Of a stretch of 32,000 nt of DNA, positions 1-32,000 are shown piece by piece. Source of the stretch: Candidatus Saccharimonadota bacterium (lineage in GTDB: Bacteria > Patescibacteriota > Patescibacteriia > 2-12-FULL-60-25); contig CP060222.1 of assembly GCA_023898425.1 (NCBI GenBank), positions 810,001 through 842,000 of the forward strand, read 5' to 3'. Made by a program: the position numbers and the translations under genes. How positions within the stretch are numbered: the stretch's first letter is position 1; each line of letters opens with the position of its first letter. The notes under the pieces are model-generated. The model did no database searches. It was not told the origin of the DNA and saw nothing but the letters and a program-made list of their open reading frames with translations.

Positions 1-1
1 A

Positions 2-805
2 GGTGGCTTTATCCCTGGTACACAAATTTCTGGCAAAGTAGGCAGCGCTTCAGGTGCGCTTTATGATCAATTACAGAAACTTGATACGCAATTCATCAAT
101 GAAGAGACGCCTAATGCTTATAAAGAAGCTGCCAAAGAGACAGTCGAAGAAGCTGAATGGACTAATGCCATTAATAAAGCAAAGGCAAAACTCGCAAAAA
201 CTGAAGTCGCAAAACCTGTAGTGACGTCCACAAAAACTGAGACCATCGACTCACCAGTTGATCAACGCAATGAACAACAGGATCGTGAAGTTGCTTGGCT
301 AGCAGCCTTCTCCAAAGAAGATGCTGCCAAGGCCTATAAGCTTATGGTGCCTGATGCATCAGCCGCTACACTTAAAGCTGTTACAGCTCGTGCAATGGCA
401 GACACCTATCGAGCAATGGCTACCGAAGAACAAATGATAGAAGCAAAGACAAAAAGCCGCGTCACAAAAGCTGATAAAGAACGTCTCAAAGCGGTCAAAG
501 CGCAGCTCGCCGCTGTCAAAGCATTTGCAGCCACTGTTACTGTTGAACTTACAGAAGAAGACCTACTTGATGTAGAAGATAGCGAAGAAACGAAGATGGC
601 CCAGGTATCTGCACAAGGGCGTGAAGAAATGACCGCCTTTGAAGCTCGTAAGGCCGAGAACGACGCAAAACAAGCTCGCTTAAAGGAGCAAGATCGTCAA
701 GAAGCCCAAAAAACCGCTAAAGCCGTTCGATCAAGAGCGGTACCGCCACTCGCAAAGTCTTTACAAGGCACAATAAAACCAAGATCAAATAAGAAGGCTG
801 GCTAA
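2..805 (+). CDS. hypothetical Ala/Lys/Glu-rich (coiled-coil-like) protein, C-terminal part; 5' end lies outside the window
   Basis: Frame 2 is open from position 2, with no stop before the GTG at 221 given in the ORF track. It ends at TAA 803-805 and is followed by an intrinsic terminator. Confidence 0.55.
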   Translation, partial: GGFIPGTQISGKVGSASGALYDQLQKLDTQFINEETPNAYKEAAKETVEEAEWTNAINKAKAKLAKTEVAKPVVTSTKTETIDSPVDQRNEQQDREVAWLAAFSKEDAAKAYKLMVPDASAATLKAVTARAMADTYRAMATEEQMIEAKTKSRVTKADKERLKAVKAQLAAVKAFAATVTVELTEEDLLDVEDSEETKMAQVSAQGREEMTAFEARKAENDAKQARLKEQDRQEAQKTAKAVRSRAVPPLAKSLQGTIKPRSNKKAG

Positions 806-807
806 TC

Positions 808-836
808 AAAAAACTCCGTTTATACGGAGTTTTTTA
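808..836 (+). terminator. rho-independent terminator
   Basis: Stem ACTCCGT (813-819) pairs with ACGGAGT (824-830), loop TTAT, then a T-run. Confidence 0.75.
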
Positions 837-848
837 TTTGATTAAAAT

Positions 849-878
849 ATTGACAAAATATTATATTTCTGTTAGGTT
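849..878 (+). promoter_or_regulatory. sigma70-like promoter: -35 TTGACA (850-855), 17-nt spacer, -10 TAGGTT (873-878)
   Basis: Consensus -35 embedded in the 12-mer ATTGACAAAATA (849-860). The same 12-mer recurs at 18244 and 19927. Confidence 0.5.
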
Positions 879-897
879 CATTTCTACGAGGTGCACC

Positions 898-1689
898 ATG
901 AAAACAGAAGACGCAGCCATTACACCACATGATTTCGATGGTCATTTTAGCCCATTTAGCTATCCCATCACCGAAATCTTTTGGATGCTCACCGAACTCG
1001 GTGAGCATGGCCTCTCAACGCGTGCAGATCACGACCATCTCTTTGCAGCGCTAGAGGAGATCTATACACATGTACCTTCTGAGGTCTTTACCTCAGAAGA
1101 TGATTATATGGTGTTAGATCCATACTCAGATAAGCCTACGGGACTTGAGCTGAATAACTTTGGTTGGCAACTCGCCGACGAAGGCAATACCATTGATCAC
1201 GAAGAACATTTTCACGAAAATGAGCTCAATCTCTTTCGTTGTGGCATTGATAATAAAACGCGAGAGATTCTCGTAGCAATGGCTACCGATCCTTGCCGTA
1301 AGGATCACCTATTCGGACTTCATCCGAAGCAGCTACAAGCGACCCTAGACTCGTTCGAGAAAAAAGTGATTGCTGAACGCAAGAGCAGCCATGCTCGACG
1401 ATTTGTTTTGCACCGTTGCGCGAAGCTCTATCGCAATCTCCTTGCGCATATCGCTCATGCAACAGAGCCAGGGTTTCTGACGGTTACCTCGCGAATACAA
1501 CGCGATCCTTTTATGGTCCCAAGAGCGGATCATCAGGCCCAAAAGGCACGCTCGATTTATCGAAAGCACCTTGCCCTATATGAAAGCGAACTAAAGCGAT
1601 TGGAAGGCAAAGATCTTCAAACGAAGACTGAACCAACGCCATCCAAAAGTCGTCCTATGCTCCGCCTCATTCTTGGTGGAGCCATCTGA
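898..1689 (+). CDS. hypothetical protein (263 aa), orphan
   Basis: ATG at 898 is preceded by GAGGTG (888-893). The ORF-track start at 838 overlaps the promoter. Own terminator downstream. Confidence 0.7.
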   Translation: MKTEDAAITPHDFDGHFSPFSYPITEIFWMLTELGEHGLSTRADHDHLFAALEEIYTHVPSEVFTSEDDYMVLDPYSDKPTGLELNNFGWQLADEGNTIDHEEHFHENELNLFRCGIDNKTREILVAMATDPCRKDHLFGLHPKQLQATLDSFEKKVIAERKSSHARRFVLHRCAKLYRNLLAHIAHATEPGFLTVTSRIQRDPFMVPRADHQAQKARSIYRKHLALYESELKRLEGKDLQTKTEPTPSKSRPMLRLILGGAI

Positions 1690-1704
1690 GAATGCTGGTT
1701 ACGA

Positions 1705-1741
1705 AAACCCTCCCATGCCTACTAGCAGGGAGGGTATTTTG
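1705..1741 (+). terminator. rho-independent terminator
   Basis: ACCCTCCC (1707-1714) pairs with GGGAGGGT (1728-1735), followed by ATTTT. Confidence 0.65.
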
Positions 1742-1742
1742 A

Positions 1743-1771
1743 TTGACAATTTATTATAGATCTATTACTCT
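1743..1771 (+). promoter_or_regulatory. sigma70-like promoter: -35 TTGACA (1743-1748), 17-nt spacer, -10 TACTCT
   Basis: Consensus -35 hexamer about 50 nt upstream of the ATG at 1799. SD GGAGG lies 4 nt before the ATG. Confidence 0.45.
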
Positions 1772-1798
1772 GCGCGAGCACATTTTATTGGAGGCAAC

Positions 1799-2491
1799 AT
1801 GAAGACACTCAAAGCTCGCTATCGTCATTGGGAACAACTCGTTTCTTCTATCGATCATCATCTGGGCCATGATATGTCACGCTCGAATATGCCTGGCCCT
1901 TGTAGCCAGGCTCTTCTCTACTTGGTTGATAGCCATGAACAAAGGCATATAAGCACGGATAACGTCGAAGTAGCCCTAGAGCCTCTTCGAGCTATTATGA
2001 AGACAGCCTCAAGAGACCGGTTTCTCAATAAAAACCCTGAGCACACATTTGTTCTTTGGATGGCATCCTTGTGCAAAATGGAACCTCAATGGATGAAAAC
2101 GAACTACCGTTATCTGACAAATGAGATTCGTCATGCTTATGTCAGTGCTTGCTTTGCGGTTCAAGTAGACGGGCTTGAACCATCATCCTGCTTAAGAGAC
2201 TACAATGTCTTGCTCAATACACGTGATAAGCACGCTGATCATCTACCGACCTTCTGTGCTTTGCAACTTGTCTTGCGAATCTACGAGGATATTCTGATCC
2301 ACCTCGCTTATCAGTGTCAGCCGACACGTGAGCTTGTCGAAACCTGGTACTGTGTAGATAGCGACCATACGCTCTTTGACAAAGCGCTTCGTGACTACCA
2401 AGAAGATGTTGATTCATATTTGAATATCTTGCATCCGCAAGACAAGTCACCTTCGCCACGACCTAGAGCAACTCTTACGTTAGTTCGCTGA
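1799..2491 (+). CDS. hypothetical protein (230 aa), orphan
   Basis: ATG with GGAGG SD, plus own promoter and terminator. No family recognised. Confidence 0.7.
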   Translation: MKTLKARYRHWEQLVSSIDHHLGHDMSRSNMPGPCSQALLYLVDSHEQRHISTDNVEVALEPLRAIMKTASRDRFLNKNPEHTFVLWMASLCKMEPQWMKTNYRYLTNEIRHAYVSACFAVQVDGLEPSSCLRDYNVLLNTRDKHADHLPTFCALQLVLRIYEDILIHLAYQCQPTRELVETWYCVDSDHTLFDKALRDYQEDVDSYLNILHPQDKSPSPRPRATLTLVR

Positions 2492-2516
2492 AGTAAGAGT
2501 TAGCGCAAAAATAACA

Positions 2517-2556
2517 TCGACCCAACGGAATACTCCGATGGGTCGAATTTATTTTG
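2517..2556. terminator. bidirectional intrinsic terminator between convergent genes
   Basis: TCGACCCA (2517-2524) pairs with TGGGTCGA (2539-2546). T-rich tracts follow on both strands. Confidence 0.7.
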
Positions 2557-2571
2557 TCGATTTTTCTTTTT

Positions 2572-4374
2572 TTACGATAACCGCTTCTTGTTTTCTTCAA
2601 CGGTCTTTGTAATGAACGCTTCTTTGCTTATCGTGATTTGATCTTGTTGACCACGAATACGCACCGTAAGATCTCCGCCTTCAACTTCTTTATCCCCTAC
2701 GACAATCATGCGTGGGTATTTCATTTTTTCTGCATTACGAATCTTTTTACCAACAGATTCTGTTGAATCATCAATATCAACACGGAGATCATGTGACTCA
2801 AGTTCGGTAGCTAAAGCTTTTGCAAATTCTACGTGACGATCAGCAACCGGCAAGATAACGATCTGCGTTGGTGCGAGCCAAAGCGGAAACGATCCGGCAA
2901 AGTGCTCAATCGCTACACCTGAGAATCGCTCCAACGAACCTAGAATTGCGCGATGAATCATCACCGGGCGTTGTTTTGTGCCATCCTCGGCAACATATTC
3001 GAGCTCAAATCGTTCAGGGAGGTTAAAGTCGAGCTGAATCGTTGCTAGCTGCCATTTACGTCCAATCGAGTCTTGGGCCATGAAATCAATTTTTGGTCCA
3101 TAGAAGGCAGCCTCACCCTCTCCAACTTCATATTCTTGGTCTACTGACACAAGTAAATTCATTAATGACTTCTCCGCGCTCGTCCAGACCTCGTCACTAC
3201 CAAGATACTTTTCTGGTGCTCCTGGGTCACGCACAGACAAGCGCGCTTTGAGCGACATCCCCATTACCGAGTAGAAGCCCTCAATGATACGATAAATAGC
3301 TAGCGCCTCTGCTTCAATTTGATCAGGTCGACAAAAAACGTGAGCATCGTCTTGCGTGATAGAACGTACACGTGTGAGACCTGCGAGTTGTCCGGTATTT
3401 TCATCACGATATACCGTTGTCACTTCAGACAAACGCAAAGGCAAATCACGATACGAACGAGGCTTCGATGCAAAGATCTGGGTGTGATGCGGACAATTCA
3501 TCGGCTTTAACACAAACGCATCATCGGTTTTTTTGCTTGAGACATGAAAAAGATCATCTTCAAATTTATCCCAGTGACCTGATGTTTTATAAAGATCCGT
3601 CTTGGCGATATGAGGAATCCAAACACGTTGATAGCCATATGGCTTCATCAAATCCCAAACAAAGTCCGTGAGGTTTTGACGCAATTGATAACCGCGCGGT
3701 GTAAACAGTGGCAATCCAGAACCAACGAGTGGTGAGAAAGCAAAAAGATCGAGTTCAACACCGAGTTTACGGTGATCACGCTTTTCAGCTTCGGCCATCA
3801 TGTACTCGTAGTCTTTGAGCTCTTGCTCAGTAGCAAAACAAAGACCATAGATACGCGTCATTTGTGGATTCTCCGCTTTACCGCGCCAATAAGCGCCAGC
3901 TACTTTATTGAGTTTTATAATACCGATTTCATTTGCTGTTGTGACATGTGGGCCTCGACATAAATCAACAAAGTCACCTGTACGATAGAGTGTGATCGAA
4001 CCGATATTTTGCGGATCTACATCTTGCGCTTCTTCGGCACTTACCTTGGTTGTACCCTTTGTTTTGAGATCGTTTAAAAGCTCCACTTTATACGTTTGAC
4101 CAAGATCCGTAAAAAGCTTAATACCTTCGTCAAGCGTGATTTCTTCGCGTGTAAACGCCGGTTTTTCGTTCATGATCCGACGCATTTCTTTTTCGATTAG
4201 CTTAAGATCATCTTCGGTGATTGGTTTTGCTGTATCAACATCATAGTAAAAACCATTTTCAATAGCAGGACCAATACCAAGCTTTGCCTCAGGATAAAGA
4301 CGCTTAATAGCAGCTGCCATGACATGTGCGGCGCTGTGACGACGAGTTTCGATTGGATAGGATGGTGAAGACAT
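2572..4374 (-). CDS. thrS: threonyl-tRNA synthetase (600 aa), starting at the editing/SAD domain with no N-terminal TGS domain
   Basis: N-terminus RRHSAAHVMAAAIKRLYP, DHRKLG motif, class II core and C-terminal anticodon-binding region. Typical ThrRS layout recognised from memory. Confidence 0.93.
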   Translation of the reverse strand: MSSPSYPIETRRHSAAHVMAAAIKRLYPEAKLGIGPAIENGFYYDVDTAKPITEDDLKLIEKEMRRIMNEKPAFTREEITLDEGIKLFTDLGQTYKVELLNDLKTKGTTKVSAEEAQDVDPQNIGSITLYRTGDFVDLCRGPHVTTANEIGIIKLNKVAGAYWRGKAENPQMTRIYGLCFATEQELKDYEYMMAEAEKRDHRKLGVELDLFAFSPLVGSGLPLFTPRGYQLRQNLTDFVWDLMKPYGYQRVWIPHIAKTDLYKTSGHWDKFEDDLFHVSSKKTDDAFVLKPMNCPHHTQIFASKPRSYRDLPLRLSEVTTVYRDENTGQLAGLTRVRSITQDDAHVFCRPDQIEAEALAIYRIIEGFYSVMGMSLKARLSVRDPGAPEKYLGSDEVWTSAEKSLMNLLVSVDQEYEVGEGEAAFYGPKIDFMAQDSIGRKWQLATIQLDFNLPERFELEYVAEDGTKQRPVMIHRAILGSLERFSGVAIEHFAGSFPLWLAPTQIVILPVADRHVEFAKALATELESHDLRVDIDDSTESVGKKIRNAEKMKYPRMIVVGDKEVEGGDLTVRIRGQQDQITISKEAFITKTVEENKKRLS

Positions 4375-4548
4375 AGTGTATGAAGAGAAAAGAAATGAGC
4401 CAAATAACCCAAAGGGCTATTTGGCTCGGGACCGTGGCAAGCCACGGTGGTTCCACCCGAGTTCCCCGAGTTTCGTCGGGGCGCTCATTCTGCAATTGTC
4501 TGCGTCTGGTTGGTGAGTCCAGAAGGATGTAACTATAGTGGCAAACTC
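4375..4548 (-). promoter_or_regulatory. T-box-like riboswitch leader of thrS (antiterminator plus terminator)
   Basis: Minus strand reads CUCGGG-UGGAACC-ACCGUGG-CUUG-CCACGGU-CCCGAG (plus coordinates 4425-4461). This matches the GGGUGGNACC T-box core with a 7-nt bulge between two helices. A terminator hairpin follows directly. Confidence 0.6.
4381..4427 (-). terminator. intrinsic terminator (T-box expression platform)
   Basis: 14-bp stem GAGCCAAAUAGCCC/GGGUUAUUUGGCUC (4397-4427), followed on the minus strand by AUUUCUUUUCUCUUC. Its 5' arm overlaps the antiterminator by 3 nt. Confidence 0.7.
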
Positions 4549-5840
4549 TTATTCAACCGTCAAATTGATGCGATCTTTAAGGGTTGGGATCGTGTCTAGC
4601 CATTGTGGCTTAATCGTGATCGTAACGGACTCAACACCGTCTACCGCTTTAAGAATTGCTTCTGCTTCGCCTTTTGTTTTGCCTGCAATAACGGAAGATT
4701 GCAGCAATGGACTTTGCGGACTTAGGCGATACTGAGCATCTGAGCTGACGCGAATCGTTGCTGTTTCAGATTGTGGATCAGAACTTTCGAGAGCATAGGT
4801 GGTATTACCATTATCTGCTGGGACAAATTCACGACCTTGTGGCACGCGCTCCTTCATTCTTGAGCGAATGAGTGACTGCATATCTTCTTGCGTATAGTAG
4901 ATAATCGTTACATCAAGCTTAACCGATGTAAGGAATGACTCGGTAACTTGTCCAATGGTGACATTGCTTTTCTTTTCGATCACGTTATACACAACAATTG
5001 GTTGTAACGATTCGCGATTAGGGATATCAGCCGTGAGTGTCTCGGTTGCCTTTTTTAACACTGCTTCAGTGAGTTGTTTTTCTGCACGATCAATATCTGC
5101 AAATGTGACGGGCTTTCCTTTGCCTGTAGCAACAACGGGTGCTGCCGTTGTTGGTGTTGAAGTCTGCGAGGATTCAACCGTGCCACGTGGTACAGCAGTG
5201 AATGCGGTGTCAGATACACCGTAAATATGTTTTTGTAAGTCGATATAGAGACCCGGAATCGTAAAATTTGTCGGGCCGATGGCAAATTCTGTACCCGGTT
5301 TATCAGCGTAAACATCTACCGTAACTGATCCACCAGAAGGTACCGTAATGGTTTTATCGATGCGATAGAGTTTTCCGTCGGTGGTTAATAAACGCGTTGT
5401 TTTAACTAAAGGCTGGTCTTTTGAGTATTTATTTACGATTTTTACCTTACCGCGAGCGATAACGTCTTGATTAACAGGGGGTGGCGTTGGCTCAATCGGT
5501 GTTGTTGTTACTGCCGTTGGTGGAGCGACGTCTTCTTCGACGTCCATTACCTGAAATTCTTGCGTACGATCAAATACACCTTGTAATACACGTCCTGGGA
5601 TTTGACCTGCTCGTGCTGTTTTTGAAACCTCAACAACGCCGTCTAAGCGCACACTTTCCTTTTTAACACGGACGATGATATCAGCCCTTACCGAGGTAAG
5701 CCAAAGCACCAAGGTAATAATCGCTACTGTAAGCGCAATAAAGACATACGCTATCTTGCGATAGACGCTTGTACGCGCTGATGTTGAGAAGGTTGGGGCC
5801 GAAATATGGACCGCGCCTGGACGCCGTCTTGGAGGGTGCA
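4549..5840 (-). CDS. membrane-anchored protein, baseplate J/gp47-like family (as such CPR proteins are usually annotated)
   Basis: N-terminal TM segment IAYVFIALTVAIITLVLWL. Motif KVKIVNKYSKDQPLVKTTRLLTTDGKLYRI...FTIPG resembles baseplate-J-like proteins (from memory). I chose the ATG at 5840; the alternative GTG at 5862 overlaps a putative extended -10 element. Confidence 0.5.
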
Positions 5841-5865
5841 TAGTTATAATGGAGTATACCACAGT

Positions 5866-5898
5866 TTATCCACTTTTTCTTCAAACTTATCCACTTTT
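5866..5898. repeat. two direct 12-nt repeats TTATCCACTTTT (5866-5877, 5887-5898) containing DnaA-box-like TTATCCAC
   Basis: Exact 12-mer twice, 21 nt apart, in a 37-59 nt intergenic gap just upstream of TGgTATACT (rc of 5853-5861). Confidence 0.6.
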
Positions 5899-5899
5899 G

Positions 5900-7852
5900 T
5901 TATTTTTTCACGACGCCTTTTCCTTTTGCGCCATCGTCATCAAGAAGGTCGGTTGAGAGCGCTGTACTATTTTGCGTAATTGCTTCATTTAAAAGGCTAT
6001 CCTTAGCGGTAAACAGCATGCCGGTTGTTAATGGAGCAAATCTACCGCTATCAAGAGGATTTGGCGTTAATACAAGATCAAATGACACTTCGGCAAGCGA
6101 AACGTCCTCTGGCAATTTATTTAATGACCAGCGTAATTCTCTGGTTGATGTTGTAAAGACGAGTGAGCCTGCACCAATTTCTTTTGACCCACCAAATACA
6201 ACAGATTCAGGCAATGTTGTTGTAACGGTTACGGCATCAAGTTCATGAAGACTCTTTTCTATCGCCCAATATACTCTGTACGTAGTAGGCTCTCCGACAA
6301 CTGGCGGTAATGGACCAGAACCAATTGGTGCGCCCTCTTCGGTAAAATAACGCGCTGTACCAACAAATACCGCATCTGATCGATAGCGTAAGCTTAATGG
6401 CTGCGTAGAGATAGAACGCTGAACCTCTTGTTCACCAACACGTCCCACCTTGCCCGTAGATACAATGCGAATCACTGCATCATTTGTAGGCTTTGTAACC
6501 GCTAGCGTTGGTAAAGTAATATCAATCGTTCCACGATCGCCGGGTTTTAGCGATGCGAGGGCAGGAATACTCTTTTTATCATAAAGAAGAGTCTGAATGC
6601 GAGTCTTAGTGCTCGTAACACCCTTATTTGTATCATCAAGGGTTGACCAAGATAAAAATGACGTGCCCGTTGCTGATTTTCCATCCCTTAGTGATTCAAA
6701 GGCGAGCAATAATGATACATCAGACAAAGTATCTGCACTTGTATTTGAATAGGCTACCGTCACACGCACAGGATCTCCTGGCGAAATACTGCGCCCGGTA
6801 TTTGAGCCATTTGCAATTACCTGAATTGAAAGATCGCTCGCTAATACAGGCGCTGATGTTGAGGCACTATAAATCGCAATTGCGGCTTTTTCATATTGCT
6901 GTTTGATATCTGCGTAGAAGGACTGCTCCCCTGATACGCCTGCAGCAAATGCCCCCTGAAAACGAATCGTTGTTGTAGCTTCTGCGCCAAAACGAGGGAT
7001 AGATGCTAAAAATGTATGCGTAGAAGTATTTGCTGACGTCGAGGATGCTTGAGGAACAAATGCTTCTGGATAACGAATCGCAATATCTAATTTTTCTAGA
7101 TCCGTTTTGCCCGTATTTTTTAGATCAAGTGCAATTTCTATCTCATCACCTGCCACTATACGCGGCGGCACCGACCAATTGCCTTCGATAATTGATGATT
7201 TCATCGCGATAGATTTTGTTGATAAGGCATCTTTAATATCAGTAGCGCCTTGATCAGGAGCGGTAAGTACAGCTTGTAGTGCCGTTGTATCACCGATACG
7301 TCCAAAAGGAATACCTCGCAACGTAACCTTTCCTTCTGCGCCAGGAGCCACGAGACCAAGTTTCCAGGACATTGTATCGCGATCAATTGGCCATGGGTCC
7401 ATATAAGTAACCTGTAATACTGGTGGGATCCCTAATCGTATCTCTACATCCTGGACTGCCTGAAATGAAGCGTTTTTCCATTCGATAACATATTCCGTCT
7501 CTTCTCCAATAACAACATCTTCTGGGCCTTGAATGCTTACCTGTAATGCCGCCACCTCTTGTTTTGAATGCGGCTGTAAAACAGAAAGTCCCCACCAAGA
7601 CAAGCCTGAGATAACACAAAGCGCGATACTAATAGAAACAAACCATTTCACCCACCACCAAGAACTCCCCTGTTGCATCTCTTTTAAGTCGCCACTCTCC
7701 GCATAGATTTTTTCGAGGCCCTTTTCCATTTCTTCTTCTTGGGACTTCATCTCATCCGTATTGGTATCAAAGCGAAAAAAAGCGCGTTTCCAAGGCTTAG
7801 CCGTGGTACGTTCTCGCTTTGCTTTAGGTTCTTTTGGCTGTTGCTCGCTCAT
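5900..7852 (-). CDS. membrane-anchored surface protein with DUF11/CARDB-like Ig-fold repeats (650 aa)
   Basis: One TM segment (WWWVKWFVSISIALCVISGLSWWGL) followed by repeated beta-rich segments of the type VxIxxxGPxxVxxGEExxYxIxxKN. The ATG overlaps the upstream stop (ATGA). Confidence 0.55.
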   Translation of the reverse strand: MSEQQPKEPKAKRERTTAKPWKRAFFRFDTNTDEMKSQEEEMEKGLEKIYAESGDLKEMQQGSSWWWVKWFVSISIALCVISGLSWWGLSVLQPHSKQEVAALQVSIQGPEDVVIGEETEYVIEWKNASFQAVQDVEIRLGIPPVLQVTYMDPWPIDRDTMSWKLGLVAPGAEGKVTLRGIPFGRIGDTTALQAVLTAPDQGATDIKDALSTKSIAMKSSIIEGNWSVPPRIVAGDEIEIALDLKNTGKTDLEKLDIAIRYPEAFVPQASSTSANTSTHTFLASIPRFGAEATTTIRFQGAFAAGVSGEQSFYADIKQQYEKAAIAIYSASTSAPVLASDLSIQVIANGSNTGRSISPGDPVRVTVAYSNTSADTLSDVSLLLAFESLRDGKSATGTSFLSWSTLDDTNKGVTSTKTRIQTLLYDKKSIPALASLKPGDRGTIDITLPTLAVTKPTNDAVIRIVSTGKVGRVGEQEVQRSISTQPLSLRYRSDAVFVGTARYFTEEGAPIGSGPLPPVVGEPTTYRVYWAIEKSLHELDAVTVTTTLPESVVFGGSKEIGAGSLVFTTSTRELRWSLNKLPEDVSLAEVSFDLVLTPNPLDSGRFAPLTTGMLFTAKDSLLNEAITQNSTALSTDLLDDDGAKGKGVVKK

Positions 7853-10584
7853 GGTGTTTCAAAAAGAATGGCATTAAGTTGGTCTTGCTTCCAAGGAGTT
7901 TCAGTTGCGAGATCCGTATTTGACCAGATTGCCTTCCAGCCTTCTGGCACAGTAATCGTCTGTGTTAGTGAACGCTGTGAACCTGACTGACTCGTCGAGT
8001 TTAACACATACGCAGCATGATGCACTTCGGTTTGTGATGGATACCAGCGCTTTGCTAAATCAAAAGCATTCACTGGTAGCTTATAGCTAATGGTTGTCGT
8101 TGCCGTGTGTCCTGGCTTTAATTGAATCCATCCCCCAAAAGATGTTCTCCCAAACTCATCTGTTGCTACTAAACCGGCTGTCGTTTGACGTTGTCTTTTT
8201 TCGATCTCTGACAAGAAAAGATCGTCACCGTCTTGAGGTAATGGAACTTCAAATAAACTTGTTGTTGGTGCATTAAATCCATCCGCTGATAAAAGAACGG
8301 ATCCTTCTGGTGCATAAAAGCGTACAAACTGTACATTATTCACTCCCGTAAACTCTGCACCTTTGTCAGCAGTGTGCTCACGGACCATGGTTACTGTATC
8401 GGTAATACTTCCGTCTTCTGTAATATGGATATCGTGATGCACGTTCTCATGAATCGCTGCATCAGATTTTTGACCTGCAATATTTGCGCCGATAATCGCT
8501 AGCGCATCACCAATAACGGGTTTTAATTCGCCCGTCCAACCATAACGTGAGAAAACGGATTGCTCAGATTCGCGGGTAAAATAGAGCTGGACGTCTTTTT
8601 CGTTAAGCGCCTTACTCAATCTCTTTAGTAGCTTTGGCTTAAGGGTATTATCGGCCGATAGTACACGCTCAAGTACGAGCGGCAATAAATCACCAATAAT
8701 CTTTTTTGGTTTATTTTCTGATTTGTCGTACTCAACTTCTACCGCACGCTGAAGCTCTTCTCTAAAGCTTTCTGCTGTAAAGACTTTTCCGTATTCTGGC
8801 ATTTCTATCGGGCCGATATCCTCAAGCAATCCTTCCATAAGACCCACATTGAGCACAATCACACCGTCGAGCGTTGGCTGACCAGCATCACTCCAAAAAC
8901 GACGAATATTTTCTGCTGATGCAGAAAAGTCAGGATACCAGTTTGCATCCTGAAACTCCCACCGCGCAGAAACCAACGAGAGTGGTTGAGGAGATTTTAC
9001 ACGTGTTTTTAGTTGCCCTTGTAGGTCGTATGGCCCACCTCCCATCACGTGAACTTGCTTTAAAGAACCACGATCTAAAACCACTTCTGCCATTGAGCCC
9101 ATGAACCCACCGGTTGGTCTTAGCTCTGATGAGTTTTGAAAAATAACGAGATATCTACGTTGGTGGTCTTCTCCAAGGATATTCGGCATGATCTGACTAA
9201 ACTGTCTTACTTCTTGAAGCGCTTTTGACGCTTGCTGTAAGCGGGACTTTAACTCCCCTACCTGTGTACGTTGCGTAGATGGAATCACTGCCATATCAAC
9301 CTGAGACATAGCTTCATTCGCTTTTGCGATACGTTCTTCTACTTGATCAATGTAGGTTGTGAATACTTTTAATCGATCCGTCGGATGACGCGCATCGCGA
9401 GCAAGCGCTGCCTCCGCTCCTTGAGAAAATAAGGCTGCCGCTTGAGACGCTTGTTCGCCCGCATCAAGAAGTGCGCGTGCTGACGCATACGCATTACGTG
9501 TTTGTGGTAATACCTTTGATAAAGCGACAGCTAATACATTTACCTCGTTTAACGCCTTGTCAGAATCGGCAAACCCTTGAGCAGCTTGCTGCCATTGTTC
9601 ACTTGCCTTTTCTGGACTTGTGGCAAGAGCAAGCTCCGTTTTTGCGAGCGTTGATCGACCTTGGGTTTCAATCGTTGTCCAAGATGACTTTGCGGAGCGC
9701 GCCAATGACACAGCGCCCGCAGGCAATGACAATAACAAGGCAAAAACCATAAAACTCGAAACGACCCGCAAATACGAGATACGAGGGACGACAATAGGAA
9801 TATGCCAAGCCTCTTCTGCCTCCGTTAAAATATCCGCCTCTGCAAAATGAATATCGGCTGCTGTAGATGCCGATTTGCTTTTTATATTTGCTAAGAATCC
9901 TTGAAGTCGCTCTGTTAAACGCGCGAACCATGAATCATGGACAACAACCTCTTGATCTACAGACTCGGCAGAAAGTGGCATCGGTATGCTTACTGGCGTA
10001 AGTGATGTCATTCTTACCAATGGCAGTCGTAGACGACTAGAAAAGCTGTTTTGAGCTTCAAACGCATCTTCTGCATCATGCGGTGTGTACTGATCGATCA
10101 GCCAAGTCTCGCGAATTAAAGGAACCTGCAACGCCGTAAGCCCTTCTAAAACCCCCATGTCTGCCGCTGCCTTTGTCGGAGCCTGCCAAGAAGGTGCGTG
10201 CTTCCATGCATCATCCTGAGTAGGCGTCTCAATGCGCTGTGCTATTTTTTTTAAGGTGAGAACATGCTCGCTTGGTTTGTGGGATATGCGCTTTATCTCA
10301 ACAACAGAGGGACGATCATCAACAAATAAAGACTCGAGCAATTCTTGGTCTCTAGAAATAAACGGATCTTGGACAGCGATAGATTCAAATCGACGATTTG
10401 TTCCATTAACACGATCTTCTTTTTTTCGATCGTCAGTATTTACTTGATCATTCGCTATTGATTCGTCAATAACAATAACGCTCTCGAGCTGTGATTCGAG
10501 TTGCTTGCGAAGATTCATCATCTTCCACATTGGCACTTCTGTTTTTTTAGAGCGGGAGCGTGGCATGATACACGAATGTCTCAC
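7849..10584 (-). CDS. DUF4012 domain-containing membrane protein (911 aa)
   Basis: RYLVIFQNSSELRPTGGFMGSMAEV matches the hallmark DUF4012 motif (QNNAELRxTGG, from memory). One TM segment. The start is uncertain: GTG 10584 (GTGA overlap with the glycosyltransferase stop) or ATG 10566. Confidence 0.75.
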   Translation of the reverse strand: MRHSCIMPRSRSKKTEVPMWKMMNLRKQLESQLESVIVIDESIANDQVNTDDRKKEDRVNGTNRRFESIAVQDPFISRDQELLESLFVDDRPSVVEIKRISHKPSEHVLTLKKIAQRIETPTQDDAWKHAPSWQAPTKAAADMGVLEGLTALQVPLIRETWLIDQYTPHDAEDAFEAQNSFSSRLRLPLVRMTSLTPVSIPMPLSAESVDQEVVVHDSWFARLTERLQGFLANIKSKSASTAADIHFAEADILTEAEEAWHIPIVVPRISYLRVVSSFMVFALLLSLPAGAVSLARSAKSSWTTIETQGRSTLAKTELALATSPEKASEQWQQAAQGFADSDKALNEVNVLAVALSKVLPQTRNAYASARALLDAGEQASQAAALFSQGAEAALARDARHPTDRLKVFTTYIDQVEERIAKANEAMSQVDMAVIPSTQRTQVGELKSRLQQASKALQEVRQFSQIMPNILGEDHQRRYLVIFQNSSELRPTGGFMGSMAEVVLDRGSLKQVHVMGGGPYDLQGQLKTRVKSPQPLSLVSARWEFQDANWYPDFSASAENIRRFWSDAGQPTLDGVIVLNVGLMEGLLEDIGPIEMPEYGKVFTAESFREELQRAVEVEYDKSENKPKKIIGDLLPLVLERVLSADNTLKPKLLKRLSKALNEKDVQLYFTRESEQSVFSRYGWTGELKPVIGDALAIIGANIAGQKSDAAIHENVHHDIHITEDGSITDTVTMVREHTADKGAEFTGVNNVQFVRFYAPEGSVLLSADGFNAPTTSLFEVPLPQDGDDLFLSEIEKRQRQTTAGLVATDEFGRTSFGGWIQLKPGHTATTTISYKLPVNAFDLAKRWYPSQTEVHHAAYVLNSTSQSGSQRSLTQTITVPEGWKAIWSNTDLATETPWKQDQLNAILFETP

Positions 10585-11699
10585 CGTTTTGTTTCGTGTT
10601 TTTGAAAAGATTCGATCATGGACTTTGCGGTAAAAGCCCAGCTATGTCGACGGCGGACTTCTTCGCCTCCGAGTAAAGCTTGTGTTCGAGCATCTTCTCC
10701 TTGAACAAGAACGGTTTCGATCGCTCTTATCATACCATCCACGGAACCATTTTCAAAGAAGAAAACGCCTTGCTGCGGGAGCACTTCTTTTAAGACTTCA
10801 ATATCACTAGAAATCACCGGTGTACCTAGCGATAATGCCTCACAAGGGGGCAATCCAAATCCCTCAAAAGACGTCGGAAAGACAAAGGCGCTTGCCTGTG
10901 CATAATAATCAGCCATTTGCTGGTCCGATAATTGACCTGTAAAGATTACCCTTGGCAATCCAAGATCCTCGCAACACTTCATGATTCTATTCATGAACAC
11001 ATCTTTTTCGCCGCCAACAATCAATGTGAGCTCAGGGTGATTTATTGAAATAACTTGCCACATATCCAACAACAATTCTAAACGCTTATGCGGATAAGCT
11101 GATCCGACATAAAAGAGAAATGGTGTAGGAAAGATTCTTTCTTGTTGAGGTTGTGGCAACGAAGATAGTCCCTCGCCATTTACCAATATTTTATGCTCTA
11201 CGCTTTTATCAAAAGAACACAAATCTTTCTTTACGGCTTGTGTTGGTACAAAAATCGTTTGTGATTTCCGTATGGCGTTTTTTAAGACAAGATAAAACCC
11301 CACTCTCTTAAGCCAAGCGACCATGGGATGACGTGTAGAAGCTTTGGCGCTTTGTGGCTGGTGCACCAATAACAAATCATGAATCGTTATAGAAAATTTT
11401 CCTCGAAAAAACAAAGGAACATTCCAATGCGGAAACCAAACATGATCTGCATCAATCTCCTTTACGATACGCGGCAATAGCAGCTGCTCTTTTAATCCGT
11501 ACCAAGAGAAATCCGCTTTTTTAAAAACAATATTCGACGCATGAAAAGAAGTGTTTTCAGGATCACGAACGAGCAAGGTAAATGTCCAATCAGGTTGCTG
11601 AGTGGCGAGTTGCTTTACCGTCTCTTCAATATAACGGCCTATCCCTCTTGTTTTACCCGCGCCCATCATCCGAGCATCGATTGCGATATGCATAGCCAT
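10581..11699 (-). CDS. glycosyltransferase family 1 fold (GT4-type), 372 aa
   Basis: N-terminus IAIDARMMGAGKTRGIGRYI and C-terminal EGFGLPPCEALSLGTPVISSD (EX7E motif). Confidence 0.85.
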   Translation of the reverse strand: MAMHIAIDARMMGAGKTRGIGRYIEETVKQLATQQPDWTFTLLVRDPENTSFHASNIVFKKADFSWYGLKEQLLLPRIVKEIDADHVWFPHWNVPLFFRGKFSITIHDLLLVHQPQSAKASTRHPMVAWLKRVGFYLVLKNAIRKSQTIFVPTQAVKKDLCSFDKSVEHKILVNGEGLSSLPQPQQERIFPTPFLFYVGSAYPHKRLELLLDMWQVISINHPELTLIVGGEKDVFMNRIMKCCEDLGLPRVIFTGQLSDQQMADYYAQASAFVFPTSFEGFGLPPCEALSLGTPVISSDIEVLKEVLPQQGVFFFENGSVDGMIRAIETVLVQGEDARTQALLGGEEVRRRHSWAFTAKSMIESFQKHETKR

Positions 11700-11716
11700 A
11701 GCCTAAAACGAGAATG

Positions 11717-11742
11717 AAAAAAGCGCCACCTTGCGGCAACGC
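11717..11742 (-). terminator. intrinsic terminator after the 185-aa orphan
   Basis: Minus strand GCGUUGCC-GCAA-GGUGGCGC followed by UUUUUU. Confidence 0.55.
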
Positions 11743-11757
11743 TTGCTCGTAGACAGA

Positions 11758-12315
11758 TCAAGAGCCATTCTCGTTGAATGGATCCCTGCTAAAGATCGAA
11801 TCTGATTCAGAAAAAGCTTCTTTCACTCCATCAAATGCACTCTGCACAGATGGATTGAGCCAAGTAAAAACACGGGCATCATTTACCATTCTGCTTCGGA
11901 GCATCATGGAGTAAATGACACGGTCCCCGTTCTTCACAACTTCTTTTACGATAGACTCCACCCGTTCTTTGATAAACGAGTTTTCTTGATGAGCCTGCAC
12001 TTTGAGGGCTTGTTCAAATTCTGCTGGTGAAGCAAAGCCTAGCCCGTGGTAAGCATTAAGCCCCATGCCCGTACCAATACCTGCACAAAACTGTAACTCA
12101 TTTTGTGAGAGTGACTTTTCGTGCACGAGATAAGCAGCGATACAAAGCTCTATGCGCTTTGGACTCAGCGTACCTTCAAATGCCCACTCTTCAGAAAAGC
12201 ACTTGATGTTCGCCGTAATCGTCGTGTTACGCTCTCCATTTGGAACGCCTTCAACGATATAGGTCTTGCGGTCGATGGTTCTTCTCGCGACATTCTCCTC
12301 CTTGATATCAGACAT
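11758..12315 (-). CDS. hypothetical protein (185 aa), orphan
   Basis: ATG at 12315 is preceded by AAGGAGGTG. The longer ORF-track version (to 12549) runs through tRNA-Pro and its terminator. Confidence 0.7.
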   Translation of the reverse strand: MSDIKEENVARRTIDRKTYIVEGVPNGERNTTITANIKCFSEEWAFEGTLSPKRIELCIAAYLVHEKSLSQNELQFCAGIGTGMGLNAYHGLGFASPAEFEQALKVQAHQENSFIKERVESIVKEVVKNGDRVIYSMMLRSRMVNDARVFTWLNPSVQSAFDGVKEAFSESDSIFSRDPFNENGS

Positions 12316-12402
12316 TGACACACCTCCTTGGTGCAAAGGTACAAATCTTTGCAAATCCAACCATTTTATTATCAAAATGTCAATTTTTCTGTTCTGGAAT
12401 AC

Positions 12403-12430
12403 AAATAACCCGCCTTTCGGCGGGTTATTT
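12403..12430. terminator. perfect 12-bp hairpin terminator downstream of tRNA-Pro
   Basis: AAATAACCCGCC-TTTC-GGCGGGTTATTT. Confidence 0.7.
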
Positions 12431-12433
12431 GTA

Positions 12434-12510
12434 TGGTCGGGCTGGTGGGACTCGAACCCACGACCCTCTGCTCCCAAAGCAGATGCGCTAGCCAACTGCG
12501 CTACAGCCCG
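12434..12510 (-). tRNA. tRNA-Pro (anticodon UGG), CCA encoded
   Basis: Hand-folded cloverleaf: acceptor CGGGCUG/CAGCCCG, anticodon arm UCUGC-UUUGGGA-GCAGA, T arm GUGGG-UUCGAGU-CCCAC. 77 nt. Confidence 0.9.
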
Positions 12511-12529
12511 ATATGACCAATGTGGCAGG

Positions 12530-12580
12530 ATCATATCACCTTTACACAATCTTGCAAGATATTGGTAAAACGCCTATCAT
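12530..12580. promoter_or_regulatory. divergent tRNA promoters sharing one palindromic -35 hexamer TTGCAA (12552-12557)
   Basis: Plus strand: TTGCAA, 17 nt, TATCAT (12575-12580). Minus strand: TTGCAA, 16 nt, TGaTATGAT (rc of 12530-12538). Confidence 0.5.
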
Positions 12581-12600
12581 CTGAACCAACATTTCAAAAC

Positions 12601-12675
12601 GCGGGTATAGTATAGTGGCTTTTATGCGACCCTTCCAAGGTTGAGAGGCGGGTTCGATTCCCGCTACCCGCTCCA
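12601..12675 (+). tRNA. tRNA-Gly (anticodon UCC), CCA encoded
   Basis: Acceptor GCGGGUA/UACCCGC, anticodon arm CGACC-CUUCCAA-GGUUG, T arm GCGGG-UUCGAUU-CCCGC. Confidence 0.9.
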
Positions 12676-12677
12676 TC

Positions 12678-12709
12678 AAAAAATCACTCACATTGTTGAG
12701 TGATTTTTT
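12678..12709 (+). terminator. intrinsic terminator after tRNA-Gly
   Basis: AAAAAATCACTCA...TGAGTGATTTTTT. Confidence 0.7.
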
Positions 12710-12800
12710 GATGGAACATTTTCAAAACAAGAAAACACAATTGAAAAATTTTCTTTGAAAAAACTTTTGCACACAAAAAGAAAAATGAAAAAACATTTTG

Positions 12801-12809
12801 TGATATACT
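12801..12809 (+). promoter_or_regulatory. extended -10 promoter element TGaTATACT
   Basis: TGnTATAAT-like element 20 nt upstream of the GTG at 12829, preceded by phased A-tracts (12724-12795). Confidence 0.45.
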
Positions 12810-12828
12810 TCTTACGAAAGGAGTTCAC

Positions 12829-13407
12829 GTGAAAACAAAACCCAACGTATTCGTTCACACGGTCAAATCGCGCCGTGCAGATAACGGTGCGTTGAGTAAA
12901 CTTGGCTCTCAAGAGGTCGACAAGATCTTGAAAGAAGCTGAGGAACACTTTGACTTTGATACCGCTTTGCATGCTCAAATTGCAAAGCATGCCATTATCA
13001 CAAATCCGCTTTCAACAAAGCGCGAAAGTGATACCTTTCCAAGCATTATTGTTCATGCAAATAACGAACGTCATCAGCAACATTGCTCGCATTGCGAACA
13101 AGAAGCAGAAGAGATTCGTCAGTGCATCGATGATGTGCGAAATTCAGATTACGCTGTTCTCGCTCTACCATCACTCGGTGGTGAGCTCATGAGCGTCATC
13201 ATACAAACCTGTAGTACCCAGAACATACCGCTCCTACTGCTGACGCCACATCATGTTGAAGGGTATGCTCCTCGTCTCATTGAGTCGATGGACTTTGCCT
13301 GTTTCAATGCTGGCTATACAAGCTTTAGTGACATGCGAAACATCATTGATACGATGTTTTACGGCAAGCTTTTCGAAGCTGCTCGGCAATGCGTAAACGT
13401 CTCGTGA
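12829..13407 (+). CDS. hypothetical protein (192 aa), orphan; weak resemblance to nucleoside 2-deoxyribosyltransferase-like Rossmann proteins
   Basis: GTG start 6 nt after AAAGGAG. The segment DYAVLALPSLGGELMSVIIQTCSTQNIPLLLL is only suggestive of that fold. Confidence 0.6.
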   Translation: MKTKPNVFVHTVKSRRADNGALSKLGSQEVDKILKEAEEHFDFDTALHAQIAKHAIITNPLSTKRESDTFPSIIVHANNERHQQHCSHCEQEAEEIRQCIDDVRNSDYAVLALPSLGGELMSVIIQTCSTQNIPLLLLTPHHVEGYAPRLIESMDFACFNAGYTSFSDMRNIIDTMFYGKLFEAARQCVNVS

Positions 13408-13430
13408 AACTTTCATAGAGACACCCTACT

Positions 13431-13458
13431 GAAGAAGCCTTTTCGGAGGCTTCTTTTC
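13431..13458 (+). terminator. intrinsic terminator
   Basis: AAGAAGCCT-TTTCGG-AGGCTTCTT followed by TT. Confidence 0.65.
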
Positions 13459-13535
13459 ATATCATAATAGGCAGCGCTTCAATCGCCTTTCTCTTGCCGA
13501 TTTTTACGAGATTTGGTATTGTCCTCGCACCCTTT

Positions 13536-13610
13536 GCCGGGATAGCTCAGTGGTAGAGCGAAGGCCTGAAGAGCCTTGCGTCGTCAGTTCAATCCTGACT
13601 CCCGGCACCA
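13536..13610 (+). tRNA. tRNA-Phe (anticodon GAA), CCA encoded
   Basis: Acceptor GCCGGGA/UCCCGGC, D arm GCUC-AGUGGUA-GAGC, anticodon arm AAGGC-CUGAAGA-GCCUU, T arm GUCAG-UUCAAUC-CUGAC. Confidence 0.92.
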
Positions 13611-13614
13611 TGTT

Positions 13615-13641
13615 AAAACCCACCAGTCTGGTGGGTTTTTT
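13615..13641. terminator. bidirectional intrinsic terminator (tRNA-Phe and the convergent 136-aa gene)
   Basis: AAAACCCACCA-GTC-TGGTGGGTTTTTT. Confidence 0.7.
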
Positions 13642-13663
13642 CGTGGCTTTTTTTTTGCCGTCA

Positions 13664-14074
13664 TTACTGTCTTAATTGTAATAGCTTTGTTTCTGCAAGC
13701 ATTACTGCCTCTTCTTTGGTATTACCCCAGGCACAAACGAGCCAACCATTAGGCGCAACTTCTGCCCTTCCAAGCAAAACAGTAACAAGATCTTTTACGT
13801 TTCTTTCGAGCACAGGAGCGATTGGCGGCATATTACCCCTTAACTCCTTGAGAAAATCGAGCGTTTCTTGTGGGAGTAAATGATCTGGTGTTGATGGCTT
13901 AAACCATGGCATTACCACAGAATAGCTATCCGTTAATTGCACGATATCCCTATCGAAGCTTCTCACGTCGATTTCATATTTCACCTTGAGTGGTGGCTTA
14001 CCGACCGGATGTGCTTGGCGAATAAAATACGCCTGAGCTAACCATGTATCTTCGAAATCTATTTCTTGTGACAT
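13664..14074 (-). CDS. hypothetical protein (136 aa), orphan
   Basis: ATG at 14074 is preceded by GGAGGT (TTTTTTGGAGGTTGTAATG). The ORF-track N-terminal extension to 14203 lacks an RBS and lies in the structured leader. Confidence 0.65.
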   Translation of the reverse strand: MSQEIDFEDTWLAQAYFIRQAHPVGKPPLKVKYEIDVRSFDRDIVQLTDSYSVVMPWFKPSTPDHLLPQETLDFLKELRGNMPPIAPVLERNVKDLVTVLLGRAEVAPNGWLVCAWGNTKEEAVMLAETKLLQLRQ

Positions 14075-14329
14075 TACAACCTCCAAAAAAGGTACGCAAA
14101 ATCCGATATGTGGCATTCGGCTTATAGAAATGGGGCCATGCCTTACCTGTTCTCTCGCATCAGCCCCCCTGCCCCCAAGTCTGGGGGTATGAATGACCGA
14201 CACTGAGTAACAAATGGGTGGTACGCCGCCCGAGATCGTCGCCCATTCACCAAGGTGAATGCAGACCGGATCTCACGAAGTCGAATTTTAGCCCGAAGCC
14301 ACACACCGGATAATGAAACAATAACATCA
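14075..14329. other. 255-nt GC-enriched, hairpin-dense intergenic region; candidate structured RNA or leader of unknown class
   Basis: Hairpins CATTCAC-CAAG-GTGAATG (about 14244-14261) and CCCCCA-AGTC-TGGGGG (about 14172-14187). GAGATC/GATCTC helix. Competing repeats of CATTCA and C5-6/G5-6 runs. Confidence 0.35.
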
Positions 14330-15574
14330 TCAAAAAAACCTCGCAAACGCCTCGGCCGGTATCGTGGTCCATGCCATAAAACAAACAGAAACCGTAAGTA
14401 AAAGTAACGCAAATCCAACGGCAATATTCGAATACCAACCACTTTTTAATTTACCCATTAAGTCCTTATTATTGCCCAATATCATGATTGCAACCAATGA
14501 AGGTATGGCAACGACAGCGTTTAATACTGCAGAGCCTACAAGCATATCAATTGGATCAAAACCTGCGGCATTAATGATAAAGCCAAATAAGGTAGCGGCG
14601 GCGAGAATCGCATTAAAGCCCTTTGCTTGAAACCATTTTTTCTTCATTCCAACATTCCAGCCCAGTGATTCACCTAAGGCATATCCAGCAGAACCCGCTA
14701 ACACAGGAATCGCTAATAAACCAGAACTTACAATACCAACGATAAAAAGTGTTAGCGCTCCCTTACCTGCTAGTGGTTCGAGCAAAAGTGCTAATTCTGA
14801 TACCGAATCCACTGATCCTCCAAGTTGCGTAGCAAGCAATGCCCCAACGAGCATAATGGATAATGCAATAACATTTGAAAAAACCATTCCTACGATTGTA
14901 TCGCCTCGCATCATTGTTATTTTTTTCTTTAGACTCCCCTTTTCTTCTTCTTCTATCACTTCGCTTGCTTGCCAAAAATACAGGTATGGAGAAATGGTTG
15001 TACCAATACAGGCAACAAGCAAATAAAGATACGGATAATGAAAATGAAATTCTGGACGTATAAGCGATTGACCTACTTCTAACCAAGGAATACGTAAGAA
15101 AAAGACAACAAGAACATATGAGAGAAGACTTATAGAGAGCCAGCGCAACATTTTTGCATATGTTGCATAGTCTAAAAATATTTCAAGAATAATTACAATA
15201 CACGTCAACACAGCCATCATTACTGGTACGCTTATTGGTAGAGCAAGGTTAAGCGTCAGTGCAAGAATATTAAGATCTGCAGCAATATTAAAAATATTTG
15301 CAAATAGCAATAATACTGCAGATGAAAATGCCATGAATGGCGATAGGCTACGAATATTTGATGCAATGCCTTTTTTCGTTACCAGTGCGATGCGAGCTGA
15401 AAGCTCTTGAACACCAACCATAAATGGTAATAGCAGCATTTGCGTCCAAAGAAGATGAAAACCAAACGAAGCGCCTGCTTGCGCGTAGGTTGCGATTCCG
15501 GCTGGGTCATCGTCAGAAGCTCCCGTTACAAGTCCAGGACCAAGGCGGCGAAGCCATGCCTTAAACTTCTGCAT
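14330..15574 (-). CDS. Nramp-family divalent metal cation transporter (414 aa)
   Basis: N-terminus GPGLVTGASDDDPAGIATY (Nramp signature DPGN-like region) and about 11 predicted TM segments. Confidence 0.8.
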   Translation of the reverse strand: MQKFKAWLRRLGPGLVTGASDDDPAGIATYAQAGASFGFHLLWTQMLLLPFMVGVQELSARIALVTKKGIASNIRSLSPFMAFSSAVLLLFANIFNIAADLNILALTLNLALPISVPVMMAVLTCIVIILEIFLDYATYAKMLRWLSISLLSYVLVVFFLRIPWLEVGQSLIRPEFHFHYPYLYLLVACIGTTISPYLYFWQASEVIEEEEKGSLKKKITMMRGDTIVGMVFSNVIALSIMLVGALLATQLGGSVDSVSELALLLEPLAGKGALTLFIVGIVSSGLLAIPVLAGSAGYALGESLGWNVGMKKKWFQAKGFNAILAAATLFGFIINAAGFDPIDMLVGSAVLNAVVAIPSLVAIMILGNNKDLMGKLKSGWYSNIAVGFALLLLTVSVCFMAWTTIPAEAFARFF

Positions 15575-15575
15575 A

Positions 15576-16190
15576 TTATTCTTGCTCTGATGCTGCTACA
15601 GATTCAGCAGCTTCTTCTGTCATCGCTTTCTCTTCTGGCTCTTGAGCTACTTCGCTCTCAGGTATTGCTTCGAAAGGATTTTTTGTTGGGGTTTTGACTT
15701 CAGGTTTAGCATTTGTTGCATCTTCATTGACTTCTACCTTGGGTTCCTTTGGTTTATCTGACTCTTTGCTAATACCTTGAGCAACCTGATCACGATAGAC
15801 AGCACCAAGAACACCATTAACAAATTTACCACTGGACTCACCGCCAAATGTTTTTGCTAATTCGATAGCTTCATTAATAGCTACCTTGCTTGGAATCTCA
15901 AAATTAAACAGAAGTTCATACACACCGAGACGTAACACATTGCGATCTACAGCGGTAATCTTTGGCAATGGCCAATCAGGAGCAAACTTCGTAATCGAAG
16001 CGTCGATAATAGCTTGATTTTTGACGATGCCTTCGACAATTTGGATAGCAAAATCCCGCTCGTCAAATTCTGGAGCGACATCGGTTAGATTTCGCTCAAT
16101 CATGACGCGCGGGTCTTTGGCTCCACCATAAAAATCCCACTCATAGAGTGACTGCAGCGCAAGGGCGCGGGCAAGGTGGCGGCTGGACAT
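15576..16190 (-). CDS. nusB: transcription antitermination factor NusB with an acidic/Pro-rich C-terminal tail of about 65 aa
   Basis: [17 protein letters not shown] and the [19 protein letters not shown] motifs typical of NusB. Confidence 0.85.
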
Positions 16191-16235
16191 AGAGAAAGTA
16201 CGAGGGGCGATTAACGCCCCTTACTATAACACAAA

Positions 16236-16583
16236 TTATTTACTACGAGAACCTGTGCGACGTGGCTTTGAAACCGGTGCTCCTGCAACAGGTTTTGTCT
16301 TGCCAATCTTCGGTGCTTTCTCGTCATGAGCGTGATCTGCATGCTCGTGACCAGCGTGGTCGTGGTCATGTGATTTGGTCTTGGCGACAAGCTTGCGCAA
16401 TTTACGTTCGAGACCTTTTACATGAATTTTAATACCATTGTATTCGGTCGCGCCTGGGGCAGCAACGTGCATACGATGAGTACGATTAGCTTTATCTGTG
16501 CTGAGTGCAGGTGCAGTCAACGCAAAGTGTGAAGCGCGACGGCGCTTATGAGATGATGTTCGGCGATGTCCAGGAAGACCCAT
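16236..16583 (-). CDS. rpmF: 50S ribosomal protein bL32 (Cys-less type) with a C-terminal extension of about 60 aa containing a His/Asp-rich tract
   Basis: MGLPGHRRTSSHKRRRASHFAL matches the bL32 N-terminus (MAVPKRRTSKSRR..RRSH). The tail contains SHDHDHAGHEHADHAHDE. Confidence 0.85.
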   Translation of the reverse strand: MGLPGHRRTSSHKRRRASHFALTAPALSTDKANRTHRMHVAAPGATEYNGIKIHVKGLERKLRKLVAKTKSHDHDHAGHEHADHAHDEKAPKIGKTKPVAGAPVSKPRRTGSRSK

Positions 16584-16737
16584 AGTGTTGAGAGATAAAT
16601 TGAATGACGGGATCATAGCCGAACCTACAAAAAAAAGCAACCCCAAAACACTCTAGAAGGGAGATATCGCACAAATATCAGAATAATCGCCTTTGGCTTG
16701 CCAAAAAGCCTACAAATCGGCTATTCTTTGGCCAACT

Positions 16738-17328
16738 ATGGAAAAAACTCTCATCCTCATCAAGCCAGACGGCGTTCAACGCGGTTTGGTCGGTCAAATC
16801 ATCACTCGCCTCGAAACAACAGGCCTTAAGCTCGTCGCCATGAAAATGGTTCACCCTTCACACGAAGATGTTGATCGCCATTATCAAATGACCGAGGAGT
16901 GGATGCAAACCGTCTACACCAAGGCAAAAGCAAAATATGACGCAAATGGTGAAGTATTTCCATTTGCTGATCACAAAGCTTACGGTGGCGAAATCAAACG
17001 GGGTTTAGTCGATTTTCTTAAGTCATCCCCTGTGGTCGCACTCGTTCTTGAAGGCGAGATGGCCGTAAGCCTCGTGCGCAAACTTGTTGGCGCAACCGAG
17101 CCTGCCTCTTCTGCTCCAGGCACGATTCGTGGAGACTTTTCACATGATACTTACGCACTCGCAAACTCCCAAGGTCGCCCATTGCGTAACTTGATTCACG
17201 CATCCGGTACTATTGAAGAAGCCGACAACGAAATCAAAATCTGGTTCACTGATACCGAGCTTTACGCTTATGAGCACGTCAATGATCGTGTTCAATACGA
17301 TCCTAAATGGTTCTTGCCAACAGCATAA
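16738..17328 (+). CDS. ndk: nucleoside diphosphate kinase (196 aa, with an internal insertion)
   Basis: MEKTLILIKPDGVQRGLVGQIITRLE, and the active-site region NLIHASGT (NxxHxS motif). Confidence 0.88.
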   Translation: MEKTLILIKPDGVQRGLVGQIITRLETTGLKLVAMKMVHPSHEDVDRHYQMTEEWMQTVYTKAKAKYDANGEVFPFADHKAYGGEIKRGLVDFLKSSPVVALVLEGEMAVSLVRKLVGATEPASSAPGTIRGDFSHDTYALANSQGRPLRNLIHASGTIEEADNEIKIWFTDTELYAYEHVNDRVQYDPKWFLPTA

Positions 17329-17334
17329 ACAAAC

Positions 17335-17364
17335 AAAACCCCTCCTTTTAAAAGGAGGGGTTTT
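17335..17364 (+). terminator. intrinsic terminator after ndk
   Basis: AAAACCCCTCC-TTTTAAAA-GGAGGGGTTTT. Confidence 0.75.
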
Positions 17365-17383
17365 ACGCTATTCTATCATCACT

Positions 17384-18124
17384 ATGTATCCACCAGACGC
17401 AGACTACCGCCCGCTGGAGGAACGATTGGGACACACATTCAGTGACCGCTCGTTCCTCCTGCAGGCCCTCACCCATCGTTCTTATCTGAACGAAAACACC
17501 GATCACACCTTTCCTCATAACGAACGCCTAGAATTTTTAGGTGACGCTGTGCTTGAGCTCATTGTGACTGAGCACTTGTATAAAACGTATGAAAATGACG
17601 AAGGCGATTTAACTAATTGGCGGGCCGCACTTGTTAATGCAAAGACATTAGCTGGCATTGCACGCGGACTTGAGTTTGAAGACTATATCTTGATGTCCAA
17701 AGGTGAGGCACGTGACAAAGATGGCAAGGCGCGCATGTATATTCTTGCAAATGCTATCGAAGCTATTATCGGTGCTATCTATCTTGATGGAGGTATGGTT
17801 GCCGCCGAAAAGTTCATACACTCATGCATCTTGAGTCAACTGAAAGAAATTCTTGAATTTGAGCTCTATGTGGATCCTAAAAGCAAGTTTCAAGAGACCT
17901 CGCAAGAACTCTTAGGTATTACACCAACGTATAAAGTACTAGAAGAAGTCGGGCCAGATCATCTTAAAGAGTTCACTATAGGTGTTTTCTTGGACAAAGA
18001 CTTGGTTGCCGTTGGCAAAGGTACCTCTAAGCAAGAAGCTCAGGTTGCCGCCGCCGAAGCTGGACTCGAGGCTAAGCAATGGCGCACAAGACGTACACGC
18101 GAGGCGCCAAAAGAGGCTAAGTAG
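17384..18124 (+). CDS. rnc: ribonuclease III (246 aa)
   Basis: Signature ERLEFLGDAVLE plus a C-terminal dsRBD. ATG at 17384; the ORF-track start at 17213 overlaps ndk. Confidence 0.92.
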   Translation: MYPPDADYRPLEERLGHTFSDRSFLLQALTHRSYLNENTDHTFPHNERLEFLGDAVLELIVTEHLYKTYENDEGDLTNWRAALVNAKTLAGIARGLEFEDYILMSKGEARDKDGKARMYILANAIEAIIGAIYLDGGMVAAEKFIHSCILSQLKEILEFELYVDPKSKFQETSQELLGITPTYKVLEEVGPDHLKEFTIGVFLDKDLVAVGKGTSKQEAQVAAAEAGLEAKQWRTRRTREAPKEAK

Positions 18125-18135
18125 AGCCAAATAAT

Positions 18136-18210
18136 CCCTTCCTCTTTCTTTGAGAAAGAAGGGCAACCGATTCAGATTCAGACCTCCCTCTTCTTTCCCA
18201 AAGAAGAGGG
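18136..18210. repeat. two tandem, mutually similar hairpins (CCCTTCcTCTTTCTT..AAAGAAGGG and CCCTCTTCTTT-CCC-AAAGAAGAGGG)
   Basis: The second is a perfect 11-bp stem (18186-18210). A GATTCA GATTCA tandem lies between them (18169-18180). Confidence 0.55.
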
Positions 18211-18233
18211 AATGAGGGAGATGATTCATATGT

Positions 18234-18273
18234 AAAACCACTTATTGACAAAATAGGTGGTTTTTGCTACTAT
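18234..18273 (+). promoter_or_regulatory. rnc terminator hairpin whose loop carries the -35 of the next promoter: TTGACA (18245-18250), 17 nt, TACTAT (18268-18273)
   Basis: AAAACCACTTAT-TGACAAA-ATAGGTGGTTTTT. The 12-mer ATTGACAAAATA lies at 18244-18255. Confidence 0.6.
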
Positions 18274-18355
18274 GTCTGGGCATTTCAAAGGCACTGTTGC
18301 TTTTGCGATACGTTCTTCCACATATAAAGGAGGCCGGCAATAGCCGGTAAGGTAC

Positions 18356-19234
18356 ATGAACGACACGAACAACTCCGCCCTGAGCCTGACCAGCATCGAA
18401 AACCGCAAGGCCGCCCTCGAGGCGCGAGCAGAAGAGCTCAAGCAGAAGAAGCTCAGCGCCATCCAGAAGGCGCTGCAGCCGCCGCCCCCGAAGGTCATCC
18501 CGAAGCCTGCACCACCCAAGATGGTGAAGTGCAAGGATGAGGAATGTCAGCTCGAAGGAGGGCTCTTCGTGCCCGCCAAGGCGAGCTACAAGATCTGTCC
18601 GGCCTGCGCTCGGCGTAGGCAGGAGATCGCCAAGGCCAAGCGCGAAGAAGAGCGCAAGGCCAAAGAGGAGCTCCGCAAGCTCGAGAAGGATCTCGAGAAG
18701 CAAGAGCAGCTCCTGCAAGACTTCGAGGCTGGCAACGGCAAGGCGCTTCTCTGCGTCACGCCGGGCTGCGAAACAATCGAGGCCCCAGGCAAGGGGTACA
18801 ACCCCGACTGGGAGTTCCACTGCTTCAAGTGCCGGGAGGAATTCCGGCAGAAGAGGCATCTGATGCCGAAAGCGGCTCCCTGGAGCACGCCGGCGCAGCA
18901 GGCCGCGCCTCCTATCAAGCCCAAGAAGGAGCTCTCGGAGACTCAGGCCCGCAAGGACCTGAAGGCTTCGGCCGCCGAGGCCTACATCGCGGGCAACCCG
19001 TTGCCCGCCGGTGTCACGATGCACCATCAGGTCGATCGTCAGATCATCCTGAAGTTCGTGGGCGAGAACGGTGAGAAGGACTTCTTCCACAAGTTCTTCT
19101 TGCCCATCGGCGACGAAGAGAAGCGTGCCAACAAGGCCGCTTCCAACAAGCGGCGCCTCGAGAATCGGCAGCGCATCGCCGATGAGCCCAAGGGCTCGAA
19201 GAAGGACGCCAAGAACAAGGGCAAGCGGAAGTAG
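18356..19234 (+). CDS. hypothetical Lys-rich protein with two C-x4-C-x16/17-C-x2-C zinc-ribbon modules (292 aa), encoded at anomalously high GC
   Basis: Own promoter, AAAGGAGG, and terminator. Cys motifs CKDEEC..CPAC and CVTPGC..CFKC. 53 of the first 60 codons end in G/C. 40 AAG against 2 AAA. Confidence 0.8.
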   Translation: MNDTNNSALSLTSIENRKAALEARAEELKQKKLSAIQKALQPPPPKVIPKPAPPKMVKCKDEECQLEGGLFVPAKASYKICPACARRRQEIAKAKREEERKAKEELRKLEKDLEKQEQLLQDFEAGNGKALLCVTPGCETIEAPGKGYNPDWEFHCFKCREEFRQKRHLMPKAAPWSTPAQQAAPPIKPKKELSETQARKDLKASAAEAYIAGNPLPAGVTMHHQVDRQIILKFVGENGEKDFFHKFFLPIGDEEKRANKAASNKRRLENRQRIADEPKGSKKDAKNKGKRK

Positions 19235-19263
19235 CCTCCTACTCCCCACCCTATTACCTACCT

Positions 19264-19306
19264 GAACCCGCTCGACATCACTGTCTTGAGCGGGTTCTTT
19301 ATTTTC
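19264..19306 (+). terminator. intrinsic terminator of the GC-rich gene
   Basis: GAACCCGCTC (19264-19273) pairs with GAGCGGGTTC (19288-19297), followed by TTTATTTT. Confidence 0.75.
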
Positions 19307-19412
19307 TCATATTTTTACAATAGCCTATTGACCATCCTCTCAAAACATCGTAGCGTCGATTTTGTTCGATACCGAACCTTATCGTCATACATCCAAAGAG
19401 GCACGGTAAATC

Positions 19413-19730
19413 ATGGGAGATCTTGGCGAAATTCGCTGCAGCAATAACACTTGCAGACAATTCCATTCTCCAAAAAAACTTCTACCGAACGGAAAAAGCT
19501 ACTGCAATTTGTGCAGAAGAAAACACTTTCAAGCGAAATCACCAACACATCGTACACAAACCCTTGCGACGCCAATTGACCTCTACATAGAAGCAGTGAA
19601 GCGACTTATCGAACTCAGTATGCCGCTACCATCAGACGTCATCTATACATATGATCCGCTGACACGCCGTGGTCATATCAAAATCGACAGCGAGTCCTTT
19701 GGTAGAGCAGAATCACCTTTTAATCCCTGA
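19413..19730 (+). CDS. hypothetical single zinc-ribbon protein (105 aa), paralog of the GC-rich gene at native GC
   Basis: CSNNTC-x16-CNLCRRKHFQ has the same spacing and flank as the two modules in 18356-19234. C-terminal PLPSDV..IKID resembles PLPAGV..LKFV. Confidence 0.7.
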   Translation: MGDLGEIRCSNNTCRQFHSPKKLLPNGKSYCNLCRRKHFQAKSPTHRTQTLATPIDLYIEAVKRLIELSMPLPSDVIYTYDPLTRRGHIKIDSESFGRAESPFNP

Positions 19731-19738
19731 TATTTCTC

Positions 19739-19766
19739 TCCCCGTTTTGATGACGGGGATTTTGTT
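19739..19766 (+). terminator. intrinsic terminator
   Basis: TCCCCGT-TTTGATG-ACGGGGA followed by TTTTG. Confidence 0.65.
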
Positions 19767-19770
19767 ATCA

Positions 19771-19798
19771 AAAAACCACCTAATAGGTGGTTTTTTGC
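19771..19798. terminator. bidirectional terminator hairpin abutting the tRNA-Arg 3' end
   Basis: AAAAAACCACCT-AAT-AGGTGGTTTTTT. Near-identical arms to the hairpin at 18234-18266. Confidence 0.7.
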
Positions 19799-19799
19799 G

Positions 19800-19874
19800 T
19801 GGTACGCCCAGAGGGAATCGAACCCCCATAACCGGTTCCGAAGACCGGGACTTTATCCGTTAAGCTATAGGCGC
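19800..19874 (-). tRNA. tRNA-Arg (anticodon UCG), CCA encoded
   Basis: Hand fold: acceptor GCGCCUA/UGGGCGU (two G-U pairs), anticodon arm CCGGU-CUUCGGA-ACCGG, T arm GGGGG-UUCGAUU-CCCUC. 75 nt. Confidence 0.8.
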
Positions 19875-19926
19875 GTTTAAACGTGCGCAGAGCGTATAGG
19901 TTTTTTACGGTTTCATCAAGCGAGAT

Positions 19927-19956
19927 GATTGACAAAATAACATTTTATTGTTAATG
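19927..19956 (+). promoter_or_regulatory. sigma70-like promoter: -35 TTGACA (19928-19933), 17 nt, -10 TAATGA
   Basis: Third copy of the 12-mer ATTGACAAAATA (19927-19938). Confidence 0.5.
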
Positions 19957-19991
19957 ACAGTAAGCAATTTTGCACCTTTGAAAGGAACCAC

Positions 19992-20597
19992 ATGTCAGTA
20001 GAACGTGTCTCTCAAATGCCTCTGCATGCCGCAACGATCTATACGAAAGAAGCGTTTGATCAATACGTGTCAGAAGCACGATCGCGCCCTGATTATCAAG
20101 AACCTTTCGCTTTTGCGATAGGTATCGCAACGTTAGACGAGAGTGGCGTCGTCATCGACATGTGGCATCCTACCATCAACACAACGATTGACGGGGTTTT
20201 GCAAAACAAAGGCTCAGCCGTCGTTTTTGCAGATGCCGTTGGTTATAAGGGTGGCAATAAGTGCTATATCTTGAATTATGCGGATACGCTCACCATTGGT
20301 GCGCGTTTTCATCCCTTCATCAAGGATGATATCCGCAACACGATTCAACAACACCCAAATATCGATGCAGCTTTTAAAGCGAGTCTTGTGCTTTTGTATC
20401 AAGACGACCAAAAAGATTATATCTACAAACCAACGCTGACTCTGCTGAGCGACATTGATGACAGCACTGCTTCGCTAGCAGATAGATGGCTAGTAGAGAG
20501 AATCAAAAATAACGATACTACAGACAAACCTCTTGTTGATCTATCGCTGTATAAGAGCTCTCCAAGTAGAGACCTCTACAAAAAACTCAAAGGCTGA
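19992..20597 (+). CDS. hypothetical protein (201 aa); N-terminal region resembles the N-terminal domain of actinobacterial-type DapD
   Basis: AFAIGIATLDESGVVIDMWHP compared with M. tuberculosis DapD AAGIGLATLAADGSVLDTWFP, which I recalled from memory. No LbH acyltransferase repeats are present. Confidence 0.55.
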   Translation: MSVERVSQMPLHAATIYTKEAFDQYVSEARSRPDYQEPFAFAIGIATLDESGVVIDMWHPTINTTIDGVLQNKGSAVVFADAVGYKGGNKCYILNYADTLTIGARFHPFIKDDIRNTIQQHPNIDAAFKASLVLLYQDDQKDYIYKPTLTLLSDIDDSTASLADRWLVERIKNNDTTDKPLVDLSLYKSSPSRDLYKKLKG

Positions 20598-20616
20598 TTT
20601 TTATCCGTCATTCCAC

Positions 20617-20641
20617 ACGCCATGCCTTACATGGCGTTTTC
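20617..20641 (+). terminator. intrinsic terminator
   Basis: ACGCCATG-CCTTA-CATGGCGT followed by TTTT. Confidence 0.65.
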
Positions 20642-21575
20642 TATTTCCAAAATCCCGTGATATAGCTGGTTGTATTTGCTTGATCGTTTGTATAATCCGT
20701 TGAAATTTTCTGTTGAGAAAGATGCCAAGTTGGATTCTTTAAAGCACGGAGTAGCAATGATACCTGAACACCGCTATCAATATAATCATCAGAAGCTGTG
20801 GCAAAAATGTAGCATTATTTTCGTCTAATGCCTTAAGTGTTATTTGATCATTAATGAGTGCCTGCTCTTTATCAAGGTAATGCGACATGTCAGCCGAGAT
20901 CAATACCATTGTTTTAGAATCTTGAAGCACCTTTTCTAGCCACTTAATAAAAAGATCTGCGTCTTCCTCGGATATACGTCCTTTTACTGTTACTGGCAGG
21001 ATTTCCACGTCAGGAAACTCATGCGCGTAAAATGGAATAAGGGCCGCAATGCCATGCTCCTTTAAAAAAACCGCTTGTTCAAAACCCATAACAGGAACTT
21101 CTTGGCGTAATTGATTTAACAATATTTCATTTGTTTTTATCGTAACGCTGCTGGTTTCATAACTTGGATTTGCCGTTGTTATCGAATGCGCTCCACGATA
21201 AAAATGATCAGGCGAAATAATCACGATCGTCTCAATGTCTGGACGACATTTTTTTAATAGTCGTGCACTTTGCGCGATTAAGTCCGCGGCCAACGCGTGA
21301 TGATTTACGATCCCCGCACGAAATGAATAACACTCCATCAATGGGGCATTCGTAGCAAACGCTTGTCGAACACGATCTTCTGCAACAAATGGTTTTGTCT
21401 GTACAACAAAAGGTTTTTCTATCGCTTCATCAAAAGCAAATTGATAAGGAATAACGCCTTGTTTCTGCGAAGCACTCTTTTTTGGCGCTTGAGGCAAGAA
21501 TTGGAGCATCACAATAACCGCGACCACCAAGGCCGCGGTTATACATGCGATAATGATTTTTCGTGTTTTGCTCAT
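20641..21575 (-). pseudogene. Memo-like / AmmeMemoRadiSam system protein B family gene, interrupted by a 1-nt frameshift in a homopolymer
   Basis: Motifs GIVNHH, ISPDHF, KEHGIAALIPF, ISADMSHY. After the T5 run (plus-strand A5 at 20803-20807) the -1 frame continues as FATASDDYIDSGVQVSLLLRAL...TTSYITGFWK* (stop at 20641-20643). That looks like the genuine family C-terminus. Confidence 0.7.
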
Positions 21576-21577
21576 TC

Positions 21578-24500
21578 TTATTCAACAGTGATTATTTCAT
21601 TGTTGCCCATCGTTGTAATGGATGGTGCATTGAGATGCTGCATACGTGGTGCTTCAGCTGTATAGCTACCACGGCTAAAGATACGTGCTGTATACTCAAT
21701 TTTTTGTGGTTTTTCTGTTTTACAAACTACGAAATCTGCATTTGTCGCCGTTCCTTTTGTGAGATAGTACGTACCGTAATTCTCCCATGAGAAGACGGCG
21801 CGCATATTTGCTGGTAAGTAATCACGCACCGTATAACAACCGTCTTGTGTATTTTTCTCCCAGCTTGCCTCGAGCGTAATTTTTACACGGTCTCCTTCGC
21901 TCCATGGTCTCGAGCTTATACCGTCGGCGTGTGTATATGTACGCTTAATCGATAAGCCAGGCGTGCTTGGTATATTGCCTGCGACGTTTCTAACATAAGA
22001 AATATCGACTGGACCATTAACCGATGTAATAACAAGATTCTTCATCTCTTCTCGCGTAAAGATAAGCTCATGAGCAGATTGTGCATCGTTAAATACCAAT
22101 TCTTTTTCGTTTGAACCAATAGCGTATTTTAATTGGATGTCGCGATTAACAGCTGTTGCAAGCCCAGCGCTTACAAAACGCGCTTTTGCCAAAACCGGAA
22201 ACGCTTCATTCGACCAATTTGTCTTTACATAGTTCATGAGCTTCTCAGCACGTGTATCAGCAAGAAGCATAGCGAGCGCCGCAGCGTCAGCAGTGGCTTC
22301 AATGTTTTCACTCTTGTTTTCTGAAACTTCGATAGAGAGCAATTGATCATGAACAACGGCTGTACCAAGAATTTGTTCTAATAAGAACCTTGCTGCTTCG
22401 CGATTACCCGCCGCTTCCATGCCGCGCGCCAAAACCAAACGTTCACGCACCGTGAGATCTTCTACTGCAGACATACGATCTAGTTCGTAGATCACTGGCT
22501 CACCTAAGGCGGCTAAACCAGCGAGTGCACTCATTTGCATTGAGCGAGAAGATCGACGATTGTCGAGTGATGCCCAAAGGGATTGAGCGACGGTCTTTTT
22601 ATCAAGTAGCTCTGGCGCTGTAGCGGCAATTTCACTCGTGAGTTCAATATCGGTAGAACCGTATTGCTTAAGACGAATAGCTCCGTTGTATTCTACATAG
22701 TCCGTAAAGGCTGCCTGGAGTGCTGCATCATCGGCAATACCATCCGTTCTACCAAAGTAGTCTTTTAACCAACGATTTGCTAAGCGTTGCGCAATAACAG
22801 CATCCGCACGTGGATAATCTCCCCAAGCCAATTCATAGACCTGGCCAAGATAGGAACCGCGACCATGCGAAACAAAGGTTACCGCTGTCTCTGGTGCATC
22901 TGCCTCTGGAAGCGTTGTGCCTGGTGCTGCTTCAATAGACTGCAATTCGTAGTGACGGGCATGCGTATCACTAATGGTAAGCGTACGTTGAATCCCATCC
23001 GAACCTTTTGAGGTAATAACTCCGAGCGTTAATACATGAGTCCCTACGGTTGTGTTTTCGATAGCAAAGGTAATAGGTCTTCCTGCTTTGCCCTTAAAGA
23101 GTTGTTTCTGGATACCAAGGGTTGGTGCGTCAACCTCAAAAGTAACTTCTTCTTCATCAGTAAGCCCGACGCCAAAAGCACGTAATTTTATCGTTGGTTT
23201 ATCCGTTGATAAAATATCAGATGGCATCACGATATCGACGAAAATAGGTTTTGTTACGAGCACTTCTCCAGAGCTAAGCCCACCGTCCAAACGATCACTC
23301 ACACCAGCAACATCAAATTGCCATGTCGTGAGATTATCAGGCGCGACAAATGATACTTCTGCCTTACCGTTATTATCGGTACGAACAGTACCGGAGATAG
23401 CCACGTCTTTGAGATTGGTTCGGATATCTGATTTTGCGAGCATAGCTCCCCCTCCACCCATTTCGGCACCACCTGGACCAAAACGTTCTGCGTGTGTTTT
23501 TGATTCAATAAGAATCTCGTCAGCAACCCAGCCATACATTTGTTGTAATGGATTGATATAAGAACCACCCCCAAGCGCGAGCAATGCCTTATCAACCGCC
23601 GCATAGCTCATCACAACATCACTTACTGGTTCGCCTGTTGTTTTTCGCTTTGCGCTAATATCAACGGTGACATTTTCGCCTGGTGCATACGTCGCTTTTT
23701 GAGGCTTAATATCAAACGTGAGCTCGTTGTTTACGCTCGCATAACTTACGCCTCCACGCACTGTCTCAAATGCACCATCACGGAATGTTACCGCAATAAT
23801 TTGTGCATTTGGTGTAAGACGCTCTTCTAATCTGAAGTCGAGCTTTGGTGAATTTTGTACCGTGGTTTTTACAATACCGCGACTTGCCAGCACAAAGAGG
23901 ACGCCTGGCGTATTTGCCGTATCAAGCGGATCGTTACCCATGTGATAGGTCGCCGTAATCTCTTCGTTTAATTCGTAACCTGCATCGCGCATTTCACCAT
24001 CGATCATGTACTGACGCTGTGGTGCCGAGAATCGTAGTTCTGGATACACATTGTCTAAACGGTCCGGATAAGACGTATCATACATTCTCGAGATATAGCG
24101 CTCATCGCGTGCAACCTGACCTCTTTCATCAAGCGCGTCTACGTAAAAGCTATAGTGTCTATCTGCACGCATTTCTGTTTTAAACGTTGCAATGCCATTT
24201 GTATTTGTTACTAGCGATAAGACAATTGGATCATCATTAAGCTGCTCATACGTATACGTAGGCTCGTTGAGTTTTGTGATTGGATTGTAGTAGGAGCCAT
24301 TTTCTTTCTTTACATAGTATTTTGGATAGGCGGTTACTTTGACCGCTTGCGATAGCTTGCGATCACGACCAAGGTTTGGTGATTGTAAATCGTTTGCCCA
24401 AACAGAGATGGTTCCGCTTGCCGCCGTATCAACAATATCAACGTCTAGATTAATACCTACACGAGAACGGTAAAGTTCAACCGTAAACATTGTTTCTTGA

Positions 24501-26779
24501 TCAGCCTCTTCTCCAACGGTAGGACGAATATACACAAAGGCCGTTACGTTTTGATTGCAAGAATTCGTATCTTTTGGCGTGATGGCATCACAAGCAACGT
24601 ATTGGGTAGGAATCTGTACCGTAGCATTACCATTAAGATCAGTGATGACTTGGCCATGATACGTCATACCCGTAGCCTCAACATCAACTTGCAAGGTGGT
24701 ATTTGCAATAGGAGTGCCGTCAAAGAATCTCGCTCTTACAGGAGCCGTGACCGTATCTCCCATATAGTATCGATCCTGCTCAGGTAATGCCTCTATAGAG
24801 TAACTTGGCTTGATAAACTCTCTTACTTCTACGCCTTGTGTTGCGATAACTTCATTACCGTCACGAACGACTTCTACGTTGTAATTACCTTGCGCAAGAT
24901 CTGACCATTTTAGGTCTGCTGTAAAACGACCTGTTGCATCTGGGGTTGCCTGAACTTCTTGATAGACCTTAAGACCACCCGTACGAAGATCGTAAAGCTG
25001 ATCGCCTTTTGTGATGCGTACGGTTACGTCATGCAGACCTACTTTTGCCTCACGATCACGCGCAATACCAAATACCTTCATTTCATCACTTGTACGATAA
25101 AGCGCACGCTCTGCACGAATAAAGGCCATGGTGCGATTATGTATCGTCGTTGGATAACCAGGACGAACAAAATCAAGATAGGAGTAGTAACTTTGTTGCA
25201 AAGCGATAACGATAGCGTCTTTGCCATCTCCTAGCGTTAGCAATGCAAACGGCATCGCTTGTCCCAAGCTTCTCGTCGTATCTGTAAACGATGATGGAGT
25301 TGCAAGACGTGCAACACCTGTTTCGTCTGTGATGACACGCTCGTGGTCTTTTTGGATTGGTAATGCGCCGAGCGGGCGATTTGTGACTGAGTTTATTGCC
25401 CAAACATAGATGCCGTCTTTATCTACGGTTGTGTACGCCGCAATATCCGCTACTTGGAGAAGCGTCCAAGATGCCTTGCTGTTCTCAACATCTTTTGGTT
25501 CAAAGCGTACCAAGTAAAAGCCTTTATCGATTTTTGGTAAAACAATTTCTGGTGAACCGAGCTTATTATTTGTGACGTTCGCTTCAAGATCAAACGAAAG
25601 TGTCTTGTTTGCTTTTTCGTATGGATCGTTGCTTTCTTTTGTCGCATAGGCAAATCCAGGCACAGAAAGCTTTTGCTCCATGAGTGATTTTGCGACATCT
25701 TGTGTAATTGCATAACCACTTACTTTTATCGCGTTTAGCTTATCGTCACGGTAACCTAAATCAATGGTAACATCTTTATTTGATGCGCTATAGACGGTTT
25801 CTGGTACCTCGGCACGAATTTGGCGACGGTATTCTCCTGGCTTATTCGTGCTCGTTTCAAAACGAATCACCGCATCTTCGTCCATGTGTTCTTCTGAACC
25901 TGTAGGAGCAAATGTTTTTTCGAGACGAACCTCGTATAAGGTTCCGAGCGTTAATGGCTCAGTCGGGATAAAGGCTAATGTACGGCCGTAAATCTCAAAA
26001 CGTCCTTTTACTGCTGGAGTAATAGTGAACTGAGAGCCTGTCGGAGCTTCGAACCCACTTTGGGTAAATTTAAACTCAATACCTGTATTCATCGGAACAT
26101 TGCTAGCACCCGTCGCTGGGATCGATGAGACCATTTTAAAGGTCTCTTTTGTTTGCATTGCCCAAGAAAATTCACGAGCGATCGGCATCGACTCATCAAC
26201 AACCGTAGCAATACTCACTTTATAAACCGTGCCTTCTTCTAATGCCTCTTTTGGCAGAATGCGATATTCATTGTCATTTGTCTTTTCAAGTTCGTATTGA
26301 ATGGGAGGAGAAATACGCAAAGCGTCTTTTAGATCTTGTTCTTGCAGTACTATTTTTGATTCGATTTTAAAAGCTGATTCCGTATCAACGCCTTGAGCAT
26401 CTTGTTTTTCAGCGGATAACGAAAATGCATCCTGCGCATGCGCTGCAGAAATATGCAGAGCACGAATGGCTTTTTCGCCAGTAGGAAGATCTTTTGTTAC
26501 GACAAAAAAGGCGAATACCGCTAAGGCACCAGCTAAGGCAAAGCCTCCCCAAGCAAAAAACGGTGCGCGCGAGGTCTTTTCTTGAGTAATAGCTTTCTTT
26601 TCAGGGACATTTTTTGGCATAAGGGTTTTTTCTGCGTGTTCTATAAGCATGGCCCGTTGTCGGTCCTTAATATCTTTTGCGAGGACATCTGAGCGTTCAG
26701 ATGACGCTCGTTTGAGCTCTTGCGATACCTTCTCCAATGCTGGAGGAAGCATGTCATTGCGTTCAGGTTGTTGTTGCAT
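21578..26779 (-). CDS. alpha-2-macroglobulin-like giant membrane-anchored protein (1733 aa), without a thioester motif
   Basis: N-terminal cytoplasmic segment of about 75 aa, then a TM segment (FFAWGGFALAGALAVFAFFVV), then Ig-like/MG-type repeats. A2M-type segment RTNLKDVAISGTVRTDNNGKAEVSFVAPDNLTTWQFDVAGVS. No CxEQ anywhere; the protein has only 5 Cys. Confidence 0.75.
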   Translation of the reverse strand: MQQQPERNDMLPPALEKVSQELKRASSERSDVLAKDIKDRQRAMLIEHAEKTLMPKNVPEKKAITQEKTSRAPFFAWGGFALAGALAVFAFFVVTKDLPTGEKAIRALHISAAHAQDAFSLSAEKQDAQGVDTESAFKIESKIVLQEQDLKDALRISPPIQYELEKTNDNEYRILPKEALEEGTVYKVSIATVVDESMPIAREFSWAMQTKETFKMVSSIPATGASNVPMNTGIEFKFTQSGFEAPTGSQFTITPAVKGRFEIYGRTLAFIPTEPLTLGTLYEVRLEKTFAPTGSEEHMDEDAVIRFETSTNKPGEYRRQIRAEVPETVYSASNKDVTIDLGYRDDKLNAIKVSGYAITQDVAKSLMEQKLSVPGFAYATKESNDPYEKANKTLSFDLEANVTNNKLGSPEIVLPKIDKGFYLVRFEPKDVENSKASWTLLQVADIAAYTTVDKDGIYVWAINSVTNRPLGALPIQKDHERVITDETGVARLATPSSFTDTTRSLGQAMPFALLTLGDGKDAIVIALQQSYYSYLDFVRPGYPTTIHNRTMAFIRAERALYRTSDEMKVFGIARDREAKVGLHDVTVRITKGDQLYDLRTGGLKVYQEVQATPDATGRFTADLKWSDLAQGNYNVEVVRDGNEVIATQGVEVREFIKPSYSIEALPEQDRYYMGDTVTAPVRARFFDGTPIANTTLQVDVEATGMTYHGQVITDLNGNATVQIPTQYVACDAITPKDTNSCNQNVTAFVYIRPTVGEEADQETMFTVELYRSRVGINLDVDIVDTAASGTISVWANDLQSPNLGRDRKLSQAVKVTAYPKYYVKKENGSYYNPITKLNEPTYTYEQLNDDPIVLSLVTNTNGIATFKTEMRADRHYSFYVDALDERGQVARDERYISRMYDTSYPDRLDNVYPELRFSAPQRQYMIDGEMRDAGYELNEEITATYHMGNDPLDTANTPGVLFVLASRGIVKTTVQNSPKLDFRLEERLTPNAQIIAVTFRDGAFETVRGGVSYASVNNELTFDIKPQKATYAPGENVTVDISAKRKTTGEPVSDVVMSYAAVDKALLALGGGSYINPLQQMYGWVADEILIESKTHAERFGPGGAEMGGGGAMLAKSDIRTNLKDVAISGTVRTDNNGKAEVSFVAPDNLTTWQFDVAGVSDRLDGGLSSGEVLVTKPIFVDIVMPSDILSTDKPTIKLRAFGVGLTDEEEVTFEVDAPTLGIQKQLFKGKAGRPITFAIENTTVGTHVLTLGVITSKGSDGIQRTLTISDTHARHYELQSIEAAPGTTLPEADAPETAVTFVSHGRGSYLGQVYELAWGDYPRADAVIAQRLANRWLKDYFGRTDGIADDAALQAAFTDYVEYNGAIRLKQYGSTDIELTSEIAATAPELLDKKTVAQSLWASLDNRRSSRSMQMSALAGLAALGEPVIYELDRMSAVEDLTVRERLVLARGMEAAGNREAARFLLEQILGTAVVHDQLLSIEVSENKSENIEATADAAALAMLLADTRAEKLMNYVKTNWSNEAFPVLAKARFVSAGLATAVNRDIQLKYAIGSNEKELVFNDAQSAHELIFTREEMKNLVITSVNGPVDISYVRNVAGNIPSTPGLSIKRTYTHADGISSRPWSEGDRVKITLEASWEKNTQDGCYTVRDYLPANMRAVFSWENYGTYYLTKGTATNADFVVCKTEKPQKIEYTARIFSRGSYTAEAPRMQHLNAPSITTMGNNEIITVE

Positions 26780-27347
26780 ATCGTGTTATATAACGGTCTC
26801 GTAACCGACCTAGGGCGCGGTAAGCCAGCACCGAGGCATGATTGGATGAAATGTCGAGCACTTCCGCTATTTCATCCGGTTCTAAACCGGCGTAAAAACG
26901 AAGGTCTAGCACTTGCTGATCTCGTGGTGATAAATCCTTTATCAGTTCGAGTAGCTTTTCTTTCTCTATAGAGATCTCGGCATGCCATGAAGGCGAGGTG
27001 ATTTCGGATGGGAGCTCCCAGCCGTCCTCACCATCAAAGACGTACTGTTCACGATTATTTGTTTTGCGCCAATGATCTGTGAGCGTATTTGTTGCTGCTC
27101 GATAGAGATAGGCGCCTATTGAGATACCTCTCCACTCTAAGTGAGGAACCTGTTCGATAAACTTAATAAAGACTTTCGAAACCAGATCTTCTGCGGTCTC
27201 TTGATGCCCACAACGGCGCAATAAGAAACCATACAACTTGTCAGCGTATAGATCATAAATCTCACCAATGGCTTGTGGATTGGATTTGGCCCGCATAAGG
27301 AGCTGTTGCTCGTCGACACCCACATTGGGTGATCGTGTATTACTCAT
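26763..27347 (-). CDS. ECF-type RNA polymerase sigma-70 family factor (194 aa)
   Basis: Region 2 (IYDLYADKLYGFLLRRCGHQETAEDLVSKVFIKF) and region 4 (LSPRDQQVLDLRFYAGLEPDEIAEVLDISSNHASVLAYRALGRLR). Confidence 0.88.
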   Translation of the reverse strand: MSNTRSPNVGVDEQQLLMRAKSNPQAIGEIYDLYADKLYGFLLRRCGHQETAEDLVSKVFIKFIEQVPHLEWRGISIGAYLYRAATNTLTDHWRKTNNREQYVFDGEDGWELPSEITSPSWHAEISIEKEKLLELIKDLSPRDQQVLDLRFYAGLEPDEIAEVLDISSNHASVLAYRALGRLRDRYITRYATTT

Positions 27348-27365
27348 AACGGTCGATCATAGGAT

Positions 27366-27396
27366 TAATGACAGGAGTATAGCACTAATGACAGGA
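27366..27396. promoter_or_regulatory. two direct 11-nt repeats TAATGACAGGA (27366-27376, 27386-27396) flanking the extended -10 TGcTATACT of the sigma operon (minus strand)
   Basis: Exact repeats 20 nt apart. On the minus strand, TGCTATACT is the rc of 27376-27384. Confidence 0.5.
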
Positions 27397-27470
27397 TTAC
27401 TGAACACGAAAGTTACCCAATATACGATAACTCTATTCTCATGCTCCTACATACAGTCTATACTAGCTTT

Positions 27471-28043
27471 ATGTCTACTATTTCAACCACAAAGTTTGCG
27501 CTCGGAGCATTATCCGCAGTACTTATTGTGACGGGCTGGGGCTGCCAAAAAAGAACCGTGCCTACCGTACCGCCACAGACCAATCAGCCCATCGTCCCCT
27601 CTGAAGCGAGCCGTTCGGAGAATTATGCCCTCGTACCACTAAAGCAAGACCTTCAAGTTGCGCCTTCGTCGAGCAGCGCTCTCGGAGCCACTACAACAAT
27701 ACCTACTACCGGAAATTCTTATTATGAAGAATTCGCGCCATCAAAACTTCAGTTAGCCCTTGGCGAACAACGACCAATTATCTTGTATTTTTTTGCTCCT
27801 TGGGATGAGGCTACTCTTGCAAATGATCGTCGTATTGCAACCTGGATTAATGGAGATATTCGAGGACTACGTGGAATGCGAGTAAATTTTGATAATGAAG
27901 CGACCCTTCGAAAGACCTACGATGTAACGGGCGTAAACACCGCCATCTTTATCGGAACAGACGGCAAAGAAAAAATGCGACTTACCGGCTCGTTGGATGA
28001 AGAGAAGTTTCGCTCAGCGCTGACACTTATTGCTCAACAATAA
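27471..28043 (+). CDS. thioredoxin-fold lipoprotein lacking the CxxC active site (190 aa)
   Basis: Signal/lipobox LIVTGWGC. Trx-like core PIILYFFAPWDEATL, where WCxxC is replaced by WDEAT. GVNT sits where the cis-Pro motif GxPT is expected. The start at 27471 is preferred over 27441, but this is uncertain. Confidence 0.65.
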   Translation: MSTISTTKFALGALSAVLIVTGWGCQKRTVPTVPPQTNQPIVPSEASRSENYALVPLKQDLQVAPSSSSALGATTTIPTTGNSYYEEFAPSKLQLALGEQRPIILYFFAPWDEATLANDRRIATWINGDIRGLRGMRVNFDNEATLRKTYDVTGVNTAIFIGTDGKEKMRLTGSLDEEKFRSALTLIAQQ

Positions 28044-28046
28044 ACC

Positions 28047-28760
28047 ATGCTAGAAGCGTTCATTGCCTTTGCGGCAGGCATCGTAACAATAGCAAGTCCT
28101 TGTACCTTGCCACTTTTACCGATTGTTTTTGGCATTGCAGCAAATGGTAAACACCCTCATCGACCCTATGCGATCGTTGGCGGTTTTGTGAGCACAAAAG
28201 TCATTTCAATACTTGCTATTGCAACGCTTGGATCGTTTTTAGGCATCTCATCTGGCACATGGCGTACAGTTGCGGCTCTCTTTTTTGGCTTTTTTGGTAT
28301 TCTTTCACTTTTACCAACTCTGGGTGCACTCGTGTTTAATAGACTGAAGCTTGCCTTCGCAAAAGCAAGTCCAAACGACCTCATTAGCAAAACAGATCTT
28401 GGTAGCGCCTTTTTCGCTGGTGGTGCTCTCGCACTTGTTTGGGCACCATGCGCTGGGCCTGCGCTTGGCTCTATCGCTGTTCTTATCGCTTCAAGTCAAA
28501 GCATCGTACGTGGCGCATTTCTCTTAACGATTTTTGCTCTTGGCGTCGGTGTACCAATGCTCCTTATTGCAAAAAGCGGAGCAAAAGCATCAGAAAAACT
28601 CGCGCAAGTCATGAAGAGCATCCCGTGGATTCAACGCGTATTTGGTCTACTCCTTATTTTGGTTGCTTTTGTTATCTTTACCCATGCTGACATCGTCTTT
28701 CAAAACTGGATCTTAGAACATGCACCAGATTGGTATGCTTCTGGCAATTGGAGACTCTAA
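28047..28760 (+). CDS. ccdA: CcdA/DsbD-family thiol:disulfide transmembrane electron transporter (237 aa)
   Basis: Conserved Cys motifs ASPCTLPLLP and WAPCAGPALG within 6 TM helices. Confidence 0.85.
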   Translation: MLEAFIAFAAGIVTIASPCTLPLLPIVFGIAANGKHPHRPYAIVGGFVSTKVISILAIATLGSFLGISSGTWRTVAALFFGFFGILSLLPTLGALVFNRLKLAFAKASPNDLISKTDLGSAFFAGGALALVWAPCAGPALGSIAVLIASSQSIVRGAFLLTIFALGVGVPMLLIAKSGAKASEKLAQVMKSIPWIQRVFGLLLILVAFVIFTHADIVFQNWILEHAPDWYASGNWRL

Positions 28761-28763
28761 CCT

Positions 28764-29897
28764 ATGAAGACCACTCGAGTACCAAGAGCTATACTCATTG
28801 ATGTGATTCCTCCTTCTATGGATGTGATTGCAGCTGAGCGCCGACTTACTGAACTCACATCGTTACTCAATACGTTTGGTGGTATTTTGGTCGTTAAAAT
28901 GATTCAACGTCGGCAAACACCTGATTACAAAACCTATGTTGGAACCGGCAAAGTGGATGAACTTATTGAACTAGCAAAAGCAGAAAAAGCAGAACTTCTT
29001 GTCGTGAACAACCTTCTAAAACCAGGACAAGTCTATAATCTGCAAGAGCGTTTTCGCAAAGCAAAATCTACTGCCGCTGTATGGGATCGTGTTGATCTGA
29101 TTTTAAAGATCTTTGATAAGCATGCGACCACCGCAGAAGCAAAGCTCCAAATCAAGCTCGCGGCACTCAAACATATGGGTCCGCGCATTTACGGGATGGG
29201 TTTTGAAATGATGCAACAAAAAGGTGGTACCTCAACGCGTGGTGGACAAGGTGAAACAAACACTGAGCTCATGAAGCGCCATGTGTTTAAAGAAGAACAA
29301 CACGCACGCAAAGAATTAGAAAAAATCGCCATCTCGAGAGCAGGGCATCGCGCACGAAGAGAACGTTTAGGTCTAAAAACGGTATCTGTTATTGGTTATA
29401 CCAATGCCGGTAAGTCCTCACTCACAAATGCTCTTACGCAAAAAGGCGCTTATGTAGCTAATGCGCTTTTTGCTACGTTAGATACACGCGTAGGAAAGAT
29501 TTGGTATCCAAGCGAAGATGGAGCCGGCAAAGGCAAAGAGCTGCTTGTTTCAGATACCATTGGCTTTATACAAGATCTCCCACCAGAGCTTATTGATGCC
29601 TTTCGATCTACACTTGATGAGACGGTTGATGCGGATCTCTTGCTCCATGTTATTGATGTGGCTGATGAACATGTCCACGAAAAAATTGCCGAGGTTGAGG
29701 CCATTTTAGAACAACTCAAGGTTCATGAGATTCCTAAGATCTACGTCTTTAACAAAATCGATCTTCTTAAAAAGATTCCAAAGATAGCATTAAAAAAACA
29801 GTATAAAGAATATACCCCTCTCTTTGTCTCGTCTAAAACAGGCGAGGGACTTGATGCGTTAAAAACACTATTACAAAAAAAGCTTCTTGCTGATTGA
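28764..29897 (+). CDS. hflX: GTPase HflX (377 aa)
   Basis: HflX N-domain (GQGETNTELMKRHV), G1 GYTNAGKSSL, DTIGFIQDLPPELIDAFRSTLDE, NKID. Confidence 0.9.
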   Translation: MKTTRVPRAILIDVIPPSMDVIAAERRLTELTSLLNTFGGILVVKMIQRRQTPDYKTYVGTGKVDELIELAKAEKAELLVVNNLLKPGQVYNLQERFRKAKSTAAVWDRVDLILKIFDKHATTAEAKLQIKLAALKHMGPRIYGMGFEMMQQKGGTSTRGGQGETNTELMKRHVFKEEQHARKELEKIAISRAGHRARRERLGLKTVSVIGYTNAGKSSLTNALTQKGAYVANALFATLDTRVGKIWYPSEDGAGKGKELLVSDTIGFIQDLPPELIDAFRSTLDETVDADLLLHVIDVADEHVHEKIAEVEAILEQLKVHEIPKIYVFNKIDLLKKIPKIALKKQYKEYTPLFVSSKTGEGLDALKTLLQKKLLAD

Positions 29898-29940
29898 CAG
29901 CGCAAAAAAGAACCTGATAGAAAGGAAAGCGGAGGCTACA

Positions 29941-30435
29941 ATGGACATTCGTTATTTTAGCAAAACACTCCAGGGCGCTGCATTACCGCTCCCTGCTCAA
30001 TCCTTAATTTTGCTTGGACCTTCAAATTTTCAGCGACACGTCTCTCCGTATGTAGCTCTAAATAAGCATCCTCGCGTACATGATGAAACATTGTTTTGTG
30101 ATGAACTTGGACTGATACTGCATCAGAATTCACTCAATAAAAACATTAACATTCCGTGCATATTTAGCGATGCTCTACGCATCCCTTATGACAGCTTTGA
30201 CGTACTCTTCAGATATGCCGTGCTCTTCGGCCGTTATGCAGAAGTTCCGCTAACTGTCCTAAGTCAGTCAGAATATCTCTGGATCGCCCTTTTGCAAGAC
30301 ATATTACCGCACCTTTCGGTAACCATTCAATTTCAATCTCAATGTATCTACTGTCTTTATATCCGCTACAACGGACAAGAATCTAAACCCGTTACACTCA
30401 ATACCCTTCAAGCCTCTTGGCTTTTTGGTCAATAA
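29941..30435 (+). CDS. hypothetical protein (164 aa), member 1 of a tandem three-gene paralog family
   Basis: ATG after GGAGG. Promoter TTGACA (29894-29899) overlaps the hflX stop. C-terminus ...CLYIRYNGQESKPVTLNTLQASWLFGQ. Confidence 0.7.
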   Translation: MDIRYFSKTLQGAALPLPAQSLILLGPSNFQRHVSPYVALNKHPRVHDETLFCDELGLILHQNSLNKNINIPCIFSDALRIPYDSFDVLFRYAVLFGRYAEVPLTVLSQSEYLWIALLQDILPHLSVTIQFQSQCIYCLYIRYNGQESKPVTLNTLQASWLFGQ

Positions 30436-30460
30436 CCTCCAGTTTATGGAGGTTTTTCTT
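30434..30460 (+). terminator. intrinsic terminator
   Basis: AACCTCC-AGTTTAT-GGAGGTT followed by TTTCTTTC. Confidence 0.7.
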
Positions 30461-30512
30461 TCTTGACGTGCAACGAAGTTCGGCATAACGTCGTTTAGAC
30501 AGGAGGGTCATC

Positions 30513-31049
30513 ATGTCCAATGACTATCAGAAACCGTTCTTTCTCGAAGTACCTTCACATTTTTTTCGCTGCACCGATGAACTACATAATGTGCGCGACA
30601 ACCTATTGATAGAGGTGGCTAGTAACGCTGACAGCTTCATGATCAGAGGTCCGGCACTCCTCTCAAAAGGCTTTCATATTCGCTTCTCAAACCGATCAAA
30701 AGCGAAGAGCGCTAGCTTACATCTCATGATATCCATCGAACCAAGAATAATTTTTGATTTTGATGAAGCTGAGATTAACACCGCCTATCTAGAGCTATTG
30801 CAAGACATAGAAAACGAAGATGACTATACAGCAAATCAGATATGCTGCACCGTAGCACTACGTGAATTGTTTGAGCATCAACGTCTCGCACTCAGGCTTG
30901 ATATGAAGCACCGTCGGCTCTACGCGCACATGAACAGGAGGCATTACGATCCGTCCTTTGTTGAACTTGAGGCATTTCAGATGCGTTGGCTTGCGATGCA
31001 AAAACCCACTCAACAAACTTCATCGTCTGTCCGACGAAAGCAAAAATAA
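30513..31049 (+). CDS. hypothetical protein (178 aa), paralog family member 2
   Basis: Promoter TTGACG (30463-30468), 17 nt, TAACGT. SD AGGAGG. Shares YL..LLQDI and a C-terminal ..W-L motif with members 1 and 3. Confidence 0.7.
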   Translation: MSNDYQKPFFLEVPSHFFRCTDELHNVRDNLLIEVASNADSFMIRGPALLSKGFHIRFSNRSKAKSASLHLMISIEPRIIFDFDEAEINTAYLELLQDIENEDDYTANQICCTVALRELFEHQRLALRLDMKHRRLYAHMNRRHYDPSFVELEAFQMRWLAMQKPTQQTSSSVRRKQK

Positions 31050-31518
31050 TGAGTGATGATTGCTATATTGAATTCATCTCTCATGAATACGATTTGCGAG
31101 AGAATCGATTCATTATCCCCATCCAAAAACAGAAACTCTTCGGGGTAAAAACAAAGACAAAAAGAATATCCTTTTGGAGAATATTCACTTGTTTGTCTTT
31201 GCGCCCACGCGAGAAGTTACTCAAACGCTTGAATGGGAATATAAAACCAAGTCACCGCTCAAACACACGGTCAACCACAACTACACAGCTTTGCGATGTA
31301 AATCCACCACTCCAGACTACCTTGATTTCTTGAGACTAGGTAAGGATGATTTAGCCAAGCTGTACAATGTGTATGACGCCTTAATGTGCAATGGCATTCA
31401 TTGTGGCATCGAAACCATCAAAGGGATTCCGTACTTTTGTCTTTATCAATTCAAAGCACGTTTAACCGCGTGGCCATTAAGTCCGATAAAGCTCGCTTGG
31501 CTCACCTACATCTACTGA
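31049..31518 (+). pseudogene. paralog family member 3, split by a -1 frameshift in an A5 run (31159-31163)
   Basis: ATG 31049 overlaps the upstream TAA (TAATG). Frame 2 gives MSDDCYIEF...KTKTK. Frame 1 continues KNILLENIHLFVFAPTR...YFCLYQFKARLTAWPLSPIKLAWLTYIY* and aligns with members 1 and 2. Frame 1 has no plausible start of its own. Confidence 0.55.
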
Positions 31519-31563
31519 TGGGGTGGGTCTTTTCTTTTGCTCCAAAATAGCCATGATAGCCTT

Positions 31564-32000
31564 ATGCAAACGATTCAAGAAGGAATTCAGCTTATTGCAA
31601 CCGAAGTAGCAAAACTTCAGGCCGTATCAGGATGGACAGGATCGCCTCGAGCGCTGCTTGTGGGTGGCTATGTTCGTGACATGCTCCTTGAAGTAGAGAC
31701 AGATGATGCCGATATCGAGATCTATGGCCTAGAACCTCAAAGACTAGAAGAACTCTTGCAACGATTATTTGTTGGGCGTGTACACCTTGTTGGTCGTCAA
31801 TTTGGTGTATTTCATATCCCCTGCTCAAACGGAACTCTTGATGTTGCTATACCGAGACGCGAATCAAAAATCGCTGCCGGTCATCGTGGTTTTGAAGTTA
31901 CGGGTGACCCGACCATGTCTTTTGAAGACGCGGCGCGTCGTCGTGATTTTACGATGAATGCTATTTTCCAGGATCCTCTTACAAAAAAGCTCATCGACCC
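31564..32000 (+). CDS. cca: CCA-adding enzyme / poly(A) polymerase-family tRNA nucleotidyltransferase, N-terminal part (3' end outside the window)
   Basis: Hand translation gives ...LLVGGYVRDMLLEVETDDADIEIYG...RRRDFTMNAIFQD. These are the GGxVRD, DxD and RRDFTxNA head-domain motifs. The ORF runs off the window and is not in the ORF track. Confidence 0.8.
   Translation, partial: MQTIQEGIQLIATEVAKLQAVSGWTGSPRALLVGGYVRDMLLEVETDDADIEIYGLEPQRLEELLQRLFVGRVHLVGRQFGVFHIPCSNGTLDVAIPRRESKIAAGHRGFEVTGDPTMSFEDAARRRDFTMNAIFQDPLTKKLID

Follow-up and report, generated by a model that had tools for sequence, protein, structure and literature searches.

Within the 32,000 nucleotides of DNA that we analysed (hereafter the window), one coding sequence stands out as a sharply bounded block of high GC, and we read it as a native orphan gene, restricted to one clade, whose G/C-rich third codon positions have been maintained by a force acting most likely at the level of the transcript, and not as fresh foreign DNA. 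We give this reading a probability of about 0.5; its inferred parts are that the gene was inherited vertically, that the force is selection and that this selection targets mRNA stability. In bacteria, a GC anomaly the size of a gene is normally taken as a sign of horizontal transfer, and that inference appears to fail here, where a single orphan gene family carries the anomaly and keeps the same slot and the same promoter module in species that have drifted apart in base composition. The features of the locus are collected in Table 1.

Table 1. Features of the GC3-rich gene and of the slot that holds it (positions in the window).
Feature	Position	Strand	Basis
rnc (RNase III), conserved left border of the variable slot	17384..18124	+	Pfam match
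Hairpin AAAACCACTTAT-TGACAAA-ATAGGTGGTTTT, then U-run	18234..18265	+	inverted repeat search, folding
335-aa antisense 'shadow' ORF	18242..19249	-	judged non-coding
Sigma-70-type promoter, near-consensus, TTGACA-17-TACTAT with TG extension	18245..18273	+	
5' UTR	18274..18355	+	GC 0.49, native composition
GC3-rich orphan CDS ('subfamily A', 292 aa)	18356..19234	+	GC3 0.85, sense-frame divergence, conserved Cys columns
Intrinsic terminator of the gene itself	19264..19306	+	MFE -22.2 kcal/mol, z = -8.0, then UUCUUUAUUUU
105-aa truncated subfamily-B member	19413..19730	+	native composition, GC3 0.40
Perfect palindrome, 14-nt arms, CAAAAAACCACCTA/TAGGTGGTTTTTTG	19769..19797	.	z = -6.0
tRNA-Arg(TCG), whose 3' end forms the slot's conserved right border	19800..19874	-	

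The coding sequence has an overall GC of 0.62, with GC1/GC2/GC3 of 0.61/0.40/0.85, and its GC3 is even along the gene (0.73-0.96 in each 30-codon block). In 300-nt windows, GC is 0.59-0.63 over 18301-19200 and 0.34-0.51 over the rest of the 32 kb. The other ORFs of the window (n = 26) have a GC3 of 0.32-0.51 (mean 0.394, sd 0.048), which places the gene at z = 9.6, a shift of +0.46 relative to the rest of the window. The outlier check proposed with the original prediction was run on 49 other genes of the same genome, taken from the window plus about 20 kb more (~50 kb sampled); their GC3 is 0.32-0.60, with a maximum of 0.60, and the gene remains an outlier at z = 6.9. With GCC, CTC, AAG, GAG, ATC and TTC preferred, its codon usage looks like that of a ~62-65% GC genome. 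Everything that had been stated directly about this block was upheld, apart from the wording used for a neighbouring paralog: a recount gives 53 of the first 60 codons ending in G/C and lysine encoded 40 times by AAG and twice by AAA, and the edges of the shift fall where they had been placed, as 40-nt windows exceed 0.5 from about 18340 and drop below 0.35 past about 19280.

Such sharp compositional edges are all that would favor an assembly chimera or a contaminating fragment, an explanation to which we attach practically no weight. Indeed, seven independent assemblies (two NCBI MAGs, two JGI metagenomes, two Logan runs and one ENA contig) run colinear with the window through both edges, at identities of 97.6-99.96%, which disposes of the earlier worry about chimerism, and the exact protein with identical flanks was found in six independent assemblies, plus one 97.6% variant. 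Variation within the species includes, in L001, a divergent recombinant tract of 80 nt at 18319-18400, with clustered SNP tracts nearby. Within-species synonymous differences amount to only three, each with A in the window against G in L001, and none of them polarised. The gene itself carries no SNP across six assemblies; this was considered as the signal of a sweep and rejected, as the SNP-free zone extends over rnc.

The encoded protein starts with an N-terminal helix, a Cys4 knuckle (C59/C64/C81/C84) and a long coiled coil, and continues with a second Cys4 knuckle (C133/C138/C156/C159), a small beta domain and a Lys-rich basic tail. C59, C64, C81 and C84 are invariant in three aligned subfamily-A sequences, and C133, C138 and C156 in eight aligned sequences. 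The two Cx4C...CxxC motifs, the conserved Cys columns and the Lys-rich C-terminal tail are reminiscent of zinc-ribbon and Cys4-knuckle nucleic-acid-binding proteins, and the knuckles and tail suggest, from sequence, that the protein binds nucleic acids. It differs from these proteins, however, in having no significant match in scans against Pfam, PHROGs, PADLOC and NCBIfam. A profile search of the PDB returned nothing below E = 0.4 (best E 0.41-0.67), and Foldseek searches with the AF2 models of this protein and of the 105-aa protein (pLDDT 76 and 68, respectively) gave no match at E <= 0.001 in the PDB or BFVD. This family of Cys4-knuckle/coiled-coil proteins is small and fast-evolving, and its uncharacterised, strongly promoted member with zinc knuckles, coiled coil and basic tail is probably important to these bacteria.

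The original prediction offered two readings: a foreign CDS, recently acquired from a bacterium of high GC, its phage or the high-GC host of an episymbiont and set behind a native-type promoter, or a gene whose codon regime is very unusual. The first has in its favor the GC3 of 0.85 with a codon usage like that of a GC-rich genome, and a position abutting the 3' end of a tRNA, a classic integration site. As in a tRNA-adjacent genomic island, we thus have a sharp, gene-sized GC anomaly in a variable slot, but the usual companions of an island are missing. When 1.84 billion protein representatives were searched exhaustively, four matches came back, all within a narrow clade, and searches of 5.8e9 clusters gave one to four matches to the subfamily-A protein; these protein searches showed no homologue beyond a few closely related Patescibacteria genomes. 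Viral contigs searched with a profile gave no match to the family, and extended profile searches (5.8e9 clusters, metagenome and viral contigs) added only contigs of the same species. The slot between rnc and the tRNA contains no integrase, and no att-like repeats are present at its borders; 14-nt direct repeats (18252 and 19782) that flank the two-gene cassette were considered as att sites and resolve into two terminator hairpins. The amino-acid composition of the protein is not donor-like either (GC2 0.40, Lys-rich with K42/R19, FYMINK 0.28). Together with the orthologs and paralogs that sister genomes carry in the same slot behind the same module, this makes an origin in a foreign donor very unlikely.

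Those sister genomes place the gene in a lasting context. rnc is 75-93% identical in 13 related genomes and the tRNA-Arg adjoins it every time, while the distance between the two varies from ~50 bp to 3.9 kb and the content of the slot from zero to four genes, with a HicA/HicB-like pair in L012. A diverged subfamily-A gene is present in the four closest lineages and absent where rnc is <=83% identical. The nearest known ortholog, in L022, is 48% identical to the window protein and has a GC3 of 0.94; the subfamily-A genes reach 0.83 in L008 and 0.79 (A1) and 0.85 (A2) in L009, against sister backgrounds of 0.50-0.59. Expressed as logit(GC3 of the gene) minus logit(background), the excess is 2.2 in the window, 2.6 in L022, 1.6 in L008 and 1.0-1.4 in L009, and only 0.0-0.5 for the subfamily-B genes and the 105-aa gene (full-length B genes have a GC3 of 0.57 in L008 and 0.70 in L009). 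Since the sole relatives of the gene share both its slot and its bias, it looks more like a long-kept, gene-specific peculiarity than a fresh import, and the unusual codon regime becomes the favored one of the two original readings. Homologues confined to low-GC relatives and sharing the high GC3 had been named beforehand as what would undercut recent transfer; this is essentially what was found, homologues being clade-only and high in GC3, except that the relatives with subfamily-A genes are mid-GC (52-56%) and not low-GC.

The architecture of the locus points in the same direction. The promoter described originally was recovered, TG extension included, and the -35 box lies in the loop of the hairpin at 18234..18265, which is likely an intrinsic terminator for read-through from rnc. 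In a comparison of five subfamily-A genes, each is preceded by this hairpin; pairing is 100%, three pairs are compensatory, and the wobbles appear as U-G solely on the + strand. Every subfamily-A copy also keeps the TTGACAAAA loop and the -10 region. The search of sister genomes advised earlier thus found homologues in the same slot behind the same terminator/promoter hairpin, and as this module precedes every subfamily-A copy in four genomes, the picture of a foreign CDS dropped behind a native promoter is not supported. The native composition of the 5' UTR was also borne out, and this leader has an AAGGAGG (18328-18334) followed by a small GC hairpin (18334-18347) ahead of the ATG. The L022 leader is homologous, with the same order of Shine-Dalgarno motif, hairpin and ATG. 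Its GC is 0.61 against 0.49 in the window, and the promoter-hairpin stem has A-T pairs in the window where L022 has G-C, so that the leader tracks the composition of each genome, while the third positions of the CDS do not. Downstream of the gene, folding supports the terminator that had been proposed, with a stem at 19264-19297 followed by a U-run, scored against shuffles.

How long the bias has lasted can be gauged from the flanking genes. At fourfold sites of rnc and ndk, the window differs from its sisters at 55-63% of positions, which is saturation, and the branch leading to the window has a length of ~0.8 substitutions per site. Neutral decay over this branch would have brought GC3 to ~0.49-0.57, against an actual value of 0.85. 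The gene's own fourfold sites are 58% different from those of L022, both nevertheless being G/C. Unlike that of a horizontally acquired island, the bias has outlasted saturating synonymous divergence. Saturation and a predicted decay to ~0.5 together call for a directional, gene-specific force, unless the CDS came from an unsampled relative.

This last possibility, an unlikely one that nonetheless deserves serious weight, would have the CDS or the whole promoter-CDS cassette enter fairly recently and remain unameliorated; homologous recombination would have delivered it, the donor being a GC-richer relative outside the sample or a mobile, GC-rich reservoir of such cassettes. The slot is variable in content and the conserved rnc and tRNA offer homology arms; the relatives span 42% to 59% GC, which makes it conceivable that the clade includes a GC-rich donor; and the 80-nt tract of L001 indicates that divergent alleles exist and recombine here. 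The same import would accommodate the lack of SNPs in the gene, but the SNP-free zone includes rnc and is hence not gene-specific. The nearest known ortholog being only 48% identical also leaves room for it, and for this reason vertical descent rests on synteny and on the common promoter and UTR rather than on a tree. Against import, the subfamily-A gene lies far above its own background in each carrier lineage, backgrounds as high as 0.85-0.94 are absent from the sampled genomes, a search of 15 billion proteins yielded no donor, and the adjoining subfamily-B genes stay close to background in each of the three genomes. Moreover, as the promoter stem and UTR have the resident composition, the junction would have to lie almost exactly at the start codon.

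A force without any selection on the gene or its mRNA would be GC-biased gene conversion at a recombination hot spot in this tRNA-adjacent slot, frequent recombination raising GC at weakly constrained sites. Recombining bacterial genes do tend to a higher GC3 (Lassalle et al. 2015, PMC4450053), the locus shows signs of recombination in the L001 tract and the clustered SNPs close by, and the dapD-like gene across the tRNA is also GC3-rich in sister genomes (0.74-0.81). Conversion, however, should not respect the limits of one reading frame, and here the elevation ends at the CDS: adjoining non-coding DNA is at background (0.49 in the 5' UTR, 0.42 in the rnc-promoter spacer), as are the neighbouring paralog and the 201-aa dapD-like remnant of the window (GC3 0.44). 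The protein, although fast-evolving, shows no shift to GARP residues or from Lys to Arg, and GC2 is unchanged at 0.40. Nor does conversion predict the excess of hairpins over synonymous shuffles described below, and we hold it to be improbable.

Reading the opposite strand offers another way to constrain third positions, if the 335-aa antisense ORF were real and keeping both strands open drove GC3. Long antisense ORFs do overlie the subfamily-A genes of the window, L022, L009 and L008. The original prediction had taken the antisense ORF as a by-product of high GC3, and rightly so: codon boundaries are shared, only sense TTA, CTA or TCA codons could stop the antisense frame, and the sense strand has none of them, so this frame is open automatically. 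Its GC1/2/3 of 0.79/0.42/0.59 mirrors sense positions 3/2/1, and its product is a Leu/Gly/Arg-rich shadow sequence. The sense frame behaves as the coding frame, with divergence from the L022 ortholog of 0.37/0.36/0.48 at the three codon positions, the third being the most variable, and with the Cys columns kept. No minus-strand consensus promoter is suitably placed, the sole match in 17900-20100 being at 19954-19925, upstream of the tRNA. Dual coding is thus scarcely credible.

Ordinary translational selection can be ruled out because the ribosomal-protein and ATP-synthase genes lack the same bias. Among likely highly expressed genes, GC3 is 0.37 for L32, 0.42 for L20, 0.60 for L35, 0.40 for IF3 and 0.35-0.52 for ATP synthase subunits (0.35-0.60 for ATP synthase, L20, L35, L32, IF3 and SmpB together), and in most of the ribosomal-protein, IF3 and ATP synthase genes checked AAG does not outnumber AAA. 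The gene shares with highly expressed genes a strong promoter and a near-exclusive use of C at NNY codons (TTC, ATC, AAC, TAC), but it also prefers AAG, GAG and CAG. Rare codons can gate expression, as TTA does through bldA in Streptomyces. The gene resembles such systems in being written in codons sparingly used elsewhere in the genome, but nearly every codon is affected, not one rare codon. As a long shot, the all-G/C-wobble coding might be a functional design instead of a historical trace: codons avoided by an AT-leaning genome, combined with a hairpin-dense mRNA, would restrict production of the protein to a particular tRNA or RNase regime, for instance in dormancy or attachment, or, more radically, the gene and its transcript might be tuned for expression in the GC-richer partner cell of a presumed episymbiont. 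A search for k-mer avoidance in the gene found nothing striking except for out-of-frame TAA and SD-like GGA/AGGA, and with nothing more than these, readings based on toxin or restriction-site avoidance were dropped.

We return to the reading that we prefer, a native gene with its third positions maintained through the transcript. The transcript is predicted to be far more structured than its synonymous-codon shuffles: the whole CDS folds at -405 kcal/mol against -342 for the shuffles (z = -7.0 and -8.9 in two runs), and local 60-nt folding gives z = -7.4 and -7.7, rank 1 of 28 ORFs, at ~-20.6 kcal/mol per 60 nt versus ~-10 in neighbouring genes. The 27 other ORFs have a mean local-folding z of -1.4 (sd 1.6, minimum -5.65). 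The CDS contains six perfect local hairpins for 1.7 expected (3 of 500 shuffles reach six), and both of its rare TTG-Leu codons fall within predicted stems; palindromic hexamers and long-range reverse-complement 9-mers show no excess over synonymous shuffles. In the sisters, subfamily-A genes have z = -3.9 to -5.0, which is modestly above background, given that the GC-rich control, sister dapD, reaches -3.2 and two ordinary ORFs of the window give values of -4.4 and -5.65. Perfect hairpins are in excess in no sister subfamily-A gene, while the subfamily-B gene of L009 does have such an excess. The start region is predicted to be less structured than the shuffles (z = +2.2), and structure is not the sole driver, because GC3 already stands at 0.87 in the first 30 codons, precisely where the predicted fold is weaker than in the shuffles.

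Comparing native with codon-shuffled sequences, Katz and Burge reportedly detected in 2003 that bacterial coding regions are under selection for local mRNA secondary structure. The subject has been reviewed (PMC3575835). Our case would fit this known pattern in that the native CDS is predicted to be stabler than its synonymous permutations and relaxed at the start codon, but the size of the effect (z ~-7 to -9) is unusual, and it is coupled to the GC3 shift in a single gene. On this modelling, we take selection on the transcript to be the most likely force. Holding GC3 at 0.85-0.94 by selection requires a scaled coefficient of ~2 per site, which is large for a gene without known high expression and counts against selection. 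If it did act, this would be an unusually clean natural case of synonymous sites brought near fixation for an RNA-level property, in Patescibacteria/CPR, where codon-usage selection is generally thought weak.

The family occupies the variable slot that rnc and the 3' end of tRNA-Arg(TCG) delimit in a few close Patescibacteria (Uhrbacteria-like) species, and each subfamily-A copy forms an insulated unit made up of a terminator hairpin whose loop holds the -35 box, a strong promoter, UTR, CDS and terminator. In the history we propose, a gene-specific directional force would hold the third codon positions of subfamily A G/C-rich, and would have persisted through saturating synonymous divergence and differing genome base compositions. 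The genome of the window lineage probably drifted to about 45% GC, so that the gene came to stand out as a CDS-sized GC block. The benefit could lie in a stable, hairpin-dense, AU-poor mRNA with a long functional life or controlled translation. For clades whose GC content moves fast, this advises caution with composition-based calls of horizontal transfer.

The gene downstream had originally been described as an adjacent paralog. The relationship stands, but not as that of a close paralog: BLASTP gives E = 0.018, and the 105-aa protein is a truncated member of the second subfamily that has a helix and a beta hairpin besides its single Cys4 knuckle. An Rfam scan returned only the tRNA. Between this gene and the tRNA, the palindrome is likely a bidirectional terminator, and a second hairpin is present at 19739-19759.

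The compositional anomaly is real, and the usual causes do not account for the GC3 block. Its best reading is a lineage-conserved, gene-specific synonymous regime, to which we give a probability of about one half. In codons and composition the anomaly is of known kinds; its carrier is a novel orphan protein family, for which we infer the mechanism. In 300-nt windows, GC is 0.59-0.63 across 18301-19200 and at most 0.51 everywhere else in the 32 kb, and the GC-rich block has the extent of the 292-codon ORF, from ATG to TAG. This CDS has GC1/GC2/GC3 values of 0.61/0.40/0.85, which agrees with the original prediction of a high-GC, extreme-GC3 block tied to one CDS. The counts given there were found again: 53 of the first 60 codons are G/C-ending, and lysine is encoded by 40 AAG and 2 AAA. 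GC3 is even from start to end of the gene (0.73-0.96 per 30 codons). The gene is an outlier against the 26 other ORFs of the window (z = 9.6; GC3 0.32-0.51), and it stays one when about 20 kb more of the genome is added, since the top GC3 of the resulting 49 genes, which take in the ATP-synthase operon, L20, L35, IF3 and SmpB, is 0.60. Ordinary translational selection was set aside: the ribosomal-protein, IF3 and ATP-synthase genes have a GC3 of only 0.35-0.60, and in most of them AAA is no rarer than AAG.

The GC block is not an artefact. An identical 292-aa protein in unchanged gene surroundings is recorded six times, twice each among NCBI MAGs, JGI metagenomes and Logan assemblies, and an ENA contig holds a 97% variant. 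A chimeric assembly had been raised as a concern; 7 of 7 assemblies are colinear with the window over both compositional edges, at 97.6-99.96% identity.

Homologs are limited to the closest relatives, where they occupy the same slot, between rnc and tRNA-Arg, and have the GC3 bias in common. This disfavours the recent acquisition of foreign DNA, one of the two explanations first offered; the other, a very unusual codon regime, is favoured, as the subfamily-A relatives in the slot are likewise GC3-rich against their own backgrounds. A word-indexed search of 5.8e9 clusters gave nothing beyond the 97% variant. An exhaustive HMMER scan of 1.84e9 representatives gave four matches: this variant, a protein of 56 aa that shares 98% identity with the last 43 residues, and the proteins P0002 (49% identical) and P0004 (31% identical). 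Neither profile searches nor scans of contigs from metagenomes and viruses brought up any further family member from outside the species. The P0002 contig (sister locus L022) has the gene order ndk-rnc-X-tRNA-Arg; sister L009 carries three family genes in tandem, P0004 first, and sister L008 carries two. The alignment splits the family into two subfamilies. Subfamily A, compared in the window, L022, L009 (A1 and A2) and L008 (A), runs from an N-terminal helix through a Cys4 knuckle, a long coiled coil, a second Cys4 knuckle and a small beta domain to a basic tail, which subfamily B (L009:12759, L008:2594) is without. The 105-aa ORF that had been called an adjacent paralog is a truncated subfamily B: its membership holds by alignment, although its direct BLASTP match with the 292-aa protein has a weak E value (0.018). 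Subfamily A GC3 is 0.85 in the window, 0.94 in L022, 0.83 in L008 and 0.79/0.85 in L009, over backgrounds of about 0.39, 0.55, 0.50 and 0.59, respectively, and subfamily B is near background (0.40, 0.57, 0.70). As logit excess over background, this gives 2.2, 2.6, 1.6 and 1.0-1.4 for subfamily A and 0.0-0.5 for subfamily B.

In 10-20-kb samples of the related loci L008-L022, genome GC ranges from 0.42 to 0.59 and RNase III proteins are 70-93% identical; in several of these genomes GC3 is strongly uneven from gene to gene (0.42-0.81 in L010, for example). The base composition of this clade evolves unusually fast.

The window differs from the three sisters at 55-63% of the fourfold-degenerate sites of rnc and ndk, and the sisters from one another at 36-46%; a Jukes-Cantor three-taxon estimate puts the window branch at about 0.8 substitutions per site. 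Under a two-state model with an equilibrium of 0.39, GC3 inherited at 0.85-0.94 should by now be down to about 0.48-0.57. Between the gene and its L022 counterpart, 58% of fourfold sites at conserved residues differ, which is saturation, and both copies stay G/C-ending. Saturation with GC3 kept implies either a directional force holding G/C or a late arrival of the CDS from an unsampled GC-rich carrier; import from such a GC-richer relative would fit this pattern, and we consider it unlikely. Donor-genome mutational bias on the protein was rejected (GC2 0.40; FYMINK 0.28, background 0.24; Lys 42 versus Arg 19). Divergence per codon position is 0.37/0.36/0.48 and the Cys columns are conserved, so the + frame is the coding one. 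The 335-aa antisense ORF is present as predicted; it has the sense codon boundaries in reverse and is stoppable only by sense TTA, CTA or TCA codons, of which the gene has none.

All five subfamily-A genes compared are preceded by one element, in which a stem of 8 bp closes on the loop TGACAAA and a T-run follows. The predicted promoter, TTGACA-17-TACTAT, is there with a TG extension, its -35 box spanning the 5' stem and loop of the hairpin and its -10 box lying 17 nt downstream. Pairing in the stem is complete (100% of cells), three pairs show compensatory change and U-G wobbles occur on the + strand only, which argues that the element acts as an RNA hairpin. This conservation points to a putative RNA terminator for upstream read-through, fused to the promoter. 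The stem is CCACTTAT/ATAGGTGG in the window versus CCACCCGT/ACGGGTGG in L022, and the homologous 5' UTRs have a GC of 0.49 and 0.61, respectively; thus, the non-coding part matches the resident genome, whereas the third codon positions do not. The window, L022 (2735-2767) and L001, another strain of the species, share an unusual layout, in which the SD AAGGAGG stands about 22 nt upstream of the ATG and a small GC hairpin between them would bring it near the start codon. L008 and L009 lack this layout and place the SD 5-7 nt from the ATG.

Recombination appears to happen at the locus, as would suit gBGC as the source of the high GC3. We give this source a low probability, and gBGC is probably not the force: the upstream spacer (0.42) and UTR (0.49) are not raised, nor is GC3 in the adjacent 105-aa gene (0.40) or the 201-aa gene past the tRNA (0.44). 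The sign of recombination is in L001, where an 80-nt tract that starts late in the 5' UTR and takes in codons 1-15 is about 30% divergent from the window, codon indel included; the strains are otherwise 99.6% identical. The tract resembles a short patch brought in by recombination, or else a hypervariable N-terminus.

The predicted MFE of the CDS is -405 kcal/mol, versus -342 for synonymous-codon permutations (z = -7.0 and -8.9 in two runs), and its predicted 60-nt local folding reaches z = -7.4 and -7.7, in comparison with a mean of -1.4 (sd 1.6, minimum -5.65) for the remaining 27 ORFs of the window. Six perfect local hairpins occur where 1.7 would be expected (a count reached in 3 of 500 shuffles), both rare TTG-Leu codons lie inside predicted stems, and the sense strand is more extreme than the antisense (-7.7 versus -5.8). 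Sister subfamily-A genes have z = -3.9 to -5.0, the GC-rich control dapD -3.2 and ordinary genes -0.6 to -2.0. This excess of predicted structure over synonymous shuffles favours selection on the transcript as the maintaining force, which may act through stability, protection from AU-directed RNases or paced translation. In the first folding window, at the start codon, structure is below that of the shuffles (z = +2.2), yet the first 30 codons match the rest of the gene in GC3; some component at the level of codons or composition must therefore act as well. The predicted terminator of the gene was recovered (folding z = -8.0). Two ORFs of ordinary GC also fold locally far beyond synonymous shuffles (see table).

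The 292-aa protein has no match in Pfam, PHROGs, PADLOC or NCBIfam, nor in PDB by sequence. In its AF2 model (pLDDT 76, pTM 0.34), long helices are accompanied by two knuckle regions and by a beta unit of three strands with a helix after it; Foldseek against PDB/BFVD gave nothing at E <= 0.001, for it or for the 105-aa paralog. The two Cys4 knuckles and the Lys-rich tail suggest nucleic-acid binding.

Features in and around the slot, and the two other ORFs with strong local folding
Feature	Position	Strand	Remark
ORF	838-1689	+	local z = -5.65
ORF	12829-13407	+	local z = -4.4
rnc (RNase III)	17384-18124	+	left neighbour of the gene
Post-rnc hairpins	18126-18212		two, strong; 150-nt region z = -4.4
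Smaller post-rnc hairpin	near 18136-18160		
Post-rnc hairpin TCCCTCTTCTTT/AAAGAAGAGGGA	18185-18211		
Promoter-hairpin 3' arm	18252-18265		
L001 divergent tract	18319-18400		
SD-hairpin-ATG layout	18328-18358		
Small GC hairpin	18334-18347		
292-codon gene	18356-19234	+	subfamily A
105-aa ORF	19413-19730	+	subfamily B
Terminator-like hairpins	19731-19800		two successive; z = -6.0
Palindrome (second hairpin)	19769-19797		perfect, 14-nt arms; A- and T-runs flanking
tRNA-Arg(TCG)	19800-19874	-	3' end borders slot
201-aa ORF	19992-20597	+	DapD-like
Memo-like gene	20739-21575	-	

The pairing of rnc and tRNA-Arg is kept in 13 related genomes, but the distance between the two differs, which makes the slot a variable one. 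It measures about 50 bp in L010, L011, L018 and L019; in L012, L015, L016, L017 and L020 it spans 0.4-1.4 kb and contains small, unrelated ORFs; and in the carriers of the family it is 1.2 kb (L022), 1.7 kb (window), 2.0 kb (L008) and 3.9 kb (L009). In L012, a more distant relative, the slot holds a HicA-like and HicB-like ORF pair (~2200-2950, judged by eye from translations), which indicates that the slot gathers differing small accessory cassettes. The hairpins that directly follow the stop codon of rnc may terminate its transcription, or may serve RNase III as stems for autoregulation or processing. The palindrome that lies ahead of the tRNA, past the 105-aa gene, suggests a bidirectional terminator, and its arm AATAGGTGGTTTTT is an exact copy of the promoter-hairpin 3' arm.

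Of tetrahydrodipicolinate N-succinyltransferase, the 201-aa ORF matches the N-terminal domain alone (PF14790, below cut-off). In sister genomes this place is taken by a DapD-like gene of full length (412-424 aa, GC3 0.74-0.81); the window copy, about 35% identical, shortened and of native GC3 (0.44), looks like a decaying or repurposed remnant. In the Memo-like gene, one A present in three other same-species assemblies is missing at 20802, so the ORF has 278 aa in the window instead of 311; either this is a true frameshift or the assembly is wrong at this base.

Follow-up and report, generated by a model that had tools for sequence, protein, structure and literature searches.

Two neighbouring genes of a CPR bacterium, which belongs to a group whose genomes are full of unannotated genes, raise the question of what they encode, whether they belong to one family and why they differ so strongly in base composition. 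A reading of this DNA from its letters alone (the sequence-only reading) had described them as homologues of a family that it did not recognise. They lie within a window of 32,000 nucleotides (the whole stretch of DNA that was analysed), and in the following we will refer to them as genes A and B. Four features define the locus:

18356..19234, + strand: gene A, 292 aa, full-length type 1 family member, GC3 0.85
19413..19730, + strand: gene B, 105 aa, type 3 family member, GC3 0.40
18242..19249, - strand: antisense shadow ORF, 335 aa, overlapping gene A; not a gene
19800..19874, - strand: tRNA-Arg(TCG), found with ARAGORN and Rfam; right-hand landmark of a variable gap

Gene A is annotated at NCBI as a hypothetical protein. 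Gene callers took the - strand in six of the seven assemblies that cover it, the 335-aa antisense product is on record on seven contigs and this frame is longer than A, all of which would fit an antisense frame that is the real gene, with the cysteine modules of A as an accident of the opposite frame. We regard this as extremely improbable. That the antisense frame is free of stops follows directly from the absence of TTA, CTA and TCA codons in A. Substitutions between strains fall on codon positions 1/2/3 of A in the numbers 25/23/49, i.e. they peak at the + strand third position, which is the first position of the antisense frame. Indels in the strain variants of A are in-frame and keep the + frame, whereas the antisense length varies (282, 335 and 340 aa), the Cys positions are conserved in relatives at 26-49% identity, and the promoter, Shine-Dalgarno (SD) sequence and terminators are located on the + strand. 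The dN/dS of gene A is 0.33; in gene B the corresponding substitutions are 0/0/4, with a dN of 0. Owing to the in-frame indels, the excess of third-position substitutions and the uniformly + strand expression signals, A and B are real + strand genes. The region of gene B is highly conserved between strains; it is not a known RNA, since an Rfam scan of the whole window returned four tRNAs and nothing else. Public gene calls for A mostly choose the wrong strand, and this has hidden the family from protein databases.

The signals for expression are the following:

18234..18265, + strand: intrinsic-terminator hairpin downstream of RNase III, 12-bp stem and 7-nt loop, then a U-run
18245..18273, + strand: sigma-70-type promoter of gene A, TTGACA, 17 nt, TACTAT, with TG before the -10 (extended -10)
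18327..18348, + strand: Shine-Dalgarno sequence AAGGAGG (18327-18333), then a 6-bp hairpin (18333-18348)
19264..19305, + strand: intrinsic terminator of gene A (-22.2 kcal/mol, z -7.2), then a U-run
19327..19355, + strand: promoter of gene B, TTGACC, 17 nt, TAGCGT
19739..19797, no strand assigned: two hairpins between B and tRNA-Arg, the first (19739-19759, with a T-run) being the terminator of B and the second lying at 19769-19797

The first of these hairpins (-15.2 kcal/mol, z -4.9) holds the -35 box TTGACA of the promoter of gene A in its loop, a compact regulatory design in which a terminator carries the -35 box of the next gene and which is supported by covariation. The same hairpin is present upstream of all five type 1/2 family genes (5/5, in four genomes); in its alignment 72 of 72 cells are paired and compensatory changes occur at four pairs. 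G-U pairs are seen and A-C pairs are not, which identifies the element as a + strand RNA hairpin, and it was found neither elsewhere in the window nor in about 30 other loci. The promoter itself matches 10 of 12 consensus positions, its -35 being invariant and the position of its -10 conserved in the related loci L092, L013 (two copies) and L012. Downstream, the hairpin at 18333-18348 (-11.4 kcal/mol, z -3.6) is placed between the SD and the ATG, which follows 21 nt downstream of the SD; it is kept in strain L001 by a change from C-G to U-G, and the layout of SD, hairpin and AUG recurs with differing sequence in L092, L012_298 and L013_293. These comparisons show that gene A is transcribed from a near-consensus promoter with its -35 box in the upstream terminator loop, and that its translation starts from an SD-hairpin-AUG arrangement.

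The protein encoded by A consists of an N-terminal helix, a Pro-rich linker, ribbon 1, a charged helix, ribbon 2, a disordered linker, an alpha+beta domain, a basic helix and a Lys tail. Its mapped elements, and the ribbon of B, are:

18530..18607, + strand: ribbon module 1 of A, residues 59-84, CKDEECQLEGGLFVPAKASYKICPAC; short-loop subtype with F-x-P-x-K
18608..18727, + strand: charged K/E-rich helix of A, residues 85-124, about 40 residues; putative coiled coil or oligomerisation element
18752..18832, + strand: ribbon module 2 of A, residues 133-159, CVTPGCETIEAPGKGYNPDWEFHCFKC; long-loop subtype
18944..19111, + strand: alpha+beta domain of A, residues 197-252; one helix and three strands
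19112..19231, + strand: basic helix KRANKAASNKRRLENRQR and Lys-rich tail KGSKKDAKNKGKRK of A, residues 253-292, net charge +9
19437-19514, + strand: ribbon module of B, residues 9-34, CSNNTCRQFHSPKKLLPNGKSYCNLC

The three Cys modules in two adjacent genes, with the spacing C-x4-C-x16/17-C-x2-C, can be read exactly as first described. Among the six-frame ORFs of the window this pattern has three occurrences, all in A and B; the ORFs of other loci, read in six frames and totalling 568,196 residues, have five, of which two are in family members. By chance, about 0.002 matches are expected in A plus B. All 12 Cys of the two proteins (eight in A, four in B) are located inside the modules. A module HMM recovers modules 1 and 2 of A with domain E-values of 2e-10 and 3.7e-12, and detects 15 modules in seven proteins with no other match among 4,790 ORFs, while BLASTP pairs module 2 of A with the module of B. 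The Cys of module 1 are invariant across strains and relatives, and the four Cys are kept in 14/14 aligned modules, an alignment that leaves aside ribbon 2 of the relative's protein P0005, in which the last ligand is His (C-x4-C...C-x2-H). The spacing of the first Cys pair varies among relatives (C-x2-C, C-x4-C or C-x6-C), and two loop signatures, F-x-P-x-K and H-x(n)-[FY]-x-G-x2-S, are specific to the family. A basic flank ending in Q after the last Cys had been regarded as a further common feature; it is present as written in the modules of A and B, but the "...Q" is not conserved in relatives. AlphaFold2 predicts both proteins with low confidence (pLDDT 62.5 for A, 70 for B). It places strands at residues 56-60, 63-66 and 70-73 around ribbon 1 of A (pLDDT about 55) and gives the ribbon of B a pLDDT of 65-76; the fold of ribbon 2 of A is not modelled, its pLDDT being below 50.

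Compared directly, A and B show no significant similarity (E 0.018 with BLASTP, E 0.081 for the A-profile against the sequence of B), so that the link between them rests on the homologues in relatives. With these included, the A-group and B-group profiles align in hhalign at 94% probability and E 1.4e-7 over 143 columns, which take in the two ribbons, the linker and the first part of the C-terminal domain, and A and B are therefore homologous, as the sequence-only reading had proposed. The C-terminal similarity that it had noticed is likewise real: hhalign aligned AEAYIAGNPLPAGVTMHHQV of A with KRLIELSMPLPSDVIYTYDP of B, and the AlphaFold2 models of both have the identical order of one helix followed by three strands.

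Relatives of A and B are known from four related Patescibacteria genomes only, always at one address, the gap that RNase III and tRNA-Arg(TCG) enclose; the relatives' genomes are labelled Uhrbacteria, Magasanikbacteria or similar. The best homologue of A is P0005 (49% identity, E 3e-51), which has the same genomic position; a further one, L013_218, emerged at E 9e-6 when 1.84 billion proteins were searched, and phmmer and tblastn joined A to three genes of L013, and the genes of L013 and L012 to each other. Searches of 5.8 billion proteins and 1.84 billion representatives returned this clade only, and scans of metagenome and viral contigs, for which A by itself and the type 1 alignment served as queries, yielded one extra contig of the same species and no viral relative. 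In outgroups the gap between RNase III and tRNA-Arg holds other, differing genes. Divergence within the family is fast, with 49% identity where RNase III has 91%. Three architectural types can be distinguished, of which types 1 and 2 possess the basic helix and Lys-rich tail and types 1 and 3 the alpha+beta domain. As types 1, 2 and 3 already stand side by side in relatives, A and B are favoured to be old paralogous types, not the products of a recent tandem duplication; the earlier proposal of paralogs or xenologs of one family is thereby supported. The family is an undescribed, clade-restricted, modular zinc-ribbon family, and its evolution is one of birth and death of the three types. What had been one orphan can now be described as a family whose domains are mapped, which has three architectural types and which occupies a constant place in the genome. 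MAFFT alignments mixing A with P0003 and P0004 were left out of structure prediction because they mispaired the ribbons.

Within this scheme gene B is not the small sibling of A for which it might be taken. Ribbon 2 is retained in it at residues 9-34 (nt 19437-19514), as is the alpha+beta domain at residues 54-103 (nt 19572-19721); the N-terminal coiled coil, ribbon 1 and the linker are missing. It matches the type 3 profile in hhalign at 90.5% (E 1.4e-6), and its position, last before tRNA-Arg, is that of the type 3 genes of relatives. Its promoter and start context also match theirs: in the upstream alignment of B, L012_298 and L013_293 the motifs TTGAC and GTAGC(G/T)TC are maintained, and B has the start context ATCATGGG in common with L013_293. 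Judged from these alignments, B is a type 3 gene that kept its own promoter and start codon and lost about 170-190 N-terminal residues by an internal in-frame deletion. The earlier view of B as a neighbouring member of the family stands.

The Pro-rich linker, charged helix and Lys-rich tail that had been noted in A are all present. AlphaFold2 extends the charged helix over residues 82-124 (pLDDT about 70-83) and predicts the alpha+beta domain with a pLDDT of about 75-83 and the basic helix (253-276) with about 79-89. According to the alignments the alpha+beta domain is common to A, the type 3 proteins and B. It is also the patch of A that is hypervariable between strains, with a dN of 0.32 and a dS of 0.49 between strain lineages (dN/dS 0.65, i.e. 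below 1), compared to a dN of 0-0.1 elsewhere, and L008 is a recombinant with the other allele of this patch. The basic helix and Lys tail are conserved in types 1 and 2, where the net charge of the tail is +7 to +10, and are absent from type 3. Low-complexity segments rich in Lys and Pro (PPPPKVIPKPAPPK, IKPKK, KGSKKDAKNKGKRK) occur in addition, and the proteins are basic (pI 8.6-9.8).

No described family matches A or B, in accordance with the earlier failure to recognise one. No match of significance came from Pfam, NCBIfam, PHROGs, PADLOC, PDB sequences or Foldseek (best E 0.005 in PHROGs, over a coiled-coil stretch, and 0.027 in PADLOC), and the literature yielded no account of the family or of CPR codon anomalies. 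That A and B are highly diverged members of a described zinc-finger family (DksA/TraR, the RecO zinc motif, HypA, IBR or DUF7564) nevertheless deserves attention in view of weak, sub-threshold matches to single ribbons. DUF7564 (PF24445, gathering threshold 32.2 bits) scores 17.7 in P0004 and 14.9 in L013_218, over one ribbon each, and does not match A or B; RecO (TIGR00613, cut-off 48.7 bits) reaches 15.7 bits in L013_305 alone, over 29 residues of a single ribbon; IBR (PF01485, cut-off 24.3 bits) scores 7.5 bits in A and 12.2 bits in L013_293; HypA reaches E 0.24 and TRIM RING chains in the PDB E 0.18 at best. None of these matches reaches its curated cut-off, each extends over no more than 25-45 residues of a generic Cys4 pattern, the succession of ribbon, helix, ribbon, alpha+beta domain and basic tail fits none of these families, and Foldseek against PDB and BFVD found nothing at E <=0.001; we therefore consider such a membership very unlikely. 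The RecO lead, which arose from rnc-era-recO synteny, was rejected as a generic ribbon match of 29 residues. Look-alikes of B in Foldseek, the HPF C-terminal domain and YkuJ (E 1.8-2.8, probability <=0.23, from a low-confidence model), and matches of A to AMPK-beta and E2 (E >=0.1, TM about 0.1) were likewise discarded.

Similarities to known systems are thus confined to single elements. Like generic Cys4 ribbons (e.g. DZR_2 PF18912, A2L_zn_ribbon PF08792 and DUF7564), the modules have Cys pairs C-x2-6-C and C-x2-C with 13-17 residues between them, short beta strands are predicted by AlphaFold2 around ribbon 1 of A, and, as in double zinc ribbons, modules are repeated in one chain; the family differs in its own loop signatures and additional domains, and its best score remains 17.7 against 32.2 bits. 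DksA/TraR proteins share with it a long charged helix beside a Cys4 module and a small, basic protein, and a DksA/TraR-like gene fills the slot after RNase III in the distant relative L065, which speaks for the described-family reading. However, DksA/TraR (PF01258) has no match at E <=10 in A and B and none at E <=1 in the nine members scanned, and the family has a ribbon before the helix, another spacing, at least two ribbons, an alpha+beta domain and a Lys tail. Bacterial histone-like proteins with Lys/Pro-rich, H1-like tails include AlgP, Hc1 and the C-terminus of HupB. The family resembles them in its Lys/Pro-rich low-complexity segments and in an overall pI of 9.3-9.8, but its tails are short and attached to zinc ribbons.

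Judging from these features, the members are probably basic, zinc-stabilised, nucleic-acid-binding proteins. Each Cys4 module would bind one zinc ion, the long charged helices could mediate oligomerisation, the basic helix, Lys tail and Pro/Lys linkers may bind nucleic acid, and the alpha+beta domain, which varies between strains, might recognise a partner. As this function is one that we infer, the biological weight of the family is modest. Alternatively, the family could be a conflict or host-interaction module, e.g. a secreted effector or an anti-phage or anti-defence factor of an episymbiont, in which the alpha+beta domain tracks a changing target and the positive C-terminus acts as an export signal and not as a nucleic-acid-binding tail. 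Its restriction to one clade, its fast evolution (49% compared to 91% in RNase III) with tandem birth and death, the hypervariable domain (dN 0.32) with mosaic alleles and the location in a tRNA-adjacent variable gap would all suit such a role. Yet no obvious hydrophobic N-terminal signal peptide or anchor can be seen by eye, there are no secretion, toxin or defence genes in the neighbourhood, PADLOC and PHROGs are without significant match, two scans of viral contigs gave no relative, and dN/dS stays below 1 even in the variable patch (0.65). A conflict module is accordingly a distinctly unlikely reading, and nucleic-acid binding is retained as the probable one.

There remains the contrast in GC content between the two homologues, which the sequence-only reading had considered very unusual and which is confirmed by measurement. 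Total GC is 62.0% in A and 44.3% in B, and the GC3 of A is 0.850 against a mean of 0.389 (sd 0.041) in the 26 other genes of the window (z = 11.3). GC1 and GC2 of A are ordinary, the anomaly being purely synonymous (e.g. AAG 95% against 37% in the background, TTC 100% against 20%), and the rise in GC is confined to the CDS of A, ending exactly at its borders. Since its use of G/C-ending codons is far above that of any other gene in the window, we favour the view that A is probably an import from a GC-richer member of the clade. B would then be the resident copy, AT-shifted like the rest of the genome, and A would have been brought in, or back, by homologous replacement after the AT shift of the lineage. 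The type 1/2 genes of relatives have a GC3 of 0.79-0.94. Other shared genes have, without exception, a GC3 that is 0.1-0.4 lower in this genome than in relatives. Mosaic tracts of about 30% divergence indicate recombination with divergent alleles at gene A. Against import, A predates the split of two strain lineages and its dS (0.16-0.34) is similar to the values of the genes on either side; the sampled sequences include no donor allele, and even the nearest homologue is only 49% identical. Homologues outside the four-genome clade were not found, the members are too few for a tree, and the orthologues are syntenic. In common with horizontally acquired atypical genes, A has a codon usage far outside the range of its genome, a place in a tRNA-adjacent variable gap and signs of recombination. 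In contrast to them, it is accompanied by no mobility genes or external donor that could be found, in relatives its homologues stand at this locus behind a conserved promoter, and its anomaly stops at the CDS borders.

On the other hand, A may have been inherited vertically while a gene-specific force held its third positions at G or C and the genome drifted towards AT. Candidates for this force are selection acting on the mRNA, whether for its stability or structure or against A-runs in a gene rich in Lys and Glu, and GC-biased gene conversion at a hot spot of recombination. The type 1/2 genes have GC3 values of 0.85, 0.94, 0.79, 0.85 and 0.83 and are the GC3 maxima, or near them, in all four genomes, whatever the background (0.39 to 0.65). 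GC3 is also equal in the two strain lineages (0.850 and 0.854) despite 17% differing third positions, and of the 22 differences that the variable patch shows at third positions 11 are C-G transversions, which would fit a force holding G or C. Recombination tracts are evident in the gene as well, and the regulatory hairpin and synteny are conserved, the latter two being equally compatible with simple vertical descent. Against maintenance stand the exact coincidence of the GC rise with the CDS ends at ordinary GC1 and GC2, and the 412-424 aa neighbour, which has a GC3 of about 0.8 in relatives and did drop to 0.44-0.46 here. Polarised recent third-position changes in A run 5 from GC to AT and 1 from AT to GC, which fits slow decay better than maintenance, the number of changes being tiny. 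Translational selection for G/C-ending codons was rejected because the gene of ribosomal protein L32 is GC3-rich in none of the genomes. The effects of GC-biased gene conversion reported in bacteria are far smaller than the 45-point gap in GC3, which further counts against this force. Maintenance is hence rather unlikely, and import remains the favoured reading.

Taken together, a clade-restricted zinc-ribbon family with a putative nucleic-acid-binding function, a deleted resident type 3 gene B and an imported A form an account to which, as a whole, we would give an even chance. A joint reading, in which the type 1/2 genes are held at a GC3 of 0.8-0.94, the family is a fast-diversifying conflict or host-interaction module and the regulatory cassette, which comprises the terminator hairpin with the -35 box and the SD-hairpin-AUG site, is duplicated along with each copy, appears unlikely. 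With a GC3 of 0.85 in a genome at 0.39, and equally extreme homologues in relatives, A provides a clean natural test of import against maintenance.

A minor observation concerns the 14-nt sequence AATAGGTGGTTTTT, which is repeated in the arm of the upstream hairpin (18252-18265) and in the stem at 19769-19797 (copy at 19782), a perfect 14-bp palindrome that forms the terminator of tRNA-Arg. A mobile cassette between these direct repeats (18252 and 19782) was considered and rejected, as the copy on the left makes up the 3' arm of the hairpin conserved in the family and the one on the right is part of the tRNA terminator, and the repeat is not taken as an att site. An integron-like attC reading of the hairpins was also dismissed, there being no integrase, the element measuring only 31 nt and the G-U pattern being that of an RNA terminator. 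The two hairpins that bear AATAGGTGGTTTTT resemble each other in this genome only.

The sequence-only reading had described two adjacent genes with Cys4 zinc-ribbon modules, here A and B, and these belong to a real, undescribed zinc-ribbon family that is confined to one clade and includes one gene of strikingly different composition, a description that we hold with high confidence. The three modules read as had been given there, and so do the Pro-rich linker, the charged helix and the Lys-rich tail; every cysteine (eight in A, four in B) lies inside a module. Among the six-frame ORFs of the window there are three exact matches to C-x4-C-x16/17-C-x2-C, always in A or B; ORFs of other loci, totalling 568,196 residues, contain five, two of these being family members.

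Open reading frames at the locus
18356-19234, + strand: A, 292 aa
19413-19730, + strand: B, 105 aa
18242-19249, - strand: antisense ORF overlapping A, 335 aa

The antisense strand is called as a gene in six of the seven public assemblies covering A, and its 335-aa product is on record on seven contigs. We compared the window with 11 same-species contigs, which represent two lineages of about 94% identity. Substitutions in A number 25/23/49 at codon positions 1, 2 and 3 of the + frame, indels are in frame, the Cys residues are invariant, and the + strand carries a near-consensus promoter, a Shine-Dalgarno (SD) sequence and strong terminators. Moreover, it is solely the absence of TTA, CTA and TCA codons from A that keeps the antisense frame free of stops. 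Hence A is a gene, and the antisense ORF is ruled out as one. B, with four substitutions, all at third positions (0/0/4), and a dN of 0, is under strong constraint. As to annotation, the shadow ORF called in place of A (L002-L008) is 282, 335 or 340 aa long, while NCBI calls A correctly and gives B an internal start (73 aa) that cuts the zinc ribbon.

That A and B form one family, as had been proposed, is borne out through the profiles of their relatives but not in direct comparison, which gave no significant similarity (BLASTP E 0.018); the A-group profile against B alone also fell short of significance (E 0.081). HHalign of the A-group against the B-group profile gave 94% probability (E 1.4e-7), the alignment running through both ribbons and the linker into the beginning of the C-terminal domain, and B matched the type 3 profile (see below) with 90.5% probability (E 1.4e-6). 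A module HMM recovered 15 modules in seven proteins and nothing else significant among 4,790 ORFs of 81 sources. The modules, which are conserved, comprise a short-loop subtype carrying F-x-P-x-K and a long-loop subtype usually with His and [FY]-x-G-x2-S. A match to a described family was sought in profile libraries, PDB sequences and Foldseek, and none was significant: this holds for Pfam (empty for A and B), NCBIfam, PHROGs and PADLOC, for PDB sequences searched with three profiles, and for Foldseek against PDB or BFVD. Sub-threshold matches to DUF7564, RecO, IBR, HypA and DZR each extend over one generic ribbon.

Word-indexed searches of 5.8 billion proteins retrieved nothing but A and B themselves. 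In the closest relatives, homologous genes lie between RNase III and tRNA-Arg(TCG), three in genome L013 (218, 305 and 293 aa) and two in L012 (271 and 298 aa), and exhaustive HMMER over 1.84 billion representatives found P0005, a 300-aa protein with 49% identity to A, which lies at the equivalent position in genome L092, the fourth to carry the family. One metagenome and two viral scans yielded just one further contig, from the window's species. In more distant relatives RNase III and tRNA-Arg are still neighbours, with unrelated cargo or nothing between them; the family thus belongs to one small clade, where it sits in a variable gap next to a tRNA gene. By a genome scan with the adjacent RNase III, the organism belongs to the Patescibacteria (CPR); its relatives are labelled Uhrbacteria, and the NCBI label for this species is Magasanikbacteria or Nomurabacteria.

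Architectural types of the family (locus and length in aa)
Type 1: A, P0005, L013_218; basic helix and Lys tail present, alpha+beta domain present
Type 2: L013_305, L012_271 (3-4 ribbons); basic helix and Lys tail present, alpha+beta domain absent
Type 3: L013_293 and L012_298 (= P0003/P0004), B; basic helix and Lys tail absent, alpha+beta domain present

B still has the type 3 promoter TTGAC-N17-TAGCGT, which is conserved, and the start context ATCATGGG, but the N-terminal coil, ribbon 1 and the linker are gone; it is therefore a type 3 gene with an internal deletion. In the AlphaFold2 models, whose confidence is low to moderate (pLDDT 62.5 for A and 70 for B), the shared C-terminal domain is a helix followed by three strands.

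The proteins are basic, and a nucleic-acid-binding role is a tentative reading. Each module would hold one zinc ion, the charged helices would mediate oligomerisation, the basic helix, tail and Pro/Lys linkers would bind nucleic acid, and the variable alpha+beta domain would recognise a partner. Taken together, this reading and the family description have about an even chance of being right. The basic helix of A, KRANKAASNKRRLE (residues 256-269; 19112-19180), matches the bZIP basic-region signature (PROSITE PS00036) at 13 of 14 positions; no leucine zipper follows it and Pfam gives no bZIP match. The resemblance is a lead only. These bacteria carry many orphan families.

The jump in GC content noticed earlier is confirmed (0.63 at 18401-19200 vs about 0.45 elsewhere). 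A has unremarkable GC1 and GC2, a GC3 of 0.85 where 26 other genes average 0.389 ± 0.041 (z = 11.3), and inverted codon preferences (e.g. AAG 95% vs 37%); the anomaly is purely synonymous. The type 1 and 2 genes of the relatives are likewise GC3-rich (0.79, 0.85, 0.83, 0.94; neighbouring housekeeping genes 0.50-0.67), and type 3 genes follow the background (0.70, 0.57, 0.40). A lineage-wide shift towards AT in the window genome is indicated: every other shared gene has a GC3 0.1-0.4 lower there than in L013, L012 and L092, one falling from about 0.8 to 0.46, and overall GC in the stretches compared is 45% vs 53-56%. The L32 gene is not GC3-rich in any genome compared, which argues against translational selection. 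Outside one patch, dS of A between the two strain lineages (0.16-0.34) is similar to that of flanking genes, and A is therefore older than their split.

Two short tracts of about 30% divergence break otherwise near-identical A alleles. One, in the same-species contig L001 (18318-18400 vs L001 178-260), is 85 nt long, takes in the RBS and codons 1-15 of A, shows 27 differing positions and two 3-nt indels between nearly identical flanks, and is probably a short import from an unsampled allele. The second spans the alpha+beta domain (dN 0.32, dS 0.49) and in strain variant L008 sits on the other lineage's backbone; this domain, common to both proteins, is the most variable part of A, whereas B is invariant. 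Such mosaic tracts are consistent with the explanation that we favour, namely that homologous replacement brought in the A allele from a GC-richer member of the clade once this lineage had shifted towards AT. Gene-specific maintenance of the high GC3 is a serious rival. GC3 of A is the same in both lineages (0.850 and 0.854), and the few polarisable recent third-position changes number five GC-to-AT vs one AT-to-GC.

Expression signals also recur across the family. Upstream of every type 1 and 2 gene (5/5) lies a 12-bp hairpin whose 7-nt loop holds the -35 box TTGACA, followed by a U-run and the -10 box.

Hairpins at family genes
-35-in-loop terminator hairpin: window 18234-18273; L092 2632-2662; L013 6756-6786 and 7623-7653; L012 1621-1651
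SD-hairpin-AUG: window 18327-18358; L092 ~2735-2767; L012 ~2566-2596; L013 ~8728-8761

Across six sequences all 72 of 72 cells pair, four pairs with compensatory changes, and the presence of G-U but no A-C pairs marks a + strand RNA terminator. Neither the rest of the window nor some 30 other loci contain the element, and in L013 it was duplicated along with its gene. In A, P0005 and two type 3 genes a 6-7 bp hairpin, conserved in position and not in sequence, lies between the start codon and an SD about 20 nt upstream; its role may be to reduce the effective spacing or to control translation. On either side of the A-B pair stands one copy of a perfect direct repeat of 14 nt, AATAGGTGGTTTTT (18252-18265 and 19782-19795). 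Both copies form 3' arms of hairpins, the likeness of the two hairpins is limited to this genome, and deletion between hairpin copies is one possible origin.

Several observations concern the surroundings. The interval 19235-19900 (B, its upstream region and tRNA-Arg), in which Rfam finds the tRNA only, diverges by about 1% between lineages vs 5-11% in its flanks, and dS of B is 0.059 vs 0.2-0.35 in neighbours, which suggests recent inter-lineage exchange or nucleotide-level constraint. In one strain variant, on a contig of ERZ795053 (L093), the stop of B reads TGG instead of TGA, giving a 155-aa product (P0013) that extends into the tRNA-Arg region and may reflect a sequencing error or a real variant. 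In L013 (9700-10700) the type 3 gene is followed by a tRNA-Arg 3'-end fragment, GCGTGGTACGTCC, which a - strand ORF for a 223-aa membrane protein separates from the intact tRNA-Arg; the arrangement resembles an insertion at the tRNA 3' end by which that end was duplicated. Finally, the 201-aa ORF at 19992-20597, a truncated gene or else a pseudogene, corresponds to just the N-terminal half of a protein that has 412-424 aa in the relatives (L013 10825-12099; L012 3730-4968); the C-terminal half, missing from the window ORF, resembles by eye a hexapeptide-repeat acyltransferase region.
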